The notes: generated by a model from the sequence alone, not told the origin. A DNA stretch of 64,000 nucleotides from Ktedonobacterales bacterium (GCA_035310125.1 DATGEP010000303.1:1813-65812), one strand, 5' to 3'. Positions 1-64,000 are shown, counted from the stretch's first letter. Program-made: numbers and translations.

Positions 1-107
1 TGGTCGAAGTCGGAACACAGGTGCAAGAGGCCGTAGGTGCGGCCGTAGAGCACATCCTGGGAATGAAGGTCAGCGAGATCAACGTGTACATTCAGGACGT
101 CGCCTGA
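1..107 (+). CDS. Asp23/Gls24-family (alkaline shock) protein, C-terminal fragment; 5' end lies outside the window
   Basis: Frame 3 is open from the window edge and reads VEVGTQVQEAVGAAVEHILGMKVSEINVYIQDVA*, which looks like an Asp23-family C-terminus. Its TGA overlaps the nusB ATG (TGATG at 105-109). Confidence 0.6.
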   Translation, partial: VEVGTQVQEAVGAAVEHILGMKVSEINVYIQDVA

Positions 108-553
108 TGCCAACGGGAATCCGGCGCCAGGCGCGCAGAGTCGCTTTGCAGACGCTGTATGAATATGACACGGCGCATCATGACGTGGAGGACGTACTCC
201 GTCGGCACGTCGCCGCGCAGCGTCTCTCTGACCCAGTTCTGGCCTACGCGGGTGAGCTGGTTCACGGTGTGCTGGCACACCTCGATCAGATTGACGAAAC
301 CATCCAGGGCGTGGCGCACGAGTGGCCGATCGCCCAGATGGCCCGCATAGACAAGAACATTCTCAGGCTTGCAATCTACGAGATTCTGTTGAATAATGCT
401 GTCCCAGCGAAGGTCGCCATCAATGAGGCTGTCGAGCTTGCCAAACTCTTTGGCAGCGACACCTCGAGCCGGTTTGTAAACGGCGTCCTTGGCACAATAT
501 TTAGCCGGTCTCAAGGATCGCCAGCATCCAGTGCCGGAAGTGAGGTGCGCTAA
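107..553 (+). CDS. nusB: Transcription antitermination factor NusB
   Basis: 148 aa with an ATG start. [16 protein letters not shown]...[11 protein letters not shown]...[12 protein letters not shown]...FVNGVLG is a typical NusB signature. Confidence 0.95.
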
Positions 554-555
554 CC

Positions 556-807
556 ATGTCGTCCATGTCCAAAGAGGAGATTCTCACCAAACTGAAACCG
601 CTTGTCGCCGAGCAGCTCGGCGTCGAGGAGAGTCAGGTGACGGAAGATGCCTCGTTTACTGAGGATCTCAACGCCGACTCGCTTGATCTGGTCGAGCTGA
701 TCATGTCGCTTGAGGAGCAGTACAAGCTGCAAATTAGCGACGAAGATGCCGAAAAGATCACCACGGTTGGCGAGGCCGTAGATTACATCTCCGACCACAT
801 GAGCTAA
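556..807 (+). CDS. acpP: Acyl carrier protein
   Basis: 83 aa. GAGGTG RBS lies 7 nt before the ATG. Phosphopantetheine attachment motif [17 protein letters not shown] is present. Confidence 0.95.
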
Positions 808-834
808 TTCCCCTCGGACGACCGCTCATATATG

Positions 835-880
835 CCGAGAGACGCGACGCCCGCGGGCAGTCGCGCCTCTCGGTTTTATG
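835..880 (+). terminator. Rho-independent terminator after acpP
   Basis: 14-bp stem CCGAGAGACGCGAC / GTCGCGCCTCTCGG with 1 mismatch and an 11-nt loop, followed by TTTTATGTTT. It lies between the convergent acpP and MBL genes. Confidence 0.7.
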
Positions 881-967
881 TTTCGAGCATGTGCGCGCGG
901 AGGGCGCTTCGTGCCGGATTCCTGGCCGATGAGCACAAGTCATCCAGACGAGGGAGGCGTAACCTCA

Positions 968-1891
968 TCAAAGTCCTGTCATGGTTTCTTTGGTAGATAC
1001 CATCGCAGGTGCCAGCGCCCCGTCGGGAGATGGCACCGCGGCCGCTCGCGTCGTATCCTGGTGCCGCAAAGCCACGCCGCCCGCCTCCCCAAACAATCCC
1101 GCGCTATCCCACACCGGCCCCACGCCCGGCGGTGCCACTTCAACCTTCACATGGCTAAGTCCCGTCTGCCGCAAGTGGAGCCTCACATGCGCGCGGGCCA
1201 GGTCCGGCGTATTGTTCGTGCGGCTCAAGTGTGCCAGCCAGACCCAACGGGGACCGTCATCCAGCGTGGAGATCAGCGCTTGCGCCGTCTGCTCGTTAGA
1301 GAGATGCCCCGTCGCGCCGAGGATGCGCCGCTTGAGTGGCCAGGGATACGGGCCTGTACGCAGCCGCTCCACATCGTGATTTGCCTCGACCATCAGCAGG
1401 TGTGCCCCGCGCATCGCCTCGATCATCTCCATGCGTGCTTCGCCGGTATCCGTCACCACGCAGACGCGCCACGCGCCCGTCGCCAGCACGTAGCCGCACG
1501 GCGCCACCGCATCATGGGAGATCGGGAAGCCGCGCACGTCCAAATCGTGGAGCTTTATCGCCTGGCCCACCGGCAGCTCCATCCGCTCGACGGCTCGCTC
1601 CTGCTCCTCCGCCGCCGTCCGTGGCTGCTCGAGCACCGCCTTGAGCGTGCGCGGGTCTGCAACGAGCGGAATCGCGTATCGCCTGGCGAAAGCCGCCGCA
1701 CCGCACGCGTGATCCGAGTGCTCGTGAGTGAGGAGCACAGCGCTCAACATGCTCGGCATCACGCCAGTTTGTCGCAGCCGGCTCTCCAGCGTGCGCACGG
1801 AAAATCCGGCGTCCACAAGTACCGCCGCTCGTCCCGTCTGCACCAGCACCGCGTTGCCGCTGCTGCCGCTCCCTAACGACACGACACGCAC
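968..1891 (-). CDS. MBL-fold metallo-hydrolase (YycJ-like)
   Basis: Motifs VVSLGSGSSGNAVLV and THEHSDH (HxHxDH). I chose the GTG at 1891 because GAGGAG sits 6 nt upstream. The longest ORF starts at a TTG (1984) with no RBS. Confidence 0.85.
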   Translation of the reverse strand: MRVVSLGSGSSGNAVLVQTGRAAVLVDAGFSVRTLESRLRQTGVMPSMLSAVLLTHEHSDHACGAAAFARRYAIPLVADPRTLKAVLEQPRTAAEEQERAVERMELPVGQAIKLHDLDVRGFPISHDAVAPCGYVLATGAWRVCVVTDTGEARMEMIEAMRGAHLLMVEANHDVERLRTGPYPWPLKRRILGATGHLSNEQTAQALISTLDDGPRWVWLAHLSRTNNTPDLARAHVRLHLRQTGLSHVKVEVAPPGVGPVWDSAGLFGEAGGVALRHQDTTRAAAVPSPDGALAPAMVSTKETMTGL

Positions 1892-2068
1892 GGGTCGCTC
1901 CTCGCATCTCACGGCCAGATGCTCCACGCTCCGGCGCTCGTATCGTATCGCCACCACCGCCCATGGCGCAAGCGCCCGCGCCAAATATGGCCGGAAAGGG
2001 TATTCAGTCGCTCCGAGGGAGGAACCGGGAAGTGCCGTTTTCTGGGTAATGAATGCGGTGAGGCGAGA

Positions 2069-2908
2069 TCAGAGCCTCAGCAGCGCCGCCGCATTCCCTC
2101 CCAGCGCCAACGCTAGCTCGCGCTCACCCAACCCCGCCGAACGCGCGTATTCCAACATGCGCCCCTGGCGAATCAATGGAAAATCACTGCCCCACAGGAT
2201 CTTCTCCGCCCCGGCGATCCGCGCTACCGTCACAAACACCTCCGAGCGATACAGATACAGTGACGCCGCCGAGTCGTACCAGACATTCGCCGCCGCCGCA
2301 TGGACCTCCGGCATCAGTTCATAGAACGGAAAGCCGCCGCCCCAGTGCGCCGCCACGATCCGCAGCTGCGGAAAAGCCTCGATGAAGGCTTGCAGCTCCG
2401 ACGGCGTCACATCTCCTTTGCCCAAATAGAGATGTCCCACCGGCTCGCTCGCGTGTGTCAGGCAGAACATCCCCAGATGCTGCGCCGCTTCCACAACCGG
2501 CGCGAGCAAACGCGTATCGCTCAGCCGGTAGCCCTGTCCATGCGGCATCAGCTCGCCAAAGCCCGGCATTCCCGCCCCCGCGCACCGCTCCATCTCTGCC
2601 AGCGCCCGCGCGCCCGCCAGCGGCTGGATCGCCGCCAGCCCAACGATACGCCCCGGATAGCGCCGCATCGCATCCAGCACGTAGCTATTGCACTCCTCCG
2701 CCAACCCAGGATCACGCCAGCCGAACGGAAACGTCACGGACACGTCCACACCGTCGGTCTCCATCGAAATGATGAGATCTTCCGCGGTCGCCATCTTCGC
2801 CTTTGGGCTACCGTACAGCTCCTCCAGCCACGGATCGCGCGCCAGAAACTCCATGCGGCGCGCCACGACCTCCGGTGGGAAGATGTGTGTATGGAAATCA
2901 ACGATCAT
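2069..2908 (-). CDS. Amidohydrolase-family metal-dependent hydrolase (TIM barrel, amidohydrolase_2-like)
   Basis: 279 aa. MIVDFHTHIFPP N-terminus and WGSDFP near the C-terminus. GGGAG RBS lies 5 nt before the ATG. Confidence 0.85.
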   Translation of the reverse strand: MIVDFHTHIFPPEVVARRMEFLARDPWLEELYGSPKAKMATAEDLIISMETDGVDVSVTFPFGWRDPGLAEECNSYVLDAMRRYPGRIVGLAAIQPLAGARALAEMERCAGAGMPGFGELMPHGQGYRLSDTRLLAPVVEAAQHLGMFCLTHASEPVGHLYLGKGDVTPSELQAFIEAFPQLRIVAAHWGGGFPFYELMPEVHAAAANVWYDSAASLYLYRSEVFVTVARIAGAEKILWGSDFPLIRQGRMLEYARSAGLGERELALALGGNAAALLRL

Positions 2909-3059
2909 ATAGGCTCCCTGGTGCGACTGAAGTGGATACTAACAGCAATTATAGTAGCCCGTCGCATGAGAGAGGGTCCGCGCCCAGCGACAGCGGCTCT
3001 GTCACTGGGCGCAATGGGTCTAGTTAATGCGCTAATTGCATATAGGTGTGGCCAAAGAG

Positions 3060-3077
3060 TTAGAATATACGTTCTAA
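3060..3077. promoter_or_regulatory. Perfect inverted repeat TTAGAA-N6-TTCTAA in an AT-rich patch; candidate operator
   Basis: TTAGAAtatacgTTCTAA read directly from the sequence. It lies in the low-GC stretch of the 870-bp gap between the divergent amidohydrolase and ispH genes. Confidence 0.3.
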
Positions 3078-3418
3078 TATCATAGCCGGGCGCTACAGGA
3101 ACAAGGCCCATAAGGCCGGTAATTCCGTATCGCCCATGAACTCTTGGGTAGCACAGTGGGCGACTATGTTATACTTGCTTCTAACTTCACCGTGCGGCCG
3201 TTCCGCCGGTGCCGGGGAGAGGTTCTTACCCCATCCCGACACAGCGGACCACGGGTGCGGTACAATGGAGAATGGGTGTCCGCGCCCGGCCAGATGTACT
3301 GCCTGCACATGAAGCGCTAGTCATCGTGAGACGCAGGACCGTCGCGAGCCGCGAGGGGTTGCTCTCGCGGAGCATGACGTCACCTGGCCCTGAGAGGGGC
3401 CACGAAAGGAGCTGGCTG

Positions 3419-3598
3419 GTGAAAACCGCCATTGCGGGCGTGGGCACTCAACCGGTGGAGCTGGCGACTGAGCAGCCGCATACATCGAGCGCAACGCTCA
3501 GCGTAGAGGAGGATCAATCCAACGAGTCATTTGAGGCGACAATTCTCCAGCTCGATGGGGCGACACTCGAGCGGTTGCTTCGGCTGGCCGCCGAGTGA
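3419..3598 (+). CDS. Hypothetical small acidic protein (59 codons), tentative
   Basis: AAAGGAG RBS lies 7 nt before the GTG at 3419. Third-position GC is elevated. Product is VKTAIAGVGTQPVELATEQPHTSSATLSVEEDQSNESFEATILQLDGATLERLLRLAAE. I recognise no homology. Confidence 0.25.
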   Translation: MKTAIAGVGTQPVELATEQPHTSSATLSVEEDQSNESFEATILQLDGATLERLLRLAAE

Positions 3599-3778
3599 CC
3601 GTTCTTTTCATGCTCGCCAGCTTGTATGAGCGCATGGTGCCCACTATTTCAACCCGTCCCGTTCGCGGGAGGCACGAATTCCGGTGGCACCAAAGATAAG
3701 CGCCAGTGTATCCCCTCCAGCGTATGTACAGTCTCACTAACTGGCAGCACGCCGGAGGGGGAAGGGTAGTGGCGACTG

Positions 3779-4741
3779 ATGGAAGTTATCAAAGTATCCC
3801 CCCGCGGGTATTGCTACGGGGTGGTGGACGCAATGGAAATTGCCCGGAAGGCGGCAAGGGATCCCTCTTTGCCCCGTCCGATCTACATTATCGGCCTGAT
3901 CGTCCACAATCGTTTCGCGGTGGATGAGCTAACCGAAATGGGGGTGACCACCCTCGACGGACCTGACCGCGCCCTCATTCTCGATCAAGTGCGCGAAGGC
4001 ACCGTCATCTTTACCGCGCATGGCGTCTCTCCAAAAGTTAAGCAACGCGCCGCCGAGCGCGGCCTGCATGTCATAGACGCGACCTGCCCTGATGTCACCA
4101 AAACGCACGACATTGTGCGCCGCCTCACCGCCCAGGGCTATCAAATCATCTACATTGGCAAGAAGGGACATCCTGAGCCGGAAGGAGTCATCGGAGAGGC
4201 GCCGGAATCGGTTCACCTCGTCGAGACCGAAGCCGATCTGGACACCTTGCCCGAATCGGTACGCACCGCCGAGCGTCTCGCTGTTACCAACCAGACGACT
4301 CTTAGTCAGTGGGATACCTTCGATCTCTTTGAGGCAATCCGCAGCCGCTTCCCGCATGTCGAGGTCTACAACGAGATCTGTCAGGCGACGCAGCTGCGCC
4401 AGGAGGCCATCGCGAGGTTGGCGAAGGGAGCCGATTTGACCATCGTTGTAGGTGACCCACGCAGCAACAACACTAACCGCCTTGTCCAGGTGGCCCAGGA
4501 GAAGGCGGGCAGCCCCGCCATCCGTATCGAGCGCCTGAGCGATCTCAATCCGGAGATTCTGGTTGGCAAACAGCGCGTAGCGATTACATCAGGAGCATCC
4601 ACTCCCAGCCCACTCACACGCGAGGTCATCCGCTATGTTGAGTCGTTCGGCGCCAAGCCGCGCTTCTTTCCTGAAGCCGAGCAACGCGATCTCGATCAAC
4701 CGCGCGATGCCGTTGCTGGCAGCCCCGAAGCGCATAGCTAA
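3779..4741 (+). CDS. ispH: 4-hydroxy-3-methylbut-2-enyl diphosphate reductase (IspH/LytB)
   Basis: 320 aa with three conserved-Cys contexts: [18 protein letters not shown] and NEICQAT. Also TAHGVSP and SGASTP. Confidence 0.95.
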
Positions 4742-4981
4742 TATCACGGGGACGCGATGCCCCGCAGAACGGAATACCCCGCTTTCACTCGCGTCAGCGC
4801 TCGCGGTGTATCCCAACGGGTGGGCTATCGCGGAAAATGAGGGCATCCATCTTCGGCGGTTTGCGGAGGATAGGAGGAGCTGGGAACCGGCTACGACTCA
4901 TGGGATGATGGTGAGTTCCACACACGCGAGTGTGGTCGCCCATCAGCGTGCCGCCGCCCAGCCCTCGGAGGTTTTCCAGGT

Positions 4982-7261
4982 ATGAAGAGCCTGAGCGCGA
5001 TCCTGGCAGGAGAGTCTCACGCGACCTTGCGAGCTCTCGCCTCGTGGTGGGGGGCGGAGGCGCCCGATAACGACGACACCGAAACCCGGCAGCGTCTCGA
5101 GCGCGCGATGCGTGACACGATCGCGTCGCGGTTCGTCTGGGAGCGCCTTGACCAGGATGAGCGACGTGTCTTGTTCGCGGTGGTTGGTCCGTCCGCGCGC
5201 AACTGGTGCCTGCTCGAACAACTGGCCGAACGTGCCCGCCTGGACACTGCGCGAACGGAAGCCGCCCTTCAGCGCCTCATCGCTCACCATCTCGTCCTGA
5301 CCGAGATAGCGAAAGTCCAGGGCGGCGACCTCGTGGGCCAGCGCGCGACGTTTTATGGCTACGCCATTCCTCGCAATCCCCAGGCTCAAATCGAAGAAAA
5401 GCCTATCGCCTACGTACCCACCGAGCTAGCAACCGTGCTCTACGGTACGGGCCGCGAGATCTTCGTGCCCATCGCCGACCGCTCTGATAAGACGCTTGAT
5501 GAGCTCTTGATGCCCTATCGCCAGGGTGATCTGGATCAGATTGGGCGCCGCTTCGGCCTCACACTGCAAGCCTACTACTCGCGCACGGAGGTCCGTGCGG
5601 CCATGGCCGAAAATCTCGCCCAGGCCGAAGCCGTCCGCTATGCGCTCGCGCGGATCGAGCCGCGTCTCGGCTCTCTCTACGATTGGCTATGCGAGCGGAA
5701 TGGCCGCGCGAGCATGCGCGAAGTGCGGCGCTTCCTGCGCGCCGACGGCGCCGACCTGGCCACCGCCATCCATACGTTGGAAGATTACGCCCTTGCGTTT
5801 GATACCTTCACTGAAGAGGAGCGTATCCTCTTCATTCCGAAGGAGACACTTGCCAACTTGCGTCGCGCCGAAGTGCGCCAGCACCCACACGCCGGCCTCG
5901 CGGAACGGGACGCTCCGCGTGCTGTCCAGCCGCAGGATACGACATTCCTTTGGGATATGGCCGTAGTCGCGTGGGCGGCGCACCATACCGAAATCGAATT
6001 GACGCGCTCAGGCTCGCTACCCAAGCGCGCCGCGCAACGACTGGCACAGTCGCTCGTCGGCCTGCGTGTTCGTCATAACGAAGATGACGTGCTTGGCTAC
6101 GTGGATCTCCTCAAGCAGGAAGCGGCAGACCTGGGCCTCGTCGTCGCACCGCCTTCCACCTCCAAGCTCAAGGGCCGCCTCGGTCCTGGCCTCAAGCTGG
6201 ACTCCTGGGCGCGCCACGATCAGGTCATGCAGGCGCGCCGGCTCTTTCGTCGCTGGCCCACGGACCGCTGGTGGAGCGATCTGCCCGGCGCCAACTTCCA
6301 GGAATGGATGACCTTCTATCTCGATATTCCTGTCGCCCGCGAGGCCGTCCAGAAGCTTCTGCGTGAATGCCAACCGAACACCTGGTACTCGCTGGCTTCT
6401 TTCCGCGCCACCTTGCAGAGCGACAACCCCTACGTGTTGCGTCCTTCGCAGCGTTACGCTGGCGAAGCTGGTTTCAAGCTCGCCGACGATCTGCGCTCAC
6501 AGTGGGAGCACACCGATGGCGAGCTAATCACCGGCATTTTCCGCTCAACACTCTACGAGTTGGGGCTGGTGGCGCTCGGCTACGACCGCGAAACGGTGCC
6601 CGCTCCCAGCGACAATGTGAACCCCGATGCATTTCTGCTGACCGACCTCGGCTGGGAAGTGCTCACCAGCGAGCTGAGCGCCAGCCAGCAGCCATCTTCA
6701 AGAGCAATGGTGGTGCAGCCCAACTTCCAGGTGCTCCTCATGGAGCCACATATGCCCGCGCTCTACTGGCTGGTGCGGTACGCCTCGCTCGACTCCATTG
6801 GGCGCGTCAGCCGTTTCACACTCACTCGTGAGGCGCTGGGGCGGGGGTTGCGAACAGGCGGCAATATTGACGACATCCTCAGCTTCCTGGAGCGTCACTG
6901 CCAGAAGGCGCTGCCCCAGAATGTCGCATACACCCTGCGCGACTGGGTGCGCCAGTGCAAAGAAGCCGAGCAGCCGAAAGTGACGCTGCTTGAAGTCAAT
7001 GACGAAGCGCTGGCGGGCGAGCTGGTCACTTCGCCCAAGCTGCGAGCCTTCCAGCTGCGACGCGTGGGTCCGCGCAAAGTGGCCGTTCCGCCCGGAACCA
7101 GCTTGCATGACCTCCGCCGTGCGCTGGAGCGCCTGGGCTACGCGCAGAAGCTCCTTAGCGGCTTCGAAGATCTCGTCGCCGCCGCCACTACGCGTCGCCG
7201 CACGACACGCGCCCGCCCACGCGCTACAGCATCTACCGCCCCCATAGTCAAGGGCGCGTGA
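4982..7261 (+). CDS. Helicase-associated domain protein (XPB/Ssl2 N-terminal-like, PF13625-type; Rv0862c-like architecture)
   Basis: 759 aa. The C-terminal block VVQPNFQVLLMEPHMPALYWLVRYASLDSIGRVSRFTLTREALGRGLRTGGNIDDILSFLERHCQKALPQNVAYTLRDWV matches my memory of the Helicase_C_3 domain. GGAGG RBS is present. Confidence 0.65.
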   Translation: MKSLSAILAGESHATLRALASWWGAEAPDNDDTETRQRLERAMRDTIASRFVWERLDQDERRVLFAVVGPSARNWCLLEQLAERARLDTARTEAALQRLIAHHLVLTEIAKVQGGDLVGQRATFYGYAIPRNPQAQIEEKPIAYVPTELATVLYGTGREIFVPIADRSDKTLDELLMPYRQGDLDQIGRRFGLTLQAYYSRTEVRAAMAENLAQAEAVRYALARIEPRLGSLYDWLCERNGRASMREVRRFLRADGADLATAIHTLEDYALAFDTFTEEERILFIPKETLANLRRAEVRQHPHAGLAERDAPRAVQPQDTTFLWDMAVVAWAAHHTEIELTRSGSLPKRAAQRLAQSLVGLRVRHNEDDVLGYVDLLKQEAADLGLVVAPPSTSKLKGRLGPGLKLDSWARHDQVMQARRLFRRWPTDRWWSDLPGANFQEWMTFYLDIPVAREAVQKLLRECQPNTWYSLASFRATLQSDNPYVLRPSQRYAGEAGFKLADDLRSQWEHTDGELITGIFRSTLYELGLVALGYDRETVPAPSDNVNPDAFLLTDLGWEVLTSELSASQQPSSRAMVVQPNFQVLLMEPHMPALYWLVRYASLDSIGRVSRFTLTREALGRGLRTGGNIDDILSFLERHCQKALPQNVAYTLRDWVRQCKEAEQPKVTLLEVNDEALAGELVTSPKLRAFQLRRVGPRKVAVPPGTSLHDLRRALERLGYAQKLLSGFEDLVAAATTRRRTTRARPRATASTAPIVKGA

Positions 7262-7319
7262 CAACGAGAGTGGGAAAATACAAACAAAGCGGGGCCGGCT
7301 GTGTACAACCGGTCCCGCT

Positions 7320-8585
7320 TCAACCTCGCTGTGCCATCGCCGCAAGCGCCTTCAAGTCAGTCGCCATGTCAGCGAGCGCCTCTGGCGCCACTGATGCACC
7401 AACCAGCTTCTTCAGCGCGACCAGATCGCGCACGCGATTCACCGCCATCGCCGCCCGAATGCGTCCAGCCGCGAGCAAGAACGCGGCGAACGGCTCACCC
7501 GATGCCAGGTCACCACGAATTACCACCTGATCCCACGCCCGCGCATACCCGACATACTGCATCATCAGGTCGTACTGCTCCGACCAGAAATAGGGCACCG
7601 GCCTGAAAGGCTTCCCCTGACCCAGCATATTCCGCGCCGCTGCTTCGCCCTGCCGCAGCGCGTTGTCGAAATGCTCCAGCCGCACGTGTACAGGCTCGTT
7701 CATTCCTGCCTGCTGATATGGCCAGCACGCGCCATCACCCGCCGCGAAGACGTCTGGCGCCGATGTCTCGCAGTACTCGTTCACCAGCACACCATCGCCC
7801 AGCGCGACCCCCGACCCTTCGAGCCATGCCGTCACCGGACGCATGCCTACTCCCACCACAACACATGCGCACGGAATAGGCTCGCCGTTCGTCGTCACCA
7901 CTTCCTCCACTCGATCCACGCCGTGGAACGCCGCCACGCCCTCGCGCAGCCGCAGGTCCACCCCATGCGCCCTGTGCACCGCGGCATAATATTCACCAAG
8001 CTCTTGGCCCAGCACTCGCAGCAACGGCGCGGGCAGAATTTCAAGCATCGTCACATCCAGACCTAGCGTCCGGCAGGCCGCCGCCGCTTCCGCTCCGATG
8101 AAGCCCGCGCCGACCACCACCACACGTCCACGCTTCGTCGCTGCCATGCGCATCGCCTCGGACAGCGCCCGCGCATCCGCCAGTGTACGGAGATACTGGA
8201 TGCCCGGCAGATCCGCCCCGGGCACGCGGAGCGGCACCGCCTCGCCACCTGTCACGATAAGTAGCCGGTCGTAGCGCACAGAGGTATGGTCCGCCAGAGC
8301 CACGATATGCGCTGCCACATCCAGCCCGGTCGCCGCGACTCCCAGTCGCAGCTCAACATCCTGCTCCGCATAAAAGCTCTTTGGGCGAGGGAAAAGCCGT
8401 TCCTCAGGTGTCGTGCCGAGCAAATAGCCCTTTGACAGGGGAGGTCGCTCGTATGGTACTTCTGGCTCATTGCTCACCAGAGTAATGTGTCCGCCGTAAC
8501 CAGCGCTGCGTAACGCCTCGATCGCTCCCGCCGCCGCGATTCCTCCGCCAACGACAACAAAGCGCTCGAGGTCAACCAGAGACAT
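7320..8585 (-). CDS. FAD-dependent pyridine nucleotide-disulfide oxidoreductase, ferredoxin-reductase type
   Basis: FVVVGGGIAAAGA (FAD GxGxxG), VVVVGAGFIGAEAA (NAD GxGxxG) and FAAGD. I chose the ATG at 8585. The longest ORF starts at a GTG (8624) with no RBS. Confidence 0.9.
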   Translation of the reverse strand: MSLVDLERFVVVGGGIAAAGAIEALRSAGYGGHITLVSNEPEVPYERPPLSKGYLLGTTPEERLFPRPKSFYAEQDVELRLGVAATGLDVAAHIVALADHTSVRYDRLLIVTGGEAVPLRVPGADLPGIQYLRTLADARALSEAMRMAATKRGRVVVVGAGFIGAEAAAACRTLGLDVTMLEILPAPLLRVLGQELGEYYAAVHRAHGVDLRLREGVAAFHGVDRVEEVVTTNGEPIPCACVVVGVGMRPVTAWLEGSGVALGDGVLVNEYCETSAPDVFAAGDGACWPYQQAGMNEPVHVRLEHFDNALRQGEAAARNMLGQGKPFRPVPYFWSEQYDLMMQYVGYARAWDQVVIRGDLASGEPFAAFLLAAGRIRAAMAVNRVRDLVALKKLVGASVAPEALADMATDLKALAAMAQRG

Positions 8586-8645
8586 CGTCGTTGCCACTCC
8601 TCTCTCGCTTCCGCCGCCTGTCACCCATTGTGAACATTCGGGGGG

Positions 8646-9821
8646 TCAGCATATTCCGGCGGCGACGAAATAAGCGCCCGCGAATGTTACGAGCAGCGCG
8701 TGATCGGCCTCCGGCGTGGAGCGTGTTCCTCGCCAGATGGCCGCTACGCCGCCCCGCAAGCCCTGGTTCAGCGGAACGCTCGCGCCAATGCCCATGTAAA
8801 GCGCGCCCTTCTCGCTCCACTCTTCCTGCACGATCTCATCCCCAGCACATGCACGGCACGCGAGATTCAGCAAGTGAACGTTGTTGGTGGGAAGATCCAT
8901 CCCAAACCCCAGCGCGCAGACCGCTATAGCACCTGTCAGATGTTGAAATAGCTCACCCATCACCTGTCCGCACGTGTCCGGTGGCTCGTCGCCAGGATAC
9001 GAGGTCGTGCGCGCCTTTGGGTCCGCTCGCAGCATCAGCGCATGCGTCATGAGCAGGCGCGCGTGGCTGAGATTGGAAGTAAACTGCTGAAACTGGTCTG
9101 AACACTGGAACGCCGTCGCAAGCTCATCCGCGACACCGCGCAAAAACGTGCGCTCGGGATCATTGAAGCGATGCGGATGCTGGTAGATACATACAATGCT
9201 GCCAAGCGCCTCATCACCCCGCAAGATCGGCTGCACTGCATACGCGCCGAGCGGTAACGAACGAAAAAGCCATGCGGTGCCGCTGTAGACCGTGTCGCAT
9301 TCCGCATCTTCACAGAATTGCGGCTCCAGCGTATGCAAAGCGGTGGTCGTGGCGAAGCGAAATGTCGAGCGCAGGCGATTATAGTCGGTGAAGACCCAAT
9401 GTGGAAACCCATACTGAGCCAGCACGCGCAATCTAAGCCGATCGGTCGGATCGCCCGCGTTGACCGAGACGCAGCACATATCCACGCCTGGCAAAGCGTG
9501 GCGGATGCCCTCCACGACCGCGTTCGCGACCTGCTCGATCTCCGTCGGCTCGGTCAAAAGATGCGCTACCTCGGCCAGCACTCGCGCGGGCGCGACAACC
9601 CCTTCGCGCGATGTGGCGGCCGAATCAGTTAGACGTGCGCGATACGCATTCAAGGTCTCCTGGCGGAATCGCGCGTGTCCGCCCGGCGTGAGCTGATCGG
9701 GAACGATCAATCCCTGGCGTACGGCGACATGTAATGTCGAGCGGTGAACGCCGAGCAGCCGCGCGGCCTCCTGCGCACCATACCACTGCTCATCGGCGGC
9801 TCCCTGTCGGTGGTCTGGCAT
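8646..9821 (-). CDS. Excisionase/MerR-type HTH DNA-binding protein with GAF-like sensor region
   Basis: N-terminus YGAQEAARLLGVHRSTLHVAVRQGLIV...GGHARF resembles HTH_17. The remainder resembles tandem GAF-like folds. It lies 60 nt upstream of the reductase gene on the same strand. Confidence 0.65.
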   Translation of the reverse strand: MPDHRQGAADEQWYGAQEAARLLGVHRSTLHVAVRQGLIVPDQLTPGGHARFRQETLNAYRARLTDSAATSREGVVAPARVLAEVAHLLTEPTEIEQVANAVVEGIRHALPGVDMCCVSVNAGDPTDRLRLRVLAQYGFPHWVFTDYNRLRSTFRFATTTALHTLEPQFCEDAECDTVYSGTAWLFRSLPLGAYAVQPILRGDEALGSIVCIYQHPHRFNDPERTFLRGVADELATAFQCSDQFQQFTSNLSHARLLMTHALMLRADPKARTTSYPGDEPPDTCGQVMGELFQHLTGAIAVCALGFGMDLPTNNVHLLNLACRACAGDEIVQEEWSEKGALYMGIGASVPLNQGLRGGVAAIWRGTRSTPEADHALLVTFAGAYFVAAGIC

Positions 9822-9835
9822 TGCCCAACACCCTC

Positions 9836-9887
9836 CTGGCTAGTTGCCATTAAGTATAGATGATTATCGCACGTCTGGCTAGTTGCC
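9836..9887. promoter_or_regulatory. Two exact 13-bp direct repeats CTGGCTAGTTGCC (9836-9848 and 9875-9887); candidate operator pair
   Basis: Read directly from the sequence. They lie just upstream of the HTH-GAF gene start (9821) in the divergent region shared with the KGG stress gene. Confidence 0.4.
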
Positions 9888-10156
9888 TGCCTTATTTCGT
9901 TAGATATGGGTCAAACATGTATGAAAAAGATTCCAATTAGTCGGATTCCCGACGTTTGCGACGTTTCAGCCGACACGTTGGACTACTCGCTGCGTTGCTA
10001 CACTACAACAGCCTTGCGTATTCGCCGCATCCATTGGTCATGAGAGGAGCCGGTGTTTTGCGCGAAGCGAATAAGCGTGAGGGAGCGATACATTCATTGA
10101 TCCGATCACTTCCTCACGCAAGGTCAGTCTTTTAGCGCCCGAAAGGACCCGTTCTC

Positions 10157-10492
10157 GTGAGTGAGCAAATGACCCGATCAGCGCGCAAATCCATGTCTGA
10201 GCAGGCACTCAGCGCTCCTGCCCGCCGCAAGCCCGGACCACGGCCTGGGACCGAAGCCGCGAAGCGTGGTGGCACTGCCGCCCGCGACAAATATGGCAAA
10301 GAGTTCTATAGTCGCATTGGCGCCAAAGGCGGCACGACGGTACGTGAGCGTCACGGCTCGACGTTCTACACCGAAATTGGCCGGCGCGGCGGCGAAGCCA
10401 CCAAGCGCAACCTTGGCACCGAGCATTACTCACGCATTGGCCGCATCGGCGGACAGCGCGCCCATAGGCGAAGCGACGACAGCGCGAGCTAA
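10157..10492 (+). CDS. KGG-repeat general stress protein (GsiB-like)
   Basis: Repeats KRGGTAARDKYGKEFYSRIG / AKGGTTVRERHGSTFYTEIG / RRGGEATKRNLGTEHYSRIG. GTG start 9 nt after AGGA, with an alternative ATG at 10169. Confidence 0.75.
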   Translation: MSEQMTRSARKSMSEQALSAPARRKPGPRPGTEAAKRGGTAARDKYGKEFYSRIGAKGGTTVRERHGSTFYTEIGRRGGEATKRNLGTEHYSRIGRIGGQRAHRRSDDSAS

Positions 10493-10623
10493 ACCGCAAC
10501 CACTGGCTCCAGGTAGCCACTGATTCTTCCGGCGATCATGTCACTCACCTCGTGGCGTGACCGCCGTGTTCTTTGGACTAGCCTACCGCTGATTGGTCGG
10601 TACACACCAGGAATCCGGATTCA

Positions 10624-11211
10624 TCATTCGCCGGTTATCGCTCGTATCGTCTCGCTTTCTGAGATGCCCAGCGCCTCCGCGATCCGTCGCACGAGAAGCG
10701 CCGGCAGCGTATCCGGCGCAATCTCCGCCACCTGTGCCAGCCCCGCCACCTCCTCCGCGGAGAGGTGAGCCATCTCAGCCAGCGCCGCCAGCGTGAGACC
10801 GTGGACCCGCGCCAGCGCCGCCAGCCCCACGGGGTCCAGCGCATATGTCGCGCGCTCTTCCGCGACGAGCAGCGCATCGTCCTGCCGTGTCGCGGCATTG
10901 AGTCCAGCGAAGAGCGCATCCATCGCTCGCCGCGTTCCTGGCGAGAGGCCCGCTCCCGCTGGCTCCTCGGGCGTGGCGCCATCTACTACGCTGTCGCGTC
11001 GCGCCTCTGGCAAGAACACGCTAACGAAGTCTGTTAGCTGCTCCGCATACTGTGGATACCTCCGCACATAGTCGGAGAGACGCGGTTCCATGCCCGCCCG
11101 AACCGCTCCGGCGAAGTGCTCTTCGATGGCGAACAGCTCCAGCGCATCTCCGTCTCCTGTCTCGACCGGAGTGCCGGGCGCGTCTGCATCGCCCCGATGG
11201 CTATCGCTCAT
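10624..11211 (-). CDS. Hypothetical protein translationally coupled to the sigma factor (possible anti-sigma/partner with a C-terminal HTH-like region)
   Basis: Its ATG overlaps the sigma gene stop (ATGA at 11208-11211). It has no zf-HC2 motif and no TM segment. The C-terminus LTLAALAEMAHLSAEEVAGLAQ...RRIAEALGISESE looks HTH-like. Confidence 0.55.
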   Translation of the reverse strand: MSDSHRGDADAPGTPVETGDGDALELFAIEEHFAGAVRAGMEPRLSDYVRRYPQYAEQLTDFVSVFLPEARRDSVVDGATPEEPAGAGLSPGTRRAMDALFAGLNAATRQDDALLVAEERATYALDPVGLAALARVHGLTLAALAEMAHLSAEEVAGLAQVAEIAPDTLPALLVRRIAEALGISESETIRAITGE

Positions 11212-12023
11212 GGTATCCTCACCTCTCGATACTCTCCACGCAGGCGCGCGCGGGCCTGGCGAAGATGGTTGCGCACTGTGCGCGTCGTCACTCCGCCCAA
11301 CGCAACGGCGATCTCGCTCTCACTGGCATCCTGCCAGTAGCGCATCACGACAGCCATCCGCTCCGCTGGCGGTAGACCGAGAATCAGCCCGCGAAGATCC
11401 AGCAGATCCGCCGCGGCAAACGCATCCGCCGGATCAGGTGGATCGAGTCCGGCGGCCGCACGTTCATCATCATCGTAGCGCGAGAGGCGCACCATCAGCC
11501 GTGCCAGCGCGCGGGTAGGCCGTTCCGTGCCTGGCTGCGCACGGTAGCCGTGCCTGCGCAGAAATGACGTGGCGACGTGTCGCTGGGCATAGTCCAGTGC
11601 GCGCCAGAAGAAAAGTACCCACTGCTCGCCGTCACGTAGCGCGAGCTGCTCCCAGAGATACAGCGTCAGGTCCTGGCGCAAATCTTCGCGCAAGCTCGTG
11701 TGCTCGTCCTGCCGCGCTGCGCCGGCTTCCGACAGCACATGTGCGGCCCAGCGACGATTTGCTCCTTCGATGCGTTCCAGCACTGCCACGAACAACTCGC
11801 CCGCTATCGCGATGTCATGCCCACGGGCGAACGCGCGCAGCACCCCGGTGAGCGCACCGGGCGAGAGCGCTTCCTGTCTTCCCGGCATGCGCAGCCAGCC
11901 CCGCAGCAACGCCGGGCTCTGCAAGGGTGCGTGACCCAGCTCGCCAGCCACCCGCTGGCGAGCCGTCGTGACTAACTCGCCAGCGGAAGGGAGCCGGTCC
12001 ACGTCATGCGCCTCCGCTGCCAT
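11208..12023 (-). CDS. Sigma-70 family (ECF-like) RNA polymerase sigma factor
   Basis: Region-4 HTH LPPAERMAVVMRYWQDASESEIAVALGGVTTRTVRNHLRQARARLR. GGGAGCGAGG RBS is present. Confidence 0.75.
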   Translation of the reverse strand: MAAEAHDVDRLPSAGELVTTARQRVAGELGHAPLQSPALLRGWLRMPGRQEALSPGALTGVLRAFARGHDIAIAGELFVAVLERIEGANRRWAAHVLSEAGAARQDEHTSLREDLRQDLTLYLWEQLALRDGEQWVLFFWRALDYAQRHVATSFLRRHGYRAQPGTERPTRALARLMVRLSRYDDDERAAAGLDPPDPADAFAAADLLDLRGLILGLPPAERMAVVMRYWQDASESEIAVALGGVTTRTVRNHLRQARARLRGEYREVRIP

Positions 12024-12321
12024 GCCTCGCTCCCTTCTCTACGGCACGCCGACCGGCTGTACTGGGTGCGCGGTCAGCGATGCGACGGCTTTGACGGCAT
12101 CTTGAACCGAGCTGGCGTACATAGCTTCAGTATAGAAATCCCGCGCTCTCCTGTCAACCTGATGACATCGGCGCAAATTATCTCTACTGGTCGCGTTTTG
12201 GCCTCAGCCTCGCGATTTTCCCTCTTGCCGGCAGCGATCGTACAGGTTAAAATGGCGAGACGCGGGAGCCGAATTTTTCCGGACAAGCTGGGCGCTCGGT
12301 ATATCCGGCGAGCGGAGGAGG

Positions 12322-15300
12322 ATGGGGAAGGTGAAGCCCGGGCCCAATGACGCACACAACCTCCAGCCGGGTGAACTGCTGCGCCAGGCGGTCGCGCTCC
12401 TCGAAGCCGTCCAGATTGCGCCGCTCTCCCGTCCACGTGTGCTCGCGTCGGCTCGTGCCCTTGGTCTCTCGATTCCGCTGCATGACTGGTACACCGGCTC
12501 TTGGGAGCTGGAGCGCGCGGGTCATTACCGACGGCGCGGCGACGGCGAGCGCGAATGGCTTGAGCCAGTTCGAGTCGCCGCCGAAGTGGCAGAGGCTGAC
12601 GCGAGCGAAACGGTTACAGCGCCCCGTTCCGATCCACTCGCCAGGCATGCATGGCCGGCCGGCGCGCTGCGCGTCGAGCTGGAGCGTATCCACGACGCGC
12701 CTGCCCTCGTTGCCCTTGCGGAAGCCCTCGGCCCCATCAATTCCACCGAGAAGGAGCGTTGTCTTCGTGCCGCCTGTGCGCTCGACCCCCACGATATAGA
12801 GGCCGCGCTCACCCTTGCTCGTCTTCTCGCCATGCGTGGAGATCTCGAGGGCGCCACTTCCGAAGCCGAACGCGTGCTCCAGATCACACCAGATTCTGCT
12901 GATGCGCATGTGCTGCTCGCGAATGTACTGGATGATCGCCACGAACGCGACGCGGCTCGTATCCACTTCGAGCGCGCGCTGGCCCTCGCCCCCCATAGCG
13001 CCGTTGCGCACTACAACTATGGCGTCCTGCTGCTGCGTGACGGGCAACGCGAAGACGCGATCCGGCGCATGCGCGAAGCCTGTGATATCGCCCCCGACGA
13101 TGTCGGCATGCTCGTTACCCTTGCCGTCGTCCTCATGGATGCCGGTGAGCTGGAAGACGCCGAAGTACTCCTGCGCCGCGCGCGCGCGCTCGATCCTCAA
13201 AGCATGCGCGCCCGCCGGCAGTTTGGCGTTCTTCTTCACCGAACCGACCGCCATGCGGACGCTGAGCGGGAGCTGCGCTTAGCGTTGAGCTTGCGACCCG
13301 GCGATGGCATCACCCTGATGCACCTGTGCGCTGTGCTGGATGAGCTGGACCGCCACACGGAAGCCGAAGCGCTCCTCCACCAGGCCATTACAGATGATCC
13401 ATCGCAGGCGGAAGCGTATTTCAAGTGGATGCTGCGCCACGAGCCCGCCAATGTGCCTTCGCTTGTCAATCTCGCGCTCCTCTACATGGGCGAGCGCCGC
13501 TGGGCCGATGCCGATCCGCTGTTACGCCGCGCCGTCGAGCTGGCTCCGAACGACGCGCAGGCGTTTCAGCTCTACGGTGTCACCCTCGCCGAGTTGGACC
13601 AGGATACGCATGCCGAGGTTGCCCTGAAGCGTGCTATGGATCTGGCACCCGATGATGAAACAGGCCGCGCACATCTCACCACATTGCTTGCGCGTCAGGG
13701 GCGGAATGCCGAAGCGATCATCCTACTGCGCGAGAGCCTTGAACGCTATCCACATAGCGCGACCGCACATGCCGACCTGGCTGCGCTCCTCGAAGAGACC
13801 GGACAGACCGCGGAGGCGGAGCGCCTGTATCTTCAGGCGCTTGACATAGATTCCGATGCGCTGCCGGCATACCTGGGCTACAGCATGCTGCTCTTCTCCC
13901 AGGGACGTACCGACGAAGCCGCCCGGTATATCGCGCTAGCGCGCGACCGCTGGCCAGAGAACGCGAACGTCCTTGCGCGCGACGCGCTCGTACGTCTCGA
14001 CCAGGGCGATGCTAGCGCCGCCGAAGAGGCGCTGCGACAAGCTATCGCCCTCGACCCACACGCGCCGAGCATTCTGGCACAACTTGCGCTGCTGCGCGAG
14101 CGCCAGGGCTGGGGAGAGGAAGCCGTGGCCCTCCTCCAGCGCGCGGTCGCCCTGGAAAGCCGCGATGGCTGGCTCGCGCTGGCGCTCGGTCAGGCGCTGG
14201 AACGACATGGGCGCGGAGAAGAAGCCGATCCATACTTGCGTCTGGCGGCCAAACGGCTCGATACCGAGAGTGACGCGCATCTTGCCTACGGGCTGCATTT
14301 GCTCAAAGACGGCAAATCCCAAAAGGCCGAAAGCCACCTGCGGCGCGCGGTCGCACTCGCCCCGCGTGAGGTTGCCACCGGCACAGCACTCGCCAAAGCG
14401 CTGGCCATCCAAGATCACTTCGCCGAGGCCGAAGAAGCGCTGCTCCTGGTGCTGCGCCACCACCCCACCGATGCCGAGGCGCTCGTGGAATACGGCTTGT
14501 TGCTGGAGCGACAAGAGCGCTGGGCGGAGGCCGAGGTTCAGCTACGCCGCGCGGTTGAGCATGCGCCGCGAACGGCGCGCCCCAAGATGGAGCTGGCGCA
14601 GCTTCTGGAAAGTCGCGGCCACGAAGATGCCGCGGCGGAGCTGTACGCTCAGGCTGCCGAGGAAGACGCCGAAGGGGCCGCCGAGTTCTTCCGTCGTGAT
14701 CTCGCCCGCATGCCCGACGACCCCGGTGCCCTTGTCAATCTGGCGAACGTGATGGCGCGGCAGGGCCAGCTCCGTGAGGCTGAGCGCTTGTACCGTCGAA
14801 CGTTGGAAGCCGATCCAAACGATGACATCACGCTCATCAATCTAGGGTTGCTGCTCTTTCGCGAAGGACACACCGACGACGCGATTCGCCTTCTCACACA
14901 AGCCCTGGCGCTGCGCCCGCGTGACCTGCGCGTTCACCTCATGCGTGCCGATGCGCTGGCGAGCTACGCCGGCAACGAGGCCGAAGCCGAGGCTGCCTAT
15001 CGTCGCGCGCTCGATCTCGACCCCGATGCCATCGAGGCGCTGATTGGATTGGCGAATGTGCTCGATAGTCTGGACCGTGCCCACGAGGCTGAGCCGCTTT
15101 ATCGCCGCGCCATCGCGTTGGATCCGGATCGCGCCGAAGCCCACTTCCACTACGCTATTCTGCTCGGCGACCTCAATCATGACGAAGATGCTGAGCGCGA
15201 GTTTCGGCTCGCGCTTGCCGCTGATCACACTGATTCCGCGGTCCATCTCAGCTATGCCCGATTTCTGGTCAGGCGGAGCCGTTGGGAAAACGCCCGTGCG

Positions 15301-16257
15301 CACTATCTGCTGGCGGCGCGGTACAACCCGAGTAACCCTGAAATCCAACTAGAGCTAGCCGGCGTGCTTACCACGTTGAAGAAGCGGCGCGGCGCCCGTC
15401 AGGCATTCGAGCGCGCCCGCGCGCAGGCGCCCGGCAGCGCCACCGTTCTCCAGCTCTACGGTGCCGCGCTGCTGGGCTGGGGCGAACACCTTGAAGCGGA
15501 GCGACATCTGCGTGAGGCCCTCAGACGGCGACCAAGTCTCGTCGAGGCGCGTCTCTCTCTTGCCACCGTGCTCGAGGAAAGTGGGCGCGCGGAAGATGCG
15601 CTGCGCGAGCTAGAATCGTGTGCCGATCTCACTCCAGAAGACGCGGCTGTTCATCTGGCGCTCGCCCTCGCGTTGGATCGTCATGGCGACAAGCAACGCG
15701 CCGCCAGCCACGCGCAGCGGGCGCTCTCCCTTGACCCCAGCCTTCCAGATGCGGCTGATCTACTCGCCCATCTCGACCCGACATTCTCCGCCGGCTCCCT
15801 ACCAACGCTCGAAGATCAGCGACGCGCCCACATCGCCGCGCTCCCCACTCGCCCTCTCCTCCTCCCGCCTCGATCCGCGAGTGAGCGTGAGGACAGCCTC
15901 AACCATGAGCCAGATGCACCTGCCGCCCATGATGTCCACGATGCCGTCACGCACAGCGCACCCACCGACATGCCTCACGTGGACGAGCGGGACCACCTCG
16001 GCACGTGGATCCACTCTACGTCCCAGATCTCAGCAGATATTGGCGATACACACCCCGTCGCCCATCCCATTGCCACGCTCATCGAGGAAGCCGCTCAGGC
16101 GCCGCATGATAGCGCCACAACCGCCGCAACGCAATCAGCCGCCACCACTGAAAGTCGCCGGAGCAAGCGGCGCGGGGAGAAAGCCGCGCGTCCGCCCAAA
16201 TCCGAGCAAACGCGCCGTCCTGGCTGGCTGGCCCGCCTCTTTCACTGGGGCCGGTGA
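12322..16257 (+). CDS. Giant tetratricopeptide-repeat (TPR) protein, 1311 aa
   Basis: It carries many consecutive 34-residue A-x-x-x-Y/F...A...P repeats (AHYNYGVLL, AEAHFHYAILL and others) and ends in a disordered basic tail. GGAGGAGG RBS is present. Confidence 0.9.
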   Translation: MGKVKPGPNDAHNLQPGELLRQAVALLEAVQIAPLSRPRVLASARALGLSIPLHDWYTGSWELERAGHYRRRGDGEREWLEPVRVAAEVAEADASETVTAPRSDPLARHAWPAGALRVELERIHDAPALVALAEALGPINSTEKERCLRAACALDPHDIEAALTLARLLAMRGDLEGATSEAERVLQITPDSADAHVLLANVLDDRHERDAARIHFERALALAPHSAVAHYNYGVLLLRDGQREDAIRRMREACDIAPDDVGMLVTLAVVLMDAGELEDAEVLLRRARALDPQSMRARRQFGVLLHRTDRHADAERELRLALSLRPGDGITLMHLCAVLDELDRHTEAEALLHQAITDDPSQAEAYFKWMLRHEPANVPSLVNLALLYMGERRWADADPLLRRAVELAPNDAQAFQLYGVTLAELDQDTHAEVALKRAMDLAPDDETGRAHLTTLLARQGRNAEAIILLRESLERYPHSATAHADLAALLEETGQTAEAERLYLQALDIDSDALPAYLGYSMLLFSQGRTDEAARYIALARDRWPENANVLARDALVRLDQGDASAAEEALRQAIALDPHAPSILAQLALLRERQGWGEEAVALLQRAVALESRDGWLALALGQALERHGRGEEADPYLRLAAKRLDTESDAHLAYGLHLLKDGKSQKAESHLRRAVALAPREVATGTALAKALAIQDHFAEAEEALLLVLRHHPTDAEALVEYGLLLERQERWAEAEVQLRRAVEHAPRTARPKMELAQLLESRGHEDAAAELYAQAAEEDAEGAAEFFRRDLARMPDDPGALVNLANVMARQGQLREAERLYRRTLEADPNDDITLINLGLLLFREGHTDDAIRLLTQALALRPRDLRVHLMRADALASYAGNEAEAEAAYRRALDLDPDAIEALIGLANVLDSLDRAHEAEPLYRRAIALDPDRAEAHFHYAILLGDLNHDEDAEREFRLALAADHTDSAVHLSYARFLVRRSRWENARAHYLLAARYNPSNPEIQLELAGVLTTLKKRRGARQAFERARAQAPGSATVLQLYGAALLGWGEHLEAERHLREALRRRPSLVEARLSLATVLEESGRAEDALRELESCADLTPEDAAVHLALALALDRHGDKQRAASHAQRALSLDPSLPDAADLLAHLDPTFSAGSLPTLEDQRRAHIAALPTRPLLLPPRSASEREDSLNHEPDAPAAHDVHDAVTHSAPTDMPHVDERDHLGTWIHSTSQISADIGDTHPVAHPIATLIEEAAQAPHDSATTAATQSAATTESRRSKRRGEKAARPPKSEQTRRPGWLARLFHWGR

Positions 16258-16452
16258 CATCCACGTATCGCCGATTGTTGCCGGCTAACGCACCACGGCG
16301 AGAGAACGTGACCCAGGGCGCCCGCTCTGGCACATAAGTACTACGCAGCGCTTGCTCGACGGGCCAAAGCATATTCGCATCGGGTACATTCCCCCTCGTG
16401 CTCGCTAACACAGCAGTGACCAACAGGTCCGCCATGTGTGCGTGGGCGCACG

Positions 16453-16600
16453 ACGGGAAACGCTGGTATCGGACACGGTGGGTCGAGTGATCCGCCGTCA
16501 GCTACGGGGGAGCGCTTGGAGGCGCCATCCCCCGAGGAGGGATAACACATCGCGGTTTCGCAGCCGCGAGGACTTCATGCGGAACATGAAGTCAGGGAGG
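16453..16600 (+). promoter_or_regulatory. Structured 5' leader of the CHAP hydrolase gene; weak resemblance to the ydaO/c-di-AMP riboswitch core
   Basis: Blocks ACGGGAAAC (16453), GGTGGGTCGAGTGATCC (16477) and CCGCCGTCAGCTAC (16492) occur in the ydaO block order. Three hairpins follow: 16506-16533, 16551-16568, and 16572-16592 (ACTTCATG/CATGAAGT). The SD GGGAGG sits at 16595. Confidence 0.3.
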
Positions 16601-16608
16601 TTCTTTCG

Positions 16609-17379
16609 TTGGCTTTCGCATCACATTCTCAGTCCCGCGTGACGACGCGCGGGATTGCTCGCGCCGCTCTTGTCCTGGCTGGAGTGCTGGGACTCTCGGT
16701 TCTCGCGACACAAGCTGGCACGGGCACGACTGCTCAGGCGGCGTCCGGCCTACACTATCAGCGAGGCTACTACGTGGACAACGGCTGGCTCTGCTATGGA
16801 TGGAGCAACGGCGCGTACCACTGCACTCACCAATGGCATCGCAGCGGCCACCTGCTGATTTCAAATAACCCTGCCTGGGTGCCCAACTATGGTAGCAACT
16901 CTCGCTGGCACACCACTTCGTACGGTGCCCCGCTTGGTGATGGCGGCCACACCGGCGGCTCGTTGCCCGCCGCACCCGGCCACATTGGCGCCTGGGTCTA
17001 CACCGGCATCCCCGCGCACCGCATGAGCGACTTCGCGGGCGACCCATATCATGGCTACTTCGGTGCCTGCACATGGTACGCCTGGTATCGCCACTCACGT
17101 GAGCCACTGATGCGGCTCGGCAACGCCGCTGCCTGGGCGTGGAACGCGCCCCGCTTCGGCCTGCGCACCGGCCACGCACCAGTCGCGGGCGCCACAGTGA
17201 TCTTCCAGCCGGGCGTTCAGGGTGCCAGCGGCCTGGGCCACGTCGCCCACGTCGAGAAGGTCTACCGCAATGGCTGGTTCCTGATTAGCGAGATGTCGTT
17301 CTACTGGAACGGCGGCGGTTGGGCGCGCGTGAGCTATCGCTATGCTCACATCGGGTACGGAGTCAGCTTCATCTACTAG
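16609..17379 (+). CDS. Secreted CHAP-domain peptidoglycan hydrolase/amidase
   Basis: TTG start 8 nt after GGGAGG. Signal peptide ARAALVLAGVLGLSVLATQAGTGTTAQA. CHAP Cys context FGACTWYAWY and His context GHVAHVE. Confidence 0.8.
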   Translation: MAFASHSQSRVTTRGIARAALVLAGVLGLSVLATQAGTGTTAQAASGLHYQRGYYVDNGWLCYGWSNGAYHCTHQWHRSGHLLISNNPAWVPNYGSNSRWHTTSYGAPLGDGGHTGGSLPAAPGHIGAWVYTGIPAHRMSDFAGDPYHGYFGACTWYAWYRHSREPLMRLGNAAAWAWNAPRFGLRTGHAPVAGATVIFQPGVQGASGLGHVAHVEKVYRNGWFLISEMSFYWNGGGWARVSYRYAHIGYGVSFIY

Positions 17380-17514
17380 AAGCACTCGTAACCCTGGTGG
17401 GTGGTCCCGGGCAGACCAGGAAGTACCTCGCTTGGATAACACCACCCGCGCCCCGGCATATCCCGTCACACATATTCGCGCCGGCTCGCGTTTCTGAGCC
17501 GCGCGGTACATGAA

Positions 17515-17550
17515 GAAGCCTGTGGAGTATCTCTCCACGGGCTTCTTTGT
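17515..17550. terminator. Hairpin terminator between the convergent CHAP and CPBP genes
   Basis: 13-bp stem GAAGCCTGTGGAG / CTCCACGGGCTTC with one G-U pair and a 5-nt loop, followed by TTT. Confidence 0.6.
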
Positions 17551-17604
17551 GCCATATCGCACCGCTTTCTTCAAGCACATCACCTTGCGGTGAATAGACC
17601 GGCA

Positions 17605-18480
17605 TTAGTGGCCCAGCGTCGCGACGACAAAGATCGCCGCCAGCGCGTTATTCGCCATGTGCAGCGCCATGCCCGGCCAGATAGACCCTGTGCGCCAGCG
17701 AACCACCGCCAGCACCACACCAATCACGAACAGCAGCGCGAACGACCCCATATCGCCATGCGCCACACCGAAGAGCAGCGCCGAGAGCAACACCGCCGCC
17801 CAGACCGGCATGCCGCGTAGAAAGCCCGCGAAGGCGAAGCCGCGAAAGAAGATCTCTTCGCAGAATGGCGCGATGAAGACCGCGCCGATCAGCGTGCCAA
17901 TGACCGTCAGAGGCGCGTGCCGCCCGAGCTGCTGCAACGTATCCACATTGGTATGCAGGCCGAGTGAAAAGCGCGTAATGATGATCTGATAGACCTCACT
18001 GGCCGCGTAGACGACCACCAGCCCGCCGATCACCCAACCAAGCGCGGGCAATAACGGTGTCCGCCGGACCCCCAACGCCCGCAGCCCTTCGCGAACGGTT
18101 GTGCCCGCGCGCCGGCGCACCCCGGCGTAGTAGCCGGGCGCCAGCAGGAATGCGCCCTCGACGATGGCCGTGAAGATCACGAAAATAATCGCACCGATGG
18201 CGTCGTCCAATGGCGCCAGTGTGACCGATCCCGCTGATGTGGATGTCGCGGGCGCGGCGTTTGCTGAAACAAGCAGAAACGCTACCCATGGAATGAGTGT
18301 GACCACTACGCCGCGCCAGGTCTGGCCGAAGCTCCAGGGTACGATGCCAACGCGCCCAAAGCGTGGAGTCGCTGGCTCATATCGTGGTGCGGGCGGCCCT
18401 CCCCCGGCAGGAACGCTCCGCGAAAAAGGCGGTGGCATGGGCGGGCTGGCGGTATCGCCGTCCAGGACGGACATGGGCAT
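17605..18480 (-). CDS. CPBP-family intramembrane glutamic endopeptidase (CAAX protease/Abi)
   Basis: Motifs FCEEIFFRG, LFGVAHG and HMANNA with multiple TM segments. The ATG at 18474 has better RBS spacing. Confidence 0.85.
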   Translation of the reverse strand: MPMSVLDGDTASPPMPPPFSRSVPAGGGPPAPRYEPATPRFGRVGIVPWSFGQTWRGVVVTLIPWVAFLLVSANAAPATSTSAGSVTLAPLDDAIGAIIFVIFTAIVEGAFLLAPGYYAGVRRRAGTTVREGLRALGVRRTPLLPALGWVIGGLVVVYAASEVYQIIITRFSLGLHTNVDTLQQLGRHAPLTVIGTLIGAVFIAPFCEEIFFRGFAFAGFLRGMPVWAAVLLSALLFGVAHGDMGSFALLFVIGVVLAVVRWRTGSIWPGMALHMANNALAAIFVVATLGH

Positions 18481-18674
18481 ATCCTCTCACGTGAGCTGGC
18501 TGCGCCGCCCTCATGCGTCAGATAGCGGGAGAGCAGCGCAGACAACAGGAAATTCTCTCTCGTTGTGGACGCGACGGCAATGAAGAACGGTGCTAGCAGG
18601 CCGTGTATCCTCCGCCCCACGCATCCTTCATTCTACAACCCTTCTCCCAGCGTGTGCGGAGCCTGAGTCCGCCC

Positions 18675-18704
18675 TTGCGACTGGCCATGAGCAGGGCCTA
18701 TAAT
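18675..18704 (+). promoter_or_regulatory. Sigma-70-like promoter TTGCGA-18-TATAAT
   Basis: -35 TTGCGA at 18675-18680 and a perfect -10 TATAAT at 18699-18704. It points toward the small ORF at 18925. Confidence 0.5.
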
Positions 18705-18726
18705 GGGCAGGCCAGGTGTCTCCGGC

Positions 18727-18754
18727 GTGACACAGCGTGACACAGCGTGACAGG
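18727..18754 (+). repeat. Tandem repeat (GTGACACAGC) x2 plus a partial third unit
   Basis: GTGACACAGC GTGACACAGC GTGACAGG read directly from the sequence. It lies about 25 nt downstream of the TATAAT box. Confidence 0.9.
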
Positions 18755-18924
18755 AGGCGCCCGAGTTCAAGACAGGCATCAAGAAGGAGAGGGCACGGTT
18801 TCCTTTGACCAGCAGCGTATCCGAGAATCCACGCGAAAGCATCAATTGGCGGCGGCACCGCAACGGCTGCCCGAACTATCGGGTACGCTGGCTCCCTGAG
18901 AACGATTTCACCGGAGGTGAGCCG

Positions 18925-19092
18925 ATGTATCAGGTGTTCTGCCTGATGGATACACCACCCCAGACGTTCGAAGAGCAAGAGAAGTGCCTGAATAGCCCCA
19001 GGGAGTGCTGGCGCATCGCCGAAGCCCGGCGCGGCAAGGGAGCCACCGCCGACATCCCCGTCTCGCATGTCAAACGCCGCAAGCCCGCCTAG
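18925..19092 (+). CDS. Small Cys-containing hypothetical protein (55 aa)
   Basis: GGAGGTG RBS lies 5 nt before the ATG. By hand count, 43 of 53 third positions are G/C. Product is MYQVFCLMDTPPQTFEEQEKCLNSPRECWRIAEARRGKGATADIPVSHVKRRKPA. The frame is open upstream to a TTG at 18805 (95 aa), but that start has no RBS. Confidence 0.5.
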   Translation: MYQVFCLMDTPPQTFEEQEKCLNSPRECWRIAEARRGKGATADIPVSHVKRRKPA

Positions 19093-19349
19093 GTCTGGTG
19101 TCACCCGCCTCTCCAGCCCAGCCACTTCTGCTCCAGCCCCCTTCAACACCCCGTATTAATAGCATTCTCTTCCGCATCCGCTATTCTCAGCACCACGCCT
19201 TTGCACCTTTCCCGCCAATGCGGCCTAACGTGCGCCGGCCATTGATGGCCGCATCCGGCGCGCCGTCTCAGCCGCCGCCAATTTTCCAGTAGATATCTGA
19301 CCCCACCACCCAAACGTCATGTGGTACGGTTGCTACCGCTAGTCTGGGG

Positions 19350-21359
19350 ATGTGTTTCTCGTTGAAGCACAGAGTCCTTCCCCACCAAATCGCTTGGACG
19401 CGCGCCATTCAGAACCGCGGCGGCACACGACGCCTGATGGAACGCAGCGCGTGCTCACTAAAGATCAGCCTGAAGAGCCGACCGACACGTAACAGCGGCC
19501 ACCGGCTGGTCTCTCTACGCAGTTGCGCCGTCTGTATCGCACCGCGGTTTCGCGCTATTTCCTGCCCAAACACCTGCCGTTCGCGGCGAAACGATGAGGA
19601 GCTGTCTATTCACCCTTTTCAGGCGCTGAGCCGCTACTGGCGGCTGCTGGCCCACTACCTACGGCCCCATTGGGCGCGGATGGGCCTGCTAGCCGTGATT
19701 CTATGCGGCACCATTTCCGTGCAGGTGGTCACGCCGCTGGTGGCGAGCCGCTTCATTGACCAGGCCACCTCCGGCGGCACTCTGCGCGAACTCACCTTCC
19801 TGGCGCTGCTGACCATAGCCCTGGCCCTGGTGGGGCAGGGCGTGGCTATCGCCGAAACGTACGTAGCCGAAAATGTGAGTTGGGCGGCCACGAACGCGCT
19901 GCGTGCCGACCTTGTCGCCCACCTACTGCGGCTGGATGCCTCATTTCACGCGGCCCGGACGCCGGGCGAGCTTATCGAGCGGGTGGACGGTGACGTGGCC
20001 ACCCTGGCCCGCTTCTTTTCACGGTTTGTGGTCTATGTGCTCGGCAACGGCATCTTGATGCTGGGCGTACTTGGGCTGCTCTATCACGTGGACTGGCGGA
20101 TAGGTTTGGGGCTGAGCGCCTTTGTCGTGCTGGCCTTGACAGCGATGCTGCGTATTCGCGCCGTTGCCACCCCTTCCTGGGCCGCGGAGCGCCAGGCCAG
20201 CGCCGATTTCTATGGGTTCCTGGGCGAATATCTGGCCGGCCTTGAGGATATCCGATCCAGCGGGGCCGGCGCATTTGTACTGCGCCGCTGCGCCGAAGTC
20301 ATGCGGTCGTGGCTGGCCGCGACGCTCAAAGCGCAGATGTGGGGCTACACGATGATCGGCACCAGCCAGGGGTTATTTGCCCTCGGCACGGCGGTCGCCT
20401 TTGCCTTGAGTGCCATGCTGTTCAAGTCCGGCACGCTGACCATTGGCACCGTCTATCTCATCTTTCAGTATACTGAGATGCTACGCCAACCGACCGAGCA
20501 AATTCGCAACGAAGTGCAGGATTTGCAACAGGCGGACGCCAGCATGGGCCGTGTCGAGGCGCTCCTGAACACGGCGCCGCGCGTGACCGACGGTCCCAGT
20601 GTCGCGCTGCCGCCCGGCCCGCTGGCGGTGGAGCTGGACGGTGTCTCATTTGGCTATGTGGAGGATGCCCCAGTCCTGCGCGATGTCAGCGTGTATCTGG
20701 CGCCGGGCCGCGTGCTGGGTGTGGTGGGGCCCACGGGCAGCGGCAAGACCACGCTGACGCGGCTTCTCCCGCGCTTTCACGATCCGCTGGCTGGTGTGGT
20801 GCGCCTGGGGGGCGTGGATCTGCGGACAGTCCGCCTCGCGGCGGTGCGCGCGCGCATCGGCCTCGTCACCCAGGAGGTACACCTCTTCAACGCCAGCGTG
20901 CGCGACAATCTCACCCTCTTCGACGACGGCGTGCCAGATGACCGGATCAGCGCTGTGCTGGAGATTCTGGGCATGGGTGGTTGGCTGCGGGAGCTGCCGC
21001 GCGGGCTGGACACTCTGCTGGGACCCAGCGGCGCTGGACTCTCCGCCGGGCAGGCCCAGGTGCTGGCCTGTGCACGCATCTTCCTGCGCGACCCCGACGT
21101 AGTGATTCTGGACGAGGCGTCTTCGCGCCTCGACCCGGCCACGGAGCGACTGGTGCATATAGCGCTGGGCCGGCTGCTCGACGGCCGTACCGGAATCATT
21201 GTGGCGCACCGGCTGACCACGCTCTCTTACGCCGACGACATTCTTGTCCTGGAGGACGGGCAGGTGCGCGAGCACGGGCCGCGGCTTGCCCTCGCCGCCG
21301 ATCCCACCTCACGCTTTGCCGGATTGTTGCGGGTCGCCGCGGAGGAGGTCGCCTTATGA
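19350..21359 (+). CDS. ABC exporter, fused permease/ATPase subunit 1 (type I exporter fold); true start probably near 19600
   Basis: Walker [10 protein letters not shown], signature LSAGQAQ, Walker B VILDEAS and H-loop IVAHRL. The conserved N-terminus begins at [23 protein letters not shown]. The first ~85 codons of the ORF look non-coding. Confidence 0.9.
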
Positions 21360-23137
21360 AGCCGCTCCCGACGTGGCGCTATCTGGCGAAAATGGCCCGC
21401 TACACGCCCCGGCTCTACCCGCTCCACACGATGTTGTGGAGCGTGATGAATCTATCGTCGCTGCTGGTGGGACTGATCGCTCGCGCTTTCTTCGACACGC
21501 TCACCAGGCAGGCACACCTGCCCGTAGGCCCGACGGGGCTGATCGTGCTGCTGGCGGCGCTCGCCGTGGGCCGTGCGGCGCTGTGGCTCACCGCTGGCTT
21601 TGTCGAGATCATCCTCCGGTTCACGATGAGCGGGCTGGTGCGCCGCAACCTGCTACGGCACATCCTGGGCCGTCCGGGCGCCCATGCTCTACCATACTCC
21701 ATCGGCGAGACCATCAGCCGCTTTCGCGACGATGCCTATCAGGCCGAGGACAGTCTGGATTGGACCGACGAGATTGCGAGCAACGGCCTGTTTGCCGTGG
21801 TGGCGTTCCTGGTGCTCCTGCATATCAACGCCCGCATGACCCTGATCGCCATCCTGCCGCTCGTGCTCGTGGTGGCGGTAGCGCGACGGGCCAGCACCAT
21901 GCTGGGCCGCTACCGTGCCGCCAGCAGCCAGGCCACCAGCCAGGTCACTGGTGCTATTGGCGATATCCTGGCAGCGGTGCAGACGGTGCAGGCGGCAGGC
22001 GCCGAAGAGCGAACTGTGGCCCGCTTCCGCCAGCTGAACGAACAGCGCCGTACGACGATGCTAGCCGACCGCCTGATGACGCAGGTTCTGGACGCGATTA
22101 CGGCCAACACGGTGAGCGTGGGCACGGGTCTGATCATGCTGCTGGCCGCCGGCAGCCTGCGCGCCGGCAGCCTGACGGTCGGCGACTTTGTCCTATTTGT
22201 CTCCTACCTGGGCTTCATCGCCGACTTCACCGACGGACTTGGCCGGTTCCTTGCCCACTACAAACAGACCGGAGTCGCGTTCGCACGCATGGGGGTCTTA
22301 CTCAGCGGTGCGCCGCCGGATGCGCTGGTGGCGCCCACCCCGCTGCACCTGCGCGGACCCCTGCCTGCAGTTCCGCCGCCAGCGCGCAGCGCGACCGACC
22401 GGCTGGCCCTCGTGGAGGTGCGCGAGTTGACCTATCGCCACCCACAGTCAGGGCGCGGTATCGCCGGGGTAGACCTGCGACTGCCGCGCGGCACACTGAC
22501 AGTGGTGACAGGTCGCGTCGGCGCGGGCAAGACCACGCTGCTGCGGGCGCTCCTGGGCTTGCTGCCCCTGGATGCGGGCGAGATCCGGTGGAACGGCCAT
22601 GTCGTTGGCGACGCGGCCTCCTTCTTTGCGCCGCCCCGCGCGGCGTACACGGCGCAGGTGCCGCGCCTGTTCAGTGAAACACTCAAGCAGAACATTCTTT
22701 TGGGGCTACCCGACGACCATGCGAACCTGGCCGCCGCCATACGGGGCGCCGTCCTGGAGCACGACGTGCGGACGTTGGAGGCGGGGCTGGAGACGCCGGT
22801 GGGCACCCGTGGCGTCAAGCTCTCAGGCGGCCAGGTGCAGCGCACGGCGGCGGCGCGCATGCTGGCGCACGGCGCCGAGCTACTGGTGATAGACGACCTG
22901 TCCAGCGCGCTGGATGTCGAGACAGAGCGTATGTTGTGGGAACGTCTGTTCACAAGCGGCGAGGTGACGTGCCTGGCGGTCTCGCACCGGCGCGGCGCGC
23001 TGCGCCGCGCCGACCACATCGTCGTATTGAAGGAGGGGCATATAGATGCCCAGGGTACGCTTGTCTACTTGCTGGCGAATTGCGCGGAGATGCGGTCTCT
23101 GTGGCACGACGCGGACGATCCTGACGCCCCGATGTAA
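21356..23137 (+). CDS. ABC exporter, fused permease/ATPase subunit 2 (degenerate-site partner)
   Basis: The ATG overlaps the subunit-1 stop (ATGA at 21356-21359) and GGAGGAGG lies upstream. Walker [10 protein letters not shown], signature LSGGQVQ, Walker B LVIDDLS (Asp in place of the catalytic Glu). Confidence 0.9.
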
Positions 23138-23148
23138 GCCCAACATAC

Positions 23149-23178
23149 GCCCTCTCCCCGGCGGGGGAGAGGGCGTTT
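23149..23178. terminator. Hairpin terminator between the convergent ABC and S9 peptidase genes
   Basis: 11-bp perfect stem GCCCTCTCCCC / GGGGAGAGGGC with a 4-nt loop, followed by GTTTGCG. Confidence 0.65.
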
Positions 23179-23192
23179 GCGCGTGCGGTTTC

Positions 23193-25082
23193 CTACTGAT
23201 GTGTGTGGTGGTGCGCGTGCAGGTGCTTCACCAGGAACTCCGCCGCCAGCCAGTAGCCGCGCAGCAGGTTGGTGCGTTTGGCGAAACCGTGGCCCTCGTC
23301 CTCGAAGACGACATACTCCACCTCGCGGCCAAGGTGGCGCAGCCGCTCCACCATCTGATCCGACTCCGCCCGCACGACGCGGGGATCATTGCCGCCCTGC
23401 AATACAAGCAGCGGCGCCCGCACGTTGTCCACATAGGTGATCGGCGAGCGCTCGCGCAGCAGATCCTCATCAGTGTCAGGGTCGCCTACCCAATCCGCCA
23501 TCATACGGCGCCAGGTCGGCGGGACACTGCGGGCGAAAGTGAGCAGATTGCTTGGGCCGACGATATCCACCGCCGCCGCCCAGTACTCCGGCAGTCGCGC
23601 GACGGCTGAGAGTGTCGCGAAGCCGCCGAAGCTGCCACCGTAGACGCCGACGCGGTGCGGTGCCACCCACGGCAACGACCGCGCGTACTGCGCCGCCGCC
23701 TCGATGTCCTTCAATTCCGCGCCGCCCCAATCGCGGTGGATCAACTTCTGATAGGATGCGCCATAGCCAGTGCTGCCCCGGATATTCGGTGCGAGCACGG
23801 CGATGCCGCGTTTGAGCAGGTATTGATAGAATGCGCGAAACTCGACGCGCTCTTGAAATTCCGGGCCGCCATGGATCGAGACCACGAGCGCCCCCTGGTG
23901 ATGCTCCGACGCCTCTCGTGGCCGATAGAGCCACGCGGGAATCTCACGCCCGTCGAAGGTGGGGTAGGAAACCAGTTCTGGTGCGACCAGCTCATCAGAC
24001 GCCAGGCCACCGAGCATGCCATAGGTCAGCCGGCGCAGCAGCGGTGTCGCATGCGCGGCGATCTCGCCCAGGCTAACAACGTAGATTTCCGCCGGCGCCG
24101 TCGCCGCATTGATGCGCAGCGCCAGCGTCTGTCCGTCCGGCGCGAGATCCAGCGCCTCGATGACGCCGCGCGGCAGTCCGACTACGTGCATCGCCGTCTC
24201 ATCGCCATCGCGCAAATAGAGCTGGCTCTCCCCGCTCTCGTTCTGCACCCACACCATGCGGCGCCCGTCCTTGCTCAGCGCCAAATCCTCCACATCCCAT
24301 TCCGGCGCCAGCACCCAGCGCAGCTCCTCGCTTGCCAGCTCATAGAGGGCCACGCCCTTGAACTCGCGCCCACGGTCAAGCAGCACATAGAAGCCTGAGC
24401 TATCCGGCAGCCACGGCCCCGGCATCACGACGAACGTATCCTCATGCGGCAGCGCCTCGTGCGCTTCGCCCGTTTCCATATCAATCAGCCACAGGTGGAT
24501 ATCTGTATTGCCACGCACATCCGCCACCGTCAGGTAGCGCCCATCCGGCGACCAATTCACCGGCGCGTTCGCTCGCCCGTTCGCCAGCGCCCGCCGCATC
24601 TCGCCAGTTGTGATGTCGCAGAGCAGCACGTCAGCGTCAGTCGGCTCGCGGTCGTTGCCGGCAAAGGCGAGGTAGCGCCCATCCGGCGAGAGACCGTCCG
24701 CGGAAAGCTCGTACTGCACGTCCGGCCGGTGCGTGAAGTAGCGGACGGCGCCGCCCGTTGCCGGAACCGCGAAGATCTGGTATTGCTCGTTGCCATCCAC
24801 ATCGGCCATGCCCAGGATCTCGCCCGAAGGCGCCCAGACGATGCCGCGCACCGATTCGCGCTCGAACATCGTCACCTGCGACGGCCAGCCGCCGGTCACC
24901 GGCTGGCGCCAGATGTTGAGCTGACCGGAGGTATTGACGATATACGCGACTTCATGCCCATCGGGCGACAGCGCCAAATTGCCAAAGTGCGTCCGAACGG
25001 CGAAGTAGCGCTCGAAATCCACTTGTCGTGTCGCTGCGTCGCTGGTTGCCGTCGCTATTGGATCATCGCTCACCACAAGCAC
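23193..25082 (-). CDS. S9 prolyl oligopeptidase-family serine peptidase with an N-terminal beta-propeller
   Basis: 629 aa. Nucleophile elbow GGSFGGF, repeated SPDG propeller strands and EDEGHGF. His-rich C-terminus HLHAHHHTHQ. GTG start with nearby alternative GTGs. Confidence 0.9.
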   Translation of the reverse strand: MLVVSDDPIATATSDAATRQVDFERYFAVRTHFGNLALSPDGHEVAYIVNTSGQLNIWRQPVTGGWPSQVTMFERESVRGIVWAPSGEILGMADVDGNEQYQIFAVPATGGAVRYFTHRPDVQYELSADGLSPDGRYLAFAGNDREPTDADVLLCDITTGEMRRALANGRANAPVNWSPDGRYLTVADVRGNTDIHLWLIDMETGEAHEALPHEDTFVVMPGPWLPDSSGFYVLLDRGREFKGVALYELASEELRWVLAPEWDVEDLALSKDGRRMVWVQNESGESQLYLRDGDETAMHVVGLPRGVIEALDLAPDGQTLALRINAATAPAEIYVVSLGEIAAHATPLLRRLTYGMLGGLASDELVAPELVSYPTFDGREIPAWLYRPREASEHHQGALVVSIHGGPEFQERVEFRAFYQYLLKRGIAVLAPNIRGSTGYGASYQKLIHRDWGGAELKDIEAAAQYARSLPWVAPHRVGVYGGSFGGFATLSAVARLPEYWAAAVDIVGPSNLLTFARSVPPTWRRMMADWVGDPDTDEDLLRERSPITYVDNVRAPLLVLQGGNDPRVVRAESDQMVERLRHLGREVEYVVFEDEGHGFAKRTNLLRGYWLAAEFLVKHLHAHHHTHQ

Positions 25083-25216
25083 TCCCTCTTGCGAATCTCA
25101 GCGCTCCCATCATTGTTGGCCATCCCCGGCACGAGCGCCGCGCGCTGATTGTAGCACAACCGTACGGCGGCGCCGGTAGCGACTAGTCCGGAATTCTGCC
25201 AGCATGCGACAGGCAG

Positions 25217-25225
25217 TGCTACAAT
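25217..25225 (+). promoter_or_regulatory. Extended -10 promoter box TGCTACAAT
   Basis: It lies 67 nt upstream of the ATG at 25292. The same TGcTAYART box recurs at 43005, 48473 and 61851(-). Confidence 0.35.
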
Positions 25226-25291
25226 GAGCCGGGCCATTTCAGCGCGCACAGTGCGCGCCGCGAGATCAATCGGCCGCAGGAGGGTGAGGAG

Positions 25292-26476
25292 ATGGCGGAG
25301 CAACAGCATACGCCTATGCTTTCCCAGGCGCGGCCAGCCGCGCCTGGGCCGCCCGCGTCGCCACGTTCCCGCGCATGGTGGAGCGCGGCGCTGCTCATCT
25401 TCTGCGCGTTCGCCGTTCTAGGGGCGGTTCCCGCCGTGCTCTCTGGCGACCTGCTCGGTGTGTGGCGTCTCGGCGGTTTCGGCAGTGCCGTCCCGCCGCC
25501 CGCGCCCACGGCAACGCCCGCGCCAGACCTGGCGCTGCCCCGTCAGGCGTGGATTGCCGTCGCGGCGCACGTGCTGCCCCAGCCAGGCAATGGCGCGTCG
25601 CTCGCGCTGCTGGAGCCGGGCTTTCCGGTCACACTCACCGCGCATCACCACGGCAACGGCGCATCCTGGTCACGCATTCAATGGGGCGGGCCAACCTCCA
25701 ACGCGGGCGGCACCGGCTGGGTGCCGGACGGAGCGCTCGTCGGGTATGACTCCGGCACGCGGCCCCTTGGCGACCTCGGCGCGCTCTCGCCCGCGCTGGG
25801 CGGCACTGTTGCCGGATACAAAGGAAACTTCGCCGCCGCTGTCTATTTCCCCGATACGGGGCAGCTCTATCGCGCCAACGCCGATCAACCCGTCACCCTT
25901 GGCGATGCCTTCCGTCCAATATTGCTGGCGGCGGCTTTCGCCGCCGCCGAACGGCAGCACGTGGCTGCGCCCACGACGAATGCCACATCCCTGGTCGCGC
26001 GAGTCGCCACCGGCGACGCCGTGGCGACGGCCACCCTTTATGAGCAGTTGGGCGACGCGCCCGGCACCATCCGCTTCCTCGCCACCGCTGGCATCACCGG
26101 CATCGCCCCGGCGCCGCTCGATTGGGCCGCCTCGCGGGGCACTCCCACCGCATTGCTCCAGCTGTACACTCTGCTCGCTACAGGCAGCCTGCTCAACGAT
26201 GCCGACCGTGCGAGTATGCTGGCGCTTCTCGCGCATGCCAGCGCCGCGACTGGCTCACTGCTCGATGCGCAGACGCTTGGCGGCGGCTTCCTCGTCAACG
26301 CCCCCACTACTACCGGCGGCAGCGCGGCACTGCTGGTCAGCGGCATTGTCGCACCGAGCGGCGGCCCGCGTTATGTCGTCGCCGTCACCATCACCGGCCA
26401 GTCCAGCCCCACCGCCGCGCGGGAGGCGCTCGCCGCCTTCTTCCAGCGACTCACCGCGGTGCTCGCCCACCCCTGA
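25292..26476 (+). CDS. Membrane-anchored SH3b-like plus class-A beta-lactamase-fold protein, apparently catalytically degenerate
   Basis: N-terminal TM WWSAALLIFCAFAVLGAVPAVL. An SH3b-like segment ends in WSRIQWGG...GWVPDGALV. The C-terminal half aligns by eye to the Beta-lactamase2 fold, but reads LGDAFRPILLAAAF where xSxxK is expected. Confidence 0.55.
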   Translation: MAEQQHTPMLSQARPAAPGPPASPRSRAWWSAALLIFCAFAVLGAVPAVLSGDLLGVWRLGGFGSAVPPPAPTATPAPDLALPRQAWIAVAAHVLPQPGNGASLALLEPGFPVTLTAHHHGNGASWSRIQWGGPTSNAGGTGWVPDGALVGYDSGTRPLGDLGALSPALGGTVAGYKGNFAAAVYFPDTGQLYRANADQPVTLGDAFRPILLAAAFAAAERQHVAAPTTNATSLVARVATGDAVATATLYEQLGDAPGTIRFLATAGITGIAPAPLDWAASRGTPTALLQLYTLLATGSLLNDADRASMLALLAHASAATGSLLDAQTLGGGFLVNAPTTTGGSAALLVSGIVAPSGGPRYVVAVTITGQSSPTAAREALAAFFQRLTAVLAHP

Positions 26477-26763
26477 CGCCACGCCCTGATGCATCCACCG
26501 CATCGCCAGTAATTCTGCCGCGCCTACGCAGATATGCGTACTGTGTATAAGTATAAACACGACGAAAGTGATTACTTTCTCTTTACAATCTCAACCTCTT
26601 CTTAATGTCGCCTAGCCCCTGCTGACCGCCCCAGACAAGTACACTTTCATCAGAGGTTCGTTCACGCGGCAGGCGCTTTGATCGGGCGAAATATGGCGTT
26701 CCTGAGTACGAGGGTGGCCGCAAGGCCAGCGGCACATGGCAGAAGTGTGGGGGTAGCACTCGA

Positions 26764-27681
26764 ATGGCTCATACATCACAGCGTTGGGGCTGCGGCGAAG
26801 AGCTGGCGGAACGTCTGCACTGGCATGCTCATTCCAGTCTCCGGCAAGGCGAGGACTGCTCCTTTTTGATCTTCCGTCCGCTTGAGGGCAAGGCGCGAGC
26901 GGAGAAGGGTCACCGGGCGGACGCCTGCGATCCGCTGCCCGCGCTGGCCGAGCGCATCCGTCCACATGTCCGTCACTCGGATACATTGGAGCTGGACCCA
27001 TGCAACGCGGTGGCCATCGTCCTGCACGCGGCTGGCCAGCAGGGGACGCATGCGGTATTTCAGCGGCTGCGCGAGCTGCTCACCGCGCCACCGCTTCCCA
27101 ACGACCGCACCTTCACGATTGCCATCGGGCATGCCAGCGGTGCCACCGAGAGCGGCGACGAGCGAACCATCGCCAACACGATCCGCGACGCATGGAAGCC
27201 CCGCATGTTACTGAATGTCGCGCTCTCCATCGTTCCGGAGCAGCACGCGCCCCATCCTGTCAGTACGATGTCCCAGCTCGCGGAGCCCGGGGAGCGTAAG
27301 CGGAAGGCTGCGCCGCTGCCCGATGTGGCGCCTACTCGCTCCACACGCCGGGCGCATCTACGCCTCATCGCTCTGCAGTCTCCCGCGCAGCCGGTGGACG
27401 AAGGCTTACGCACGCGGGCGCACGAGCTCGGCGTGCCTTTCGTGCAGCTCCCCGCGCGGCTACCGGCCAGTTGTCGGAGCGCCATCGCCCCGGAGCTGGC
27501 GCGCGAGCTGAGCGCCGTACCCATCGGACGCTCGCGCAGTATGCTGACCGTCGCCATGCACGATCCACGCGATGCAACCGCTGTGCTGCGGCTGCGCACG
27601 GCTACCGGCCTGGCAATCTTCCCCGTGCTCGCCGCCCCAGAGGAGCTTGAGCGCGCGCTCCATCAGATCGCCCGCTCGTGA
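26764..27681 (+). CDS. Degenerate GGDEF-like domain fused to a GspE_N (T2SSE N-terminal/MshEN-type) domain
   Basis: N-terminal half follows the GGDEF-fold pattern (SFLIFRPLE...LAERIRPHVRHSDTLELDPCNAVAIVL...FTIAIGHAS) without GGDEF. C-terminus LARELSAVPIGRSRSMLTVAMHDPRDATAVLRLRTATGLAIFPVLAAPEELERAL resembles GspE_N. Confidence 0.5.
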   Translation: MAHTSQRWGCGEELAERLHWHAHSSLRQGEDCSFLIFRPLEGKARAEKGHRADACDPLPALAERIRPHVRHSDTLELDPCNAVAIVLHAAGQQGTHAVFQRLRELLTAPPLPNDRTFTIAIGHASGATESGDERTIANTIRDAWKPRMLLNVALSIVPEQHAPHPVSTMSQLAEPGERKRKAAPLPDVAPTRSTRRAHLRLIALQSPAQPVDEGLRTRAHELGVPFVQLPARLPASCRSAIAPELARELSAVPIGRSRSMLTVAMHDPRDATAVLRLRTATGLAIFPVLAAPEELERALHQIARS

Positions 27682-27978
27682 GCCATACGGACGCGGGCCG
27701 GCGCACGGTACAGAATGCGGGTTGAAGCCCTGGCACTTCTCCAACGCCACAGCCTCACTCGATGCCAGGCACACGGTGACATACCGTGAGCCGGGCTGGC
27801 GGCATACGAGCGCATGGAAGGATTCCGCACAACTGGGCCACAGCACTTTCGGGGCGGCCTGACAGGGCGTATAATAGCCTTGTCATCTTTGGCACTTATT
27901 CGGCGTCACGCCGTCACATGCTACGATATATCTGCCCTCCGCGCCGCCCGCGCTGTTGAGGGGGAAGGAAAATGACGA

Positions 27979-29241
27979 ATGGGCCGTATGATGTATCGCG
28001 GCGGCCAGGGAACGATGGGGACAATTCCTGGCGGTCCGCTCGGTAAGGCGCGCTTTGCGATGGCGAACGGGCGTTTCGATGAAGCGGAGCGCATCTGTCG
28101 CAAGCGGCTGGAGCGCAATCCAGAAGATTCCGCCGCGCGTCTGCTGCTGGCGCAGGCGCTGCTCCAGCAAGGGCAGATCGCGGACGCTGCCAGGGAGGCA
28201 CGCCGTGTGACACGCGAGCAGCCTACGAATGCGGATGCGCACCTGGTCCTCTCCGGTGCGGTAATGCAGACAGCGGGGCCGCTGGGCCGGATTCCCGCCG
28301 AGGCGGAGACAGCGGCGCGGCGAGCGGTGCAGCTTCAGCCGAAGGCAGCGAAAACACACGTGCAGCTCGCCGAGATTCTGGCGGCGAAGAAGGACCTGGC
28401 CGGCGCCCGCGCTGAGGCGGACGAGGCGATCAAGCTGGAGCCGCGGCTGGCGGGGGCGCATCTCATGCGCGCGGTCGTGCTGCTCTCCGACAAGGATCCG
28501 AATGGCGCGATCCAGTCCAGCGATTCGGCGCTGCGCTATGACCGCACGATGGCGCAGGCAGAGCTGGTGAAGGCCAACGCACTGCTGGAAGTCAGGCGCT
28601 ACGACGACGCGCTGACCGCGCTGGATACGGCGGAACGGGGCAATCCGGCGCTGCTGGCTGGCGGCAACGGGCGGGCGCTGCGCGGGCGCATCTACTTCAA
28701 GAAGCGTGAGTACAAGCGCGCCTATGCGCAGTTTTACTCGGCGCAGATGATGTCGGGCCGGCTGAAGTTTCTGGCGCCGGTGATCTCAGCCATCAACATG
28801 GTGCTCGTGGGCTTGTTTGGGCAAAACGCGGCGATGGCGTGGGGGGTGCTGCTCGCCATCATCCTCGTCGCGATCCTGTCCGGCATCTCCCTCATTCCCG
28901 TGGCGGGCGCGTGGATCGCCGGGGTGCTGGTGCTGGCCGTAGTGGGCGTTGGAATCTTCGGTTTCCTGCGGCAGACGCGCGGCACGCTCCTGCCGGGGGC
29001 AGTGGGGGCGAAAGTGACGACACTGGTGGCCATTTTGATGGCGTTCCTGGTAGGGGCCGCGCTGGCGCTGCTGATCATCGGTACGCTGAGCAGCAACGTG
29101 TTCCACATCCACGCCTGGTTCTCGCCAATCACGATGGTGGTGGCGGGTATCGTCGGGCTGGCGCTGGCGGGGGTCGCGGCGTACTTCTGGCCGAAAGCGA
29201 CGGCCCGCTATGCTGGTGGCGGCGGGCGGGCGGCGGCGTAG
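27979..29241 (+). CDS. TPR-repeat protein with a C-terminal multi-pass membrane domain
   Basis: 420 aa. TPRs occupy the first ~250 aa and 4-5 hydrophobic segments follow (LAPVISAINMVLVGLF, VLLAIILVAILSGISLIPVAGAWIAGVLVLAVVGVGIFGF and others). Confidence 0.8.
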   Translation: MGRMMYRGGQGTMGTIPGGPLGKARFAMANGRFDEAERICRKRLERNPEDSAARLLLAQALLQQGQIADAAREARRVTREQPTNADAHLVLSGAVMQTAGPLGRIPAEAETAARRAVQLQPKAAKTHVQLAEILAAKKDLAGARAEADEAIKLEPRLAGAHLMRAVVLLSDKDPNGAIQSSDSALRYDRTMAQAELVKANALLEVRRYDDALTALDTAERGNPALLAGGNGRALRGRIYFKKREYKRAYAQFYSAQMMSGRLKFLAPVISAINMVLVGLFGQNAAMAWGVLLAIILVAILSGISLIPVAGAWIAGVLVLAVVGVGIFGFLRQTRGTLLPGAVGAKVTTLVAILMAFLVGAALALLIIGTLSSNVFHIHAWFSPITMVVAGIVGLALAGVAAYFWPKATARYAGGGGRAAA

Positions 29242-29658
29242 GCGCCACACCTCTTGGGGGCAGATCGCGACGAGCGGTCCGCCCTCGCTGATTCTGGCGG
29301 GACTCGCGGCCATCAATGGCCTGCACGCCGTGCTGACCCATGTTCACCAGAGCGGGCGCAGCAGGCAGCGCCTTCTCGCCCTCCGTATGCGATGCCGCGT
29401 GAAGGTGTCTCTCTCCGCTGCACGATTAACCGCTCCAGATCCTCGACCTCCAACGTTCCCTCGCCGGCCACCTCGACACCTCGGTCAACTTTGCCGCCGC
29501 GACGGAGCTGGGCGCTACCGGCGCATGAGTTACTTTCAGGTGGACCCAGACCTCACGGCGATGGCGTTCTATCTCAATACCTGGACGCCTGGGAACAACG
29601 ATCTGCCACCGCTTGTTCACCGTGAGTATTCCCGCACAGTGAGAGCGATCCGGACGTG

Positions 29659-30063
29659 TCATTCATCCTTGAGGATGAATTCGCCCTCGGCCAGCCGCAC
29701 ACCCTCCTGATTGTCGCAGTGGGCGCGAATTCGCAGGCTGCCGCTGGCACGGTCGTAGGCGGCGATCTCGGCGGTGGCGCTGAGGGTGTCGTCGGTGTAG
29801 GCGGGGGCGGCGAACTCCACCACCTGGCGCTCGAAGCGAGCGAGGTCGGGCCGGGGCAAATGGCGTGCCGCCGCCGAGGCCAGGACGGCCGCCAGCATTG
29901 GAAAGGGCGCGGCCTGGCGCGGCTGGCGAACGGGCGGCGGCGGATCGTCCCCGTTCATCAGATCATCTTTTGTGACCAACCCAAACAGCGCGACATCCGC
30001 CTCGGAAATCTGCTTGGTAACGGTTGCGGTTGCTCCGACTTCGCGAAAATGCGCCTCGCTCAC
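29659..30063 (-). CDS. Hotdog-fold (MaoC-like dehydratase) protein
   Basis: 134 aa. GTG start 5 nt after GAAGGGG. VTKQISEADVALFGLVTKD and the C-terminal pattern LSATAEIAAYD...LRIRAHCDNQEGVRLAEGEFIL fit a hotdog fold. Confidence 0.5.
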   Translation of the reverse strand: MSEAHFREVGATATVTKQISEADVALFGLVTKDDLMNGDDPPPPVRQPRQAAPFPMLAAVLASAAARHLPRPDLARFERQVVEFAAPAYTDDTLSATAEIAAYDRASGSLRIRAHCDNQEGVRLAEGEFILKDE

Positions 30064-30203
30064 CTGCGCCCCTTCTGTGTTTTGCCATTGCGATTGGTTG
30101 CCGGATCACGACCGACTCCGAGTATAGCATGCCCTCCCCTGGGTGACAATTTCACCCGAAGAAGGGACCATACCCCTCCTATTTCCACGAGGAGAAGGGA
30201 GAG

Positions 30204-32771
30204 CTAGCCGACGATGTTGGCGAGGTGGCGGGCCTCGACGTAGATGAACTTCTTGACGTCACGACCGGCCAGGGCGGCCTGCACACGTGGGCTGGCGAGG
30301 GCGAGCGAGCGGACTTCGCCGGCGGCGATGTCGGGCGCGACTTCGAGTTTGTCGCGGACCTTGCCGTTGACCTGAACGACGACGGTGATGATCTCATCTA
30401 CGGTCATGGCGGGGTCATAGGCGGGCCAGGCCTGGATGTGCACGCTGTCGTCGTGGCCAAGGGCGTGCCAAAGCTCTTCGGTGATGAAGGGAGCGATGGG
30501 CGCGAGCAGCACGAGTAACGACTGGATGGCATCACCGAAGCGCGGGTCGGTCAGTACACCGGGGGTCTCGTCTCTGGCTTTGTTGAGGCCGTTGACAAAC
30601 TCCATGAGGGCGGCGAGGGCGGTGTTGAAGCGCAGGCCAGCGTAGTCGTCGCCGACGCGAGCGATGATTTTGTGGCGCAGGCGCTCAACAGCATCGCCCG
30701 CCGGGATCGTTGCACCGGTGAGATCATTCTCGGCGGCGAGCGGGCGTCCAGTATCTGCGCGTGCGTCGGTGTAGTCGCTGGCGAGCGCCCAGACGCGGTT
30801 CATAAAGCGCCAGACGCCCTCGATGCCTTGGTTGTTCCAGGGACCGCCTTGATCGAAGGGGCCCATGAACATGAGGTAGGAGCGGACGGCGTCGGCGCCG
30901 TAGCGGCCTACGACATCGTCGGGGGCGATGACGTTGCCGCGCGATTTGGACATCTTGACGCCGTCGGGACCGAGGACGATGCCCTGATGGTAGAGCCGGG
31001 TGAACGGCTCATCGAAGGCGAGCAAGCCAATATCGCGCAGGACCTTGACGAAGTAGCGAGCGTAGAGCAGGTGCATGGTGGCGTGCTCGGCACCACCGAT
31101 GTACATATCCACGGGCAGCCAGCGGGCCATCTGCTCAGGCGAGAAAGCGGCTGTGGCGTTTTGCGGGTCGGCGTAGCGAAGGAAGTACCACGAGGAGCAG
31201 ATGAACGTGTCCATCGTGTCCACTTCGCGGGTGGCCGGCTCGCCGCAGATGGGGCAGGTGGTGTTGAAGAATGCGGGGACGTAGCGCAGCGGCGACTCGC
31301 CGGTGGGCTTGAACTCCACTTCATCGGGCAGGACGACGGGGAGCTGGTCTTCGGGGACGGGAACGGCGCCGTGCTCCGGGCAGTAGACGATGGGAATGGG
31401 CGCGCCCCAGAAGCGCTGGCGGGAGATGAGCCAGTCACGCAGGCGGTAGGTGACGGTAGCCTTGCCGACGCCATGCGCCTCGGCCCAGGCGATGACACGG
31501 CGGATGGCTTCAGTGCCGGGGGTGCCGGTGAAGGGGCCGCTATTGACCATCTCGCCGGCACCCTTCACCGTGGTCGCTGCTTCCCATGTGGCCGTGTCGG
31601 TCTCTGGGTTACCCGATCGCTCGTCGCTCATAGTCTCCCCTGGAGACGCGCTTCGAGCAGAGCCTGCGCGGATGACTTCGCGGATGGGCAAGCCGAAGGC
31701 GCGGGCGAACTCAAAGTCGCGCTGGTCGTGGGCGGGAACGCCCATGACGGCGCCGGTGCCGTAGCCCATGAGGACATAATCGGCGATCCAGACGGGGACC
31801 TCTTCGCCGCTAATGGGGTTGGTGATGGTGGCGCCGAGGGGCACGCCCGTCTTCTTCTTGGAGGTATCAGTGCTGAGACGCTCGATCTCGGTCTCATGGC
31901 GCGTTTGCTCGATGTACGCCTGGACGGCGTCACGCCGCTCCGGGGCGGTCAGCCGCTCGACGAGGGGGTGCTCAGGAGCGAGGACGAAGAAGGTGACGCC
32001 GTAGATGGTGTCGGGGCGGGTGGTGAAGACAGGGATCTCGACGGTTTCGCCATCCGCGAGGTGGGCGGTAAAGCGCAGCTCGGCGCCTTCGCTGCGGCCG
32101 ATCCAGTTGGTTTGCATGAGGCGGGTCTTTTCAGGCCAGTCGAGGCCGTCGAAGTTGAGAAGCTGGTCGGCGTAGTCGGTGATGCGCAGGAGCCACTGGT
32201 CAATCTCGCGGCGCTCGACGGGGGTGCCGCAGCGCTCGCAGACGCCGTTGATGACCTGCTCGTTGGCGAGGGTGGTGTTGCAGGTGGGGCACCAGTTGGC
32301 GGGAGCTTTGGTGCGGTAGGCCTGGCCGTGCTTGTAGAACTGGAGGAAGAGCCATTGGGTCCATTTGTAGTAGTCGGGCAGGCAGGAGACGATCTCGCGC
32401 GACCAATCCCAGCCGGCGCCCATGCGGGCGAGCTGGCGGCGCATGTTGGCGATGTTGTCGAGCGTCCAGGTGCGGGGCTGGATATTGCGCTTGATGGCGG
32501 CGTTTTCGGCGGGGAGGCCGAAGGCGTCGAAGCCGATGGGCTGCATGACATTGTGGCCGCGCATGCGTTGATAGCGGCCGTAGATGTCGGCGCCGGTGTA
32601 GTTGTACCAGTGGCCGATGTGGAGGTCGCCGGAGGGATAGGGCAGCATGGCAAGATTGTAGTATTTGGGCAGTGGGCTCTCGTCGGGTGCGGCATAGATG
32701 TCGTCTTGCGCCCAGCGAGATATCCAGCGGCTCTCGATTTCGGCGGGCTGATATTTGGAGCGGGTAATCAC
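30204..32771 (-). CDS. leuS: Leucyl-tRNA synthetase
   Basis: 855 aa. LPYPSGDLHIGHWYNY (HIGH) and GVKMSKSRGNV (KMSKS). GTG start 5 nt after GAGGTGA. Confidence 0.97.
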   Translation of the reverse strand: MITRSKYQPAEIESRWISRWAQDDIYAAPDESPLPKYYNLAMLPYPSGDLHIGHWYNYTGADIYGRYQRMRGHNVMQPIGFDAFGLPAENAAIKRNIQPRTWTLDNIANMRRQLARMGAGWDWSREIVSCLPDYYKWTQWLFLQFYKHGQAYRTKAPANWCPTCNTTLANEQVINGVCERCGTPVERREIDQWLLRITDYADQLLNFDGLDWPEKTRLMQTNWIGRSEGAELRFTAHLADGETVEIPVFTTRPDTIYGVTFFVLAPEHPLVERLTAPERRDAVQAYIEQTRHETEIERLSTDTSKKKTGVPLGATITNPISGEEVPVWIADYVLMGYGTGAVMGVPAHDQRDFEFARAFGLPIREVIRAGSARSASPGETMSDERSGNPETDTATWEAATTVKGAGEMVNSGPFTGTPGTEAIRRVIAWAEAHGVGKATVTYRLRDWLISRQRFWGAPIPIVYCPEHGAVPVPEDQLPVVLPDEVEFKPTGESPLRYVPAFFNTTCPICGEPATREVDTMDTFICSSWYFLRYADPQNATAAFSPEQMARWLPVDMYIGGAEHATMHLLYARYFVKVLRDIGLLAFDEPFTRLYHQGIVLGPDGVKMSKSRGNVIAPDDVVGRYGADAVRSYLMFMGPFDQGGPWNNQGIEGVWRFMNRVWALASDYTDARADTGRPLAAENDLTGATIPAGDAVERLRHKIIARVGDDYAGLRFNTALAALMEFVNGLNKARDETPGVLTDPRFGDAIQSLLVLLAPIAPFITEELWHALGHDDSVHIQAWPAYDPAMTVDEIITVVVQVNGKVRDKLEVAPDIAAGEVRSLALASPRVQAALAGRDVKKFIYVEARHLANIVG

Positions 32772-32845
32772 TACGTCACCTCTTCATGAATGATGGATTT
32801 TGGAAGCGAATTTCCTGAGCGTATGATACCGCAAAAAGGAGGGAA

Positions 32846-32881
32846 CCTCACCCCCGGCCCCTTTCCTAGCGAGGAGAGGGG
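32846..32881 (-). repeat. Hairpin plus GGCCGGGGGTGAGG element, copy 1 (sense to leuS, 74 nt upstream of its start)
   Basis: The minus strand reads CCCCTCTCCtcgctaGGAAAGGGGCCGGGGGTGAGG. The 14-nt core is identical to the copies at 43107 and 52873. Confidence 0.8.
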
Positions 32882-33228
32882 AGGCGAAGGCGGTTGCCGA
32901 TACTGCCGGAATCGCGCATGTGGGGTGCTCCGCCGCCGTGTGCGGGTGGAAGGGCGGGGTATCGAATGGAAGCGTAGCACGTGGGGGAGGCAGCGGCTAC
33001 GGTCAGGTGCGGTCAGGTGTGGACGGGAGTTTGCGCGAGGTGGTATGGGTGCGCGGGTTTGGTGGGATTCGCGCGTCGCGGCATTCAGTGCTTCGTCGGC
33101 GCCATTCGCGGCTTGAACCTGCCCGCGCCATGTGGTACAGATACAAACTGGCGCGGCTCTCCGCCGCTCCCACTCTTCATCTATCTTCGCAATTCATCGT
33201 AGTAGCTCGAGCTAGAGGGAGCAGCAGC

Positions 33229-34470
33229 GTGGCAGACGCCTCAGTATCGCCAACACCCGACACACCAACGACTCCGAAGGGGACGCCTGAGGAGCACCTA
33301 CCAACCGCGCTGATCTACGATCCCGCATTCCTGGACCACCTTGTGCCCGACGGCTTTCCTGAGCGGCCCGCGCGATTGGAGCAGGCGATGGCCGTCATCG
33401 AGGCGCTGATCGCGGGCGGGACCATGCCCGCCGAAAAGCTGCTGCGCCTGGCGCCTCGCCCTGCGACGCGCGCGGAGCTGACGACCGTTCACAGCGACGC
33501 CTATGTCGAGCGGGTGCGGCACGCCGTCGAATGGCTGATGGAGAACGCCGGCTATGAAGCGCATCCGCGGGCCTTCGACTCTGAGGTGTTTCTCTCGCCG
33601 GGCAGCTATAACGCCGCGCTCCTCGCCGCCGGCGCCTCGCTCATCGCGCTGGATGCCATCGGTGAAGGGCGCGCTCACAACGGGTACGCGCTAGTCCGGC
33701 CGCCGGGCCATCATGCGCTGCGCGACCTCGGCATGGGCTTCTGCGTCTTCAACAATGTCGCCATCGCCGCCCGCTATGCGCAGCAACGATGGGGATGGAA
33801 GCGTGTGCTGATTGTGGATTACGACGTTCATCACGGCAACGGCACGCAAGAGATATTCTATGACGACCCCGATGTGGTCTACTTTTCCACGCACCAGGCG
33901 ATTGATCCCGAAGGCATGCTGTTCTATCCCAGCACTGGCCAGTCCAGCGATATCGGCACAGGCGCAGGCACGGGCGCCACGATCAATGTGCCGCTGCCCC
34001 CCGACTGTGGCTGGAGCGTCTTCGATCCAATCTTCCGGCAGGTACTCTGGCCAGTCGCGGACCGTTTCAAGCCTGACGTGATCCTGCTCTCGGCGGGCTT
34101 CGATGCGCACTGGCGCGACCCCCTGGCCGACGAGCGCCTCTGCACGGCGGATTATTCCGACCTGACTCGCGAGGTCATCGAGATCGCTGACCGCTATTGC
34201 GGCGGCCGGATCGTAGCCGTACAGGAAGGCGGGTATAACCTGAACGTCATGGCGCAGTGCGCGGCAACGGTGCTCTTTGCACTCATGGGCAGTGATGCAA
34301 TCGTGGATAACCTGGGCGAGCCGCCGCCGCTTGAGTCGCGCTGGAATGAAGAGGCGATCATCCAGGCGATCTATCAGCTGCATGATCTGGCAGGCTACCG
34401 CCGCAAGCCACGCCGCCCCCAGATACGCGAAGGGTGGGCAGGGCCAAAGGCTCCGCCAACGGGCGAGTAA
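33229..34470 (+). CDS. Histone deacetylase-family amidohydrolase (AcuC/HDAH-like)
   Basis: [25 protein letters not shown] and QEGGY. GTG start 8 nt after AGAGGGAG. The ORF-track extension up to 32920 looks non-coding. Confidence 0.9.
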
Positions 34471-34532
34471 CAGCGAGCCTGGGTGTGCGCTCGCGGCCTT
34501 GATGGTCGTGTGCCACGTGTGGCAGAGCGGAT

Positions 34533-34600
34533 GGGCGCAGCGGGCAGCGCCCTTACATCCCTGCGCATGGTGGCGGGCGCAAGCGGGCAGCGCCCCTACA
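34533..34600. repeat. Duplicated ~25-bp hairpin element GGGCGCA(A)GCGGGCAGCGCCC(C)TACA
   Basis: Copies sit at 34533-34557 and 34575-34600. Each has a GGGCGC/GCGCCC inverted repeat. They lie in the gap between the convergent HDAC and anti-sigma genes. Confidence 0.8.
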
Positions 34601-34685
34601 CAGGACGCAAAGAGCCGGCGCACGGGACACGAGACGGGCTGAAGCCCTGGGCGAATGCCAAACATCCCAACCGAAGCTGGTATGA

Positions 34686-34709
34686 GGCTCTTGGCGTGTG
34701 CCAAGAGCC
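34686..34709. terminator. Perfect 10-bp hairpin GGCTCTTGGC-gtgt-GCCAAGAGCC; candidate bidirectional terminator with no U-tract
   Basis: Read directly from the sequence. It lies 90 nt downstream of the anti-sigma gene stop. Confidence 0.35.
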
Positions 34710-34799
34710 CCAACGGATGCGGTATTAAGCTCGCTCGCCCGCGCCGTTTACCAGTGCGTCGCGCACCACCTGGCGTACGGCTTTGGAAGTACGTTGTGT

Positions 34800-36623
34800 T
34801 TAGGGTGTTGGGCCAAGGAAGGCGACAACGTGGCCGTTGTTGAGGCTCAGCCAATTGACCGACGAGCCGGAGAGGTCGCTGTTGATCAGCAGCACATTAC
34901 CGTCGCGGAGAATGAACATGGCGCCGGACGGCATCGTGTTTGCCTGCACGGCGTCGGCGGCGTCAGTGTCCACACGATGTGAGAGCACGCTCATGCCGGA
35001 TACGTCGAGCTCCCAGAAATCATGGCCCGTCACCTGGCCCTGCTCGGAGGAGGCATTCTGGGTGATGTAGAGATGTGTGCCATCAGCGGACGCGCTGACG
35101 CTGAGCGTGCCGGTGAAGGATGTGTTCGGCGGCGCGGCGGGTCCGCCCAGCGAGATGGTTCCGGTGAGCGTGGGGCCGGAAGTGCTGGGATCGAGGACGA
35201 AGACCTGCGCTTCAGGGCTGCCTCTGACGAGATACAGCTGCGGCGTCGCCAGCGCGGGCGTGGCAAGGGGAACAATCGGCGTCGCCGATGCGACTGACCC
35301 TGGCTGGGCGGTCGCGGTCGCCTGCGCGTACGCCGCAGCGGTCGCCTGCGCCTGAGAATAGGCGAGTGCGGCTGGCGTGTTAGCCACGAGCTGGGCGAGT
35401 GTGAAATCGCCGGGAATGGCCAGCTCTTGCATGAGGGCACCAGTCAGCGCATTTATGCGGCGCACGACCGCGTACTGTGGCCCGCGGGAATCCGAGAGAA
35501 TTAGCACGTCGAAAAGCCACTTGCCGTCCGGCGAGACCGCGACAGCGCCGTTCGCGCCCACCGAAGCCGTGTAGCCAGATGTCTTGAGCTTGGGCACGCT
35601 GGATGGGAAGGCGGATGCCGGCAGGCTGCCGGGCGGAGGCGGCATGGGGAGCGTGGCGTCAGTACCGGGATAATACTCATATGTAGTCGCTCCGGTCGCT
35701 GCGTCCACCGCGAGTATGCGTATCTCGCCATAGGTAGTGGGGGCGGCATTGTTCAGGCCGACATAGAGCGTCGAGCCACCGGGCGCGACAACCAGGGCGT
35801 CTGCCAGATTATCAGCGAGGAGCGCCTTGCCGCTGGGATACTTGAGTGTGACCGCATAGCGCAGCGCGCCGGTGCTGGCGTCGAATGCGACCAGCGCCTG
35901 CTGGTGCGAGGCGTCGGGCGCCGTGATCTCGTAGACTGTCCGTCCATCCGGCGAGACACACAGGGCTACGGGCATTTGAGCGGAGCTAGCACTCTGGAGG
36001 CTGTCGCTAGAGCTGGGTAGTGAGTGAACGACAGCGCCGGTATGCTGACTCACGGCGATCACCTCGGCGACCTGCCAGGTGTGGCCGGAAGCATCCCGCA
36101 CGGTCACGAGCTTGTCCGTTTCCGCGAGCAATGTGCCGGACGGCGATGCTGCTGGCACGTTATTCAGCGCGTTGGAGGAGCGGGAAACCCCATGCGCGTT
36201 GGCATTGAAGAGGATGCCAGCGAGCAGGAATGCCGTGATCAGGGCCAACCCGAGGATGCTCGACACGCCGATGGCGCCCCCGCGCGAGAGGCCACTGGCC
36301 GCGCGTAGCATGCTTTTGGTGAAGCGATTGCTGGCGAGGTGCGCACGTACTGAATCGCGCAGATCAGGGACGGTGGCGACTGGTTCCGTGCCAAGCGACG
36401 CCAGCAGCTCATAGGGCGCGCGCAGGGTGCGCGACCGATTACCGCATGTCTCGCAGACGGCGATATGCTCGCGGACGGCCAGTGTCACATCCGGCGGCAG
36501 CTCGCCCGCGAATTCGGCAACGAGCAATTCCGGCTCAAGTGGGCACTGGAGGGCGCGCAAGTTACGGCGCCGGGTAGTCACCCGGTGAATCCGTACAGGG
36601 GGATTACTATAAACCTCTGGCAT
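34800..36623 (-). CDS. Anti-sigma factor: zf-HC2, one TM segment, and an extracytoplasmic YVTN/beta-propeller-like domain
   Basis: REHIAVCETCG (zf-HC2), TM GVSSILGLALITAFLLAGILF, and repeats VSPDGRTVYE, VAPGGSTLYVG, VSPDGKWLFD, ASADGTHLYIT. It lies 26 nt downstream of the sigma gene. Confidence 0.75.
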   Translation of the reverse strand: MPEVYSNPPVRIHRVTTRRRNLRALQCPLEPELLVAEFAGELPPDVTLAVREHIAVCETCGNRSRTLRAPYELLASLGTEPVATVPDLRDSVRAHLASNRFTKSMLRAASGLSRGGAIGVSSILGLALITAFLLAGILFNANAHGVSRSSNALNNVPAASPSGTLLAETDKLVTVRDASGHTWQVAEVIAVSQHTGAVVHSLPSSSDSLQSASSAQMPVALCVSPDGRTVYEITAPDASHQQALVAFDASTGALRYAVTLKYPSGKALLADNLADALVVAPGGSTLYVGLNNAAPTTYGEIRILAVDAATGATTYEYYPGTDATLPMPPPPGSLPASAFPSSVPKLKTSGYTASVGANGAVAVSPDGKWLFDVLILSDSRGPQYAVVRRINALTGALMQELAIPGDFTLAQLVANTPAALAYSQAQATAAAYAQATATAQPGSVASATPIVPLATPALATPQLYLVRGSPEAQVFVLDPSTSGPTLTGTISLGGPAAPPNTSFTGTLSVSASADGTHLYITQNASSEQGQVTGHDFWELDVSGMSVLSHRVDTDAADAVQANTMPSGAMFILRDGNVLLINSDLSGSSVNWLSLNNGHVVAFLGPTP

Positions 36624-36649
36624 CCCAACATTCCTCTATTGCTGTATGA

Positions 36650-38404
36650 TTACTGCGCCTGCGCTTCAATAGCGGCGTCGTTGGGCGCCTCCATCGTCAT
36701 CGCAATCGGCTTGTGTGGCGCCTCGAAGGCGTCTGCGTCGGCATAGACGCTCGTATTGGCTTCCTCGCCAACCGGCACACCTGAGAGTGGCGCCGAGCCG
36801 GTAGATGTCGTTGGTGTGAGCACCGGCACGATCCGCACGGCGCGCTCGGCGGGCGTCGGCGCGGCAGGCACCAACGGCGCCGCATCTACGGCGAGCACCT
36901 CATTGGACGTATCGCGTCTGCTCTCCGCCGGATCAGCGCTCGTCAGCACTGGCACGACACGCGGCGCGTACGGCACGGCGGGCGCGGGAGTGAGAATCGG
37001 CACGAACCGCGTCGTCAGGGTCGGCAGGGACAGCTCATGTGTGGCTGTCTCCAGGCGGACTGGATCTGGCGGGCAAGCCGGAATCTCAACCGCCGCGAGC
37101 CGCAAGGCGAGCAGAACATCCGCCGCCGTCACGTCGGGGGCGCTGATGACGGCGGTATCCACCAGCGGCAGCGCAATGACAGGCACCGCGTCCACGATCG
37201 CAGTCGTCTCGACGATGATCATCGGCTTCTCCGCGTCGGGGTGGGGAGTCGCCGCTGCATGCTCTTCCAGGATGAGCGTGTCTGCCTCGTTGCTCTCGGA
37301 CATTTCTGGAGCCGTGGCGGCGACTACCGTTACCGGCTCCGGCGAAGGTGGCACGAATGTGGCCGGCGCGCCGGTCGTGCGCGGCGGCGGCGCAAATGCT
37401 GGCATTTCCCACGCGCCTGTTGGCTGCTCCTCGATGGGCATCATTTCGAGACTGTCGGGGGGCGTCTCAGACAGCGGCGCGGCGGCAGCCGGTGTGGGCG
37501 GCGTGGTGCGTGCGATCCGTGGCGGCTGAGTCATACGCGGCGCATTGGGTGCCAGCGACTCCAGGGAGATGCCCAGGCTGGCGATGGCAGCTTCGTAGCG
37601 CTGCGCGAAGAGCTGGAGTCCCTGTACAATGCGGCGGCGTGTCGCGCTGTGCGTGATGCCGAGCGCCTGCGCCACTTCCGCCTGATTGAGTCCGGCGATG
37701 AGATGCAACGCCAGGCACTGCGCGTCGCCGTAGGGGATCTCCGCAAGCACCGCGCGCACCATGCGATAGCGCAGCGCCTCACGGGGATCCTGCTGCGCGG
37801 GATCTTCTTCGATGACGATAGGGGGAGGCGTGCGTCGCTGGAATGGATGCTCTGTGCCGTTCGCCCTGGGTGCTTTGTGCGACCGCGCTGGAGCTGACCT
37901 TGGCTCATGTTGGGGGGCATCCGTCCCGTTAGACCAGATGAGCTGGCGCACCTGCCGGCTGGTGCTGCCGGTGAGATTCGCCAGCGCACCCAGCCCGGAG
38001 CGTAGCTTACCGACGGCTGCTTCGCCGGCACGCTCGGGCAAGAGGCCAGCCGTGTGCGGGCTATCCAATCGCGGCGTGGCATGGCTGTGGTGCGGGTGAC
38101 GTAGCGCATCGAGGCCGGATTCTGTGCAGGCGCGCAGCAGCCAGAGTCGCAGCCGCTGTCCACCATGCGGACCGCGCAGCCGGTTCTCCATACGGACGAA
38201 GATGCGCTCGGCGAGCGCCCGCGATGTATCGGGGTTGCCGGTGAGCCTGGTAAGATAGCGCGTGACGGGTGGCTGATAGCGCGCCACAAGGGCCGCCAGC
38301 GCCCACTCGGCGCCGGCGCGCGCCTGCGACGCGAGGCGCAGCTCGCGCTCTTCCTCGGCATCTATGTGTGAGACATTGAGCGGAAACACTTCCTGCCAGG
38401 CCAT
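36650..38404 (-). CDS. ECF-like sigma factor with a long inter-domain linker and a ~290-aa Pro/Ala/Thr-rich C-terminal extension
   Basis: Region-2-like LVARYQPPVTRYLTRLTGNPDTSRALAERIFVRM and region-4 HTH LIAGLNQAEVAQALGITHSATRRRIVQGLQLF. ATG at 38404 with a GGGAAGGGAAAGG RBS. The track ORF begins at a GTG (38467). Confidence 0.7.
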   Translation of the reverse strand: MAWQEVFPLNVSHIDAEEERELRLASQARAGAEWALAALVARYQPPVTRYLTRLTGNPDTSRALAERIFVRMENRLRGPHGGQRLRLWLLRACTESGLDALRHPHHSHATPRLDSPHTAGLLPERAGEAAVGKLRSGLGALANLTGSTSRQVRQLIWSNGTDAPQHEPRSAPARSHKAPRANGTEHPFQRRTPPPIVIEEDPAQQDPREALRYRMVRAVLAEIPYGDAQCLALHLIAGLNQAEVAQALGITHSATRRRIVQGLQLFAQRYEAAIASLGISLESLAPNAPRMTQPPRIARTTPPTPAAAAPLSETPPDSLEMMPIEEQPTGAWEMPAFAPPPRTTGAPATFVPPSPEPVTVVAATAPEMSESNEADTLILEEHAAATPHPDAEKPMIIVETTAIVDAVPVIALPLVDTAVISAPDVTAADVLLALRLAAVEIPACPPDPVRLETATHELSLPTLTTRFVPILTPAPAVPYAPRVVPVLTSADPAESRRDTSNEVLAVDAAPLVPAAPTPAERAVRIVPVLTPTTSTGSAPLSGVPVGEEANTSVYADADAFEAPHKPIAMTMEAPNDAAIEAQAQ

Positions 38405-38619
38405 CGTCGCCTTTCCCTTCCCATGCGGCGGCTTCCAGGACACGGGGATGTATCGTACCCGGCCCACAGGCCTACTATTTTATGCGTCAATAGAATAGGA
38501 CGCTTGAGCAACCTGTATCGCTACGTACGTTTGGGCCACATTCGTACGTCTGCGCGTCACAATACTCACACATTGTGTGCCAACGATGAGGTTCTAGCAG
38601 CTCTCTTCCAGGAATCGCG

Positions 38620-39399
38620 TCATAACAGCGCTTCGTCGCCCGCCCGCAAAACGCGCGGAGCGGCTCCCGATGCGAACACAGTGACCGTCTGCCGGCCCAT
38701 CACACACCAGCGCGCCGGAGCATGCGCGCCATTGTAGGCCACGCGAACCAGGGCAGTATCTTCATCTACGCCAAGTGCGGCGCGACCGTCTGGGATGGCG
38801 GCCAGCAGATCGTTGAACGCCTGCTGTCCGACGAAGCCGGCCATGCGGTCGAAGTGCGGGAACGTGATGAGCTGGGGAACCACACCCAGCGCATCCACAA
38901 ACACGCTCTGTGTCTCGGCGGGCGACGACGAAGCGGACATAACGCGGCGTAGCGAGGCGCTCTGGCCGCCGAACGCCATCGCGCCAGCGCTGCATCCCGC
39001 CAGTACGGCACCGCGCGCGTGCGCCTCACGAATAATCTCCCATGCGGGCGTGTCGCGCAGTGCTTCGGTAATCTGGCCGGGCGCGCCGCCGGAGAAGTAG
39101 AAGAAGGTGCCGTCGCGAAGAAGGTCGAGCTGGCCTGGGTCGAAGGCGTCCGCGCGGTTAAGAATGGTGCTGAGACGAACCTGCGTGACGCCGAGGCTCG
39201 TGAAGTGGCGCTGGCCCATCGCATTCCAGCGCGCCGGCGCGCCTTCTTCGAGTCCGCTCGCCGTCGGCAGCAGCACCACCCGCGCGAACGCGGGTCCACC
39301 GAGTGTTCCCAGCAGGTAGGCGTCCGTATCGTGCATGGCGCGCGTGTACTCGCCCGAGCCGACGAGCGCAAGCGCGCCTGGGACCGTGTCGCTCGGCAT
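38620..39399 (-). CDS. Peptidase S51 family (cyanophycinase/PepE-like, class-I glutamine amidotransferase-like fold)
   Basis: Nucleophile context LAGCSAGAMAFG and FYFSGG. AGGAGAAG RBS is present. The start lies 11 nt after the stop of the cysS fusion gene. Confidence 0.8.
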   Translation of the reverse strand: MPSDTVPGALALVGSGEYTRAMHDTDAYLLGTLGGPAFARVVLLPTASGLEEGAPARWNAMGQRHFTSLGVTQVRLSTILNRADAFDPGQLDLLRDGTFFYFSGGAPGQITEALRDTPAWEIIREAHARGAVLAGCSAGAMAFGGQSASLRRVMSASSSPAETQSVFVDALGVVPQLITFPHFDRMAGFVGQQAFNDLLAAIPDGRAALGVDEDTALVRVAYNGAHAPARWCVMGRQTVTVFASGAAPRVLRAGDEALL

Positions 39400-39410
39400 A
39401 CGTTCTTCTC

Positions 39411-42002
39411 CTATCGCTCGTGCTGGCTCGTCTGCGGAGCCAGCGGGAAATTCGTCGAAAGCTGTTCGCTTGCCGTGGGGTCGAAGCTGGGTTGATAGAC
39501 GGCTGGCGTCGCGGGATCGTGCCAGCGCGGCGCGGGCAGATGAACATGCGCGTGCGTATGCGAGTGGTCTGGCCAGTGCTTGTGCTCGTGGCTGTGTGGT
39601 CCCGCGCCTGTGTATGCGGTATGCTCGAAACGCGGGTCCACGATATCCTCGGGCGTCTCGTGGTCGTGCCCCCAGGGGGCGGCTTGCCCAGGCACAAAGT
39701 AGCGCACCAGCAGGCTTTCGCAGTGGTGGCGGCGGCGCCGGAAGATGTCGAAGTTCTTTTTGCTCTTGGTCGCCTGCTCCTCCTCAGAGAGCGCGTACCA
39801 TTCCCGATGTGGATGCTTGATCACGCGCGCGGCGACCTCTGGACTGACGACAGCGCGGAAGCCCGCTTTCTTGAACTCGAAGCTGTAATCAATATCCATC
39901 AGCCGGTAGAAGCGGAATTTCTCGTCGGCGGGGCCGACCTCGCGCAGCGTCGTGCGGCGGAAAGCCATGAGATAGCCCTCGATGGCGTCTACATCCGGCC
40001 CAACGCTCTCGCGAAACTCACGCAGGTCGTCCGTCACCAGGCCGTACGGTCCCACCAGGCCGATATCCGGCCTCTCCAGCAGCGCTTCGATGGGTGTCCA
40101 GATATCGCCGCTGAGCGCAATGCTCGTGTCAATCTGGACCACGATGCGGCCCAAGCTGGCGCGGAACTGGGCATTGCGCCCCGCCGCGAAGCCCATATCA
40201 TGGTCAGCGAAGAGCACGCGCACGGGCAGCCCGTTCACGGCGCCATCGGCGTCCAGGCGCTTCAAATATGCCAGCGTATCATCGGTCGAGCCGTTATCGA
40301 GGATGACGAGCTCGATATCGCGCCCACCCGCGTGGCGCGCCACGCTCGCGACGCAGCGCTCCAGATCGGCGCCGCTGTTGTGCGCAAGCAGATTGACCGA
40401 GAACGCATAACGATCCGGCGCCTCAAGTCGCGAGGGGACGTCGCCCGATCCGCTGATGAGCACCTCGTCGCCGGCGCGCCGCACCAGACGGACGCCTGGT
40501 GTCGCATCCCGTACTTCGTATCCCGCCGCGTGTATGCGCGCCCGCAGCGCATCGGCGGCGTCAAACGCCCGGCGCTGGCGCAGCGCGAGCCGCTCGCGGG
40601 CCAGCAGCATCACCGGCGCGGACACATCATTCTCTAGCGTGACGATCTGTTCGCCCGAGTCACGCCACTGCCGCTGGCGCTCTGCTCGCCGTGCGACCGC
40701 CGCTGCCAGATCAAAACCCAATATGGTATCGAATTCGTAGAGCAGGGCCAACCGATCGCGCGGGGTGATGGATTCATCGCGCGCCATGCCCCAGACGACG
40801 GCCATCGCGCGCGGCATGTTCAGATCATCGTTCACCGCTGCCCAAAACGCTTGCCGCGCCGCACCCGCGCCGTTCTCGCCGTCCGCGCGGGCGGGCGGAG
40901 ATGGCCGGTCGGCGAGGCGATATACTAGCTCGCGCAGACGGTTCAGGGACACCTGGGCCGCGCGCAGCGCGCGGAAGGTGAAGTTGATCCGGCTGCGATA
41001 TTTGGCCATCGTGAAGAAGTAGCGCAGGGCCAGCGGCTCGAAGCCCCGCGCCTCGACATCCGCCAGTGTGTAGGCGTTGCCGGTGGACTTGGCCATCTTG
41101 AGGCCGTCGGCGAGCAGGTGCTGCCCATGCACCCAATATGAGACGAAGCGCTGGCCGCTGGCGGCCTCGCTCTGCGCCCGCTCATCCTCGTGGTGCGGGA
41201 AGATGTTGTCCACTCCTCCCGTGTGCAGATCGAATTGCGGGCCGAGATACTTCGCGCTCATGGCGCTACACTCGATATGCCAGCCGGGGAAGCCGCGACC
41301 CCAGGGGCTATCCCATGCCATGATGCGCCCCTCCTCCGCGACTTTCCAGAGCGGGAAGTCTTCCGGGGCGCGCTTGTTGGCGTCAACCTCATTGGCGGTG
41401 TGCTGCCCCTGGCCGAGATACTCAAGCAAATTGCCGCTGAGCTGGCCATATCCCGGAAAATCCTTGACGGAGAAGAAGACGTTACCGCCGGCCTCGTAGG
41501 CGCTGCCGTTGTCGAGGAGCCGCTGGACCATCGCGATCATCTCTGGGATGTGGTCGGTGGCGCGGGGGAAGACGTGCGCGGGCAGGATGTTCAGCTTCTG
41601 TTCGTCGGTGTGAAAGGCGTCCGTATAGAAGGCGGCAATATCCCACGGCGTTTTGCCTTCACGGCGCGCCTGGACCACCAGTTTGTCTTCGCCGCGATCT
41701 AGCGCCTCCTGGCGCATATGCCCGACATCGGTGATGTTCTTGATCTGCATGACCTCGATGCCCTGCGCGGTGAGGGCGCGGCGGATCCAGTCGGCCATGG
41801 TGAAGGTGCGCAGGTTGCCGACGTGAATGAATCGGTAGACGGTGGGGCCACAGCTATACATGCGGAGGCGCCCGGCTTCCAGTGGCACGATGCGCTCGAC
41901 GGCTCGGCTCATGGTATTGAAGAGGTGTAAAGGTGTTCCGCCGCGCTCATTGGCGCTGGAGCCGGTCCGCGGTATCTCGTCCTGGGGAGTGGGGTCCATC
42001 AT
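39411..42002 (-). CDS. cysS: Cysteinyl-tRNA synthetase fused to a C-terminal GT2 glycosyltransferase domain and a His-rich tail
   Basis: CysRS part: YSCGPTVYRFIHVGN, WHIECS, HTGGVDNIFPHHEDE, KMAKSTGN, FWAAVNDDLNMP. GT2 part: FSVNLLAHNSG...ELVILDNGSTDDT...GFAAGRN. Tail: HSHEHKHWPDHSHTHAHVH. ATG at 42002 lies 6 nt after AGGAGCA. Confidence 0.85.
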   Translation of the reverse strand: MMDPTPQDEIPRTGSSANERGGTPLHLFNTMSRAVERIVPLEAGRLRMYSCGPTVYRFIHVGNLRTFTMADWIRRALTAQGIEVMQIKNITDVGHMRQEALDRGEDKLVVQARREGKTPWDIAAFYTDAFHTDEQKLNILPAHVFPRATDHIPEMIAMVQRLLDNGSAYEAGGNVFFSVKDFPGYGQLSGNLLEYLGQGQHTANEVDANKRAPEDFPLWKVAEEGRIMAWDSPWGRGFPGWHIECSAMSAKYLGPQFDLHTGGVDNIFPHHEDERAQSEAASGQRFVSYWVHGQHLLADGLKMAKSTGNAYTLADVEARGFEPLALRYFFTMAKYRSRINFTFRALRAAQVSLNRLRELVYRLADRPSPPARADGENGAGAARQAFWAAVNDDLNMPRAMAVVWGMARDESITPRDRLALLYEFDTILGFDLAAAVARRAERQRQWRDSGEQIVTLENDVSAPVMLLARERLALRQRRAFDAADALRARIHAAGYEVRDATPGVRLVRRAGDEVLISGSGDVPSRLEAPDRYAFSVNLLAHNSGADLERCVASVARHAGGRDIELVILDNGSTDDTLAYLKRLDADGAVNGLPVRVLFADHDMGFAAGRNAQFRASLGRIVVQIDTSIALSGDIWTPIEALLERPDIGLVGPYGLVTDDLREFRESVGPDVDAIEGYLMAFRRTTLREVGPADEKFRFYRLMDIDYSFEFKKAGFRAVVSPEVAARVIKHPHREWYALSEEEQATKSKKNFDIFRRRRHHCESLLVRYFVPGQAAPWGHDHETPEDIVDPRFEHTAYTGAGPHSHEHKHWPDHSHTHAHVHLPAPRWHDPATPAVYQPSFDPTASEQLSTNFPLAPQTSQHER

Positions 42003-42125
42003 AACGCATGCTCCTGAGTAGGCGGATTGAGGGCGCGGCAAGTGGCACGCGATCTGAACAACGGCGTGAAGAGATGGTACACACTGTACCGCGCGCCACC
42101 GCGTGAGCGCCAGCAAATCGCTGGA

Positions 42126-42776
42126 CTACTGCTCTTCGCCGTTGGCGCCGTCGTGCCGCGATGGTCCGAATGGCGGCTCAGGCTTCGCGCCGTCCTTCAC
42201 AGGCGCGGGCGCGTGACCAGTAGGATCGTCACGTTGCGAGACCTGCGACCCTGCGCGCACGGCATCGTGGGTATCCGCCCCAGCCTCGTCGGCGTCACGC
42301 GGGCCAAGCGACGCAGCGGTGAGGTGGCCGGGGCGGAAGTCCAGGAGTCGCGACTGCGCGAAGGTGGTGGCACGCTGCTCACACCAGAGCGCGCCACGCA
42401 CGCTGGCGTCGTACAGGTCGCGGAGCACCGCGTGGCTCTCATCGTCTTCCGTGGCATCCAGAAGCGCCTGCGCGCGTGCACAGATATCGGCTTTGTGGTG
42501 CGCGAAGGCGCGCAGCCGGTCGTCGTAGCGCTCGACATCGAGGATGTGCAGCGCGATGCCGTTGATTCGCTGGGTGACGAGCGCGCCCGCCGTCGCGAGT
42601 CGCTCGCGCAGGGTGCAGCTCAGGCGCACGGCATCCTGCCCCATCGCCATGCACGTGTCGCGCTCAGCCACCTCAGTCGCGCCGTTGGTAAGCTCCAAAA
42701 GAACCTCAACACAGGCGCGCTCGTCCTCCAGCAGTGTGTTGAGCGCATAGGCCGTCTCGGCATCGAGACCTTTCAT
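42126..42776 (-). CDS. Hypothetical four-helix-bundle (ferritin-like, DUF2383/DUF6306-type) protein with a disordered tail
   Basis: LNTLLEDERACVEVLLEL...RLRAFAHHKADICARAQALL pattern. ATG at 42776 follows GGAGGG. Alternative starts sit at 42806 and 42827. Confidence 0.4.
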   Translation of the reverse strand: MKGLDAETAYALNTLLEDERACVEVLLELTNGATEVAERDTCMAMGQDAVRLSCTLRERLATAGALVTQRINGIALHILDVERYDDRLRAFAHHKADICARAQALLDATEDDESHAVLRDLYDASVRGALWCEQRATTFAQSRLLDFRPGHLTAASLGPRDADEAGADTHDAVRAGSQVSQRDDPTGHAPAPVKDGAKPEPPFGPSRHDGANGEEQ

Positions 42777-42935
42777 GGACCCTCCAGACGCAGCCGTTTC
42801 TCTCATATATACATCCGACGGTGCCACGTAGATGCGTCGCCCGCAAGATGCTTGCCGCTATGAGCCAGTTGGACGGCAGCGGTACGGACGGGCGAGATGT
42901 GTTGCCGGTGGACGGGGGTAGCTCGTCTCATTATA

Positions 42936-42962
42936 AGGTATGTGGTTTAAGAGGTATGTGGT
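42936..42962 (+). repeat. Two exact 11-bp direct repeats AGGTATGTGGT spaced 16 bp start-to-start
   Basis: Copies at 42936-42946 and 42952-42962, about 45 bp upstream of the TGCTATAAT box of the nuo promoter region. Confidence 0.85.
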
Positions 42963-42984
42963 CCAGAAAAACGGCTCAAGCGCA

Positions 42985-43013
42985 TTGTTGGGGCCACCGC
43001 ACTATGCTATAAT
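42985..43013 (+). promoter_or_regulatory. Candidate nuo promoter: TTGTTG-17-TATAAT with an extended -10 (TGCTATAAT)
   Basis: Perfect TATAAT at 43008-43013 preceded by TGC. It lies 130 nt upstream of the nuoA GTG. Confidence 0.4.
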
Positions 43014-43089
43014 CGGCGTTGGCGCTCTGCGACTTGCGCCGCTGCGCTACCCCTCACCTATTCCCGTTTCCTACAATGTGTGCGCTCGT

Positions 43090-43120
43090 TCTCCCATGCG
43101 GAGAGTGGCCGGGGGTGAGG
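43090..43120 (+). repeat. Hairpin plus GGCCGGGGGTGAGG element, copy 2 (24 nt upstream of the nuoA start)
   Basis: TCTCCcatgcGGAGAgtGGCCGGGGGTGAGG. The core at 43107-43120 is identical to the other copies. Confidence 0.8.
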
Positions 43121-43144
43121 ATCTCAAGGGACTTGGAGGTGCAA

Positions 43145-43516
43145 GTGATCGCAACCGGCTATCTTTTCGCCGCCATCTTCTTTCTCGGCGGCTGTGGTTT
43201 CGTGCTCTTCGCACTGACACTGGCCGACACGCTGAACGCGCTCTTCTTGAAGCGGAAGCCCGCCAAGGACAAGCTCGACATCTACGAGTCCGGCGAAACG
43301 CCTATTGGCTCAGCGTGGGTGCAGTATCCGCTCGCGTTCTACATCTTTGCGCTGCTCTTCGTCGCCTTCGATGTAGATATCGTCTTCATTCTCTCGTGGG
43401 CGGTCATCTTCCAGCAGCTTAGCGTCTTTGGCTTCGTGGAGATGGTCTTCTTCATCGTCGTCCTGGCGCTGGGTCTGGTTTACGCCTGGCGGAAAGGGGT
43501 CATTCATTGGCTCTAA
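43145..43516 (+). CDS. nuoA: NADH-quinone oxidoreductase subunit A
   Basis: GTG start after GGAGGTG. YESGETPIGSAWVQYPLAFYIFALLFVAFDVDIVFILSW is a typical NuoA/ND3 signature. The upstream part of the track ORF contains the repeat element. Confidence 0.85.
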   Translation: MIATGYLFAAIFFLGGCGFVLFALTLADTLNALFLKRKPAKDKLDIYESGETPIGSAWVQYPLAFYIFALLFVAFDVDIVFILSWAVIFQQLSVFGFVEMVFFIVVLALGLVYAWRKGVIHWL

Positions 43517-44325
43517 CGCAACCGGCTGCCGGCGGCGGGCCGTCACTGGAAGCCTTCGACACGAATCATATCAATGAGCTACTCAACCTGCTGGGCCAGC
43601 TCGACGAGGCCGCCGGGCAGTCCGTCCCCAAGCGCCGGCTACCCGCGGGTGTGGTGGGCATCGAAGTGGCGAGCGAGCGCCTCCTAGCTGTGGCGCGCGT
43701 GCTCCGCGACTCCCTCAGCTTCGATATGCTCACCTGCGTATCGGGTGTGGACATGGTGGACCATATCGAGTCGGTCTATCATTTCCACTCATTGAGCCGT
43801 AACTGGCTGCTCCAAGTGCGCGTAAAACTGCCTAATGACGCGCCCGCCGTGGACTCGCTGGTTGGCCTGTATCCCTCCGCCAACTGGCTGGAGCGCGAGT
43901 GCTATGACATGGTCGGCATTACCTATCGCGGCCACCCCGATCTGCGGCGCATTCTGCTGGACGACGATTTCAACGGCTATCCGCTGCTCAAGAGCTTCCA
44001 CCCGACGCCGATCACCGTGCATGATCGCGCGACGACGCAGGTAGATGGGGTGCGAGCGGTCGCGGGCGAGCAGCAACGCAATGTGGAGCGCATCGTCTCG
44101 AAGAATCTCGGCCAGGGCGAGGAGGAGCGGCTGCATCCCGGCAAACTGACCTTCGGCAGCGCGGCGGTGTACCTCAAAACGGGCCAGGGCGTCGAGCCGC
44201 CGGATGTTCCCGCTGGGAGCCAGGGGAGCCAGGCGGTTGAGCCTCGTCCGACCTTCTCTTCAGAACAAGCTACGTCACGGGCGGAGCCTAAGACAGGCGG
44301 CGGCGCCGGAGCGCAAAAGGGGTAG
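43507..44325 (+). CDS. nuoC: NADH-quinone oxidoreductase subunit C with a ~80-aa C-terminal extension
   Basis: LVGLYPSANWLERECYDMVGITYRGHPDLRRILL is the NuoC/30-kDa signature. The TTG start overlaps the nuoA stop by 10 nt. Confidence 0.85.
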   Translation: MALTQPAAGGGPSLEAFDTNHINELLNLLGQLDEAAGQSVPKRRLPAGVVGIEVASERLLAVARVLRDSLSFDMLTCVSGVDMVDHIESVYHFHSLSRNWLLQVRVKLPNDAPAVDSLVGLYPSANWLERECYDMVGITYRGHPDLRRILLDDDFNGYPLLKSFHPTPITVHDRATTQVDGVRAVAGEQQRNVERIVSKNLGQGEEERLHPGKLTFGSAAVYLKTGQGVEPPDVPAGSQGSQAVEPRPTFSSEQATSRAEPKTGGGAGAQKG

Positions 44326-44328
44326 GAT

Positions 44329-45480
44329 ATGGCGATTGACCCGAATGTGCAGGCCGAAATGTTCGAGCAGGGCATCGGCGGGCTGCGCAGCGAGGAGATG
44401 ATCCTCAACATGGGACCGCAGCACCCCTCGACACATGGCGTGCTGCGGCTGGTGCTGACCCTGGACGGCGAGACGGTGGTAAACTGCACGCCCGTCATCG
44501 GGTATCTGCACCGCGGCATGGAGAAAATCTTCGAGAACCGGCCCTACATGTCCGGAATTCGTTACATTGACAATGCGGACTACCTCAGCCCGATGATCAA
44601 CGAGACGTGCTACGCGGGCGCTGTGGAAGCGATTCTCGGTATCGAGCCGCCGCGCCGCGCCCAATACATCACCTTGATCGTCAACGAGCTGGAGCGGATC
44701 GCCAGTCACCTCGTTGCCATCGGGACGTATGGGCTGGACCTCGGCGCTTCCACGCCGGTGCTGTGGGCTTTCCGCGACCGCGAGCAGATCCTCGATATGT
44801 TTGAGGCGCTTTCGGGCCACCGCTTTACGCACAATTATTTGCGCGTCGGCGGCGTGATGTACGACATCCCCAAGGGCTGGCTGGAGACCTGCGAGAAGTT
44901 TCTGGACACGTTTGCAGGCCGCAGCCTGCCGGAGTTCGAGACGCTGCTGACAGGCAACGAAATCTTCGAGGCGCGCACGCAGGGCGTCGGTTACATTGAT
45001 CCGCAGCAGGCTATCGCCTATGCGATGACCGGACCCATCCTGCGGGCTTCCGGCGTCAACTTCGATGTGCGTGTGGCGCGGCCGTATGGCGCGTATCGCG
45101 AAATCGCGGTGCGGCCCGTCGTCCGGCAGGAGGGCGACTGCTTCGCGCGTTATAAGGTGCGCATGGATGAGATGGTCGAGAGCGTCCGGCTCTGCCGCGA
45201 GGCGATTGACAAGCTCCCAGGCGGCTCCATCTCGCAACGCTCACCCATCGCGCTACGCCCACCGCGCGGCGAGGCGTACTACTCTGTCGAGAGCGCTCGC
45301 GGCGAAGAGAGTATCTATATGATCAGCGATGGCTCGGAGTATCCGTATCGCGCCAAGCTGCGCGGGCCGTCGTTCGTGAATTTGCAGATTCTGCCCGAGC
45401 TGCTGCGCGGGCGGCGTGTGGGCGATGTTATCGCCATTATGGGCAGCATTGATCTCGTGCTCGGCGACGTGGATCGCTAG
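44329..45480 (+). CDS. nuoD: NADH-quinone oxidoreductase subunit D
   Basis: MILNMGPQHPSTHGVLRL...IGYLHRGMEKI...SIDLVLGDVDR. It starts 3 nt after the nuoC stop. Confidence 0.95.
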   Translation: MAIDPNVQAEMFEQGIGGLRSEEMILNMGPQHPSTHGVLRLVLTLDGETVVNCTPVIGYLHRGMEKIFENRPYMSGIRYIDNADYLSPMINETCYAGAVEAILGIEPPRRAQYITLIVNELERIASHLVAIGTYGLDLGASTPVLWAFRDREQILDMFEALSGHRFTHNYLRVGGVMYDIPKGWLETCEKFLDTFAGRSLPEFETLLTGNEIFEARTQGVGYIDPQQAIAYAMTGPILRASGVNFDVRVARPYGAYREIAVRPVVRQEGDCFARYKVRMDEMVESVRLCREAIDKLPGGSISQRSPIALRPPRGEAYYSVESARGEESIYMISDGSEYPYRAKLRGPSFVNLQILPELLRGRRVGDVIAIMGSIDLVLGDVDR

Positions 45481-45493
45481 GGGTGGAGGCAGC

Positions 45494-46798
45494 ATGAATG
45501 ACGTCGTCTACAACATCATCCACTTCGTCATCACGTTCCTGTTCGCGCTGTTCTTCCTGATGACGGCGGCCTCGCTGCTCGTCTATTCAGAGCGCAAGGT
45601 TCAGGCGTTCATGCAGGACCGGTGGGGACCACTACACTACGGGCCGCAGGGCATCCTGCTGGCGATCATTGACCCGATGAAGCTCCTGTTGAAGGAAGAC
45701 ATCAAGCCTACGGCGACGGACAATGTGGTGTTCAGGATGGCGCCGATGGTCTTCTTCGCGCCGGTCATCGCGGCCTTTGTCGTGTTGCCGTTCTCGCCGT
45801 TCCTGACGACCAGCGCGCTAGCGACGGGCATCATCTACTATGTGGCCCTCAGCTCGATTGACGTCATTGGCGTCTTCATGGCGGGCTGGGGCTCGAACAA
45901 TAAGTATGCGCTGATTGGTGGCCTGCGCTCCACCGCGCAGATGATCTCATACGAGCTGCCGCTGGTGCTCTCGCTGGTCGGCGCCGTGATGATCACGAGC
46001 GTGCTGAGTCCGGGCTGCGCTGGCACGAATCCGAACCTCAGTCAATGTGGCATCGGCTCCATCTCGTTTAGCGAAGTGGTGGCGGCGCAGATGCGGCCCG
46101 CCTCGCCCTGGCTCTGGCTCGTGCTGCTCCAGCCGCTCGGTTTGCTCGTTTACTACATCTGCGGACTCGCGGAGACGAACCGTACGCCCTTCGACCTGCC
46201 CGAAGCTGAATCGGAGCTGGTCGCCGGCTATCTGACGGAGTATAGCGGGCTGCGGTGGGCGATGTTCTTCCTGGGCGAGTATGGCAACATGACCATCGTC
46301 TCGGCGGTGGGTACTGCGCTCTTTCTCGGCGGGTGGTCGGGGCCGGGAGCCGCCATCGCATTCTGGACGGGCGCGCTGGGCTCGTTCTGGGGTCAGGTGG
46401 TCTTCAATATCATCGGTCTCTTCTGGTTTGTCGCCAAGATGCTGGTGCTGCTGCTGCTCTTCCAGTGGATCCGCGCGACGCTGCCCCGCTTGCGGGCCGA
46501 TCAGCTCATGCGCTTCGCCTGGTTGTATCTGATCCCGCTGACGCTATTCAACATCGTGCTGACGGGCGGACTGCTGCTGATTCCGGTCAGCATCCCCCTG
46601 CGATTGGGGTTCGTGGCCGCATCCAACTGGCTGCTCACGATTCTCATGATCAGCACGTTGCGCAAAGTCACGGGCGTCACATCGTTCGGCAAGGTGCCAC
46701 GCTGGATACGGGCACGCGCGCGGGCAACGGCGCCGGGTGCTCCTCCAACCGCTGTCCCGCAGCCGTCGGGCCGTGAACTGGCTGGTACGCGGCGGTAG
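45494..46798 (+). CDS. nuoH: NADH-quinone oxidoreductase subunit H with an internal insertion and a C-terminal extension
   Basis: GGTGGAGG RBS. ERKVQAFMQDRWGP, LAETNRTPFDLPEAESELVAGY and EYGNM are NuoH/ND1 motifs. Confidence 0.9.
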   Translation: MNDVVYNIIHFVITFLFALFFLMTAASLLVYSERKVQAFMQDRWGPLHYGPQGILLAIIDPMKLLLKEDIKPTATDNVVFRMAPMVFFAPVIAAFVVLPFSPFLTTSALATGIIYYVALSSIDVIGVFMAGWGSNNKYALIGGLRSTAQMISYELPLVLSLVGAVMITSVLSPGCAGTNPNLSQCGIGSISFSEVVAAQMRPASPWLWLVLLQPLGLLVYYICGLAETNRTPFDLPEAESELVAGYLTEYSGLRWAMFFLGEYGNMTIVSAVGTALFLGGWSGPGAAIAFWTGALGSFWGQVVFNIIGLFWFVAKMLVLLLLFQWIRATLPRLRADQLMRFAWLYLIPLTLFNIVLTGGLLLIPVSIPLRLGFVAASNWLLTILMISTLRKVTGVTSFGKVPRWIRARARATAPGAPPTAVPQPSGRELAGTRR

Positions 46799-46814
46799 AT
46801 GCGTTTCTTGCACG

Positions 46815-46847
46815 ACGTCCCTCTCTTTTGAGAGGGACGTTTGTTTT
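46815..46847 (+). terminator. Strong Rho-independent terminator directly after nuoH
   Basis: 10-bp perfect stem ACGTCCCTCT / AGAGGGACGT with a 6-nt loop, followed by TTGTTTT. Confidence 0.8.
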
Positions 46848-47035
46848 GCGATTTGCTTCTTCGGCGCCTATCAGGTCTTCCCCAGTGTCTCGAACTACAC
46901 CTGCCTGCTCTTTGCCGGCACTCCGCGGTGTCGAGGGTGGGCTCGACTCCCATACGCCTCTGCCACTGCCACACGCCAATCCGTGGTGATAACTTGCCGC
47001 TCATAAACGCTGTCGCTAAACAAACATGCTCGGTA

Positions 47036-48322
47036 TTAGCGCACCGCTTGCCCGATGGACCGGCGAGCCTGCCAGATAGAACCAGCCTGGCTTACGCTGC
47101 CCCACCACGCACGGATGGCGGCGCGCGCGGGCGTCTCGATATATCGGTGGCTCAAGCCCGCCGCGCCCACGACACACATCAGGTAAATCGGTAGCAGCGC
47201 TGGCGCTGTCGGCGGTACATGAAAGGCTCTCTGAGCCAGCCAGGCCAGCCACGCCCATAGCGGCACATGCAGGATATACACGCCGTAGCTCACGTCGCCG
47301 AGCCAGACGCATCCCCGCCGCGACAACAACCTGGCAAGATGCCCCCGCTCCAGCGCCAGCAACGCGATTCCAGCGGCCAGCAGCGGCGCCGCGAGCACTC
47401 GCGTGGGAAGCGCCTCTGGTAGCGGCAGAAATGCGAGTCCGATGACAGCCAGCGCGATTGCCACGAGCGATAGGTCCACAACGATGCCTGTCGCCGCGAA
47501 CACATGACGATCTTCCGGCTCCTCATGGCGGCGAACGAAGAGCAGTCCAAGCGCTACACCCAACGTGAACTCCGGCAGCCGGACGAGCGGGTTATAGTAC
47601 AACACGCGGCTTATCACCCAAATGAGGGAAGGCTGGTGCGATAGATAGCCCAAAGGCGCGAGGACAACCGGCACAACGGCGAACACGACGCAAGAGAGCG
47701 CCGCGGCCATCCACAGCGTTCTGCGCGACCGCGCTGCCAGCGTCACCAGAATGAACGGGAAGAGCAGGTAGCAAAACGCCTCTACCGATAGCGACCACCC
47801 CGGTGGATTCAGCGACGTCCATGTGGTAAGAGGCGGCACCCAGGCTTGCAGCAGCAGCGGCTGTCCAATGATATTGCTTACGAGTCCCGCGAGATGGCGC
47901 TCATGCCAGAGAAACGGGACCATGCCTAGCACCAGACCGAGCAGATACACCGGGTAGATCCGCGCTGCGCGCGCGACCCAGAAGGCGGCCCGGGTCCCAC
48001 GCAGAGCACCTGTTGACGCCATATAGGTGTACGCGAGGATGAAGCCCGACAGCACAAAGAAGCAATCCACGCCAAGCGTACCGCCATACAAGAGTCGTAA
48101 CCACAATGTTGTCGGCGCCCGCTCAGTGACTGGTATGCCATTCGTCGGGCTCCACGTCATGAACACCGCGAAATAGTGATAAAATACCACCGCCAACGCC
48201 GCGACAATGCGCAATCCCGTAAGCGCTGGGAGCTGGTGTCGCTCATCATGTGCTTCGACACGTGGCGTCTGTGCGATCTGTGCGATCTGTGCGACGTGTG
48301 AGCTATAGGACGCCTGAGGCAC
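47036..48322 (-). CDS. Acyltransferase family 3 (OafA-like) integral membrane protein
   Basis: LPALTGLRIVAALAVVFYHYF and about 10 TM segments. GTG at 48322 follows GGAGGGGGAGGGGG. The track start at 48340 is a TTG. Confidence 0.85.
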   Translation of the reverse strand: MPQASYSSHVAQIAQIAQTPRVEAHDERHQLPALTGLRIVAALAVVFYHYFAVFMTWSPTNGIPVTERAPTTLWLRLLYGGTLGVDCFFVLSGFILAYTYMASTGALRGTRAAFWVARAARIYPVYLLGLVLGMVPFLWHERHLAGLVSNIIGQPLLLQAWVPPLTTWTSLNPPGWSLSVEAFCYLLFPFILVTLAARSRRTLWMAAALSCVVFAVVPVVLAPLGYLSHQPSLIWVISRVLYYNPLVRLPEFTLGVALGLLFVRRHEEPEDRHVFAATGIVVDLSLVAIALAVIGLAFLPLPEALPTRVLAAPLLAAGIALLALERGHLARLLSRRGCVWLGDVSYGVYILHVPLWAWLAWLAQRAFHVPPTAPALLPIYLMCVVGAAGLSHRYIETPARAAIRAWWGSVSQAGSIWQARRSIGQAVR

Positions 48323-48472
48323 GGCCCCCTCCCCCTCCAAGAAGCACCCTCGCCGATGCCCCTATCAGCGCCCTTACCATACCCCTTTCCATGTTGCAAT
48401 TGGATGGCGGCATCCTTGAGAAGCGGTGGAGAACGCGCCCCAACACGCCGGAATACGACTCGGCGCACGCTA

Positions 48473-48481
48473 TGCTATAGT
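48473..48481 (+). promoter_or_regulatory. Extended -10 promoter box TGCTATAGT
   Basis: It lies 46 nt upstream of the dienelactone hydrolase ATG. Its CTATGCTATA context is identical to the nuo promoter box. Confidence 0.35.
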
Positions 48482-48526
48482 CACCACAGGTGGCGTTGGC
48501 ACTTCCGAGTTCAGAGAGGATGGACA

Positions 48527-49243
48527 ATGACAGACGACAGCCTCACAAACAAGGGCGACGTTTCGGTGGGCACCATCAGCTACCGCAGCGACGGCAGCAC
48601 GATTGATGGCTACCTCGCTCGCCCCAGCGACGGCGCGGCGCATCCAGGCGTGATCCTCATTCAAGAGTGGTGGGGCATAGACTCACACATCAAAGAGCTG
48701 GCGGAACGCCTGGCGCGGCAAGGATACATCGTGCTCGCGCCCGACCTCTATCACGGGAAAGTCGTCCATGAGCCGGACGAAGCAGGAAAAACAATGATGG
48801 CGCTCAATATGGACAACGCCGTCACCGAGATCCGCCACGGCATAGACGCGCTACAGAGCCGCGACGACGTGGCGCCGAAGAAGCTAGGCATCGTCGGTTT
48901 CTGTATGGGCGGCTACCTCGCCTGGAAAACCGCCGAGGCCGAGAACGGCGAGATCGCCGCGCTGGCGGCATTCTACGGCGCCGGCTACCAGCCCACCGCC
49001 GACGATATTCGCAAGATCACCGCGCCCGTGCTCGCCCAATTCGGCGACGAGGACGCCTCGATCCCCGAAGATCACCGCCGCAACATCGGCACGCTGCTCA
49101 AGCAGGAGGGCAAAATCCACAAGGTGTTAGTCTACCACGCGGGCCACGCCTTCATGAACGACCAGCATGGCGCGGGCGTCCCGGAAGCCGCCGATCAAGC
49201 CTGGGCCGAGCTCCTCGCGTGGTTCAAGCAGTATCTGGGTTGA
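48527..49243 (+). CDS. Dienelactone hydrolase family protein
   Basis: GVILIQEWWG, nucleophile context GIVGFCMGG, and YHAGHAF. ATG at 48527 follows GAGAGGA. Confidence 0.9.
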   Translation: MTDDSLTNKGDVSVGTISYRSDGSTIDGYLARPSDGAAHPGVILIQEWWGIDSHIKELAERLARQGYIVLAPDLYHGKVVHEPDEAGKTMMALNMDNAVTEIRHGIDALQSRDDVAPKKLGIVGFCMGGYLAWKTAEAENGEIAALAAFYGAGYQPTADDIRKITAPVLAQFGDEDASIPEDHRRNIGTLLKQEGKIHKVLVYHAGHAFMNDQHGAGVPEAADQAWAELLAWFKQYLG

Positions 49244-49256
49244 TTCCTGGCGTGTC

Positions 49257-49841
49257 CTACGCCCGTTCGAGCCTGCGCAGCGTCGAATTGATCGCCACCC
49301 GCAGGCTCTCCATCACGCCGCGCCCACTCACCGCCACCGCCTCGAAGCTCGGCGCGCGGAATGGATTGAGATATTGCTCCAGCACCGGGACCGGATGGAT
49401 TCCCGGCAGATCGCGCTTGTTCCACTGCATCACCAGCGGGAAGTCTACGGGGCTTTTGCCCATACGCACCAGCTGCTCCTTCAGCTCATTGAAGCTTTCC
49501 AGATTCTCTTGCAGCTTGCTCGCCTGTGAATCCGCCACGAACACGACACAATCCGCTCCCCGCAGCACCGAGATGCGCGTCTGCTGATACAGCACCTGAC
49601 CGGGAACGGTGTAGAGCTGAAAGCGAATCTGAAATCCGTGATATTGCCCGAGCTCCAGCGGCAGCAGGTCGAAGTACAGCGTGCGCTCGGTCTCGGTGTC
49701 TATCGAGACCATCTCACCAACATCGCGCGGCTGGATCGTTTGGTGGATGAAGTGCAGATTTGTCGTTTTCCCACTGAGGCCAATTCCGTAGTACACAATC
49801 TTACAATTTATCTCGCGTTTGGCCATATTGATGAGCGACAT
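49257..49841 (-). CDS. mglA: MglA-type Ras-like small GTPase
   Basis: Collinear with my recollection of Myxococcus MglA: REINCKIVYYGIGLSGKTTN, ETERTLYFDLLP, LYTVPGQV, WNKRD. AGGAG RBS lies before the ATG at 49841. The ~100-codon track extension is non-coding. Confidence 0.9.
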   Translation of the reverse strand: MSLINMAKREINCKIVYYGIGLSGKTTNLHFIHQTIQPRDVGEMVSIDTETERTLYFDLLPLELGQYHGFQIRFQLYTVPGQVLYQQTRISVLRGADCVVFVADSQASKLQENLESFNELKEQLVRMGKSPVDFPLVMQWNKRDLPGIHPVPVLEQYLNPFRAPSFEAVAVSGRGVMESLRVAINSTLRRLERA

Positions 49842-50055
49842 GATGGCTCCTGCCTCAGTGTAGCTTTGACACCCATTATTGCCCTGAAGACCACCCCTGA
49901 CGTCACGCCTGGCTTGCGCGCCCCACTCTTCAGGCAGTGCTATTGTATCGTACACCGCGCGGAATGCAAGCACGCCAAACGTCCCATTGCGCCAGCCGAG
50001 CCGCGTGGCACATTCGTGTGCTCCGTGCGCGCGCCTGCCCCATCCCGGCGCCGCG

Positions 50056-50445
50056 TCAGCCGTCAGCCCGCGCGAGCCTCGCGAGAAAGCGGTCCAACAG
50101 CACCCGCGCCCGCTCATGCGTCCCCTCGCCGATGAGCTGCTGGTCATCGCGCGCGGTTACCTGGAACACCAGCCGGCGCCCGTCAATCTCTACCAGCTCT
50201 GCCGTTGCCACCACATGACCACCAACGGGGGTTGCCGCGAGATGCCGCACGTTTACCAGCGTTCCAACCGTCGTCTCACCCTCGTTCATGTGTGGCTGCG
50301 CCAGCCGCCATGCCGCGTTCTCCATCAGCCCGATCATCACCGGTGTCCCCAAGACATGCACCCCGCCCGCGCCAAACGCCGCCGCCGTCTCCTTCTCGCT
50401 CACCACCAGCTCCGCCTCGCCGCGCATACCCACCTCAAGCGCCAT
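50056..50445 (-). CDS. Hotdog-fold thioesterase
   Basis: VLGTPVMIGLMENAA...VGTLVNVRHLAATPVG...VEIDGRRLVFQV. ATG at 50445 lies 6 nt after AGGAGA. Confidence 0.7.
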   Translation of the reverse strand: MALEVGMRGEAELVVSEKETAAAFGAGGVHVLGTPVMIGLMENAAWRLAQPHMNEGETTVGTLVNVRHLAATPVGGHVVATAELVEIDGRRLVFQVTARDDQQLIGEGTHERARVLLDRFLARLARADG

Positions 50446-50757
50446 CGCTCGTCTCCTCATTGCTTTGCGCCACACGCATTACCCATCTCCAGCGCATTGT
50501 AGCATGCCGCACCCACGCCTCTCGCCAATTGCGCCTTCCGCGTAGAAGCTTCCTTCTCGTGTCCTTCGACCCCTTCGTTATCTCCCAGGTGAGACTCATC
50601 CATCCTGGTCCCAGGCGCGTTGACGGCCCATGCGATACAATGGATAATGGCGAAGCTTGGAGGAGTGGCAGATTCCTTGCGCCAAATCATGCGTGGAGTA
50701 GCAGGACCTATGCAGCAGATAGATAGCGCGGCGCATCCGGGGCCAGAGGTTGCCCAG

Positions 50758-51720
50758 ATGGCGCAAGACCCACAAACGCGCCTCGGCATTACCATCGTCG
50801 TCCCGGTCTACAACGAGGAAGAGAGCCTCCGCCCGCTCTATGAAGCGCTCAGCCACCAGCTCTATCAGCTCGGTGTCAGCTACGAGATCATCTTCGTAGA
50901 CGACGGCAGCAGCGACGGCTCATTCACTGTTCTGCAAGCGCTGCACGATATGGACTCCCGTGTCCGCGTCGTTCGCTTCCGCCGCAACTTCGGCAAGACG
51001 CCTGCGCTCGTCAAGGGCTTCTCCCTGGCGCGGGGCGAGATTGTCTTCACGCTCGATGCCGACCTGCAAGACGACCCGACCGAGATCCCCGCCTTCCTCA
51101 ACAAGCTGGCGGAAGGCTACGACCTCGTTTCCGGCTGGAAATATCCCCGCCACGACCCTATCACCAAGACGCTGCCCTCCTTCTTCTTCAACCGCATGGT
51201 CCGCACCACCACCGGCGTGAAGCTCCACGATATGAACTGTGGCTTCAAAGCCTACCGCCGCGAGATCCTCGATGAGGTCAAGCTCTATGGGGAGCTGCAC
51301 CGCTTCATCCCGGTGCTTGCCCAGCAGCGCGGCTTCCGTGTCACCGAAGTCAAGGTCCACCACCACAAGCGCAAGTACGGCAAATCCAAGTTCGGCGCGC
51401 GCCGCTTCCTGCGCGGCTTTTTGGATTTGCTCATGGTGCTCTTCCTCATGACCTACCTGCGCACGCCCCTCCGTCTCTTCGGCACCATCGGCTTCCTTTC
51501 AACCCTCATCGGCATCGGCATTGATCTCTACGTCGTGCTGGATCGTTTCCTGCCATTCGGCTCGCACGAGCAGATCCACAACCGCCCGATTCTCTGGGTT
51601 GGTCTCGTGCTCATGATCTTCGGCATCAGCTTTATCCTTACCGGACTGCAAAGCGAGATGATCCGCCACTTCGCCTACCGGCCCGAAGAAGAATACAGCG
51701 TCAAACAGGTGCTGGGATGA
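50758..51720 (+). CDS. GT2 polyprenyl-phosphate glycosyltransferase (GtrB/ArnC/Dpm1-like) with two C-terminal TM helices
   Basis: IVVPVYNEEESL, IFVDDGSSDGS, TLDADLQDDP, and C-terminal TM segments. The start is uncertain; alternatives are the ATG at 50710 and the TTG at 50620. Confidence 0.9.
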   Translation: MAQDPQTRLGITIVVPVYNEEESLRPLYEALSHQLYQLGVSYEIIFVDDGSSDGSFTVLQALHDMDSRVRVVRFRRNFGKTPALVKGFSLARGEIVFTLDADLQDDPTEIPAFLNKLAEGYDLVSGWKYPRHDPITKTLPSFFFNRMVRTTTGVKLHDMNCGFKAYRREILDEVKLYGELHRFIPVLAQQRGFRVTEVKVHHHKRKYGKSKFGARRFLRGFLDLLMVLFLMTYLRTPLRLFGTIGFLSTLIGIGIDLYVVLDRFLPFGSHEQIHNRPILWVGLVLMIFGISFILTGLQSEMIRHFAYRPEEEYSVKQVLG

Positions 51721-52814
51721 GCCTACCACCCGTGGAGCGCTCCGAGACACCATCCATGCTCAGCGAAACGCCCGCTGCCACCGGCCTCCTGAGTCGCGCC
51801 ATGCGCCTCTTCAAGCGCTACAAGCGCTTCGTGCAGGTGGTCGTGCTCCTGGGCATCGCCATCGGTCTCGGCAGCATCGTCTGGAAAAGCTGGTCGCGGC
51901 TCTCTACGTATTCCTGGCACGTCCAGTGGGGCCTGCTGATCGCTGGTTTCGCCCTCTTCGTCGCGCAGGAGCTTTCCTTCGCCTTCATCTGGCGCGGCAT
52001 CCTTCAGCGTATGGGTAGCCGCCTGGACATCCTCTCCAGCCAGCGGATCTACCTGGGCGCCGAGTTCGTCCGCTACATCCCTGGCAACGTCTGGCATATC
52101 ATCACGCGCGTCCTCTGGGCTGAGCAGCGTGGCGTGCCCAAGGCAATCGGCTTTGCCAGCATGGTTGTCGAGCTCGCGACCAAGCTCGCTTCCGCCGCGC
52201 TCGTCTTCGCGCTCAGCCTCTTCTTCTGGTCCGATATCTCAGCTATCGGCGCCGGTTTCCCGGCGTCATCTGGCGCGCATAGCCTCATCGGCGCCATCTC
52301 CGCCCAGGACTTCATCGTCGCGGGCGCCGTCTTCACCATCCTCGTGCTCGTTGGTCTCCAGCCGCGCCTGCTGCGTGGCGCCCTGAATTTTGCCATGCGT
52401 AAGACCGGGCGCGATCCAGTTCGTTTCACCCTTACCTACCGCGACATCCTGGTCATCGCGCTCTATTGGGCGCTCAGTTGGCTCGTCGTCGGCGCTGGAT
52501 TCTACCTGCTCATCCAATCGCTGGTGTCCACACCGGTTCCGCTGGTGGCACTGCCCATCGCCATCGGCATCTATGCGCTCGGTTGGGATGTCGGCTTCGT
52601 GTCGTTCATCACGCCGAGCGGCCTGGGGTTCCGCGAGCTGGCGATTGCCATTCTGCTCGCGGCTTCCCTGCCCGGCTTCGTTTCCGCCGACATCGGGGTT
52701 GTCATCGCCCTGTTGGCCCGGCTCCTCTCGACTGGCGCCGAGCTTCTCTGTATCGCGGGCGCACACGCCATTCGCGGCGCTCCCCTCCCGACGACTCCGG
52801 CTGGGCAAAACTAG
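51717..52814 (+). CDS. UPF0104 / LPG-synthase-TM (flippase-like) membrane protein
   Basis: The ATG overlaps the GT2 stop (ATGA at 51717-51720). FAFIWRGILQRMG...FVRYIPGNVWHIITRV with 8 or more TM segments. Confidence 0.75.
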   Translation: MSLPPVERSETPSMLSETPAATGLLSRAMRLFKRYKRFVQVVVLLGIAIGLGSIVWKSWSRLSTYSWHVQWGLLIAGFALFVAQELSFAFIWRGILQRMGSRLDILSSQRIYLGAEFVRYIPGNVWHIITRVLWAEQRGVPKAIGFASMVVELATKLASAALVFALSLFFWSDISAIGAGFPASSGAHSLIGAISAQDFIVAGAVFTILVLVGLQPRLLRGALNFAMRKTGRDPVRFTLTYRDILVIALYWALSWLVVGAGFYLLIQSLVSTPVPLVALPIAIGIYALGWDVGFVSFITPSGLGFRELAIAILLAASLPGFVSADIGVVIALLARLLSTGAELLCIAGAHAIRGAPLPTTPAGQN

Positions 52815-52850
52815 CGCCAACCATACAATATATCGTTCTGCCTACAGTCA

Positions 52851-52886
52851 CCCTCTCCGCACACGGAGAGAGGGCCGGGGGTGAGG
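52851..52886 (+). repeat. Hairpin plus GGCCGGGGGTGAGG element, copy 3 (ends 4 nt before the DUF2079 TTG)
   Basis: CCCTCTCCGcacaCGGAGAGAGGGCCGGGGGTGAGG. The core lies at 52873-52886. Confidence 0.8.
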
Positions 52887-52890
52887 TGCT

Positions 52891-55275
52891 TTGGCTTCGA
52901 CAGACGTGGAACAAGGAACGCCGGATAGCGGTGGCACATTCGGTGCGCCATTCGGTACGGCACGCCCTGGACGCTGGCGCGCGCTGCGCGCCTCACCTCG
53001 CCTGCGCCGCCTGTACGCCTGGATCGCCAAACCCTACGACGATCTACCCCCCGCGCCAGAAGGCCGCGCCGGTCGTGTCGCGATGGTGCTAGTCGCCGCG
53101 TTAGCCGTCGCCTTCGTCGTCTTCTTCACGGCCTACCTCTGGTCGCTGCAGGACGCCTATCTCACCCACGCCGAAGACCTCGGCATCATGGATCAGGCCC
53201 TCTGGAATACTGTCCACGGCGCACCTTTGCACCAGACCATCTGCAATATCGTCAACGATTCCAACTGCCTTGGTGATATCTCCCGGCTCGCCATCCATTT
53301 CGAGCCGATCATGTTCCCCATCAGTCTGCTCTACCTTTTCGCCCCTTCACCGAAGACCATCCAGTTTGTGCAGGCCCTCATTGTCGCCACAGGCGCCTTT
53401 CCCGCGTATTGGCTCGCCAGCCGCAAGCTCCGCAGCGCCTACGCCGGAGTCGTCTTTGCCGCTATCTATCTCCTCTACCCCTCGCTCGAAGCCGCCGTCA
53501 CCTACGACTTCCACGCCGTCACGCTCGCCGCCGCCTTCCTCATGTTCGCGCTCTACTTCATGCTCTCGCGCAACAATATCGGCCTCATCATCGCATGTCT
53601 GCTCGCGCTTTCCACCAAAGAGGAGATTGTCGTAGACATCGCGATGATCGCGCTGTGTATCCTGCTGTTTCAGCGCCGCTGGCGCCTCAGCGCGGGACTT
53701 TTCGCGCTCTCCCTGGTGTGGCTCATCGTGGAGCTGGCGATCATGCACGCCGCCAGTCCGCTTGGCCACTCTCCCACCGCTGGCCGCTACACGTACCTTG
53801 GCCACGGACCTGCCCAGGCCGCCCTCTACATCCTCACTCACCCAATCCAGATACTGCGCCAGCATGTGCTTGACGCCAGCCACATCCTCTACCTGCGCAT
53901 TCTCTTCGCGCCGCTCGCCTATCTGGCGTTGCTCAGCCCGCTCACACTCGCCATCGCCATTCCCGCCCTTGGCATCAACCTGCTCAGCACAGACCCATCC
54001 ATGTACTCCGGCTCATATCAGTACAATGCCGAGATCGTTCCCGTACTCATCCTCTCCACCATCCAGGCCGTCGCCTACCTCAGCGAAGCGGTAGCCTGGC
54101 TTGCCGCGCGACTCCAACCCGCCCTCGCTCGCACCACGTCCGTCACCGCTGCCCCCGTAGATGCCGCAGCCGCGAGCCGCGAGACAGACGTGCGCGACAG
54201 TCCACTCTCGGCGCTCGTTGCGCGCCTGTCGCGGCCCGGCGCCACACATAACGTCCCCTCCGTGATCTTGCGGGCCCTTCGTATCCGCCGCGTTGAGCCT
54301 CACCGCTCGTCGCACGCCTCGACCATGGCGGTGACGCTCCCCGCTCGCCTTGCAATGCTTACCCTCACACTGCTCGTCCTCTTCTTCGGTATCTACGAGC
54401 AGCGCGACCGTGGCTACCTGCCCATCGCCCACGGATTCACCTGGCCGCAAGCCACCGCTCACAGCCAGCTCGCCGATAGCCTGCTTGGCCTGATCCCACC
54501 GGACGCCAGTGTCTCCGCCCAGTCCGATCTCGTGCCGCATATCAGCCATCGCCGCTACGTCTATATGTATCCATACCACTGGTCGGATGCCGACTACATC
54601 TTTCTAGATGTCACCGGCAACCTGTACCCCTACCCATTTCTTTCCGGAGCCTACTTTCGCGATGTCGCACAGCTTCTCGATCGTGGCTCATACCATGTCG
54701 TGGCCGCCACTGACGGCTACATCTTGCTCGCCAAAGGCCGCGGCGTCGCTCTCGATCCCGCCAACCCCTTTGGCTTACCAGACTCCTTCTTTACCTTCAT
54801 GCGCCTGGGCGCTTCCCCAGCCGTTCCCAATCCGGTAGATATTACGTACGGATCGTCGCTGCACCTCGTCGGTTACCAGGTCATCCCCGCCGGGCGCATT
54901 CCCGTCAATACCGCCGTTTCCATCACCACCTACTGGCGTGTCACGGCGCCGCTGCCGGGCATCTACTATCCCCAGCTCGTCTTCACGCGGCAAAACGGCG
55001 CGCAAGATATCATCGCCGACTTCGCGGCCACCTCCTGGCTGCCGATGAATCGCTGGCAACCCGGCCAGACGTTCGCCGTCACTAGCTGGCCGCTCTTCAT
55101 CGGCGGGGCCGATTTCGGCCGGTTACGAATCGGCGTGCGCGTCATGGATGCATCCATGTCCAACGTGCCGCCTGCCGCTATCCCGCCCGCGTTCGGCGCT
55201 GGCGGCTCGAACGCCTCCATTGCGCTCTTCCAGGCAGCGCAAGCCGTCTTCTTCGACCAAAAGATTACCAGGTAA
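52891..55275 (+). CDS. DUF2079-family polytopic membrane protein (GT-C-like) with a large C-terminal extracytoplasmic domain
   Basis: EDLGIMDQALWNTVHGAPL...LAIHFEPIMFPISLLYLFAPSPKTIQFVQALIVATGAFPAYWLA matches my memory of DUF2079. The start is uncertain: TTG at 52891 or ATG at 53083. Confidence 0.65.
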   Translation: MASTDVEQGTPDSGGTFGAPFGTARPGRWRALRASPRLRRLYAWIAKPYDDLPPAPEGRAGRVAMVLVAALAVAFVVFFTAYLWSLQDAYLTHAEDLGIMDQALWNTVHGAPLHQTICNIVNDSNCLGDISRLAIHFEPIMFPISLLYLFAPSPKTIQFVQALIVATGAFPAYWLASRKLRSAYAGVVFAAIYLLYPSLEAAVTYDFHAVTLAAAFLMFALYFMLSRNNIGLIIACLLALSTKEEIVVDIAMIALCILLFQRRWRLSAGLFALSLVWLIVELAIMHAASPLGHSPTAGRYTYLGHGPAQAALYILTHPIQILRQHVLDASHILYLRILFAPLAYLALLSPLTLAIAIPALGINLLSTDPSMYSGSYQYNAEIVPVLILSTIQAVAYLSEAVAWLAARLQPALARTTSVTAAPVDAAAASRETDVRDSPLSALVARLSRPGATHNVPSVILRALRIRRVEPHRSSHASTMAVTLPARLAMLTLTLLVLFFGIYEQRDRGYLPIAHGFTWPQATAHSQLADSLLGLIPPDASVSAQSDLVPHISHRRYVYMYPYHWSDADYIFLDVTGNLYPYPFLSGAYFRDVAQLLDRGSYHVVAATDGYILLAKGRGVALDPANPFGLPDSFFTFMRLGASPAVPNPVDITYGSSLHLVGYQVIPAGRIPVNTAVSITTYWRVTAPLPGIYYPQLVFTRQNGAQDIIADFAATSWLPMNRWQPGQTFAVTSWPLFIGGADFGRLRIGVRVMDASMSNVPPAAIPPAFGAGGSNASIALFQAAQAVFFDQKITR

Positions 55276-55510
55276 TCTCACGGCTCATCCGTCTGAGCCG
55301 CGATCTGGGCGTGCCAGTCTCGCCCTCCATCGGCGCGCCTGGCGTGGTCCCGGCGCGCCTGCCCGTACGCGCTTGATCCCCAGACTCCACGTGCGCGTGA
55401 CGGCGCAGTCCTCCGGGATGGAGAGATACCACAGCCTCGCTGCTGTACCTTAGTGCACACGGCTCGGCATCCGCCGGTCCGGCCTGCGTCTGTGCGCCGC
55501 CAGGTTTCCG

Positions 55511-56362
55511 CTAGCTGCGTTGCCCAATGAGCTGCAGCCAGATTCGTGGCACATCATCGAGCTGTAGCTCCGCGAACGCCTCTGCCGCCGCGTATTCCAA
55601 TGCATCCGCGCCGATCGGAATGGGCACGCCGGGGAGCGCGCCCTCGATGAAGAGCCAGTAGCGCCCAATATCCTGCCAGGAGCGCAACGGCATCAGCGCT
55701 ACTTCCAGCTCGCTGCTCACCACATGCAGGCCGCTTTGCTCGATCAGCACGGCGTAATCATCCGCCGTGAGCCACTGCATCGCCGTGACCTTGCCGTTGC
55801 GCGAGAGGCGCGCTTCAGGATGATTCTTGCGCAGCCAGCCCAGAGCGCGCCGTGTCCAGAGATGGTAGAATCGCTCGCTGCCCGGCGCGTAAGCACCGTC
55901 AAAGAAGGAGCTATTACACGCGAAGAAGCCGCGCGGCCCCAGCACGCGCGCGATCTTGCCGATCACCTCGCGCTTGTCCGGGATGAGATGAATCGCGTTG
56001 CAGAAAAAGACCGCATCCGCCTGGGGCACGATCTCCGCCAGCCGGTCCACATCTCCCTGCTGGAATGCTACCTCGCGTCCCATAAGCCGGTCGCGAGCGA
56101 CGGCAATGGCCTCGAATGATGGTTCCACGCCGGTGACATCGGCAGGTCGTCCGCGTCGCTCCAGCTCATCCAGAATCAACTCCGTCACAGCGCCCGTTCC
56201 CGACGCCAGCTCCACGATGCGCACGCGCTGGCCCTCGGGCCGGTCCGCGTCTAACCGGCCAATGGCGGTGCGTACCAGCGACTCGTTGACATCATGATAA
56301 AACTGATGCTGCGCGAACGGATCGAACGTGTAGCTGCTCGCGATCAGTGGTGTTTCGGCCAT
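55511..56362 (-). CDS. Class I SAM-dependent methyltransferase
   Basis: Motif I RIVELASGTGAVT and post-I DVTGVEPS. ATG at 56362. The track extension to 56578 looks non-coding. Confidence 0.8.
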   Translation of the reverse strand: MAETPLIASSYTFDPFAQHQFYHDVNESLVRTAIGRLDADRPEGQRVRIVELASGTGAVTELILDELERRGRPADVTGVEPSFEAIAVARDRLMGREVAFQQGDVDRLAEIVPQADAVFFCNAIHLIPDKREVIGKIARVLGPRGFFACNSSFFDGAYAPGSERFYHLWTRRALGWLRKNHPEARLSRNGKVTAMQWLTADDYAVLIEQSGLHVVSSELEVALMPLRSWQDIGRYWLFIEGALPGVPIPIGADALEYAAAEAFAELQLDDVPRIWLQLIGQRS

Positions 56363-56761
56363 GCGCTTACCCTTGAAGTCGAATTGCCCGGGTGGGCGGA
56401 GCGTCTCTCGTACCGACAAAGCCCGGATCGGTATTGCGCTAGCGAGCGGTGCTCGCCGGACGCGCCTATCCAGGGTTCCCGCCGAAACGTAGCGTGCTCT
56501 TGAGAGAAGGCGGGACAAGAGCATCAATAGCGTTGGAGCATGCGCCGCGACAAAATGTTTCAGGAGTCTCACACGCATTTGCTGGCCGCAATCACGCCCC
56601 CCAAAACGGCAGACGGCGCGACCTCCCGTTGCTGATGAACCCTTGTTGGGTGCATGCTGGCCGGCAAACCGGAGTCAGGGGTATACTCAGTTGGAGTGGC
56701 ATGCGCCAGATGCCAACACGAGATGAGACAGATGAGACATCAATAGGAGCGGAATCAACGA

Positions 56762-57691
56762 ATGCGCATTGAGGCAGGCGAAAAGGCGCCAGCGACCGCT
56801 CGCGTGGCCGGCAAGACGCGCGTCTTCCTCGAAGCCATTAAATTCGAGCATACCATCTTCGCGCTGCCATTCGCCTATTTGGGTATGGTGCTCGCCGCCC
56901 GCGAACACTACGGCTGGCCCGGCCTCGACAAGATCATCTGGATTACCCTGGCAATGGCCGGCGCTCGCACCGTCGCGATGGCGCTGAACCGCCTCGTGGA
57001 TGCCGGCTACGATGCGGTAAACCCGCGCACCGCTGGCCGCGCGCTGCCGAAGCGCCTGCTCAAGCCGGGCGAGATGCTCCTCTACACCATCGCCGCCGGC
57101 GCGCTGCTCGTCTTCTCAGCGGCGCAGCTCAACCCGCTCTGCCTGAAGCTGGTGCCACTCGCCGTCATCTTCCTTGCCGGCTACTCGTACACCAAACGCT
57201 TCACCTGGCTCTGCCATCTCGCCCTCGGCCTGACGGATGGCATCGCTCCGATTGGCGGCTGGCTCGCGGTCAATCCCACCATCAGTGTGTCGAACCTGGT
57301 GCCGCCGCTGCTCCTGGGCCTGGCGGTGGCGGCATGGGTTGGTGGCTTCGATCTCATCTATGCCTGCCAGGATATCGAATTCGACCGCGCCCACGGACTG
57401 CGCTCCATTCCCGCGCAATTCGGCCCGGCACGTGCGTTACAGGTATCGGAGATGATGCACGGCGCCTCGATTGGCCTGCTGGCTGCCGCCGGCGGCATCC
57501 TGGGGCTGGCGTGGCCGTTCTGGATCGGCGTTGCCGCCGCCGCGTGGCTGCTCATGTGGGAGCATCGCCTCGTTCACCCAGACGATTTCTCCAGACTCGA
57601 CCTGGCGTTCTTTAATATCAACGGCTACATCGCCGTCTCGGTGTTCGTCTGTTCGCTGGCTGCCGTCGTGCTGCCGGCGCTGGTGCGCTAA
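56762..57691 (+). CDS. UbiA-family aromatic prenyltransferase (4-hydroxybenzoate polyprenyltransferase/MqnP-like)
   Basis: NRLVDAGYDAVNPRTAGRALP (NxxxDxxxD) and a second Asp-rich motif YACQDIEFD, with 8-9 TM segments. Confidence 0.85.
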   Translation: MRIEAGEKAPATARVAGKTRVFLEAIKFEHTIFALPFAYLGMVLAAREHYGWPGLDKIIWITLAMAGARTVAMALNRLVDAGYDAVNPRTAGRALPKRLLKPGEMLLYTIAAGALLVFSAAQLNPLCLKLVPLAVIFLAGYSYTKRFTWLCHLALGLTDGIAPIGGWLAVNPTISVSNLVPPLLLGLAVAAWVGGFDLIYACQDIEFDRAHGLRSIPAQFGPARALQVSEMMHGASIGLLAAAGGILGLAWPFWIGVAAAAWLLMWEHRLVHPDDFSRLDLAFFNINGYIAVSVFVCSLAAVVLPALVR

Positions 57692-57840
57692 AACGGAGCG
57701 ATGCCTTCGTTCGTACACCAGATAAACGCGACCATTCATGAGGTCCGTCATGTGGCCTGTCATGAGGCTTGCGCCCATCTTTTCCGTGCGCTGGCATTTC
57801 TGGCCGCGATATTCATAATCTTCCTTTGTACCCATAAGAA

Positions 57841-59049
57841 ATGGAATCATGCATGGAACAACCTACGGACGTCCAATCGCTGGTGGAGCAGGGTGACGCG
57901 CTCCTGATGCGTGGTAACGCCGCCGAAGCTGCCTCCGAGTACACCCGCGCCGTCCAGGCTGACCCCAGCGCTGTCGCGGCGCACCTCGGTCTCGCCAAGG
58001 CATACTTCGCGCTCGGTTCCTTCGGCTACGTGTACCCGGCATGTCAGCAAGTGCAGCGCCTCGCTCCCGCTAGCGCGGATGCCGCTATCGCGCAAGCCAT
58101 TCTCCTTACTCTGGATCATCGCTACGACGCCGCCATCAGCGAACTGGATCGCGCCGAAAAACTCAGCCCCGGCCGGGCGTACGTGCATGCCTTGCGGGGC
58201 TACTGCTACCGCCGGCTGGGAAACAGCTTCGATGCCATGAGCGCCGAATCGAAGGCGGCGCGACTCTCAGGCGTGCGTGACTGGAAGCCCCTTTTCCCGC
58301 AGGAGCCAGTGCTGAAGCCGGTGCCCGAACCCGCCGAGGGGGTCGTCGCGTTCCCTTCCCAGGACCAAACCGCCGCGCAGACTGCGCCGCGCGGCTGGGA
58401 TCAACGCTCGCCCGCGCAGCGGCGCATGGTGCAAGCGCGCTTCGCCACGCGCGGCGTCCCTGTCGTCACCTACTCGCTCATCGCCATCAACATAGCCATC
58501 TTCGTGCTGGAGCTGGCGACCGGCGGCTCTTTCCTCGACACAACCGGAAGCTCGCTGGTCCAAATTGGCGCGCAGAAAGGCGCACTCGTCCTGAGCGATC
58601 CCATCCAGGCATATCGCATTTTCACGGCGATGTTTTTGCATGAAAGCATCGAGCATATCCTGTTCAATATGCTGTCCCTATACTTCATCGGCATCTGGGT
58701 GGAGCAGATCTTCGGCAAATGGCGCTACCTGCTGATCTACTTTCTGGGTGGTATCCTCGCCGGAATCACGCAGGCGCTCGTCACGCCCGATGTTGCGTCG
58801 CTTGGCGCATCAGGCGCCATCTTCGCCATCTTTGGCGCCTTCGGCGCATTCTTCCTGATTCGCCGCCGCGCGCTTGGGTCAGCCGGTAACGCCATCATCG
58901 GCCAGTGGATCTTCTGGCTGGCGTTCAACCTGTGGTTCTCGTTCAGCCAGCCCGGCATCGGCGTCTGGGATCACATCGGCGGTCTGCTCGCCGGCTTCGT
59001 GCTCGGTGTCATCTTCACTAACATGGCTGCTACCCAGCGCCGAAGCTGA
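57841..59049 (+). CDS. TPR-domain plus rhomboid-family intramembrane serine protease
   Basis: N-terminal TPRs followed by rhomboid motifs FLHESIEHILFNM, GASGAIFAIFG (GxSG) and WDHIGGLLAG. Confidence 0.85.
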   Translation: MESCMEQPTDVQSLVEQGDALLMRGNAAEAASEYTRAVQADPSAVAAHLGLAKAYFALGSFGYVYPACQQVQRLAPASADAAIAQAILLTLDHRYDAAISELDRAEKLSPGRAYVHALRGYCYRRLGNSFDAMSAESKAARLSGVRDWKPLFPQEPVLKPVPEPAEGVVAFPSQDQTAAQTAPRGWDQRSPAQRRMVQARFATRGVPVVTYSLIAINIAIFVLELATGGSFLDTTGSSLVQIGAQKGALVLSDPIQAYRIFTAMFLHESIEHILFNMLSLYFIGIWVEQIFGKWRYLLIYFLGGILAGITQALVTPDVASLGASGAIFAIFGAFGAFFLIRRRALGSAGNAIIGQWIFWLAFNLWFSFSQPGIGVWDHIGGLLAGFVLGVIFTNMAATQRRS

Positions 59050-59184
59050 CGAAATGAGCTGGCGCCACGCCGGAGATAACTCGATGCGGCAATTTCTGCC
59101 CACTCATCGTTGATGAGTGGGCAGGTCATTTTGGCACATTTTGGCACGTTTCTTGAGGCGACGGACACTCCCAGGAGGTGTGCA

Positions 59185-59583
59185 ATGACTCTCGAACAAA
59201 CAGCACACGAATTGGTGCGTCTCTCGCACGACTGGGCCACCGCCGAGCAGCACGGCGATATCACCTTCCTGAGCGGCGTATTGGCAGACGACTTTGTCGG
59301 CGTAGGACCGCGTGGATTCACACTCACCAAGCCAGAGTGGCTGGCCCGGCTTCAGTCCGGCGATTTGCGGTACACGTCTATTGAGTGGGACGACGTGCAG
59401 GCGCGTGTCTACGGCGATTCCGCGGTTCTGGTTGGCCGCCAAACGCAAAGTGGTGCGTACCAGCAACACGATATTCAGGGACAATTTCGCACGACGTTGG
59501 TCTTTGTCGAGCAACAGGGGAAATGGCGCCTGGCGAGTCTCCACCTGAGTCCCATCGCTGGTCCTCCCCCCGCAAGCACCTGA
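59185..59583 (+). CDS. DUF4440/SnoaL-like (NTF2 fold) protein
   Basis: GGAGGTG RBS. LADDFVGVGPRGFTLTKPEWLARL...RTTLVFVEQQGKWRLASLHLS. Confidence 0.75.
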   Translation: MTLEQTAHELVRLSHDWATAEQHGDITFLSGVLADDFVGVGPRGFTLTKPEWLARLQSGDLRYTSIEWDDVQARVYGDSAVLVGRQTQSGAYQQHDIQGQFRTTLVFVEQQGKWRLASLHLSPIAGPPPAST

Positions 59584-59602
59584 TGCCCTTCCGTAATTCT
59601 CG

Positions 59603-60925
59603 CTATCCCACGCTCCCCAAAAGTAGCGGCGGCTGTGCGGGCGCCTCCTCGCCCCAGGTGTACGCGCTGAGCAGCTCGGCGCGCACCGACGCCACCTGCG
59701 CCGCCTCACGCGCATGTACCTCCACCAGCGGCGCGCCCGCCTTCAGTCGCTCGCCCACCTTCGCCTGCAGCACCAGCCCCACCGCATGGTCAATCGCATC
59801 GCCTTTCTTCATGCGCCCCGCCCCCAGCCGCACCGCCGCCATACCGATGCGCTCCGCGTCCATGCGCGTGATATAACCGGAGCGCGGCGCCGCGATCATT
59901 TCGCGATAGGGCGCTTGTGGCAGCCGCGCCGGATCCTCGATCTGGCGCGCGTCACCGCCCTGCGCCGCGATCACCTCAGCCAGCTTCGCCAGTCCCGATC
60001 CATCCGCGACACTCCGCTCAGCGCGCGCGTGGCCGGCTTCCTCGTTCGGAACAAGCCCAGCCAGCACCAGCAACGTCGCCGTTTCATGCAAGCAGAGCGC
60101 CGTCACATCCGCCGGCCCCTCGCCGCGCAGGATCGCGAGCGCCTCGGCCAGCTCCAGCGCGTTACCCACTGTCCGCCCAAGCGGCTGGTCCATCGAAGTA
60201 AGCACCGCCAGCGTCCGCACGCCCGCATCCGTCCCAATGCGCACCATCGTCTGCGCCAGCCGCCGCGCCTCCGCCTCCGTCTTCATGAACGCACCGGACC
60301 CCACCTTGACATCCAGCACGAGATGCGACGGCCCCACCGCCAGCTTCTTACTCATGATGCTGGCCGCGATCAGGGGAATGCTATCAATCGTCGCCGTCAC
60401 GTCGCGAAGCGCGTACATCTTCCCGTCCGCCGGAGCCAGCTCGCTCGATTGCGCCGAAAGCGCCAGCCCATGCCGGCGCACCAGCCCCAGAAACTCATCG
60501 CGGCTCAGCGCCATCCGCAGCCCGGTGATAGATTCGAGCTTGTCCACCGTGCCGCCCGTGTGTCCAAGGCCTCGCCCGGTCATCTTCGCCATCGGCAGCC
60601 CGCATGCCGCCACCAGCGGCGCCACCGCCAGTGTCACCTTGTCGCCCACGCCTCCGGTGCTGTGCTTGTCGGCGACGGGATTGATGCTCTCGCGGGCGCG
60701 CAGCTCCACCCCGGAATGCAGCATCGCCAGCGTCAGCGCCACCGTCTCGGCGGCATCCATCCCGCGCCACACAATCGCCATGAGCAGCGCCGCCATTTGA
60801 TAGTCTGGCATGTCGCCGCGTGTGTACGCCTGCACGAGCCAATCTATCTCGGTGGGCCGCAGCCTTTTCCGGTCGCGCTTGCGCCGTATCAGGTCGAGCG
60901 CGTTCGGCGCGTTCTTGCCCCTCAT
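59603..60925 (-). CDS. deoA: Pyrimidine-nucleoside (thymidine) phosphorylase
   Basis: DKHSTGGVGDKVTL and MTGRGLGHTGGTVDKLESI. The ATG overlaps the upstream ORF stop (ATGA). Confidence 0.95.
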   Translation of the reverse strand: MRGKNAPNALDLIRRKRDRKRLRPTEIDWLVQAYTRGDMPDYQMAALLMAIVWRGMDAAETVALTLAMLHSGVELRARESINPVADKHSTGGVGDKVTLAVAPLVAACGLPMAKMTGRGLGHTGGTVDKLESITGLRMALSRDEFLGLVRRHGLALSAQSSELAPADGKMYALRDVTATIDSIPLIAASIMSKKLAVGPSHLVLDVKVGSGAFMKTEAEARRLAQTMVRIGTDAGVRTLAVLTSMDQPLGRTVGNALELAEALAILRGEGPADVTALCLHETATLLVLAGLVPNEEAGHARAERSVADGSGLAKLAEVIAAQGGDARQIEDPARLPQAPYREMIAAPRSGYITRMDAERIGMAAVRLGAGRMKKGDAIDHAVGLVLQAKVGERLKAGAPLVEVHAREAAQVASVRAELLSAYTWGEEAPAQPPLLLGSVG

Positions 60926-61290
60926 GCGGTGGGCGCCCTTCGCTCCTCGCCACAGCGCGCGCAGCGCTGTGCCGCCCCGCGCGGCAGCTCGTCCACACCG
61001 CCGTCCGCGCGCAGCACCAGCGCCTTCACATCATGCCATTTATGCCCCTTCTCCGCGCACTTCTTCGCGCCCCTCAAATTCAGGCTCGCGTCCGCGACCT
61101 CCGCCGCCATACGACCCCAGAAAGGCAGATCACGCAATCCCACGATGTATGCCTCCTCAACCCTAACCCGGCGCTCCGGCATTCGAAATACAGTGAGCGC
61201 GGCTGAAGCCGCCCTTCCAGCGTCCGCCACGCGACGAGACCGTAGTCCCTCGTCGCCTGCGCCGGCCATGAATGGCCGCGACTCCCTCAT
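60922..61290 (-). CDS. Hypothetical small Cys/His protein, translationally coupled at both ends; start uncertain
   Basis: ATGA overlaps occur at 61287-61290 and 60922-60925. The C-terminal half has high GC3 and reads KKCAEKGHKWHD...AAQRCARCGEE. Alternative starts are the GTG after GAGGAGG (73 aa) and the ATG of MAAEV (62 aa). Confidence 0.4.
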   Translation of the reverse strand: MRESRPFMAGAGDEGLRSRRVADAGRAASAALTVFRMPERRVRVEEAYIVGLRDLPFWGRMAAEVADASLNLRGAKKCAEKGHKWHDVKALVLRADGGVDELPRGAAQRCARCGEERRAPTA

Positions 61291-61796
61291 TCATGCACCC
61301 GCTCGCGGAACCACGGCGTATCCCGCGGCAGCCCCGCGTGGACCGCCGCGACAAACGCATCGAAGCGCGGAATATCGTCGCGGTACACCACCCACGCGCG
61401 ATGCAGCCCACGCTCGCCCACCCGCTTGTAGACGGTGATACTCACCGATGTACCCTTTTTGAAGTGCTCTTCCTTGATCTTGGCGACATTTCGCCAGGCA
61501 ATCGTCACCGGCTCGCTCCCACGCTCCGTCCGCGTGATGCCCGCGCCATCTAGCATAATCGTAAAAGGCGTCGGCGCCACGATCGTCAGATACCAGACGA
61601 AGCAACCGATGAACACCACGCCGATAATCGTCCCGACAAGGCCGGAGGCGCCCTCGTGAACGGCGATGAGAAAGAATACCACAGCGGCCAGCGTCACGCC
61701 CAATCCGGTGAGCCAGCGCTTGCGCATGCTCACGCCCGGTGAAATCCACTCGCCAGCGTCCGCCGTCTGGGCGTGCGTTATCTCGATACCATCCAT
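61287..61796 (-). CDS. Hypothetical membrane protein (2 TM segments plus a PH-like/bPH-type C-terminal domain)
   Basis: TM segments LGVTLAAVVFFLIAV and LVGTIIGVVFIGCFVWYLTIV, then ITRTERGSEPVTIAWRNVAKIKEE. I chose the ATG at 61796 because a TGCTACAAT box (61851-61859, minus strand) lies inside the longer track ORF. Confidence 0.45.
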   Translation of the reverse strand: MDGIEITHAQTADAGEWISPGVSMRKRWLTGLGVTLAAVVFFLIAVHEGASGLVGTIIGVVFIGCFVWYLTIVAPTPFTIMLDGAGITRTERGSEPVTIAWRNVAKIKEEHFKKGTSVSITVYKRVGERGLHRAWVVYRDDIPRFDAFVAAVHAGLPRDTPWFRERVHE

Positions 61797-61850
61797 TATG
61801 TTTCTCGCCCGGATTATGTCGTCATACTGTCGCGATGTCTTGCGCCCCTT

Positions 61851-61859
61851 ATTGTAGCA
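61851..61859 (-). promoter_or_regulatory. Extended -10 promoter box TGCTACAAT (minus strand)
   Basis: The plus strand reads ATTGTAGCA. It lies 55 nt upstream of the ATG at 61796. Confidence 0.35.
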
Positions 61860-62293
61860 CGGCGCATGCTCCCACCCCTGGAAGTACCTGTATGCTTTCC
61901 GGCGCACTCCGGCGCACCCTTCGGCACGGCACTTGCGTAATCGGCTCATTGGCACGGCATGCTCACCGTGCTCAGACGTGCGTGAGCAGGTTTCCTATTG
62001 CACCCTGCCATAACCTTTACGGCGGTGGTATAATGTGGCGAGGAGCAGTATAGTGCTCCGAGACGCGGTTTTTCCGCGTTCTATCTAACACATGAGTCAA
62101 ACATCGCTGGCGCTCCGCGAACGTGAGAGGAGCCGGCGCGAGGGTGCCGGGATTGCGAAGGCGTGCGACGCACGCCGCGAACGCCGGCTCGTCCTCTTCG
62201 AGGGTGAGCTGACTGACGCATCCCTGGCGCCCTTTGTCACGTATGAGCCTCCGTCGCGCTGCTTGCGCGGGGCTTCTATAGGAGGATTAGACA

Positions 62294-62938
62294 GTGGGGC
62301 TTTTTGAGCGGCTGGGCTTCCCTGCCGGTCATGCCACTAAAATCATTGATGGCCAGCATCCGATTGCGTCGCACGCTGGAGGCGGCGCCGCGCCGAAACC
62401 CGACATGCTCCCGCTCCCCGAAGGAGACGGTGGCAAACAGGCGCACTGCAATCGGAACATTCTCGTAGCCGTCAGCGGCAAGGAACTGGATACCGAGCTG
62501 GTAACCCTGGCCTGTAATCTGTCCAAGGCGAAGAAAGGGTCTGTCTTCGTCGTTTTCGGCATCGAGGTGCCACGAAAACTGCCAATTGACGCCGAATTGC
62601 CTGAGGAAACGGCAACGGCGAGTGAGGCGCTTGAGTCCGCCGCCAGTGTCGCCCAGCAGGTGCAGGTCCACGTTGATCCTGAAATCATCCAATCGCGCCA
62701 CTTCGGGCAGAGCCTCGTGGAAGAGGCCATCGCTCACGAGTGCGCCTTGCTTATCGTCGGCCTACCCTATCGGATTGGCCTCGGCGGGAACTTCGATCTC
62801 GGCGAGACAGCGGATTATGTGCTGAAGAACGCGCCCTGTAAAGTGTGGTTGGTGCGCGGCCAGCGCGCCGAGCTTGGCGAACAGCGCGAGAAGAGCGAGC
62901 GCTCCGAGCGCCCACAGAGCATCGGCGCCGCCCGCTAG
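62294..62938 (+). CDS. Universal stress protein (UspA family) with a ~50-aa N-terminal extension
   Basis: NILVAVSGKELD...LLIVGLPYR...GETADYVLKNAPCKVWLVR. GTG start 7 nt after GGAGGA. Confidence 0.8.
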   Translation: MGLFERLGFPAGHATKIIDGQHPIASHAGGGAAPKPDMLPLPEGDGGKQAHCNRNILVAVSGKELDTELVTLACNLSKAKKGSVFVVFGIEVPRKLPIDAELPEETATASEALESAASVAQQVQVHVDPEIIQSRHFGQSLVEEAIAHECALLIVGLPYRIGLGGNFDLGETADYVLKNAPCKVWLVRGQRAELGEQREKSERSERPQSIGAAR

Positions 62939-62961
62939 CTCTCACGTTTTCCTATTGTGTA

Positions 62962-62998
62962 GGGGCGTCCATCCAGATGGACGCCCCGTTCATTTTCG
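62962..62998. terminator. Hairpin terminator between the convergent usp and gpsA genes
   Basis: 11-bp perfect stem GGGGCGTCCAT / ATGGACGCCCC with a 4-nt loop, followed by GTTCATTTTC. Confidence 0.75.
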
Positions 62999-63044
62999 GT
63001 GCATCCTGCCGCATCAGGACGTTTGCGGGCGTACCGTCATACCG

Positions 63045-64000
63045 TCACATCCCCTCCAGCTCACGCTTCGGCTCGCGTCCCAGCAACGAACTGACAACTT
63101 CTCGGATCGGCGCTCCCTCAAAGAGCACCTGCCCGATCGCCGCCGTGATGGGCATCTCCACACCAAGCGCCTCCGCCATCTCCAGCGCCGCGCGTGTCGT
63201 CGTAATACCCTCTACGACACTCTTGCGCTCAGTCAACACCTCCTCCAGCGGGCGCCCTTTCGCCACCTCTTCCCCCAGCGTCCGGTTCCGGCTCAGCGGA
63301 CTACTGCACGTGGCAATAAGGTCGCCCAGACCCGCCAGACCCGCCAGCGTCAGTGGATTCGCCCCCGCCGCGATGGAGAGCCGCGCAATCTCAGCCAGCG
63401 CCCGCGTCATGAACGACGCCTTCGCATTGTCGCCGTAGTGCAACCCGTCGCTGGCTCCGACACCCATCGCGATGATATTTTTCAGCGCGCCGCCCAGCTC
63501 CACGCCCACCACGTCATCGCTGGTATACAGCCGGAATCGTGGCGTATTCAGCGCCGCTCGCACCTTCTCCGCCGCTGCCTCGTCCGTAGACGCCACCACC
63601 GCCGCCGCTGGCAGCCCGCGCGCGATCTCCACCGCCAGATTTGGCCCGCTCAGTGCGGCGATTGGCGTCCCCATCGGTAGCTCCTGTGCCATCACCTGTG
63701 TCAGTCGCAGGTGTGTGCCGATTTCCAATCCTTTGCTGCCCGACACGACAATCGTCCCCGGTTCCACAAGCGGCGCCAGCAGTCGCGTGTTCTCGCGCAC
63801 TTGTTGCGATGGCGTCACCAGCAGGACGATTTCGTGCCCGCGCACGGCATCTGCCAGATCGCTGGTGACACGGAGGTTCGCCGGTAGCGGAAAACCGGGC
63901 AGATACGCGCGATTGACGCGCTCCCACTGCATCTCCACCGCGCGCTCTGAGTGGTGCTCCCAGAGCGTGACGCCGCTCACATCATCCAGGCCACCGGCAC
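63045..64000 (-). CDS. gpsA: NAD(P)H-dependent glycerol-3-phosphate dehydrogenase; 5' end beyond the window
   Basis: NRAYLPGFPLP, GPNLAVEIA, GGALKNIIAMGVG and GDLIATC. The frame stays open to position 64000 (..AGGLDDVSGVTLW), and the N-terminal GxGxxG region is missing. Confidence 0.95.
   Translation of the reverse strand, partial: AGGLDDVSGVTLWEHHSERAVEMQWERVNRAYLPGFPLPANLRVTSDLADAVRGHEIVLLVTPSQQVRENTRLLAPLVEPGTIVVSGSKGLEIGTHLRLTQVMAQELPMGTPIAALSGPNLAVEIARGLPAAAVVASTDEAAAEKVRAALNTPRFRLYTSDDVVGVELGGALKNIIAMGVGASDGLHYGDNAKASFMTRALAEIARLSIAAGANPLTLAGLAGLGDLIATCSSPLSRNRTLGEEVAKGRPLEEVLTERKSVVEGITTTRAALEMAEALGVEMPITAAIGQVLFEGAPIREVVSSLLGREPKRELEGM

Follow-up and report, generated by a model that had tools for sequence, protein, structure and literature searches.

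The window, a 64,000-nucleotide stretch from a Ktedonobacterales bacterium (GCA_035310125.1, DATGEP010000303.1:1813-65812), carries on its minus strand a gene for a cysteinyl-tRNA synthetase (CysRS) continued in frame by a glycosyltransferase (GT)-like module and a His-rich tail (Table 1). A sequence-only reading of this DNA had proposed a single uninterrupted frame of 2,592 nt, starting at an ATG at 42002, 6 nt past AGGAGCA, and this was borne out by translation: positions 39411-42002 (-) encode 863 aa without a stop and then a stop, and all of the motif strings quoted in that reading are present. The frame can be extended mechanically to a TTG at 42116, and homologues start at the ATG or later (alignment A1). 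At NCBI, the identical protein (P0001) is named "cysteine--tRNA ligase [Ktedonobacterales bacterium]" and lies on a 66,161-bp contig of a metagenome-assembled genome (MAG). The 123-nt spacer between the fusion and the upstream gene is free of Rfam and T-box elements; no T-box was found upstream of the fusion, and no Rfam family reached its gathering score anywhere in the window. In the full-length AlphaFold2 (AF2) model (pTM 0.55) the interdomain geometry is without confidence, and the N-terminal extension (residues 1-24) has a pLDDT of ~32. Given the 11-nt gap that separates the fusion's stop from the start of the downstream Peptidase_S51 gene, the two are probably co-transcribed.

Table 1. 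Coordinates of the fusion gene, its domains and motifs, and the adjacent genes in the 64,000-nt window
Feature	Position	Strand	Basis or remark
Peptidase_S51 gene, downstream	38620..39399	-	Pfam 3e-16; start 11 nt past fusion stop
Fusion CDS (CysRS-GT2-His)	39411..42002	-	863 codons plus stop at 39411-39413
Lineage-specific C-terminal tail, residues 822-863	39414..39539	-	Probably disordered; pLDDT below 40
Conserved His-rich region, residues 776-821	39540..39677	-	W-GHDH ... HxHxHxHWPDHxHxHxHxH
His-rich core motif	39540-39596	-	Invariant His in alignments A1 and A2
GT-A fold, GT2-like module, residues 531-765	39708..40412	-	PF00535; AF2; Foldseek
Ala629, codon GCG	40116..40118	-	Near-invariant Glu elsewhere; GAG one base away
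D625-T626-S627, canonical DXD position	40122..40130	-	DAD of 6p61 aligns to DTS
Short conserved linker, residues 509-530	40413..40478	-	IS.S.DVPS.L.xPD; alignments A2 and A3
CysS_C-type C-terminal anticodon-binding domain, residues 461-508	40479..40622	-	Alignment to 1li5
Helical anticodon-binding (DALR-like) domain, residues 351-460	40623..40952	-	TIGR00435 coverage to 465/466
CysRS catalytic (Rossmann) core, residues 25-350	40953..41930	-	PF01406 7.5e-94; PDB matches
KMAKS (K302-S306)	41085-41099	-	KMSKS-type motif
HVGN (H60-N63)	41814-41825	-	HIGH-type motif, HxGN variant
Variable N-terminal extension, residues 1-24	41931..42002	-	Missing from Ktedonobacteraceae homologues (alignment A1)
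Shine-Dalgarno-like AGGAGCA	42009..42015	-	6 nt before ATG at 42002
Upstream gene, same strand	42126..42827	-	Weak DUF6306 match

The same architecture occurs in at least 120 protein clusters at 58-82% identity. Our scan held 582 relatives, and in the best 80 species-level genomes, each giving one locus, one intact fused ORF of 694-868 aa was found in every case, the shortest of these ORFs being cut by contig ends. These genomes span Thermogemmatispora and Dictyobacter isolates, Chloroflexia-labelled MAGs, Anaerolineae, and Dehalococcoidia/SAR202, and include closed 2.5-3.4 Mb Dehalococcoidia chromosomes. Judged from these clusters and genomes, the CysRS-GT2 architecture is common within Chloroflexota and Dormibacterota. 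The earlier statement that such a fusion is not a standard architecture thus holds for bacteria generally and fails within these two phyla (80/80 best species genomes, 582 relatives). It had also been allowed that the arrangement might prove common and already characterised; common it is, and our literature search found no paper that describes or characterises a CysRS-GT2 fusion.

A missed stop or a frameshift in a MAG could in principle have joined adjacent cysS and GT2 genes, and the window does derive from a metagenome-assembled genome; some long-read contigs show the opposite, with fusions split by frameshifts (P0288, P0290). However, the frame is the same in the at least 120 independent clusters and in 80/80 species genomes, cultured isolates and closed chromosomes included, and the junction itself (CysS_C plus linker) is conserved among homologues. 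These comparative data refute an assembly or sequencing artefact, to which we assign a vanishingly small probability and which the sequence-only reading had contemplated as an error splitting the frame into two genes.

The synthetase part matches canonical CysRS over its whole length. Pfam tRNA-synt_1e (PF01406) covers residues 39-349 (7.5e-94), and the NCBIfam cysS model TIGR00435 gives 389.4 bits (cutoff, 340), with model positions 1-465 of 466 covered. Residues 25-508 align over the whole enzyme in E. coli CysS (1LI5/1U0B), 8QHP, and 6UJD (PDB matches of 4e-88 for 8qhp and 6.5e-83 for 1li5), the alignment to E. coli CysRS spanning its residues 2-456 of 461. Shared with these enzymes are the Rossmann core, the HxGN and KMAKS motifs, the Cys/His/Glu residues of the Zn/Cys site, the helical anticodon domain, and the C-terminal anticodon-contact residues, to which the fusion adds ~355 C-terminal residues (GT-A module, His-rich motif, disordered tail) and a short variable N-terminal extension. 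The Zn/Cys-site residues C51 (YSCGPT), C245 (WHIECS), H270/H271, and E274 (FPHHEDE) are invariant in alignment A1; we take the corresponding Zn/cysteine-binding residues of the E. coli enzyme to be C28, C209, H234, and E238. A HIGH-type motif is found in 80/80 and a KMSKS-type motif in 79/80 related genomes, and C-GPT, WHIEC, PHHExE, HxGN, and KM[AS]KS are each kept in 79-80 of the 80 species genomes; the solved CysRS 6ujd shows the same HxGN/NITDxGH variant.

The helical anticodon-binding domain gives a weak DALR_2 match and aligns to E. coli residues 346 onward. Beyond it, R475, F480, D484, R487, and D499 correspond in the 1li5 alignment to E. coli R427, W432, D436, R439, and D451, and these positions are conserved in 79-80 of 80 genomes. 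In the E. coli anticodon-binding domain, R427, W432, D436, and R439 are mutagenesis targets, R427 being the hydrogen-bond partner of G34 O6 (PMC13449415). By alignment, every catalytic and tRNA-binding feature of CysRS is preserved, and the fusion protein carries a complete, apparently active, housekeeping-type CysRS; the earlier view of the N-terminal part as a genuine tRNA-charging enzyme is supported by the TIGR00435 score above cutoff, HxGN, KMAKS, the Zn/Cys-site residues, and the whole anticodon-binding region. No second cysS copy occurs within the 64-kb window. Membership in the MshC family, the next-best match, was rejected (TIGR03447, 210 bits against a cutoff of 485.1); MshC structures align to residue 410 only, and the anticodon-binding region of the window protein is whole.

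Past the linker, which AF2 predicts to pack on the GT module (pLDDT 92 reached by model residues 11-20), Pfam Glycos_transf_2 (PF00535) matches residues 538-633 (4.9e-14; 53 bits against a cutoff of 23.3), and scores in relatives rise to 72-75 bits. The AF2 model of the module has a pLDDT of 80 and a pTM of 0.80, with pLDDT >90 over most of its length. Foldseek against the PDB returned 611 matches at E<=1e-3, with GT-A structures at E ~1e-11, and the best 50 of the 611 are all GT-A-type enzymes (6p61, GalNAc-Ts, SpsA), although identity to any solved structure is 13-24%. An in-frame fusion to a GT-A/GT2 fold, as first proposed, is thus confirmed by PF00535 and by AF2 with Foldseek. What does not carry over from the GT2 assignment is the canonical DXD, which is absent from the window module: that position reads D625-T-S in the window protein, D-T-S-x-E in the family, and the Glu is replaced by Ala in the window.

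Like the GT2 enzymes SpsA (1QG8/1H7Q), Leptospira GT 6P61, TarS, and K4CP, and the GT27 GalNAc-transferases, the module combines the GT-A fold with a "DNGS.D" nucleotide-binding loop and "G..A.RN" and "..FRR" motifs; it differs from them in having D-T-S-x-E for DXD, conserved HxHRxW and SKKN motifs of its own, and a CysRS anticodon-binding domain before it in the examples inspected. Its signature comprises D569-N-G-S-T-D574, D600-H601, R609-N610, D625-T-S627, D672, E675-G-Y677, R682-R683, R697/R700/D703, H730-P-H-R-E-W735, and S747-K-K-N750. We define a CysS_C-GT2 module subfamily as a CysS_C-like domain plus linker plus a GT-A module with D-[TS]-S-x-E at the DXD position, HxHRxW, and S-[KR]-[KR]-N; the window protein has every element except E629 (Ala). 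A residue census of 334 modules and the 80 genomes found D569, N570, S572, D574, N610, D625, S627, E629, D672, Y677, R683, R697, R700, D703, H730, H732, W735, and N750 each in 69-80 of 80 genomes. In the loop L-D569-N-G-S-T-D574, position 569 is D in 69/80 and E in 10/80, and D574 is kept in 79/80. DTS occurs in 123/123 Ktedonobacteria-type fusions, and Glu stands at position 629 elsewhere in 122/123, 143/146, and 79/80 sequences; E629A may weaken GT activity in the window organism. Within the Ktedonobacteria-like group, identity to the window protein stands at 71% in the synthetase core and 65% in the module, against 36% in the helical anticodon-binding domain. No specific functional family (equivalog) in NCBIfam describes the module, the best being MftF (38 bits against a cutoff of 280). 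On these comparisons, the module is a distinct subfamily with D-T-S-x-E for DXD and ~20 polar residues near-invariant across 80 genomes, and purifying selection acts strongly, in several Chloroflexota classes, on its polar residues of active-site type.

The His-rich stretch is, by alignment, a conserved motif and not low-complexity noise: "H.HWPDH.H.H.H.H" is present in 113/120 homologues, the strict motif in 38/80 species genomes, and at least 8 His within the last 60 aa in 50/80. AF2 renders it as a low-confidence beta-hairpin. Found in Ktedonobacteria-type proteins, it is probably metal-binding. The metal-handling tail suggested earlier is plausible for the conserved His region and stays a hypothesis, like the moonlighting and thiol-chemistry ideas put forward with it. 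The last 42 residues are lineage-specific; Ktedonobacteraceae proteins lack residues 822-863 and end just past the His motif.

In every full-length example inspected, the GT module follows the C-terminal anticodon-binding domain of CysRS, and the combination of CysS_C and GT occurs in two contexts, a whole CysRS or short CysS_C-GT2 paralogs of ~310 aa. The short paralogs keep R475, D484, R/K487, G494, and D499 in ~123/146, the remainder being gapped in the N-terminal region, and retain equivalents of E. coli R427, W432, D436, R439, and D451. Their genes stand alone, with upstream neighbours other than cysS at five loci (L001, L003, L006, L010, L011), and assembly DATLSI01 holds both a fusion (L021) and a short paralog (L003). 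Some have lost both the nucleotide-binding Asp and D625, and some members may therefore be inactive. CysS_C in the short paralogs could be kept for structural or docking reasons, not tRNA binding.

Across the 80 loci there is no operon partner common to the whole phylum, which, like the single locus contributed by each genome, agrees with a housekeeping character. The Peptidase_S51 neighbour recurs at locus L009 and at 11/80 loci, and a glutaredoxin-like gene of 67-69 aa lies directly upstream of the fusion at nine loci (L004, L005, and 7 of the 80 species loci), these genes sharing 43-91% identity. A DsbA/thioredoxin-like gene is next after one short paralog, and a Ktedonobacteraceae short paralog is surrounded by genes for a gamma-glutamyltranspeptidase, a sugar nucleotidyltransferase, G6PD, and a pyridine-nucleotide disulfide reductase. 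The thiol-redox neighbours (glutaredoxin-like, DsbA-like, gamma-glutamyltranspeptidase) fit cysteine/thiol chemistry at least as well as a tRNA role.

A feature absent from the sequence-only reading, the association of CysS_C with the GT module, points to a link between that module and the tRNACys anticodon-binding domain. Our best reading, which we put forward tentatively as a whole, is of an active CysRS with an appended GT-A (GT2-like) domain, non-canonical yet functional and from a dedicated subfamily, that is possibly aimed at tRNACys or Cys-tRNACys. CysS_C would dock tRNACys through its GCA anticodon, and the tethered module would either glycosylate tRNACys near the anticodon stem-loop with a nucleotide-sugar or act on Cys-tRNACys; D625/E629 and H730/H732 might stand in for the DXD metal site, and the His tail might serve as buffer or donor of a divalent metal, either Zn destined for the synthetase site or Mn or another metal for the GT. 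The short conserved linker, which in the model lies against the GT module, and the stand-alone short paralogs, which keep the anticodon-contact residues, favour a tRNACys link. Acidity (median pI ~5.5) and the lack of an obvious large RNA-binding surface, both in the module and in the short paralogs, count against a tRNA role, and the acceptor is entirely inferred; the missing canonical DXD, the Ala at Glu629 in the window protein, and the loss of D in some short paralogs count against catalysis. More specifically, and more doubtfully, the module could be a glycosyltransferase acting on tRNA, the first of its kind in bacteria, led by the CysRS anticodon-binding domain to place a sugar on tRNACys near the anticodon loop or on the cysteinyl moiety of Cys-tRNACys. 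If so, charging and modification would be coupled in one polypeptide across much of Chloroflexota, and the short CysS_C-GT2 paralogs would exert this activity as independent proteins.

A role in the biosynthesis of a low-molecular-weight-thiol type of cysteine-sugar conjugate has to be weighed against this. By analogy with MshA/MshC, the GT would produce the (amino)sugar acceptor or pass it on, and the CysRS part, Cys-AMP, or Cys-tRNACys would supply activated cysteine. MshC (3C8Z, 8HFM), a CysRS paralogue with the same type of catalytic core that joins Cys to GlcN-Ins in mycothiol synthesis, provides a precedent for joining cysteine to a sugar; it is the next-best match by family and structure (TIGR03447; PDB 3c8z/8hfm), thiol-redox neighbours recur (the disulfide reductase among them), and we found no paper naming the major thiol of Chloroflexota. 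We nevertheless consider this role rather unlikely. The MshC score is far under its cutoff (210 versus 485), and MshC has neither an anticodon-binding region nor a glycosyltransferase fusion, whereas the complete anticodon-binding apparatus is kept here. No conserved deacetylase or acetyltransferase partner was found, and the short paralogs lack a Cys-activating domain yet carry CysS_C. The GT module is also tethered by the anticodon-binding end, which we take from 1U0B and other known CysRS structures to be far from the aminoacylation site, and the Cys-sugar thiol pathways known to us rely on GT-B (GT4) enzymes and not GT2.

The module might, on the other hand, have no catalytic function and instead tune the activity or localisation of CysRS by sensing a nucleotide-sugar, by oligomerisation, or as a scaffold, with the His tail as a Zn buffer for the synthetase. 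The canonical DXD is absent across the whole subfamily, several members lack D569 and/or D625 and read GSN, GNS, GVH, or GGH there, and in one lineage (P0143) the synthetase motifs, too, are degenerate; E629A in the window protein, the lack of conserved sugar-pathway partner genes beside the fusion, and the lack of a specific NCBIfam family point the same way. However, ~20 polar residues, D569, D574, D625, E629, D672, H730, and H732 among them, sit where GT-A enzymes typically have their active site and persist in 69-80 of 80 genomes drawn from several classes, and the module is nearly as conserved as the synthetase core, the pattern expected of a catalytic or specific ligand-binding site; moreover, the GT27 GalNAc-Ts among the top Foldseek matches, with DxH and a distal His, show that DXD variants can be active. 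A non-catalytic module therefore seems to us a minority prospect. Less probable still is an ordinary GT acting on an unrelated acceptor (envelope glycan, lipid, or protein) that was fused to cysS by chance early in Chloroflexota and carried along. Its sequence and fold matches are indeed generic GT2/GT-A enzymes (6p61, K4CP, TarS, SpsA) that take part in making polysaccharides and teichoic acids, and the domain recurs at 25-35% identity in many giant multi-GT proteins, but a neutral fusion is not expected to stay intact across classes under such constraint, it would not account for unfused copies that keep just the CysS_C piece with its anticodon-contact residues, and there is neither a membrane anchor nor an envelope-biosynthesis neighbourhood.

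Precedents exist for parts of the tRNA-directed reading. The animal queuosine glycosyltransferases QTGAL (B3GNTL1) and QTMAN, and GluQRS (YadB), are enzymes that decorate tRNA; they act on Q34 of tRNATyr or tRNAAsp, and tRNACys is without Q34. Likened to the fusion by function and not by homology, they set a precedent both for sugar transfer onto a tRNA nucleoside and for an aaRS-derived module directed to a tRNA anticodon loop for modification. We know of no glycosylated nucleoside in bacterial tRNACys, and to our knowledge aaRSs with appended catalytic domains are rare in bacteria. One such protein is M. tuberculosis LysX, a LysRS-MprF fusion. The nucleosides galQ and manQ have been described (PMC12518689), as has a bacterial aaRS-enzyme fusion, the M. 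penetrans MetRS-aminotransferase (PMC7694997). In the latter and in LysX, as here, a housekeeping-type synthetase bears a second domain, catalytic there, which feeds the synthetase or uses its product; their partners are an aminotransferase and a GNAT-like aa-tRNA transferase with demonstrated functions, whereas here the partner has a GT-A fold.

Characterised aaRS fusions have brought new biology, namely, substrate supply (M. penetrans MetRS) and lipid aminoacylation (LysX). In Chloroflexota, an essential-type synthetase is joined to a strongly constrained, non-canonical GT-like domain in 80/80 best species genomes, including SAR202, Dehalococcoidia, and soil Ktedonobacteria, and the function of this domain, concealed by the automatic label "cysteine--tRNA ligase," is probably important. 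Because the gene is present in cultured strains of Thermogemmatispora and Dictyobacter, a direct test is within reach, and depending on the acceptor, the outcome may be a tRNA modification, a cysteine-derived thiol, or a form of synthetase regulation that is new.

Translation of the window yields one open frame on the minus strand, 863 codons and a stop at 39411-42002, which bears out the single uninterrupted frame proposed in the sequence-only reading; its ATG at 42002 does stand 6 nt after an AGGAGCA, and every motif string listed in that reading is found in the translation. Mechanically the ORF could reach back to a TTG at 42116; in homologues the protein begins at the ATG or downstream of it, and residues 1 to ~24 are variable among them in the alignment. 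Rfam detected no T-box or other RNA element before the fusion gene or elsewhere in the window, and promoter and terminator scans of the window returned nothing usable.

A frameshift or missed stop joining two genes was considered and rejected because the same fused frame recurs across genomes. A protein search recovered at least 120 clusters from Ktedonobacterales and Ktedonobacteraceae (58-82% identity, all 797-913 aa, all with PF01406 and PF00535), labeled "cysteine--tRNA ligase". Scanning one genome per GTDB species with two CysRS peptide patterns gave at least 599 stretches, 582 of them relatives; each of the best 80 loci of these 582 holds one uninterrupted fused ORF (694-868 aa), and no genome is represented twice. 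Among these 80 are the isolates Thermogemmatispora aurantia, T. carboxidivorans, and Dictyobacter kobayashii, as well as Ktedonosporobacter; MAGs labeled Kouleothrix, Roseiflexaceae, Herpetosiphonaceae, Ca. Chlorohelix, Thermoflexales, and Anaerolineae; and many Dehalococcoidia, closed chromosomes among them. SAR202 and Ca. Dormibacteria proteins have this architecture as well. Conservation of the intact ORF thus rules out a sequencing error as the origin of the frame, and we give an artifactual fusion practically no credence. We found no publication describing a CysRS-glycosyltransferase (GT) fusion. The earlier view that this is not a standard architecture holds for bacteria in general, but within Chloroflexota the architecture is common.

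By profile, structural, and motif evidence, residues 1-508 are a complete and intact CysRS, in line with the earlier reading of a genuine tRNA-charging enzyme. Pfam places tRNA-synt_1e (PF01406) at residues 39-349 (7.5e-94), and the protein clears the cutoff of the NCBIfam cysS equivalog TIGR00435 (389 bits vs. 340), with model positions 1-465 of 466 covered. The nearest solved structures are CysRS (8qhp, 4e-88; 6ujd; E. coli 1li5/1u0b), and window residues 25-504 align with residues 2-456 of the 461 in the E. coli enzyme. The HIGH motif is an HxGN variant shared with 6ujd, KMSKS reads KMAKS, and homologues show no variation at the Zn/cysteine-site residues C51, C245, H270/H271, and E274. Within CysS_C, the C-terminal anticodon-binding domain, the counterparts of E. 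coli R427, W432, D436, R439, and D451 are R475, F480, D484, R487, and D499; a 2026 study on PDB 1U0B names R427, W432, D436, and R439 as anticodon-binding-domain residues for mutation and describes a hydrogen bond from R427 to G34 O6 (PMC13449415). Membership in MshC, the mycothiol Cys ligase, was rejected (model score 210 vs. 485); MshC structures align with the window protein only up to residue 410, and the window protein keeps the whole anticodon-binding region. The 64-kb window holds no second cysS or GT paralog, and no tRNA genes were found in it or in 60 related loci. Elsewhere, one 745-aa fusion (P0143, at L093 8001-10238) retains the GT module with degenerate synthetase motifs: VDINQ replaces HIGH, KMATR replaces KMSKS, the Trp of WHIEC is gone, and TIGR00435 gives 235 against 340. 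It stands alone among otherwise normal SAR202-type fusions of ~728 aa; its genomic context is uninformative, and we therefore give it no weight.

The C-terminal GT-A/GT2 fold seen in the sequence-only reading is likewise supported by Pfam, modeling, and structural search. Glycos_transf_2 (PF00535) matches residues 538-633 (4.9e-14; 53 bits vs. a gathering score of 23.3), and AlphaFold2 (AF2), given residues 507-830 with 21 homologues, predicts a confident GT-A core (pLDDT 80, pTM 0.80). The best PDB matches in a Foldseek search are generic GT-A enzymes (E ~1e-11, 13-24% identity), including the Leptospira GT 6p61, GT27 GalNAc-transferases, SpsA, TarS, and K4CP; a profile search of PDB sequences had the same outcome, with the DAD of 6p61 opposite D625-T-S of the window protein. 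NCBIfam offers no specific family for the module; its top match, MftF, reaches 38 bits where 280 are required.

In a motif census of 334 GT modules, D625-T-S occurs in 123 of 123 Ktedonobacteria-type fusions, and Glu629 in 122 of them and in 143 of 146 short paralogs (~310-aa CysS_C-GT2 proteins). In the species genomes, Glu629 is kept in 79 of 80. Either the MAG consensus is wrong at Ala629 of the window protein, or the residue has truly changed in its lineage, possibly with loss of activity. D569, N570, S572, D574, N610, D625, S627, E629, D672, Y677, R683, R697, R700, D703, H730, H732, W735, and N750 are each present in 69-80 of the 80 genomes. In the Ktedonobacteria-like group the module shares 65% identity with the window protein, the synthetase core 71%, and the helical anticodon domain 36%; the corresponding figures for Dehalococcoidia-like sequences are 42% (module) and 64% (core). 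The alignments show the module to be a constrained, DXD-less GT-A domain, and the conserved polar residues, together with these identity levels, point to a specific site for binding or catalysis and away from a passenger domain in decay. By analogy with the DxH-plus-distal-His arrangement of GT27 enzymes, H730/H732 and D625/E629 could form a metal site.

The module is also found apart from the synthetase core. A profile-free exhaustive search with the C-terminal 306 residues gave 9,318 relatives, 70 below 1e-30, and the closest non-fusion relatives are proteins of ~300-330 aa that pair CysS_C (PF23493) with the GT module; a further search raised the tally of CysS_C-GT2 clusters to more than 100, in Chloroflexota, Dehalococcoidia, and Ktedonobacteraceae. 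Some apparent stand-alone proteins had to be discarded: P0131 covers part of a 728-aa fusion, while P0288 and P0290 come from long-read contigs in which frameshifts interrupt the fusion. In two such contigs (L004 and L005, ENA ERZ250395xx), apparent frameshifts split the fusion into two to three called genes, and databases consequently list spurious "stand-alone GT2" proteins and truncated "CysRS" records; P0129, whose N-terminus is unlike CysS_C, may be another frameshifted fusion. Other short paralogs are true stand-alone genes with upstream neighbors that are not cysS, and assembly DATLSI01 carries a fusion (L021) and a short paralog (L003) together. About 123 of the 146 short paralogs keep R475, D484, R/K487, G494, and D499, the remainder being gapped at the N-terminus, and position 480 is aromatic there too; by alignment, the residues kept are equivalents of E. 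coli anticodon-domain residues. A 22-residue linker is conserved and modeled as packed against the GT module, so that, if the model holds, the GT pocket must lie close to wherever CysS_C binds. At the level of sequence, these comparisons establish that the module is physically and evolutionarily coupled to CysS_C.

The His-rich tail of the earlier reading proved to contain a conserved motif, but the last 42 residues of the window protein are lineage-specific, since Ktedonobacteraceae proteins stop right after that motif; these residues are probably disordered. The alignments show no variation in W-GHDH (residues 777-781) or in H803-x-H-x-H-x-H-W-P-D-H-x-H-x-H-x-H-x-H821, and 113 of 120 homologues match H.HWPDH.H.H.H.H. 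Of the 80 species genomes, 38 have the strict motif and 50 have at least eight His within the last 60 residues; Dehalococcoidia-type fusions are without the motif. AF2 models only a low-confidence beta-hairpin here; metal binding is the obvious inference from the motif.

No neighbor of the fusion (table) is phylum-wide, the pattern expected of a housekeeping synthetase gene. Peptidase_S51 lies downstream in L009 and in 11 of the 80 species loci, and this recurring position makes it probably a lineage-specific operon partner; in L009, a gene without a Pfam match takes the position of the window's DUF6306-like gene. Among the best 80 loci, a YqeY-like gene is upstream in 18 and a ThuA/GFO gene downstream in 22. 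A glutaredoxin-like gene (67-69 aa, CPTC/CPTS, 43-91% identity) precedes the fusion on the same strand in L004, L005, and seven of the 80 loci; it occurs in a subset of Dehalococcoidia-like genomes and is absent from the window. The Ktedonobacteraceae short paralog, a second CysS_C-GT2 copy from which the HxHRxW motif has been lost, is flanked in conserved synteny by gamma-glutamyltranspeptidase and M3 peptidase genes; a ManC-like nucleotidyltransferase gene is found upstream, and L001 also has G6PD and a disulfide reductase close by. In L010, from another lineage, a DsbA-like gene separates the short CysS_C-GT2 gene from DUF1684, and the GT2 gene follows one for a TadA-like deaminase. The thiol-redox character of several neighbors is suggestive, yet explicable by cysteine biology in general. 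In the window's sigma-70-like protein, regions 2 and 4 are weakly detected ahead of a ~300-aa Pro/Ala-rich C-terminal extension, and its zf-HC2 partner carries a beta-propeller-like domain.

Features of the window and of related loci
Feature	Position	Strand	Remark
Shine-Dalgarno-like AGGAGCA	42009-42015	-	before the fusion ATG
Ala629 codon, GCG	40116-40118	-	one base from GAG; sole exception among 123 fusions
Weak DUF6306-like gene, 233 aa	42126-42827	-	upstream of fusion; sub-threshold, 20.8 bits vs. 23.7
Peptidase_S51 gene	38620-39399	-	begins 11 nt past fusion stop
Sigma-70-like and zf-HC2 anti-sigma-type gene pair	34800-38467	-	
ORF run resembling NADH:quinone oxidoreductase (nuo) operon	43019-46798	+	divergent; judged from ORF translations alone
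Glutaredoxin-like gene	L004 6539-6742; L005 6627-6836	same as fusion	directly upstream
Glutaredoxin-like gene, seven species loci	L062, L064, L069, L075, L084, L087, L090		just upstream of fusion
Ktedonobacteraceae short paralog, ~315 aa	L001/L003 8001-8954; L006 8001-8945; L007 3574-4518		
Other lineage's short CysS_C-GT2 gene, then DUF1684	L010 6388-9268; L011/L012 7001-8493		

What the module does can be read in several ways. Cysteine-sugar thiol chemistry has a precedent in MshC and would suit the redox neighbor genes, but the tRNA apparatus is retained and the short paralogs are without a Cys-activating domain; we found no literature on thiols of Chloroflexota, and we consider this reading rather unlikely. 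A non-catalytic sensor or scaffold domain would accord with the missing DXD, the losses in some paralogs, and E629A in the window protein. Against it stands the strong conservation of polar residues, and we rate it as improbable. That the module acts on an unrelated acceptor seems to us more doubtful still.

The reading we tentatively prefer as the most likely, at well short of even odds, is that CysS_C would dock tRNACys, the module would glycosylate tRNACys or act on Cys-tRNACys, and the His tail would handle a divalent metal. Against this tRNA-directed model, the GT module is acidic (median pI ~5.5), although as a proxy for RNA binding this is tempered by the acidity of the tRNA-binding domain of CysRS itself; full-length AF2 (pTM 0.55) gives no confident interdomain geometry; and we know of no glycosylated tRNACys nucleoside. 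Judged from its conserved domains, the fusion is an aminoacyl-tRNA synthetase to which a catalytic-type domain has been added. It is genuine, more widespread than the sequence-only reading assumed, and no peculiarity of the window contig.
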